From Breznakia sp. PF5-3 (GTDB lineage Bacteria > Bacillota_I > Bacilli_A > Erysipelotrichales > Erysipelotrichaceae): a stretch of 11,496 bases of DNA. The position numbers were made by a program, and so were the translations under genes. The notes under the pieces are model-generated. The model searched no databases and was not told the origin of the DNA. It was given only the letters and a program-made list of their open reading frames with translations. The stretch spans positions 1 through 11,496 of the forward strand of contig NZ_JAQFIQ010000059.1 of NCBI RefSeq assembly GCF_029504745.1, written 5' to 3'. Positions 1 through 11,496 of this stretch are shown here, one piece after another; position 1 is the first letter of the stretch; each line of letters opens with the position of its first letter.

Positions 1-93
1 CCGTTAAAATATACTGAACCGCCGTATACGGAACCGTACGTACGGTGGTGTGAGAGGTCGGTAACTGAATTAATCAGTTACCTCCTACTCGAT
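1..93 (+). mobile_element. 3' terminus of a group II intron (ribozyme domains V and VI), truncated at the left window edge; 3' boundary approximate
   Basis: 19-48 folds as domain V. The lower helix is CCGCCGTAT (19-27) / GTACGGTGG (40-48), with the two wobble pairs and the unpaired AC (38-39) typical of DV, and the CCGTAT...ACGTACGG core is the conserved DV sequence. The triad position reads CGC rather than AGC. The upper helix is short: ACG/CGT with a GAAC loop. 52-90 folds as domain VI, with a perfect 9-bp stem GGTAACTGA (60-68) / TCAGTTACC (74-82). The basal helix GAGAGG (52-57) / CCT-A-CTC (84-90) leaves A87 unpaired as a candidate branch point, so the 3' splice site is expected ~6-8 nt later. 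The segment is a GC-rich island in AT-rich DNA. Confidence 0.6.
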
Positions 94-217
94 TAAAAAG
101 TATTTAATTATTATACATATATATGATAAAATAGTTCTATATTATAATTAATAAATTATTGATTACAATAATTGAATAAATAAGCGATAAAAAGGAATTA
201 GAAAATGACAGATTCTG

Positions 218-244
218 TGAACCATTTTCTAGTTTCTTTGTCTT
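218..244 (+). promoter_or_regulatory. Candidate ECF-sigma-type promoter upstream of the fused sigma gene
   Basis: TGAAC (218-222), 17-nt spacer, GTCTT (240-244). This resembles the AAC -35 / (C)GT -10 pattern of ECF promoters and lies ~60 nt upstream of the ATG at 306. Motif match by eye only. Confidence 0.3.
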
Positions 245-305
245 TAAATTGAAGGGATTAATAACGATGAATGTTATTTTTATTTAGGTAAGGGCGGTAT
301 TAGAA

Positions 306-1601
306 ATGAAAATTGAAAAACAGTATATGATTTCGAAAGAGACAATCATAAAAGCAAGAAAGGGAGAAACAGAGGCATTTGCGACGATTTATAAGACATA
401 TTTTAAAAGGATTCATTTTATAGCAAATCAATTTGTTTTAAACGATGAATTGGCAAAAGATCTAGCACAAGATATTTTTGTAACAATCTATGAAAACATT
501 AAGGGTCTTAATGAGCCAAGTGCGTTTCATTCGTGGATTAAGAAGATTACATACAATAAATGTATCAACTATAATCGAGTTAAATTTAGAACAGTGACAT
601 TTGATGATGAGCAAGCAGTCGATAATATTGTTGATGAGAAACTAAAAGAACCAATCGATATTGTTGAGGGTGATCGCATAATGGGAGTAATAGAATCTTC
701 ATTGAATGAAATGAATGAGTCATTAAAATGTGTTGGTTTACTTCGTTATTTTGAAGGATATTCCATTCAAGAGATTGCTAGTACTTTAGAAATACCAAGA
801 GGTACAGTGAAATCAAGATTGTTTAGAATAAAGAGTCATTTAAAGAACAATTTAAAAGCTGCGGGGATTTCTCCTAAGTCTTTTGGATGTGCATTATTTT
901 TACCAAATTTGATTGCTCAAGGATATCAATGTTTGTATCTTCAAACTTCTGTTTCTGCTGGTGCAAAAATAGTTTTTGGTATAGGTGCTACAGGAGTATT
1001 TACTACCACAAAGGTAGCCACTACATTATTGGTAGCTACCGTTATTACCATATTGCCTGTTTTCTATCTTTCAAATCGCAATCAACCAGTATTTGCTGAA
1101 ATGAAACCAATTGAAGTAAATACATTGGAGAAAATTAAACCAACAGTTGATGAAGCGAAAATAGTTAATGTTTATTATGATGAGGCTTGGACAAGAGAAC
1201 CAGTTTTGATTAATGTTGAACTGACAAATCAAAATTATGATGAAATTTTAATAGATGATGAAAAAACGAATTATGTTTATGAAAACGGTAGACACACCAT
1301 AAAGATAATAAGAAATGGGAACATTATCGATCAAAAAGAGATTGATATTGCAAATATAGATATTGAAAGCCCATATGGAAGGAGTGAGCGTGAAGGAAAT
1401 AGTTTTAAAGTATATTTATCAGATGATACATCATATGTAAATCCCAATACCATTTCACTGTTGAGAAATGGTATAAAATCTAAGGAATTTGCATATGATC
1501 AAGATCGTAATATTTTATCAATTACAACTAAAAAGCATTATCAAGATGAATTATATATTAGTGATTATGCAGGGAATATATTTAAAATAGAATTTGAATA
1601 A
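306..1601 (+). CDS. ECF (sigma-70 family, group 4) sigma factor fused to a hydrophobic/transmembrane segment and a ~175-aa C-terminal (probably extracytoplasmic) domain
   Basis: 431-aa ORF. aa 1-183 carry sigma region 2 (DLAQDIFVTIYENIKGL...FHSWIKKITYNKCINYNR) and the region 4 helix-turn-helix (LRYFEGYSIQEIASTLEIPRGTVKSRLFRIKSHLKNNL). aa 195-236 are a G/A/S/T-rich semi-hydrophobic stretch. aa 237-255 (VATTLLVATVITILPVFYL) are a clear TM helix. aa 257-431 look like a beta-rich domain of unknown family. The SD is weak (AAGGG, 290-294). Confidence 0.85.
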   Translation: MKIEKQYMISKETIIKARKGETEAFATIYKTYFKRIHFIANQFVLNDELAKDLAQDIFVTIYENIKGLNEPSAFHSWIKKITYNKCINYNRVKFRTVTFDDEQAVDNIVDEKLKEPIDIVEGDRIMGVIESSLNEMNESLKCVGLLRYFEGYSIQEIASTLEIPRGTVKSRLFRIKSHLKNNLKAAGISPKSFGCALFLPNLIAQGYQCLYLQTSVSAGAKIVFGIGATGVFTTTKVATTLLVATVITILPVFYLSNRNQPVFAEMKPIEVNTLEKIKPTVDEAKIVNVYYDEAWTREPVLINVELTNQNYDEILIDDEKTNYVYENGRHTIKIIRNGNIIDQKEIDIANIDIESPYGRSEREGNSFKVYLSDDTSYVNPNTISLLRNGIKSKEFAYDQDRNILSITTKKHYQDELYISDYAGNIFKIEFE

Positions 1602-1605
1602 TTAA

Positions 1606-1667
1606 AAGTATAGATGCCATTGAATTATAAAAAGCAGTAAGTATATCTAAGTAGTTAAAAAGTATAG
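1606..1667 (+). repeat. Four direct copies of AAGTA(T)A(G) in the sigma-VWA intergenic region
   Basis: AAGTATAG at 1606-1613 and 1660-1667, AAGTATA at 1639-1645, AAGTAG at 1649-1654. The last three start 10-11 bp apart. The longer repeat TTAAAAGTATAG / TTAAAAAGTATAG occurs at 1602-1613 and 1655-1667. Confidence 0.4.
1620..1647 (+). promoter_or_regulatory. Weak candidate sigma-A-type promoter for the VWA gene
   Basis: TTGAAT (1620-1625), 16-nt spacer, TATATC (1642-1647). No terminator is visible between 1601 and 1695, so read-through from the sigma gene is equally possible. Confidence 0.25.
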
Positions 1668-1694
1668 TTAAGAAAGTCAAGGAGGGCAAAAATA

Positions 1695-3770
1695 ATGACT
1701 TATATACGAAGGAAAGGATTTAGAATTACAGTTGTTTTAATAGTTTTAGGAATATTTGTATCAATCATGTCAGATTATTTAATAGCAGATACAAAAAAAC
1801 CTATAAGAGATAAGAATACGAATTCGGCATACATAGTAGAAAAATCAGCAAGGTGGACAAATTCAGAAAAATATCTAGCTGAGTTAAACTTGAAAATAAA
1901 CGGAACAGAAAGAATAAATTCTTTAGATGTTGCGATTGTATTAGACCGTTCTGGTAGTATGGATATGAATTTTATCCAAGAAATTCCAGATGGTAATGGT
2001 GGTAATAAAGGAACCCATAATGCATCATCACCATGTTTAAATCAAGATCATTTTTATTTGAAAGAAACAACCGATGTACCTCAAGTTATTCCAAATACAT
2101 TGGATGAAATGTATTATGATGAAACAAATCAAAGGTTGACAGTATACAATGGAGAAAAAAAGCAGTGGGTGGTACTTGATACTTCAAATCGAATCCATTT
2201 ATATTTCCAATTTGGAAATATGGTTGGTGATGAAAATTCACTTGCTTTAGCTGCATATCATTTCAAACATGATGGAACTAATTTTGTTCGTATTAGTAAG
2301 TGGGATGAGAGTGATGTTCGTAAAGGAACGGCTGAGGGTATTTGGGATCATGGAGATGAAGCACAAGGTTGTTATGATCGCTGGATAGAAGCAAAAAAAG
2401 CAGTGGAAGCTTTTTCACAAAAATTAGCGCAAATAAATCAAGAAGAAGGCTTAATTGGAGATGAAGCTAATAATGTTGCATTGGTACCATTTTCGATTCG
2501 TGATGAAACGTTATTACATCGATTAAATAAAGGGACACCGTGGTATCGTAAATGGTTGATTCAAAATAATTATTTTGCAGGTACGACTGTAAATGTTGGT
2601 ACTGACGAAACCCTTAGTGGTGAATATAATGCCAAAGTAGGTTGGACAGATAATCCTACTGTGATTAGCTCAGCATTAAGTAAATTGTTTACTACTCATA
2701 CTACAGATTATATTTATGGTTTAGGTGAAGCATATAATTTGCTTGATGCAAGAAGTGAATCAGCTAAAAAGAATAAAAAAGCGGTTGTTTTATTGCTTTC
2801 AGATGGAACACCAGATCCAGCATCAGGAACTTTTAGTAATGCAGGGAATATTTATGCTTTTTGGAATAATGATAATCATATCTATGGAATCGCAAATGCT
2901 TTGAAAAATGCAGAAGACCAGATTGATAGTAGTGCTTTTTGGAAAGATATAAGTGGTCCATATCAACGTCATAGTGTAAAGCCTGATATTCTTGCCCGCA
3001 ATGATGCAAAGGGAATAAGTGGTGCTTATGGAGAAGAATCTGATATTATCAGTGTTGGATATATGCTTGATGCACAAGCTAGTAAAGATCGCTTAGCTAC
3101 GATTGCTTCAACACAAAGTGATTATATAGATATCTCAGCAGATGCAACAGGGTCAACAGAAAATTATTTGACCGAGAAGCTATTGCGAAGCATTGTAAGA
3201 CCAGGAGGTCGTAATGCGGTTTTGCGAGATGAGGTAAGTAAGTATTATTATGTTCCTGAAGATAGTGTGTTACCTCAAGGCGTAACAATTGATGGAACGA
3301 TAGAGAGTGGACAAACAATCGTTTGGACCATCGGTAATGTATATGAATACCCGAAAGGACAAGAACCAAGTATAAGTATTCCACTTGTGTTAAAAGAAGA
3401 GTATCGTAGTGTTAAATCAACGACATATTATCCAACGAATAAAGATAATCCAGAACCAGATTTAACAACACCAGATCCAGGAAAAGATGGTGAAGATACA
3501 GGTGCGAAATTATATTATACAGACTTTGATGGAAATGATCGTTATGACACGATAGGAACACCAAAGCTTCCTGTTTATCCAAAAAAAGAAGAAAAACCTT
3601 CTTTTACACCAAAACCATCAAAAGCTCCAGAAGATTTGGTAAACATCATCATGTTGCCAAGCAAAAGTCCAATGCTTGGAGATGAAACAAATGTTCCTTT
3701 CTACTTGATGCTATTGATGATAAGTTTAGTGGGTCTCACATATAATATAAGGATAAAAAATAAAAGGTGA
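1695..3770 (+). CDS. Secreted VWA-domain surface protein (adhesin/pilin-tip-like) with a C-terminal sorting-signal-like anchor
   Basis: 691-aa ORF with a strong SD (AAGGAGGG, 1679-1686). The N-terminal signal peptide has an RRKGFR n-region and an ITVVLIVLGIFVSIM h-region. MIDAS motifs are present: DVAIVLDRSGSM (DxSxS at aa 84-88), TTDYIYGL, VVLLLSDGTPD. aa ~505-612 resemble the beta-sandwich stalk domain of Gram-positive adhesins (TIVWTIGNV...SIPLVLKEEY...YPTNKD...AKLYYTD). A Pro/Lys-rich linker (PKLPVYPKKEEKPSFTPKPSKAP) follows. The C-terminus has SPMLGDETN, a hydrophobic helix and an RIKNKR tail. Confidence 0.9.
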   Translation: MTYIRRKGFRITVVLIVLGIFVSIMSDYLIADTKKPIRDKNTNSAYIVEKSARWTNSEKYLAELNLKINGTERINSLDVAIVLDRSGSMDMNFIQEIPDGNGGNKGTHNASSPCLNQDHFYLKETTDVPQVIPNTLDEMYYDETNQRLTVYNGEKKQWVVLDTSNRIHLYFQFGNMVGDENSLALAAYHFKHDGTNFVRISKWDESDVRKGTAEGIWDHGDEAQGCYDRWIEAKKAVEAFSQKLAQINQEEGLIGDEANNVALVPFSIRDETLLHRLNKGTPWYRKWLIQNNYFAGTTVNVGTDETLSGEYNAKVGWTDNPTVISSALSKLFTTHTTDYIYGLGEAYNLLDARSESAKKNKKAVVLLLSDGTPDPASGTFSNAGNIYAFWNNDNHIYGIANALKNAEDQIDSSAFWKDISGPYQRHSVKPDILARNDAKGISGAYGEESDIISVGYMLDAQASKDRLATIASTQSDYIDISADATGSTENYLTEKLLRSIVRPGGRNAVLRDEVSKYYYVPEDSVLPQGVTIDGTIESGQTIVWTIGNVYEYPKGQEPSISIPLVLKEEYRSVKSTTYYPTNKDNPEPDLTTPDPGKDGEDTGAKLYYTDFDGNDRYDTIGTPKLPVYPKKEEKPSFTPKPSKAPEDLVNIIMLPSKSPMLGDETNVPFYLMLLMISLVGLTYNIRIKNKR

Positions 3771-3787
3771 TAACACCTTTTATTTTT
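3762..3787. terminator. Short bidirectional intrinsic terminator shared by the convergent VWA gene and the anti-sigma gene
   Basis: Stem AAAAGGTG (3762-3769) / CACCTTTT (3774-3781), loop ATAA, with T-runs following on both strands. It overlaps the TGA of the VWA gene and lies 5 nt past the anti-sigma stop. The stem is weak (only 4 G:C pairs). Confidence 0.5.
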
Positions 3788-4589
3788 AGTAATACATTGT
3801 TTCAATAATTTGTTTTAATTCATTACTGTCCACATAACCTGATAATGAATAGATTAAATTGTCTTTCGTGAAATTAGCGTAAGTTACATATGTACCATCC
3901 ATTTGTTTTAGTTTGTAAATAATAATCTTTGTATTTAAAGTACTACTAGTATATTCTTCAATTCGTATTGCATCCCCCATTGCATTTATATTTTCACCTG
4001 AAACATTGGAAGCATTTGAATATCCAGTAATGTGGAAGTTTATATTTGAAGTTGTTTCAGGATGATCAGGGCTTTGAATTAACTTGATTTGTTCAGCAGT
4101 CAATTCATTTTCAAACATTTTTACCAAATCAATTTTATGACCATTTGTAGAAGTGAAAGTAAGTGAATAACTAAGAATTATATTATTTTCAACAAATGGC
4201 TTATATAAAATAGATGATAGTGGTAACTTAGGTTTAAGATAGGATTGGTGTAAAGCTGTCTCAAGTTTTTCCATTGTTGCGTATTCATTAAATTCTTTTG
4301 GGAAATCATCAGATATATCAGTATAAGATGCTCTATCACTATTTAATATTTCCCCATTTTGATCTGTTGGTCCAAAAAAGAATTGTTTGACGGCTTCTTT
4401 GGCCTCTGCTAAGATGTTGGGGTTAAGTATACTTACCATACAGCCAATTATAAGTAGAGTGAAGGCGACTCTTTTTACTACTTTGAAACTATTTTTTTTC
4501 TGTTTGTGATTTACAATTTGATCAAATAGTATATATTTGTCGTTATCAGATAATTTGATTTTAAGCATTGCTTCTTTATACTCGTTCAT
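3786..4589 (-). CDS. Single-pass membrane anti-sigma factor (non-zinc type) with a ~190-aa extracytoplasmic domain
   Basis: The gene lies immediately downstream of an ECF sigma gene and overlaps it by 14 nt. A ~40-aa cytoplasmic N-terminus is followed by the TM helix VAFTLLIIGCMVSIL and an ectodomain. There is no HxxxCxxC motif. I chose the ATG at 4589 (MNEYKEAM...) because GAAGGAGG sits 6 nt upstream. The track start at 4607 is a TTG with no SD. The functional call is from context and topology, not from a recognised domain. Confidence 0.65.
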   Translation of the reverse strand: MNEYKEAMLKIKLSDNDKYILFDQIVNHKQKKNSFKVVKRVAFTLLIIGCMVSILNPNILAEAKEAVKQFFFGPTDQNGEILNSDRASYTDISDDFPKEFNEYATMEKLETALHQSYLKPKLPLSSILYKPFVENNIILSYSLTFTSTNGHKIDLVKMFENELTAEQIKLIQSPDHPETTSNINFHITGYSNASNVSGENINAMGDAIRIEEYTSSTLNTKIIIYKLKQMDGTYVTYANFTKDNLIYSLSGYVDSNELKQIIETMYY

Positions 4590-5070
4590 ATGATTCCTCC
4601 TTCTCAAATCGTTCTTTCAAAATATATTTTGCTTTACTAAGTCTTGATCGTAAAGTTGATGAACTTATATTTTGAATTTTAGAAATTTCTTCTATTGTGT
4701 AACCTTCATAATAATGAAGATAAATGATATCTTTATATTTAGTAGGAAGTTGTAATATACATGATAGTAAATATTGATCATGATGATTATTGATTCCAAA
4801 GAATTCTTCTAAATTAGGAATGTCACTTTTACGTTTGTTCCATACTTTTCTCAATTGATCTTTACAGTAGTTGATGGATACACGGATAATCCATGCTTTT
4901 TCATGTTCATCAGAAGTGAATTCTATATCTTTTTCTATTAGTTTAACAAAAATATCTTGTACACCATCTTTGGCATCAGCCTCATTTTTTAAAAAAAGAA
5001 AACAGATTCGAAAAACCATATCAACATGTTGTAAATATAATCTTTTTATTTGCTCATTACGGTTACTCAT
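4576..5070 (-). CDS. ECF (group 4) RNA polymerase sigma factor
   Basis: Region 2 is DGVQDIFVKLIEK...EKAWIIRVSINYCKDQLRK. Region 4 is LHYYEGYTIEEISKIQNISSSTLRSRLSKAKYILKE. I chose the ATG at 5070 (MSNRNEQ...) because AAAGGAG sits 6 nt upstream. The track start at 5085 is a GTG with no SD. Confidence 0.9.
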   Translation of the reverse strand: MSNRNEQIKRLYLQHVDMVFRICFLFLKNEADAKDGVQDIFVKLIEKDIEFTSDEHEKAWIIRVSINYCKDQLRKVWNKRKSDIPNLEEFFGINNHHDQYLLSCILQLPTKYKDIIYLHYYEGYTIEEISKIQNISSSTLRSRLSKAKYILKERFEKEESYERV

Positions 5071-5090
5071 ATTAACTCCTTTCACTTATC

Positions 5091-5117
5091 ATACGATTGA
5101 ACAAGGGGATTTGTCCA
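5091..5117 (-). promoter_or_regulatory. Candidate ECF-sigma-type (autoregulatory) promoter for the sigma/anti-sigma operon
   Basis: On the minus strand: TGGAC (5117-5113), 17-nt spacer, CGTAT (5095-5091). The architecture and spacing match the candidate at 218-244. The -10 element is only ~20 nt from the ATG, so the leader would be very short. Confidence 0.3.
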
Positions 5118-5164
5118 TTTCTTATTAAGTATTTTTCACAGGTGTATAAATACTGGTCAAAGAC

Positions 5165-5193
5165 TTTCTTTGAAAATATAAATACGCTATAAT
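5165..5193 (+). promoter_or_regulatory. Candidate sigma-A promoter of the U32-U32-proS operon
   Basis: A perfect TATAAT lies at 5188-5193, 20 nt upstream of the ATG, with a poor -35 (TTTCTT, 5165-5170, 17-nt spacer). An alternative is TGGTCA (5154-5159), 17 nt, TATAAA (5177-5182). Confidence 0.35.
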
Positions 5194-5213
5194 ATATGAG
5201 TTAAGGAGTTTGT

Positions 5214-6107
5214 ATGGTTAATATAATTGCTTCTCCATATAGAATGGATGATATTATAAATTTAAAACAAGCAGGAGCTACAACAATTGTTGCAGGAACT
5301 GATTTTTTTAGTGTTCGTAGTGTTTCGCATTTTAAGCAAGAAGAGTTAAAAGAAATGAAAAAGATTTGTGAAGTACAACATTTAAATTTATATGTATTAG
5401 TAAATCGGTTTTTTGTGGAAAATGAGTTGGAAGCATTACGTGAATACTTGAAGTATTTGAAAGCTATTGATGTAGATGGTATTTACTTTACGGATATAGG
5501 GGTATTGTATGAGGCGAAGCAATTAGGGATAGAGAATAAACTAATATATAATCCAGAGACAATGCTTACAAATTCGCTGGATATTCAAGAATATTTAGAT
5601 TTAGGAATAAAAATGGCGACTATTTCCAAGGAAATAACTTTGGAAAATATGTTGGAAATAAGCAAAAAAGTTCGTGGTGAATTAGAAGTAATCATTCATG
5701 GAAGATTAAATATGATGCATTCTAAAAGAATGTTGCTTACAAATTATATGAAATTTTTAAAGAAAGATATAAACTTACATAATGATTTTTCATTATATTT
5801 GATGGAAGAGAAGCGAGATGAACATCTTCCTATAGTAGAAGATGACGAAGGAACGCATATTTATACAGGGTTTACACTTGCATCATTTGAAGAAGTTCAT
5901 GATTTTATTGAAGCAGGTATTTTAAACTTGCGTATTGAATCGATGTTTTTATCAATAGATGATGTATGTCAGATTATTAAAGATTATCGTTATGTGATAG
6001 AACATCCCCGTGAGGGTAGGAAAATATACAAAGAGTATGAGGAAAAATATGTAACGCAAAATATAACAAAAGGTTTTATGTATAAGAAGACAGGAGTGAC
6101 AAAATGA
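5214..6107 (+). CDS. Peptidase U32 family protein, small paralog (B. subtilis YrrN-like; family linked to tRNA 5-hydroxyuridine formation)
   Basis: 297 aa, SD AAGGAG (5203-5208). It has U32 TIM-barrel-like features (DVDGIYFTDIG, EVIIHGRLNMM) and forms an ATGA stop/start overlap with the larger U32 gene, as in the yrrN-yrrO arrangement. It has only two Cys and lacks the four-Cys motif of its partner. Confidence 0.8.
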   Translation: MVNIIASPYRMDDIINLKQAGATTIVAGTDFFSVRSVSHFKQEELKEMKKICEVQHLNLYVLVNRFFVENELEALREYLKYLKAIDVDGIYFTDIGVLYEAKQLGIENKLIYNPETMLTNSLDIQEYLDLGIKMATISKEITLENMLEISKKVRGELEVIIHGRLNMMHSKRMLLTNYMKFLKKDINLHNDFSLYLMEEKRDEHLPIVEDDEGTHIYTGFTLASFEEVHDFIEAGILNLRIESMFLSIDDVCQIIKDYRYVIEHPREGRKIYKEYEEKYVTQNITKGFMYKKTGVTK

Positions 6108-7327
6108 AAAAGGTAGAATTATTAGCTCCTGCTGGGGATTTAGAAAGATTAAAGACAGCTATTCGTTATGGTGCTGATGCGGTATATATAGGAGGAAAGA
6201 AATTTTCACTTCGCTCTCGTGCTTCTAACTTTGATATTCCAGATATCGAAGCAGGGGTGGAATTTGCTAAAGAATATGGAGCACATGTGCATGTGACAGT
6301 GAATATGATACCTCATGAAGAAGATTTAGATGGATTACGTGAATATTTATTGGAGTTAGAACGTATTGGCGTTACAGCAATTATCGTAGCTAGTTTAAGT
6401 ATTATGAACTTAGCTAAAGAGGTGGCACCTAAATTGGAAGTCCATGTATCTACTCAACATTCTTCAACCAATAGTAGTGTTATAAAATTTTATGAATCGT
6501 TAGGTATGAATCGGGTAGTTTTGGCTCGTGAATGTACGCTTGAGGATATTAAGGCAACAATGGAGCAAGCCAATCTTCCTGTAGAAGCTTTTATTCATGG
6601 AGGAATGTGTGTTTCTTATTCAGGACGTTGTACACTTAGTAATAATATGACTGATCGTGATGCGAATCGTGGTGGATGTGCACAGAGTTGTCGATGGAAA
6701 TATCGCTTGTTTAAAGATGATCAACCACTTCATGATGAAGAGAAGCTCTTTTCGATGAGTAGCAAGGATTTATGTGCAATAGAATATGTACCTGCTTTGA
6801 TTGATGCTGGGGTTTCTAGTTTTAAAATTGAAGGAAGAATGAAATCGCAATATTATTTAGCAACGATTGTTCGTACATACCGCATGTTGATTGATGAATA
6901 TTATGCTAAGGGAGAAGTATCACCTGCACGGATTGCATTTTATCGTGATGAATTATCAAAAGCTGAAAATCGCAGAACAGCAAATGGATTTTATGCAGGG
7001 CACCCCAAAATGCAAGATCATCTATATGGAATTAATGGTTCAGGGGTTTCACAAGAATTTATAGCTTATGTTTTGGACTATGATGAAGCAACAAAGATTG
7101 CAAAATTGGAAGTTCGTAATAATTTCGCAAAAGGAATTCAAGCAGAAGCATTTGGACCAGATACAAAGAATACGAACTTCATTGTGGATATGTTATATAA
7201 TGAAGATGGAGAAATTGTTGAAGTTGCAAGAAATCCAATGGATATTTTATATACGAAAATTGATATAAAGATTAAAAAACATGATATGATTAGAAAGATT
7301 ATAGATAAACGTGAAAAGATATATTAG
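6104..7327 (+). CDS. Peptidase U32 family protein, large paralog (B. subtilis YrrO / E. coli YegQ-like)
   Basis: 407 aa. It has the classic U32 N-terminus MKKVELLAPAGDLERLKTAIRYGADAVYIGG and the family signature EAFIHGGMCVSYSGRCTLS. Four Cys are spaced CX6CX15CX3C (C169, C176, C192, C196). Confidence 0.92.
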   Translation: MKKVELLAPAGDLERLKTAIRYGADAVYIGGKKFSLRSRASNFDIPDIEAGVEFAKEYGAHVHVTVNMIPHEEDLDGLREYLLELERIGVTAIIVASLSIMNLAKEVAPKLEVHVSTQHSSTNSSVIKFYESLGMNRVVLARECTLEDIKATMEQANLPVEAFIHGGMCVSYSGRCTLSNNMTDRDANRGGCAQSCRWKYRLFKDDQPLHDEEKLFSMSSKDLCAIEYVPALIDAGVSSFKIEGRMKSQYYLATIVRTYRMLIDEYYAKGEVSPARIAFYRDELSKAENRRTANGFYAGHPKMQDHLYGINGSGVSQEFIAYVLDYDEATKIAKLEVRNNFAKGIQAEAFGPDTKNTNFIVDMLYNEDGEIVEVARNPMDILYTKIDIKIKKHDMIRKIIDKREKIY

Positions 7328-7337
7328 GAGGTAACAT

Positions 7338-9032
7338 ATGAAACTTAAAAATAGTTTCTTTTATACAATCAGAGAAGATGCAAAAGATGAAGAAAGTGTA
7401 AGTGGTAATTTATTAGTACGAGCTGGAATGATTAAAAAGAGTAGTGCAGGTATTTATATTACGATGCCAATGGGAAAACGAGTAATTTCAAAGATTGAAA
7501 ATATTGTTCGTGAAGAAATGAATGCAACAGGAGCACAAGAGCTTCATATGCCAGCTCTTATTTTAGAAGAAGTCTATGAGAACAGTGGTAGACGTGAGGC
7601 ATTTGGGTCTAATATGTTTTCATTAAATGATCGCTATAATAAGAAGTATGTGCTAGGTCCAACCCATGAAGAATTATTTGCGGCAGCGGGAATGATGCAT
7701 GGGAAGTCATATAAAGATTTTCCTTACAATCTATATCAGATTCAAACGAAATATCGTGATGAAACAAGACCACGATATGGATTGATTAGAACACGTGAAT
7801 TTACGATGAAAGATGCATATTCTTATGATTTAGATTTAGATGGATTACATACATCTTATATGAAGATGTATAATGCATATAAAAATAGTTTTGATCGAAT
7901 GCATTTAGATTATAAAATTGTGAAAGCAGATACTGGTGCAATGGGTGGACTGTTAAGTGAAGAGTTCCAAGCAATCTGTGATATTGGTGAAGACGTAGTG
8001 GTTTTATGTGACCATTGTGATTTCTCTAGTAATTTAGAGATTACAGAAGTGGTACTTCAAAATGAACCATCACAGGAAGTAGAAAAAGAAATAGAAATTG
8101 TAGAGACACCAAATGCGAAAACGATTGAAGAAGTGGCAGCCTTTTTCGGGAAACCAAGTGAAGCATTTGTGAAGACATTAATTTATAAAGTAGATGGTGA
8201 GCTTTATGCATTTTTATTAAAAGGTTCACGTGAATTAAATGAAACAAAAGTATTAAAACTGCTAGAGGCGAATGAAATGGAACTTGCATCCTTTGATGAA
8301 GTGAGTGAAATCACTGGCGCAAAAGTAGGGTTTGCAGGTCCTGTAGGATTAAATATAAAGATTATTATGGATAATGAAGTTGCTCAAATGAAGAATTTTA
8401 TTACTGGAGCAAACAAAAGTGATCATCACTATAAGAATGTAAACTTAAAGGACTTTGATCCTTATAAAGTAGCAGACATCGTTAGCGTACAAGAAGGCGA
8501 TGTTTGTCCAACTTGTGGAGGCAAGTTAAAATTTGCAAGAGGTATTGAAGTTGGAAATACATTTAAATTAGGAACAAAATATGCAGAAAGTATGGATTTT
8601 AAATATTTAGATAATGAAAATAAGCTTAAGCCTGTAGTTATGGGTTCTTATGGTATTGGGATCGAGAGATGTATGGCAGCAATTGTTGAACAATATCACG
8701 ATGAAAATGGAATTGTTTGGCCAATGAGTGTTGCTCCATACCAAGTAGAAATTGTTTTGGTAAATGTAAAAGATGAGATACAGACACAATTAGCAAATAA
8801 GCTTTATGATGACTTTACTGCAGCAGGTATTGAAGTTTTACTTGATGATCGTGATGAGCGAGCAGGAGTGAAATTCAAAGACAGTGAACTGATTGGAATA
8901 CCATTGAGAATCACAGTTGGAAAGCGTGCTAACGAAAACATTGTTGAAGTTAAAGAGCGAATAAGTGAAAAAGAAGAAATCGCAGTGGATGATTTATTGT
9001 CATATATAAATAAGAAAATAATGGATGCATAA
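7338..9032 (+). CDS. proS: Prolyl-tRNA synthetase, bacterial type with inserted editing (INS) domain
   Basis: 564 aa. Class II motif 2 is YRDETRPRYGLIRTREFTMKDAYS and motif 3 is GSYGIGIERCMAAIVEQ. The N-terminus FYTIREDAKDEESVSGNLLVRAGMIKK is typical of ProRS, and a ~170-aa insertion lies between motifs 2 and 3. SD AGGAGG at 7326-7331. Confidence 0.97.
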   Translation: MKLKNSFFYTIREDAKDEESVSGNLLVRAGMIKKSSAGIYITMPMGKRVISKIENIVREEMNATGAQELHMPALILEEVYENSGRREAFGSNMFSLNDRYNKKYVLGPTHEELFAAAGMMHGKSYKDFPYNLYQIQTKYRDETRPRYGLIRTREFTMKDAYSYDLDLDGLHTSYMKMYNAYKNSFDRMHLDYKIVKADTGAMGGLLSEEFQAICDIGEDVVVLCDHCDFSSNLEITEVVLQNEPSQEVEKEIEIVETPNAKTIEEVAAFFGKPSEAFVKTLIYKVDGELYAFLLKGSRELNETKVLKLLEANEMELASFDEVSEITGAKVGFAGPVGLNIKIIMDNEVAQMKNFITGANKSDHHYKNVNLKDFDPYKVADIVSVQEGDVCPTCGGKLKFARGIEVGNTFKLGTKYAESMDFKYLDNENKLKPVVMGSYGIGIERCMAAIVEQYHDENGIVWPMSVAPYQVEIVLVNVKDEIQTQLANKLYDDFTAAGIEVLLDDRDERAGVKFKDSELIGIPLRITVGKRANENIVEVKERISEKEEIAVDDLLSYINKKIMDA

Positions 9033-9057
9033 AAACTTGTAAATATACAAGTTTTTA
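9033..9057 (+). terminator. Rho-independent terminator of the U32-U32-proS operon
   Basis: Stem ACTTGTA (9035-9041) / TACAAGT (9046-9052), extendable by A:T pairs, with loop AATA and then a T-run (9052-9056). It starts directly after the proS stop codon. Confidence 0.8.
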
Positions 9058-9272
9058 TTTGCTCTATAGAATATTTGAATAAGATGTAAACGGATACAAA
9101 ATGAATAAATAAAGATATTTAAATAATAATAAATATATGATAAACAAAGGGTTATATTCAAAAATGTAAATTGTTTCATAAAGATTTAAGAAAAAATTTT
9201 CAATTAATTCTTTTTTTAATTCTGCTTTTGTAGTACAATAATCGTAATGATTTTTTAAGAGGAGGTACATAA

Positions 9273-10967
9273 ATGAAAGAAAAGTTATATTTGCAAGATA
9301 ATGTCGCTATCATGAATTTTGATTTAGCTTATCCTTCCAACATGGAAGAATTGGTTGGTTCTAAGACATTAGGTACATTTGTGGTTAAATATTTAAAATA
9401 TTTGGAAGCAAGAGATCCTGAATTATATAGTTGGATTACAAATGGATATAGTGTTAATGAAACATGTAAATCTTTGTCAAAAGTATTTAGACAGTTAATG
9501 GTAATGTCACCAGATGAAATTGATGATTATTATTTAACAGATAGCAAAAAATTGTTGGAGTTTGTTGAGGGGATTTATAATTATTGGAAATCTCATCAAA
9601 GATTCTCAATTACAAGACAACGGTACAGTGGAAAAAATGCAACTCCTTTTGTAATGGCCGATTCGACTTTTAATACGACACTTCGTAGTGCGTATCGTAG
9701 ACTTGAGCAAAAACTACAAGGAAGAAAGAATGGTGTTTTCCGTCAGTTGCAAGCAGGTACAAATGCAGCAATTTCAGCATATCGACCAAGAAATTTTCCT
9801 TTATCTGAGAAATATGAAAAATTATCTGGAATTTCAATGATTGAATCAGTAATGCTTAGAACACCAATGATTTTATCAACAAAGTCTAACAAACGTACAG
9901 GTATGTTTGAAGAAACAAAGAAAAATCCAATTGAATATTTTACAGGAGATAAAGACACTTGGTTCTGTTATCCAGCAAAAGTAGGTAATTTATTGATTAA
10001 CATTTATTTCCACCGTGATTTTATGTGTAGTGGTGTTTCATTAGCAAACTTATTTGAATTAGCCTCTGCTGAGGAATGTTGTGAAAAACCAGATGCAATC
10101 GTTTTGTTTGCAAATGAAGATAATAAAGATGAAACGGTTTTCTATTATGATGAAGAAGAAGAAATTTATGTAGGAAGTATTTCTTATAATGAAAAAGTTG
10201 AATATTTTGGATATATGAAAAAGATGACTTTAACACTTCATAATCTTGCGATGATGAGACGTGGATGGTTACCAATTCATGGTGCGTTTATCAACATCAC
10301 ATTATATGATGGAAAACGTAAAGGAATCATGTTAATGGGTGATTCTGGAGCTGGGAAATCAGAATCAATTGAAGCATTAAAGGCTTTAGGTAATGATGTA
10401 ATTAAAGATATTGAGGTTGTGTTTGATGATATGGGAACAATTCATATTGAAGATGGTGTTCCATATGGACAAGGTACGGAAATAGGGGCATTTATTCGTT
10501 TAGATGATTTAGATCCAGGAACTCCTTATCGTGATATGGACCGTTCTATCTTCTTTAATCCAGATGTATTAAATGCAAGGGTAATAACACCGGCAGCGCC
10601 ATATAGTGTAATTTCAAAAAATCATGAAATTGATTTATTCTGTTATGCTAATAATTATGATAAAGATTTGGGAATGCGCAAAATTGATGATATGGAAGAA
10701 GCAAAACCAATTTTTGTTGAAGGAAAACGTATGGCAAAAGGAACAACTCAAGAAGTTGGTTTATCAACAACATATTTTGCTAATCCATTTGGACCAATGC
10801 AGGAACAAGATGTTTGTGATCCAATCATTAATGAAGTATTTGATTGTTTAAAAGCTAATGGAATCTATATTGGTGAGATTTTCACACATTTAGGTCTTGA
10901 CCGTAATGACCGTGATGGAATCAATGTAGCAGCTCAAAAACTGTTAGAATTTATTCAAGAAGGATAA
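9273..10967 (+). CDS. Uncharacterised protein with a C-terminal HPr kinase/phosphorylase-like (PEPCK-fold) P-loop domain
   Basis: 564 aa, SD GGAGG (9261-9265). aa 333-410 are LPIHGAFINITLYDGKRKGIMLMGDSGAGKSESIEALKALGNDVIKDIEVVFDDMGTIHIEDG...GTEIGAFIRL. These parallel the HprK C-terminal domain pattern HG-x(n)-G-x-SG-x-GKSE-x(n)-DD-x(n)-EIRG. The N-terminal ~320 aa have no motif I recognise. The gene has its own terminator and a 215-bp upstream spacer, so it is monocistronic. Confidence 0.8.
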   Translation: MKEKLYLQDNVAIMNFDLAYPSNMEELVGSKTLGTFVVKYLKYLEARDPELYSWITNGYSVNETCKSLSKVFRQLMVMSPDEIDDYYLTDSKKLLEFVEGIYNYWKSHQRFSITRQRYSGKNATPFVMADSTFNTTLRSAYRRLEQKLQGRKNGVFRQLQAGTNAAISAYRPRNFPLSEKYEKLSGISMIESVMLRTPMILSTKSNKRTGMFEETKKNPIEYFTGDKDTWFCYPAKVGNLLINIYFHRDFMCSGVSLANLFELASAEECCEKPDAIVLFANEDNKDETVFYYDEEEEIYVGSISYNEKVEYFGYMKKMTLTLHNLAMMRRGWLPIHGAFINITLYDGKRKGIMLMGDSGAGKSESIEALKALGNDVIKDIEVVFDDMGTIHIEDGVPYGQGTEIGAFIRLDDLDPGTPYRDMDRSIFFNPDVLNARVITPAAPYSVISKNHEIDLFCYANNYDKDLGMRKIDDMEEAKPIFVEGKRMAKGTTQEVGLSTTYFANPFGPMQEQDVCDPIINEVFDCLKANGIYIGEIFTHLGLDRNDRDGINVAAQKLLEFIQEG

Positions 10968-10991
10968 GCGTTCATTTTGAACGCTTTTTTA
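10967..10991 (+). terminator. Rho-independent terminator of the HprK-like gene
   Basis: Stem AGCGTTC (10967-10973) / GAACGCT (10979-10985), 5-nt loop, then TTTTTTATTTT. It overlaps the stop codon. Confidence 0.85.
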
Positions 10992-11000
10992 TTTTGTATT

Positions 11001-11039
11001 AAAAAAACATCCTCAAGGTAATGTTTTCTTGCGAGGATG
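11001..11039 (-). terminator. Rho-independent terminator of the small membrane protein gene, overlapping its last codons
   Basis: Minus strand: CATCCTC (11039-11033) ... GAGGATG (11014-11008), with an extra AAG/CTT pairing, followed by T7 (11007-11001). The stop codon at 11015-11013 lies inside the 3' arm. Confidence 0.7.
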
Positions 11040-11318
11040 TTTAATTATTATTAAGATACATGCGGAAACAAGCCAAAATACTACAATATAAGGAATGAAA
11101 AATAAAAGGTATAAAAAAGCCATACCTACGAGTGTTAATAAAAAACCCGTGAGAATATTTAGCTCAACATTTTTAAAAAGTTGCATCGTAATAGGCATTA
11201 AGATATCATCTAAAATCCATGGTGTTAGGGATTCCCAGAAAAGTTGATAATAAAGAAAAGCACCAACTATAAATAGTATTATAGCAATCCCAATGATATG
11301 TTGTAATTTAAGTTTCAT
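11013..11318 (-). CDS. Small multi-pass membrane protein of unknown function
   Basis: 101 aa with three hydrophobic helices (IIGIAIILFIVGAFLYY, ILTGFLLTLVGMAFLYLLFF, IVVFWLVSACILIII). SD AAGGGG lies 6 nt upstream of the ATG, and the C-terminal tail is basic. Confidence 0.7.
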   Translation of the reverse strand: MKLKLQHIIGIAIILFIVGAFLYYQLFWESLTPWILDDILMPITMQLFKNVELNILTGFLLTLVGMAFLYLLFFIPYIVVFWLVSACILIIIKHPRKKTLP

Positions 11319-11347
11319 ACGCGCCCCTTTTTATGCTTATCTATATA

Positions 11348-11356
11348 AGTATATCA
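11348..11356 (-). promoter_or_regulatory. Candidate extended -10 promoter element for the small membrane protein gene
   Basis: Minus strand reads TGATATACT (TG-n-TATACT), 30 nt upstream of the ATG at 11318. The -35 (TTAATT) is poor. Confidence 0.3.
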
Positions 11357-11388
11357 CATACAGTAAGATAAATTAATGGTTCATCAAG

Positions 11389-11496
11389 TTATATATTATT
11401 GCGTAAATTGAAAAAGTAAATTCCAGTTAAAAGAAAAGAAATGGAAGTAAGACAGAGAAACAACATCCAGTTCTTTTTATTATGTCGACTTCCAGT
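11389..11496 (-). CDS. Partial (5'-truncated by window edge) or very short hydrophobic ORF
   Basis: The minus-strand frame is open from the window edge and reads ...TGSRHNKKNWMLFLCLTSISFLLTGIYFFNLRNNI, with stop TAA at 11391-11389. It has one TM-like helix after a basic patch. It is too short and too incomplete to be sure it is coding. Confidence 0.3.
   Translation of the reverse strand, partial: TGSRHNKKNWMLFLCLTSISFLLTGIYFFNLRNNI

Follow-up and report, generated by a model that had tools for sequence, protein, structure and literature searches.

A membrane-fused ECF sigma factor beside a surface-protein gene in Breznakia: a putative self-activating cassette from a large paralogous family

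In Bacillus subtilis, the anti-sigma that restrains the sigma factor SigW is a membrane protein of its own, RsiW, whose degradation is carried out by PrsW and RasP. What SigW governs is a regulon for envelope stress rather than one neighbouring adhesin gene. Sigma factors fused to their own membrane segment have also been described. IutY of Pseudomonas putida (ECF243) combines an N-terminal ECF sigma, a membrane span and an extracytoplasmic C-terminal domain in one polypeptide; its activation is reported to occur by regulated proteolysis via Prc and RseP, and its truncated form to be constitutively active (PMC8999054). IutY is a Gram-negative fusion of the FecI/FecR type with a recognisable anti-sigma region, and it acts together with a TonB-dependent receptor in siderophore signalling. 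In SCO4117 (ECF52) of Streptomyces coelicolor, and in the actinobacterial groups ECF48 and ECF53, the ECF sigma likewise extends at its C-terminus through the membrane into an extracellular, sensor-like domain, and proteolytic release is predicted for these proteins (PMC8999054). They carry a zinc-finger (ZAS-like) anti-sigma module, one to two membrane helices, a region rich in proline and a domain that binds carbohydrate, and the portion of PMC8999054 drawn on here makes no mention of multi-copy sigma-adhesin cassettes for them. A functional analogy is provided by the SigI/RsgI pairs of Clostridium thermocellum, where many paralogous membrane sensors of a single genome, all with an extracellular domain, each drive genes for particular surface or secreted proteins (PMC4711584, in the part drawn on here). 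However, SigI lies outside the ECF group, the sensor RsgI is a protein of its own that bears carbohydrate-binding modules, and the genes driven are those of cellulosomal enzymes, not of anchored adhesins.

The window analysed here is the whole 11,496-nt stretch of the gut bacterium Breznakia sp. PF5-3 (GCF_029504745.1 NZ_JAQFIQ010000059.1:1-11496). The gene order reported for it in a preliminary description is real: a fused ECF sigma gene and a VWA gene on the plus strand are followed by a hairpin and, on the minus strand, by genes for a candidate anti-sigma and an ECF sigma (Table 1). The same description knew of no system in which a membrane-fused ECF sigma is paired with a VWA surface protein. 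Membrane-fused ECF sigmas as such are known from IutY and SCO4117, whereas no description of this Firmicute family, or of its layout of one sigma per adhesin, was found in the literature. We consider it probable that positions ~211-3787 form a self-contained two-gene cassette in which a signal-gated, self-activating, membrane-tethered sigma drives an adhesin.

Table 1. Features of the Breznakia sp. PF5-3 window, with positions counted from its first nucleotide.
Feature	Position	Strand	Basis or remark
Group II intron 3′ end (domains V/VI)	17..93	+	Rfam RF00029 Intron_gpII; context only
P1, ECF-type (SigW-like) promoter motif	211..249	+	Motif common to other fused-sigma operons
Membrane-fused ECF sigma, 431 aa	306..1601	+	Pfam, NCBIfam matches
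Sigma-VWA gap, 93 bp	1602..1694	+	Without terminator, without P1 motif
VWA-domain surface adhesin-like protein, 691 aa	1695..3770	+	Pfam VWA_2
Hairpin, likely bidirectional terminator	3756..3787	.	Folding versus shuffles
Candidate anti-sigma, 267-273 aa, single-pass membrane	3786..4607	-	Position, overlap, topology only
Conventional ECF sigma, 164-169 aa	4576..5085	-	Pfam r2 + r4_2, TIGR02937
Promoter-like motif TGAAAA-N17-GGACAAA	5107..5146	-	Pattern scan; inference only

The N-terminal part of the fused sigma (aa 15-185) matches Sigma70_r2 (PF04542), r4_2 (PF08281) and Sigma70_ECF (PF07638), and the protein scores 84 bits against TIGR02937 (cutoff 42.9); with sigma2 and sigma4 (core at nt 348-860) and neither sigma3 nor sigma1.1, it has the make-up of an ECF (group 4) sigma. 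Among solved structures, SigW (5wuq, E = 1.6e-40) is nearest to the core, and the profile also matches sigma-E structures. The core is followed by a conserved juxtamembrane segment, GISPKxF..P.L..GY (nt 864-953), and by a single membrane helix (~nt 1011-1067, ~aa 236-254), which is the one hydrophobic helix of a C-terminal extension of ~245 aa and the one that is conserved in a family alignment of fused sigmas. Beyond the helix, a variable linker leads to two Ig-like modules (nt 1089-1598). The AF2 model of this ectodomain (pLDDT 82.5) contains two beta-sandwiches, for which the best Foldseek match was to the cadherin-like modules of SraP, while the full-length model is poor (pLDDT 56.6). The same Ig-like module also occurs in 5-32 tandem copies in at least 66 giant proteins of ~800-4500 aa that have no sigma core; these are taken to be surface proteins, and its repetition there would place the module outside the cell. 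The C-terminal extension is thus predicted, from sequence and model, to span the membrane and to end in an extracytoplasmic Ig-like domain.

The region ahead of the helix distinguishes this Firmicute sigma from the described fused types. A Pfam search with aa 187-431 at E <= 1 returned no match and no anti-sigma domain, and the ~45 aa between sigma4 and the helix show no conserved Cys/His pattern in the family alignment and no ZAS zinc finger, FecR-type or RskA-type anti-sigma domain; a minimal two-helix inhibitory segment may precede the helix (pLDDT there 35-60). Unlike IutY, the window sigma has no detectable anti-sigma domain before its helix, carries Ig-like modules and belongs to an adhesin operon, and unlike the SCO4117 types it has neither the Cys/His motif nor the domains listed for them above. 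The lack of a detectable anti-sigma domain would suit a sigma that is constitutively active while tethered and that keeps adhesin transcription close to the membrane, so that synthesis of the transcript would be coupled to translation and secretion, with its level set by other regulators or by the second promoter. Partner proteins that are all exported and often very large (1000-2000 aa) would fit such a tether, as would Ig-like modules without recognisable ligand-binding or enzymatic features. We nevertheless regard it as unlikely, because fused-sigma paralogues that share only 20-45% identity have kept both the ectodomain and the juxtamembrane segment, which argues for a function beyond anchoring, and because we know of no precedent for a membrane-bound sigma at work. 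Moreover, it is proteolysis that activates the characterised fused ECF sigma (PMC8999054, in the portion drawn on here). A sigma gated by a signal is the reading we prefer.

The fused sigma is one of many. A profile search gave 659 matches at E <= 1e-3, and among the best 150, which were inspected, the sigma core was present in 74 of the 80 short matches. At least 74 clusters at 50% identity have this build, in which a single membrane helix joins an ECF core to two Ig-like modules. Named members come from Breznakia and Thomasclavelia; fused sigmas also occur in B. blatticola and Coprobacillaceae, and six fetched loci of Breznakia pachnodae hold at least 8 copies. The cassette belongs to a large set of paralogues in Breznakia and Coprobacillaceae.

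Gene neighbourhoods were compared across 12 loci from 3 genomes (numbered L001 onwards), several of which contain two copies. Downstream of the fused sigma gene, 15 of 20 distinct copies have on the same strand a gene whose product is secreted and C-terminally anchored, mostly after a gap of 1-35 bp; for L003 it is the second ORF downstream that carries the anchor, and 2 further copies have such a surface-protein gene immediately upstream. Of the 30 genes that neighbour a fused sigma in these loci, 16 are surface-like, versus 3 of the 62 non-adjacent ones (Fisher p = 2.5e-7). Homologous pairs of fused-sigma and VWA genes were found in three non-syntenic contexts, namely adjoining U32/ProRS (window, L001 and L007), adjoining AraC and PadR (L004), and between PLD and GroES/EL (L005). 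The linkage between sigma and surface protein is neither universal nor specific to VWA. Partners are of VWA, LRR, SpaA/FctA, Listeria-Bacteroides repeat and PMP types; L002 has no adjacent surface gene downstream (its contig ends just upstream), and the fused sigma L017B is followed by a two-component system. The earlier proposal that the VWA gene is the target of the fused sigma thus holds as a functional link, given the three contexts, the shared strand, the missing terminator and the upstream promoter, but not as a specificity for VWA proteins.

Sigma clades partly track partner type (L012/13/14, L015/16, and window/L001B). In a rough NJ tree, however, the VWA-linked sigmas of L004 and L005 lie outside the group of the window sigma, and strict co-inheritance of sigma and partner is therefore unsupported by the tree. 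The sigma's Ig-like module is absent from all partner proteins. The merely partial congruence of sigma tree and partner types, the multi-copy nature of the family, the varied contexts of its loci and the group II intron beside the window cassette would all be in keeping with a purely structural adjacency, in which sigma and surface genes travel together as duplicating or mobile cassettes without any regulation. Such an origin of the pattern seems quite improbable given the common strand, the very short gaps, the single upstream promoter motif (present even where gene order is reversed, in L008) and an enrichment of surface genes that is confined to immediately adjacent positions, features which in combination characterise an operon. 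With regulation as the preferred explanation, the presence of a different surface protein beside each fused sigma gives each adhesin what appears to be a private switch.

The promoter motif shared by fused-sigma operons consists of an A-tract, TGAxAC, TTTT and GTCTTA, with N17 from AC to GTC. Its copy in the window, P1, has a -35 element TGAACC (218-223) and a -10 element GTCTTTA (240-246) and sits 57 nt before the start codon of the fused sigma. Compared with the B. pachnodae orthologue, both elements and the 17-nt spacing are conserved while the spacer sequence differs. PWM matches were also obtained in loci outside the training set (L008, L013, L011, L016, L005 and L004), at distances of 64-145 nt before the start of the operon; L008 has its genes in reversed order, and there the motif lies upstream of the adhesin gene. 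With a leave-out PWM, P1 ranks 3rd of 22,902 window positions, which is modest support on its own. The family motif resembles the SigW consensus, TGAAAC-N16-CGTA, SigW also being nearest to the core among solved structures.

No terminator separates the fused sigma and VWA genes, as had been noted previously. The gap contains no stable structure (fold z = +1.1), and a terminator scan of 1-5400 returned 0 terminator-like sites, a scan that also missed the hairpin behind the VWA gene because its stem has too few G-C pairs for a consensus search. A PWM scan of the gap for P1 gave no match. The VWA start codon is preceded by a strong ribosome-binding site, AAGGAGGG, and a weak sigma-70-like match (1668-1696, 9/12) may provide the VWA gene with an independent promoter of its own. 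Many B. pachnodae fused-sigma operons carry a second, different and uniform ECF-like motif, TGAACG-N16/17-CGACTAA, which dyad enumeration found in 8 of 21 upstream regions versus 16 of 1648 background windows; the genus therefore has a second, shared sigma input to such operons. The window operon has no copy of it.

Downstream of the VWA gene, the hairpin AAAAAATAAAAGGTG-ATAA-CACCTTTTATTTTT has a perfect 14-bp palindromic stem that folds at -14.4 kcal/mol (z = -4.78), as well as which none of 200 shuffles folded. An A-run borders it at one end and a T-run at the other, and it overlaps both stop codons, in line with its earlier description as a shared bidirectional hairpin between convergent units, and it is likely a terminator. 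The conventional sigma beyond it has sigma2 and sigma4 without sigma3 or sigma1.1, and its start is probably the ATG at 5070. The candidate anti-sigma likely starts at the ATG at 4589, overlapping the end of the sigma gene; because this ORF has no Pfam or NCBIfam match at E <= 1 and no PDB match, its label is based on position, overlap and topology. The upstream motif TGAAAA-N17-GGACAAA may be the conventional sigma's own ECF-type promoter.

The preliminary description had two ECF modules converging on the VWA gene. That both act on it, as parallel or antagonistic inputs, is very improbable, even though the two units are adjacent and convergent both in the window and in a near-identical relative (GCA_030266565.1), the second motif of the B. 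pachnodae operons represents a second, shared input in the genus, and TGAAAA-N17-GGACAAA is loosely similar to that motif. Elsewhere, that relative is the only one in which the conventional pair lies beside U32/ProRS: the syntenic loci L001 and L007 (B. pachnodae among them) lack the pair and have an APH-family gene in its position, and it is likewise missing from L004 and L005, the other loci with a sigma-VWA pair. In the window itself, the operon is without the second motif, the strong hairpin lies between the units, and their convergent orientation gives no promoter access to the VWA gene. Convergence finds no support here; missing from syntenic loci, insulated by the hairpin and equipped with a distinct promoter-like motif, the conventional pair is probably an unrelated neighbour outside the cassette.

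The two-gene cassette favoured here would consist of an ECF-type promoter, a membrane-tethered ECF sigma, a VWA adhesin gene and a terminator hairpin. Its sigma would function as a one-component transmembrane signal transducer, with the SigW-like core in the cytoplasm, the juxtamembrane segment and helix as a tether, and the two Ig-like modules facing outward. The active core would bring RNA polymerase to the promoter of its own gene, resulting in positive autoregulation, and the sigma transcript would run on into the adhesin gene because the gap has no terminator. Gating would most likely come from outside through the ectodomain and linker, with regulated proteolysis freeing the sigma core as for IutY. 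Architecture, family, conserved neighbourhood, promoter motif and terminator-free gap are shown by the analysis, while recognition of P1 by the fused sigma itself, gating by a signal and proteolysis as the means of gating are what we infer. A tentative and rather doubtful extension is that these cassettes represent an undescribed class of 'one sigma per adhesin' switch in Erysipelotrichales gut symbionts, in which each sigma might sense an external or cell-wall cue by way of its Ig-like modules and linker, or instead the export or anchoring of its partner, and might drive only its own two-gene operon by positive feedback without a separate anti-sigma. If true, each of a dozen or more surface adhesins could be under independent, possibly bistable control.

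The VWA_2 match of the VWA protein is weak (29.3 bits, cutoff 27); a MIDAS-type motif, DRSGSM (DxSxS), is present at aa 84-89 and is conserved in all VWA homologues listed, and the protein is predicted to have a VWA fold with a metal-ion-dependent adhesion site. It begins with a signal peptide and ends in SPMLGD, a hydrophobic segment and an RIKNKR basic tail. Homologues at 57-98% identity are from Breznakia and Coprobacillaceae, and those at ~37-42% are 'Spy0128 family' LPXTG/FctA/SpaA proteins of Lactococcus. The signal peptide, the MIDAS-type motif and a putative sorting-like signal at the C-terminus recall pilus-tip VWA adhesins of the RrgA, SpaC and GBS104 type. In contrast to sortase-assembled pilus tips, no FctA or SpaA isopeptide stalk domains were detected in the protein, and no sortase or pilin ORF was found around the VWA genes of the window, L001, L004 or L005. 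The C-terminus carries SPMLGD in place of a canonical LPXTG. The partner proteins of the family share a degenerate motif, [P/V]-x-[T/A/L]-[G/S/V]-D, reminiscent of (S/P)PxTG and NVQTG, two sortase B motifs of clostridia.

At the left edge, the domain V/VI catalytic core RNA of a group II intron was identified (RF00029, 48.1 bits versus a gathering score of 40, E = 4e-7, model positions 1-77 of 77). The contig begins within the intron, and the upstream domains and intron-encoded protein fall outside it; the intron reported earlier is real, while a remnant, as it had been called, and a complete intron cut by the assembly fit equally well. The right edge is formed, as described, by housekeeping genes, two for U32 peptidases and one for ProRS.

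Membrane-tethered ECF sigma factors (fused sigmas) are linked to genes for surface proteins in a conserved and general way, and not to VWA genes only. The preliminary description had proposed a link between the fused sigma and the VWA gene; this holds in the window and its syntenic counterparts L001 and L007, as well as at L004 and L005, whose genomic contexts are unrelated, but the implied specificity for VWA proteins does not, other kinds of partner being common. Downstream of other paralogues, in the same orientation and mostly after gaps of 1-35 bp, lie genes for partners of quite different kinds, including LRR proteins (L005), SpaA/FctA proteins (L012, L013, and L014), Listeria-Bacteroides-repeat or PMP-repeat proteins (L009 and L011), and large repeat proteins of 1052-1810 aa (L010, L015, and L016). 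By our own count over distinct fused sigmas, 15 of 20 have a surface-protein partner immediately downstream, and two more have one immediately upstream. An internal control within the fetched loci gave surface-like genes at 16/30 positions adjacent to a fused sigma vs. 3/62 other positions in the same loci (Fisher p = 2.5e-7). Sigma clades partly track partner type in a rough NJ tree (L012/L013/L014, L015/L016, and the window with L001B), where the VWA-linked sigmas are not monophyletic. One VWA homologue occurs without a sigma (L006), and Lactococcus LPXTG/FctA/SpaA-type proteins were identified as VWA homologues at the protein level; on present evidence, the sigma link to VWA homologues is restricted to this lineage.

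The gene order noted earlier for the window (fused sigma, VWA gene, anti-sigma candidate, ECF sigma) was recovered by ORF listing and family scans, in low-GC DNA of ~30% G+C. The gap of 93 bp between the fused sigma and VWA genes is unstructured (z = +1.1) and gave nothing in a terminator scan, in agreement with the earlier reading that no terminator separates them, and the hairpin proposed between the convergent units is also present (14 perfect pairs, -14.4 kcal/mol, z = -4.8). At the protein level, the fused sigma and the VWA product are 95-98% identical to partial sequences from Breznakia sp. OttesenSCG-928-G09, and the right-hand genes of the window were found again in assembly GCA_030266565.1, which identifies the source as a Breznakia (Erysipelotrichales) of animal-gut type origin.

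Features of the window and of related loci (coordinates without a locus prefix refer to the window)
Feature	Coordinates	Strand	Remarks
Group II intron 3′ end	17-93		Rfam, above gathering score; contig begins inside intron
Inverted repeat, 17 nt	191-207/223-239		AAAGGAATTAGAAAATG / CATTTTCTAGTTTCTTT; 88% complementary, 15-nt loop
P1 motif	211-249		TGAACC 218-223, GTCTTTA 240-246
Fused ECF sigma, 431 aa	306-1601	+	long C-terminal extension; ORF listing, family scans
VWA protein, 691 aa	1695-3770	+	signal peptide, C-terminal hydrophobic segment and basic tail
Single-pass membrane ORF (candidate anti-sigma)	3786-4607	-	overlaps conventional sigma gene
Conventional ECF sigma	4576-5085	-	
Two U32 peptidase genes and ProRS	downstream of 5085	+	
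ORF, 564 aa	9273-10967	+	weak P-loop-type matches (PEPCK_ATP, HPr kinase), both under cutoff
Partner C-termini with sorting-like signal, examples	3650-3767; L012:6771-11558; L005:14960-16804		
Second-motif sites	L001:6809-6848; L002:105-144; L008:3037-3076; L009:2108-2147, 5353-5392; L010:5373-5412; L012:5371-5410; L015:5356-5395; L017:1812-1850		

In L001 (10001-13067) and in B. pachnodae (L007:3645-6732), a surface protein of 964-980 aa and the VWA gene enclose two tandem fused sigma genes. A terminator-like hairpin precedes the first of these, which lacks the family-wide P1 motif. The second is orthologous to the window sigma, and in the window a group II intron occupies the place expected for the first. 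In L005, a single fused sigma is followed by tandem VWA paralogues (6722-8836 and 9827-11911) that are ~60% identical to the window protein and ~1 kb apart.

The proposal that two ECF modules converge on the VWA gene was not sustained. The conventional sigma/anti-sigma pair is missing at all other sigma-VWA loci, for which reason it was rejected as a conserved part of the cassette (P1, fused sigma, and adjacent partner gene), and the hairpin keeps it apart from the VWA gene. An APH-family gene fills its place in the syntenic L001 and L007, and the pair is treated here as a neighbour.

An exact look-up of the window sigma returned no entry on record, and a word-indexed search yielded only two full-length relatives; further, more divergent fused sigmas came to light in the neighbourhoods of VWA homologues. 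A word-indexed search with the alignment of the ectodomain (the C-terminal, Ig-like part) gave only three proteins; the family became visible with an exhaustive profile search, which produced 659 matches at E ≤ 1e-3. Among the best 150 of these, 80 are short proteins, 74 of which carry an N-terminal ECF core and a C-terminal ectodomain (~320-470 aa, mostly 420-445 aa), the remaining six being fragments for the most part. The remaining 66 are giants of ~800-4500 aa in which 4-32 modules stand in tandem and a sigma core is absent; weak Pfam matches to BiPBP_C and Big_3_2 were seen in such giant repeat proteins (P0063-P0208 of the profile search). Those family members that carry a name belong to Breznakia and Thomasclavelia. 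Scanning genomes with the C-terminal part of the sigma (alignment of six sequences) identified 12 loci in three genomes, several with two copies: six in B. pachnodae DSM 16784, three in B. blatticola DSM 28867, and three in a Coprobacillaceae MAG. Each of the two cultured type strains has several cassettes. The single locus found in a metagenome scan encodes a repeat protein of 1442 aa and no fused sigma.

An alignment of eight members shows an ECF core, a conserved stretch immediately following sigma4 (GISPKxY..P..L..AY), one hydrophobic helix, a variable linker, and ~150 conserved C-terminal residues carrying NIDxESP and YISDYAGN motifs. Sequence searches of Pfam, NCBIfam, and PDB returned no match for the ectodomain or the candidate anti-sigma, VWA_2 as sole match for the VWA protein, and no Pfam family covering the ectodomain module. 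The ectodomain is modeled as two beta-sandwich modules (pLDDT 82.5), with the best structural match to cadherin-like modules of SraP, a staphylococcal adhesin, at TM-scores that are low because two domains were compared simultaneously. The full-length AF2 model of the fused sigma (pLDDT 56.6) is too poor for interpretation of the juxtamembrane segment. Two divergent fused sigmas, with ~23-25% identity, retain the architecture: one of 446 aa (L005:16819-18159, minus strand) precedes an LRR surface-protein gene (L005:14960-16798, minus strand), and another of 428 aa (L003:2103-3389) precedes two small secreted/anchored proteins (3417-4582). Because both keep the architecture and a surface partner, the pairing reaches past the core family.

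In almost every partner, a signal peptide is accompanied by a degenerate motif near the C-terminus, [P/V]-x-[T/A/L]-[G/S/V]-D, after which come a hydrophobic stretch and a basic tail. The fuller form of this sorting-like signal is [P/V]-x-[T/A/L]-[G/S/V]-D-x-[T/S]-N before the hydrophobic segment and K/R tail, with variants such as SPMLGD, APRTGD, and NVVTGD; it is non-canonical, not LPXTG, and is reminiscent of the motifs of clostridial sortase B. Recognition by the ectodomain of the same module in the partner adhesin was ruled out, as the Ig-like module is in no partner.

The upstream regions of the cassettes have in common an A-tract, TGAxAC, TTTT, and then GTCTTA 17 nt past the AC, here called P1. 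A matrix built from seven sites and run over 465,190 positions found sites outside the training set in front of six further operons, and only three off-target matches of comparable score. With the window and its orthologue left out of the matrix, the window P1 ranked 3rd of 22,902 positions. Both blocks and their spacing are kept in the B. pachnodae orthologue while the spacer sequence differs, and in L008, where gene order is reversed, P1 stands before the adhesin gene. The motif resembles the SigW consensus, and among solved structures the sigma core is closest to SigW; together, these make autoregulation by the fused sigma plausible. A separate P1 copy for the VWA gene was rejected, the matrix scan of the intergenic gap being without match. 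An invertible, phase-variable promoter was likewise rejected, as the sole inverted repeat overlaps the promoter instead of flanking it. Most of the -35 falls in the loop of this repeat, and the spacer forms its right arm; the repeat may serve as an operator, and shows no obvious conservation in the B. pachnodae orthologue.

A second, very uniform ECF-like motif, TGAACG-N16/17-CGACTAA, occurs in addition to P1 upstream of Breznakia fused-sigma operons. Unbiased dyad enumeration found it in 8/21 upstream regions vs. 16/1648 background windows, and a looser pattern scan found nine intergenic sites (ten with a loose L017 match), all 5′ of Breznakia cassettes, with none at the window operon. This suggests a second sigma input that may be shared in Breznakia. 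The motif upstream of the window's conventional sigma is loosely similar, a likeness too weak to provide a basis for connecting the two.

The structure of the cassette and its conservation are direct observations. Mechanistically, the fused sigma would read the promoter upstream of itself, with the adhesin gene on the same transcript; we consider such an autoregulated sigma-adhesin operon fairly probable. The nearest precedents for gating are IutY and SCO4117, fused ECF sigmas subject to proteolytic release (predicted for SCO4117) (PMC8999054). Unlike these, the window sigma has no detectable anti-sigma domain, and the conserved juxtamembrane segment of ~45 aa may act as a minimal inhibitor, or tethering alone may restrict sigma activity; otherwise, the sigma would function while tethered. 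Release by proteolysis, proposed by analogy, is possible yet somewhat doubtful.

A C-terminal extension that spans the membrane has already been described for ECF sigmas such as ECF243 IutY and ECF52/53/48 (PMC8999054). ECF263 likewise belongs to this class. Our literature search found no account of this Firmicute fused-sigma family, of an Ig-like ectodomain without an anti-sigma domain in an ECF sigma, or of a multi-copy pairing of fused sigma and adhesin genes. The family would exemplify ECF sigma control without a recognisable anti-sigma domain, and bears on how Gram-positive gut symbionts choose which surface adhesins to show; one tethered sigma per adhesin gene, an arrangement repeated many times in a genome, would offer a compact form of cell-surface control. 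The -35 elements vary among paralogous sigma/promoter pairs, and such pairs could serve as orthogonal switches in Firmicute engineering.

Two other loci (L021:5001-8164 and L023:321-3450) encode fused ECF sigmas of greater length (539-604 aa), with one membrane helix and unrelated ectodomains. The post-sigma4 motif of these proteins, G-x-KLY...P..LL, is similar to that of the main family, and the next gene in each case encodes a lipoprotein with a lipobox (LCAC/LTAC). Judging from only these two cases, the combination of a membrane-fused ECF sigma and a neighbouring gene for an exported protein may be more widespread.

Follow-up and report, generated by a model that had tools for sequence, protein, structure and literature searches.

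The window analyzed here, an 11,496-nucleotide stretch of contig NZ_JAQFIQ010000059.1 from Breznakia sp. PF5-3, carries a gene (306..1601, + strand) whose product is an ECF sigma factor joined in one protein to a membrane anchor and an outward-facing pair of Ig-like domains. In the reading that we favor, to which we assign a probability of about 0.5 as a whole, this protein is a one-component tethered sigma factor that is dedicated to the adjacent VWA gene and to its own gene and is freed by site-1 and site-2 proteolysis. The ORF is complete, with an ATG start and 431 codons followed by a stop, and Pfam searches, AF2 modeling, and homologues together divide it into an ECF sigma factor, a linker, a transmembrane (TM) helix, and a tandem Ig-like ectodomain. 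Its product is 100% identical to a Breznakia sp. PF5-3 protein annotated as "sigma-70 family." The original prediction, made from the sequence alone, had the coordinates, strand, and length of this ORF exactly, and its claim that sigma factor, membrane span, and ectodomain form one polypeptide is confirmed both here and across the protein family.

The sigma factor core

The core belongs to the ECF (group 4) sigma-70 family. Sigma region 2 (aa 29 to 91; 390..578, +) matches Sigma70_r2 (PF04542) with 37.3 bits against a gathering cutoff of 24 and is modeled by AF2 with pLDDT values above 90. Sigma region 4 (aa 131 to 183; 696..854, +) matches Sigma70_r4_2 (PF08281) over aa 131 to 179 with 43.2 bits (cutoff, 25.7) and ends in L183, which is invariant in 76 family members. 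Sigma70_ECF (PF07638) spans aa 15 to 183 with 27.7 bits (cutoff, 21.1), and the NCBIfam ECF superfamily model TIGR02937 scores 84.3 bits against 42.9, so that the predicted complete sigma2-sigma4 core is borne out above curated thresholds. This core (aa 10 to 185) is compact and contains neither region 1 nor region 3. No NCBIfam equivalog model scores above its cutoff for the protein, the best being SigY (90.7 bits versus 194). The AF2 model of the core matches AlgU, SigW, and sigmaE (Foldseek E value, 1e-8), a phmmer search against the PDB also returns AlgU (E value, 4e-17), and by its best matches the core is RpoE/SigW-like rather than FecI-like.

The linker between sigma4 and the membrane

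The cytoplasmic linker (aa 184 to 236; 855..1013, +) contains a conserved motif, G187-[IFV]-[TS]-P...P200-x-L (aa 187 to 214), followed by a Gly/Ala/Ser/Thr-rich tract that ends at K236. It had been described as a 53-aa stretch rich in these residues; the tract is present, but the stretch is not featureless, as L183, G187, P200, and K236 are conserved in the family (G187 in 54, P200 in 62, and K236 in 53 of the 76 aligned members). The further suggestion that the linker is unlike the sigma-binding segment of an anti-sigma factor holds: neither zf-HC2 nor any other profile matches aa 184 to 236 at an E value of ≤10, the His-Cys motif is absent, and neither C195 nor C209 is a conserved position. 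The whole region downstream of the core (aa 184 to 431), for which a profile search had been proposed, gives zero Pfam matches even at an E value of ≤10. A class I anti-sigma domain, which is a helical bundle of approximately 80 to 90 aa, is not recognizable in this 53-aa, profile-negative linker, whose two AF2 helices (aa 190 to 198 and 201 to 214) have a pLDDT of only ~55. A similar post-sigma4 motif is found in distant fusions that carry unrelated ectodomains, where the linkers are Ser/Ala/Thr/Gly-rich and 70 to 90 aa long, compared with 53 aa here.

These features bear on the possibility that the protein is strictly a sigma/anti-sigma fusion acting in cis, in which the aa 187 to 214 helices would fold onto sigma2/sigma4 and serve as a minimal anti-sigma element similar to class II, tethering would be secondary, and activation would consist of the removal or displacement of this element. 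The conservation of G187, P200, and L202 and the prediction of the segment as two helices are consistent with this idea, as is the recurrence of the motif in distant fusions, since a motif that is kept despite unrelated ectodomains appears to be selected independently of the sensor. However, the helices are modeled with low confidence, no anti-sigma family profile matches the segment, its length falls far below that of a class I anti-sigma domain, and a role as a helix at the membrane interface or in recognition by a protease is just as conceivable. We therefore regard this alternative as unlikely.

The transmembrane helix and topology

A single stretch, aa 237 to 255 (VATTLLVATVITILPVFYL; 1014..1070, +), qualifies as a TM helix, with a Kyte-Doolittle value of 2.19 and a crude Hessa sum of +0.25 kcal/mol, in agreement with the predicted position. 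Two or three membrane passes had also been considered; these are ruled out, since the semi-hydrophobic linker stretches are far poorer candidates (+8.1 kcal/mol for aa 194 to 212 and +5.6 kcal/mol for aa 216 to 234). By hydropathy and Hessa sums, this protein and 76 relatives each have one TM segment and no more; the next-best candidate has a family-wide median of +7.4 kcal/mol. The family TM flanks carry a net charge of about +2.2 on the N-terminal side and −0.8 on the C-terminal side, which obeys the positive-inside rule, and the topology is thus predicted to be single-pass, N-in/C-out. The TM helices of the family are marginally hydrophobic (median crude ΔG, +1.7), with Gly at 11%, Ala at 13%, and Ser and Thr at 8% each; the helix of the Breznakia protein also contains Pro. 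Judged from the sequence, this composition fits that of a site-2 protease substrate.

The ectodomain

Beyond the membrane, an extracellular unstructured spacer of approximately 28 aa (aa 256 to 283; 1071..1154, +), which has low pLDDT values and many alignment gaps and varies in length and sequence across the family with low conservation, may be the region of site-1 cleavage. The folded part comprises two Ig-like beta-sandwiches. The first (aa 284 to 355; 1155..1370, +) ends in a conserved N-I-D-x-x-x-P junction, in which N350, I351, D352, and P356 show little or no variation; the second (aa 356 to 431; 1371..1598, +) contains the conserved residues D373, S376, D420, and N424 and a terminal D-x-A-G-N motif. 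A beta-rich C-terminal domain of ~175 aa had been predicted, and the region is indeed all-beta (AF2 pLDDT, 96 to 98), but its folded part covers only aa ~284 to 431 and forms two domains after the spacer. AlphaFold modeling followed by Foldseek, as had been suggested, yields a confident tandem Ig-like model (pLDDT, 96.6), with PDB matches to SraP (4m03; E value, 3.8e-4) and SiiE (2yn5; TM score, 0.51) and to the tandem Ig domains of CEACAM, CD22, and Dscam. The model assigns the ectodomain, at the fold level only, to the Ig-like or bacterial Ig (BIg, cadherin-like) fold. The earlier statement that no family can be named is thus correct for sequence families, with nothing better than an E value of 0.39 in Pfam, nothing below an E value of 0.1 in a PDB sequence profile search, and no NCBIfam match, but the fold can be named. 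The ectodomain resembles generic adhesin-stalk Ig modules, with neither an obvious ligand pocket nor a recognizable ligand-binding sensor, and by analogy it may serve as a sensor. Homology between the ectodomain and the adhesins, which would allow homotypic Ig-Ig sensing, was also considered and rejected; among the 174 ORF segments of all loci, the ectodomain HMM matched only sigma fusions at an E value of ≤1.

Conservation of the fusion

Whether homologues keep the fused architecture was a central question of the original prediction, and they do. Among the 86 checked homologues of aa 184 to 431 (85 search matches plus P0004), 79 carry the same sigma fusion and are approximately 420 to 445 aa long. 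A sigma core is not detectable in the other seven, six of which are short (103 to 226 aa) and are assumed to be fragments; the seventh, of 816 aa, gives only a weak repeated match. All named members of the family come from Erysipelotrichales, namely, Breznakia, Thomasclavelia, and Coprobacillaceae. B. pachnodae has at least six paralogues. Genome collections were scanned with a seven-sequence ectodomain alignment and a strict pattern (…DYAGN), and paralogue counts are therefore lower bounds.

In principle, the fusion could be spurious, made from an ordinary sigma gene and an anti-sigma gene by a frameshift, by misassembly, or by pseudogene decay. Nothing was found in favor of such an origin; the contig is short, and its start lies inside a mobile element. 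Against it, approximately 80 clusters (50% identity) share the fused frame, the length, and the order of domains, and so do 20 loci that were assembled independently from isolates and metagenomes and in which the ectodomain profile matches sigma fusions only. Because some 80 independent homologues share the reading frame and length, the fusion is not a sequencing artifact, and the chance of any such origin is negligible.

The adjacent adhesin gene and a putative promoter

Downstream of the fusion gene lies a gene (1695..3770, +) encoding a 691-aa VWA-domain surface protein (VWA_2, 29.3 bits) with an N-terminal signal/anchor and a C-terminal tail that resembles a sorting signal (SPMLGDETN, a TM segment, and KNKR). 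As predicted, this is the next gene and no anti-sigma gene lies between the two; an anti-sigma-like gene is likewise absent from all 20 loci examined. A canonical ECF sigma/anti-sigma pair, identified with Pfam and encoded as separate polypeptides, is located farther along the window on the opposite strand (3786-5085, −). In 19 of the 20 loci, the gene that flanks the fusion on the same strand codes for a protein with a signal peptide and a C-terminal anchor (VWA, FctA, Big_3, or LRR) and often lies only 2 to 30 nt from the fusion gene, and the sigma fusion and VWA genes are conserved as an orthologous pair in B. pachnodae. A search of the intergenic interval revealed no terminator-like site; the sigma and VWA genes are probably cotranscribed, and the latter is presumed to be the regulatory target of the sigma factor.

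A putative ECF-type promoter, GAACC-N16-GTCTTTA (219..246, +), ends 58 nt before the ATG and is the single match in the window, where 0.15 would be expected. The B. pachnodae orthologue is preceded by identical −35 and −10 blocks at identical spacing, with a diverged spacer sequence, and in that species the motif also occurs 62 to 63 nt upstream of the neighboring gene for a 964-aa surface protein. In 21 upstream regions, AAC-N16-18-GTC occurs 6 times versus 1.5 expected; with so few sites, the promoter statistics are modest. A single motif serving all paralogues was rejected, being convincing only for the window gene, its orthologue, and the neighboring gene, which suggests that the paralogues probably have their own specificities. 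The adhesin-gene pairing and the conserved ECF-type promoter, neither of which was part of the original prediction, are the most informative feature of the locus.

Proposed mode of action

In the favored model, the sigma2-sigma4 core would lie in the cytoplasm, connected through the ~53-aa linker to the N-in/C-out helix, with the two Ig-like domains outside. The sigma factor would be the dedicated regulator of the adjacent VWA adhesin gene and, acting at the GAACC-N16-GTCTTTA promoter, would control its own gene as well. Before activation, the sigma domain would be kept at the membrane, where the conserved post-sigma4 helix, which is hydrophobic and contains proline, may also mask it; cis-masking lacks structural support, given the low pLDDT of the linker helices. 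A change at the ectodomain or in the extracellular spacer would lead to a site-1 cut, after which a site-2 intramembrane protease of the RasP/RseP type would cut the weakly hydrophobic, Gly/Ala/Ser/Thr/Pro-rich TM helix. The freed sigma fragment of approximately 20 to 25 kDa would then bind core RNA polymerase. By analogy with known systems, it is most likely that tethering holds the sigma factor inactive until such release. AlgU, sigmaE, and SigW are each controlled by a single-pass anti-sigma factor and intramembrane proteolysis, and that they are the nearest solved relatives of the core counts in favor of the release model. The long, flexible linker counts against it, since 53 aa, or the 70 to 90 aa of the distant relatives, are not needed for tethering and cutting and would suit activity in the tethered state.

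The sigma factor may instead be active while tethered, like ToxR or CadC, with the linker allowing the anchored protein to bring core RNA polymerase to the adjacent promoter and the ectodomain modulating activity through oligomerization or conformation, with no cleavage. Transcription, translation, and secretion would then be coupled at the membrane, an idea that arises because the secreted-protein target adjoins the regulator's own gene. This alternative would account for the length and conservation of the cytoplasmic linker, for the almost invariable position of the target immediately next to the regulator, which suits a regulator of restricted diffusion, and for the lack of a recognizable anti-sigma domain that would have to be removed. 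Yet the TM helix has a protease-substrate-like composition, and the sole experimentally studied sigma factor so built, IutY, requires release by RseP. To our knowledge, no sigma factor works while anchored in the membrane, and we consider tethered activity doubtful. A broader and rather improbable proposal is that of a lineage-specific system in which each adhesin gene has its own membrane-embedded sigma factor, tethered or locally released, that couples transcription to the site of secretion and sorting. The Ig-like ectodomain would then monitor a common envelope feature, such as sortase-dependent anchoring or wall status, and not an external ligand. If true, such a membrane-coupled system would permit feedback for each adhesin or bistable on/off expression.

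The family suggests how Erysipelotrichales of the gut and insect gut (Breznakia and Thomasclavelia) might switch individual sortase-type adhesins on and off, which bears on colonization. Fused membrane-spanning ECF sigma factors are a recognized but barely studied class, and within the literature searched, proteolytic release is directly evidenced only for the Gram-negative IutY. The present family offers a compact, Gram-positive-type case of uniform architecture, with some 80 divergent members and without an evident accessory receptor or anti-sigma factor, and the adhesin gene next door together with the candidate promoter makes it a tractable system. It could be used to address whether tethering alone silences a sigma factor, whether a sigma factor can work at the membrane, and how a released sigma factor survives the proteases by which anti-sigma remnants are normally degraded.

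Comparison with known systems

The concept of a membrane-spanning fused sigma factor is already known from IutY and from ECF48, ECF52, and ECF53, which limits the novelty originally seen in the general design; IutY has been characterized experimentally. No earlier description appears to exist of the Erysipelotrichales family, of its ectodomain, or of its pairing with adhesin genes, the core being classified here by Pfam and NCBIfam models. A literature search on membrane-tethered or membrane-anchored sigma factors in Firmicutes and Erysipelotrichaceae returned nothing specific, and a 2022 review lists ECF115, -201, -257, -262, -264, -265, and -288 as the Firmicutes ECF groups with extensions.

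The closest parallel is IutY of Pseudomonas putida, a sigma/anti-sigma hybrid of the ECF243 subgroup, which has been shown experimentally to remain inactive until Prc (site-1) and RseP (site-2) free a sigma fragment of ~23 kDa. Both proteins combine an N-terminal cytosolic ECF sigma factor, one TM segment, and an extracytoplasmic C-terminal domain in a single polypeptide, both do so with neither a separate anti-sigma factor nor a cytoplasmic anti-sigma domain, and in both cases the gene adjoins the one that it regulates or, in Breznakia, is presumed to regulate. However, the outer domain of IutY is of the periplasmic FecR type and, in its Gram-negative host, is signaled by a TonB-dependent outer-membrane receptor, whereas the Breznakia protein has two Ig-like domains, no FecR or other Pfam match in aa 184 to 431, no FecI-like core, and a VWA gene as its neighbor instead of a TonB-dependent receptor gene. 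In addition, the Erysipelotrichales family differs in its Gram-positive-type host, its surface-adhesin partner, its much longer linker, and its multiple paralogues.

The actinobacterial groups ECF48, ECF52, and ECF53 (e.g., SCO4117 of Streptomyces coelicolor) also have a membrane-crossing C-terminal extension that carries an extracytoplasmic domain, and proteolytic regulation has been proposed for them. They contain a zinc-finger (ZAS-like) anti-sigma domain placed between the sigma core and the membrane, one or two TM helices, and Pro-rich and carbohydrate-binding outer regions, whereas neither a zinc-finger (HxxxCxxC) motif nor a matching profile precedes the TM helix of the Breznakia protein. 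The SigW-RsiW, sigmaE-RseA, AlgU-MucA, and SigV-RsiV pairs have the most similar cores, and in each a single-pass membrane protein holds the sigma factor. These canonical pairs, controlled by regulated intramembrane proteolysis, consist of separate polypeptides with a cytoplasmic anti-sigma domain, in contrast to the covalent link and the lack of a detectable domain of this kind in the fusion. In cellulolytic Clostridia, many paralogous SigI-RsgI modules per genome, linked to the membrane and exposing an extracellular domain outward, control genes of the cell-surface machinery. SigI is not an ECF sigma factor and RsgI is a separate protein; the ectodomains of RsgI vary, whereas in the Erysipelotrichales family the ectodomain is conserved and it is the adhesins that vary.

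The sigma fusion and its family

The sigma fusion gene, which joins an ECF sigma core through a linker and a transmembrane (TM) helix to an ectodomain, lies at positions 306 to 1601 on the forward strand of the window (which spans all 11,496 bp of its contig from Breznakia sp. PF5-3, Erysipelotrichales) and encodes 431 amino acids (aa). A 100% identical database copy is annotated just as "RNA polymerase sigma factor (sigma-70 family)." As the original prediction of a sigma core with an unassigned extension implied, Sigma70_r2 (aa 29 to 91), Sigma70_r4_2 (aa 131 to 179), and Sigma70_ECF (aa 15 to 183) match above their gathering scores, and aa 184 to 431 have no Pfam match, even at an E value of ≤10. 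The ECF superfamily model TIGR02937 is the sole NCBIfam model passing (84 bits versus a cutoff of 42.9 bits); no equivalog passes, the best (SigY, SigW, and RpoE) scoring roughly 90 bits where their cutoffs lie near 200. Among solved structures, those of AlgU, sigmaE, and SigW are closest to the core (Foldseek and sequence comparison with the PDB).

An exhaustive HMMER search with aa 184 to 431 (E value of ≤1e-3, representative clusters at the 50% identity level) returned 85 clusters. Together with P0004, a further homologue, 86 proteins were checked, and the fused architecture is kept in 79 of them, which carry an N-terminal ECF core and are about 420 to 445 aa long. Seven have no detectable sigma core; six of these (103 to 226 aa) are taken to be fragments, and one of 816 aa matches the query weakly and repeatedly. 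Named members come from Breznakia pachnodae, other Breznakia, Thomasclavelia, and Coprobacillaceae metagenome-assembled genomes (MAGs). One genome per species was scanned with a strict pattern, so that the counts are lower bounds; this gave at least six paralogues in B. pachnodae, at least three in B. blatticola, and at least three in one Coprobacillaceae MAG. Breznakia sp. PF5-3 also has three or more family members. All 21 family genes examined are uninterrupted ORFs of 413 to 442 codons, contradicting a stop or frameshift that would split the fusion, and across loci totalling about 250 kb the ectodomain HMM matches only sigma fusions. The sigma fusion is a member of a family, not an accident.

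Membrane topology and linker

The number of membrane passes, one or two to three, had been left to decide. In a Kyte-Doolittle scan, only aa 237 to 255 exceed 1.6 (peak, 2.19), and a crude sum over windows of 19 residues on the Hessa biological hydrophobicity scale, with position effects ignored, gives +0.25 kcal/mol for this segment, +5.6 for aa 216 to 234, and +8.1 for aa 194 to 212. By the same crude sum, the best segments of 76 family members have a median of +1.7, and the second-best segments, all above 1, have a median of +7.4. On average, the 15-residue flank N-terminal to the helix holds 2.6 K/R and 0.4 D/E, and the C-side flank holds 1.5 K/R and 2.25 D/E; K236 is kept in 53 of the 76. 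The flank charges, the conservation of K236, and the lone TM-grade segment indicate, as far as sequence analysis can settle it, a single pass with the sigma core inside and the C terminus outside.

L183, at the end of sigma4, is invariant in the family. It is followed by a conserved run of G187-[I/F/V]-[T/S]-P, a short hydrophobic stretch, P200 (62/76), L202, and an amphipathic stretch, with a low-complexity G/A/S/T tract between the latter and K236. Four more distant metagenomic ECF sigma fusions from outside the window (P0006, P0007, P0009, and P0010; 520 to 666 aa) have entirely different ectodomains and keep the same order after sigma4, namely, Gly, a hydrophobic proline-containing segment, a Ser/Ala/Thr/Gly tract much longer than that of the family, Lys, and a single TM helix. 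This shared order despite different ectodomains argues for selection on the juxta-sigma4 element that does not depend on the sensor; its candidate roles are those of a minimal cis-inhibitory helix, of a helix at the membrane interface, or of a protease-handling element. The four proteins also suggest that single-pass tethered sigma factors form a broader class, possibly a clostridial one. That aa 187 to 214 form a genuine cis anti-sigma element, which would be compatible with either proteolytic release or activity in the tethered state, seems doubtful, as the AlphaFold2 model gives the linker helices (aa 190 to 198 and 201 to 214) a pLDDT of about 55 and no confident docking.

Ectodomain

In this model, built with a 76-sequence family alignment, the sigma core has a pLDDT of >90, aa 281 to 431 are all-beta at 96 to 98, and the G/A/S/T tract, TM helix, and extracellular spacer fall below 50; modelled alone, the ectodomain reaches a pLDDT of 96.6 and a pTM of 0.80. 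Foldseek against the PDB returns tandem Ig-like modules exclusively, including cadherin-like modules of the staphylococcal adhesin SraP (E value of 3.8e-4), BIg domains of Salmonella SiiE (TM score of 0.51), and CEACAM, CD22, Dscam, and cytokine-receptor ectodomains, and the modelled fold is thus two Ig-like sandwiches meeting at a conserved N-I-D-x-x-x-P junction. The sensor domain had been described as having no nameable family; this stands for sequence families (Pfam and PDB profiles), whereas its predicted fold can be named. No close structural or sequence relative was found by Foldseek against the PDB, Pfam at an E value of ≤10, or PDB sequence profiles. Conserved Asn/Asp residues are grouped at the domain ends in the family alignment and may recall the Ca2+-binding junctions of SiiE and cadherin-like modules.

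Neighboring surface-protein genes and putative promoter

No anti-sigma-like gene lies beside family members at any of the loci examined. At 19 of 20 distinct loci, the same-strand adjoining gene, often just 2 to 30 nt away, encodes a signal-peptide protein with a C-terminal hydrophobic anchor and a basic tail; at the exception, the contig ends 168 nt upstream of the sigma fusion gene. These neighbors are VWA proteins (691, 721, and 509 aa), an FctA-type protein (1,927 aa), a Big_3/Ig-like giant (>3,300 aa), an LRR protein, and others of 700 to 1,990 aa. The syntenic B. pachnodae locus encodes, in order, a 964-aa surface protein, a sigma fusion, a second sigma fusion (the orthologue, 49% identity), and a VWA protein, followed, as in the window, by a U32 peptidase pair and prolyl-tRNA synthetase. 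A 36-codon ORF is placed between the orthologue and the VWA gene there and overlaps the start of the latter (L002, 11093 to 11203; L004, 10316 to 10426); the window has no equivalent, its gap to the VWA gene (1695 to 3770, forward strand) being just 93 nt. The C terminus of the VWA protein (window 3650 to 3767) has a sorting-signal-like tail with SPMLGDETN, and all surface proteins beside family members (L002, L005, L007, L010, L011, and L013 to L023, besides the window) share x-[T/A/L/S]-G-D-x-[S/T]-N, about 20 hydrophobic residues, and a Lys/Arg tail (e.g., VATGDTTN, VKTGDTTS, APRTGDTTN, and VVTGDKTN). This tail resembles (S/P)PxTG- and NVQTG-type sortase signals, does not match canonical LPXTG, and may be a lineage-specific sortase substrate motif. 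In addition, tandem arrays alternating sigma fusion and anchored surface-protein genes (L014 and L022; B. pachnodae and B. blatticola) suggest that the two-gene sigma-adhesin module was duplicated as a unit.

A putative ECF-type promoter, GAACC-N16-GTCTTTA (219 to 246, forward strand), ends 58 nt before the sigma fusion ATG and occurs once in the window versus 0.15 expected. TGAACC and GTCTTTA recur upstream of the orthologue at identical spacing with a diverged spacer, and the motif is found again 62 to 63 nt upstream of the 964-aa surface-protein gene. ECF promoters typically contain "AAC" in the -35 and "GTC" in the -10 element, and from these elements in its own promoter we infer that the sigma fusion is autoregulated. 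No terminator-like site was found between the sigma fusion and VWA genes, which would therefore be cotranscribed. The exact motif is absent from most paralogues (21 upstream regions), as expected if each has its own specificity. An imperfect 17-nt inverted repeat (88% complementary; arms 191 to 207 and 223 to 239) brackets the putative -35 element and could be an operator or AT-rich chance; it is not evidently kept in the orthologous promoter.

Other features of the window

The contig starts inside a group II intron, about 210 nt upstream of the sigma fusion gene; its 3' end (77-nt catalytic domain V-VI region; 17 to 93, forward strand) matches Rfam RF00029 at 48.1 bits versus a gathering score of 40, and it probably explains the assembly break. 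At this position, B. pachnodae has an additional sigma fusion gene, besides the orthologue, and one for a surface protein. On the reverse strand at 3786 to 5085, a canonical ECF sigma gene (169 aa; 4576 to 5085) is followed by an overlapping gene whose product, a membrane protein of 273 aa with a single pass, has no Pfam match and is presumably its anti-sigma. The two genes are convergent with the VWA gene; the syntenic locus lacks this pair and has an aminoglycoside-phosphotransferase-family gene instead. A 564-aa ORF (9273 to 10967, forward strand) has only a sub-threshold PEPCK_ATP-like match (18.9 versus 26.5 bits) around a P-loop-like GDSGAGKS motif.

Proposed mechanism

IutY of Pseudomonas putida, a 374-aa hybrid of sigma, TM, and periplasmic domains, has no anti-sigma domain on its cytoplasmic side. 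It stays inactive until two proteases have acted on it, Prc by trimming the outer domain and RseP by cutting within or close to the membrane, which frees a sigma factor of about 23 kDa; truncations are constitutively active, and RseP is still required where the TM segment remains. Similar proteolytic release is predicted in reviews for actinobacterial ECF48, ECF52, and ECF53, which also carry a zinc-finger anti-sigma domain. The analogy with IutY and the TM helices of the family, which are marginally hydrophobic and rich in Gly/Ala/Ser/Thr/Pro, make tethering followed by release through regulated intramembrane proteolysis the most likely mechanism for the sigma fusion (probability of roughly 0.5). 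Activity while tethered, which the long flexible linker and the strictly adjacent target would favor, is unlikely. With release by proteolysis, a "slippery" stop formed by the G/A/S/T tract could shield the freed sigma domain from processive degradation, as the known interplay of low-complexity tracts with AAA+ proteases suggests. Paralogues with unrelated partner adhesins share a conserved ectodomain, and no homology between it and these adhesins is detectable with the ectodomain HMM in the loci compared; recognition of individual adhesins is therefore less plausible than a shared envelope cue or a shared protease.

Comparison with known systems

Literature searches and database annotations yielded no description of the sigma-TM-Ig family or of surface-protein genes paired with it. 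Published tables include Firmicutes ECF groups with extensions, one of which might extend to the distant relatives or to the family itself. The existence of such fusions will not surprise a specialist; the size and uniformity of the family and its clear targets make open questions on fused sigma factors directly testable. The sigma fusion would resemble IutY in its way of working but lacks the FecR-type domain, the FecI-like core, and the TonB-receptor partner of the IutY subgroup, and it differs from ECF48, ECF52, and ECF53 in having no zinc finger. The fused membrane-spanning architecture is established as a concept; what appears to be new is the family with its ectodomain, the conserved element in its linker, and the arrangement of one sigma per adhesin.
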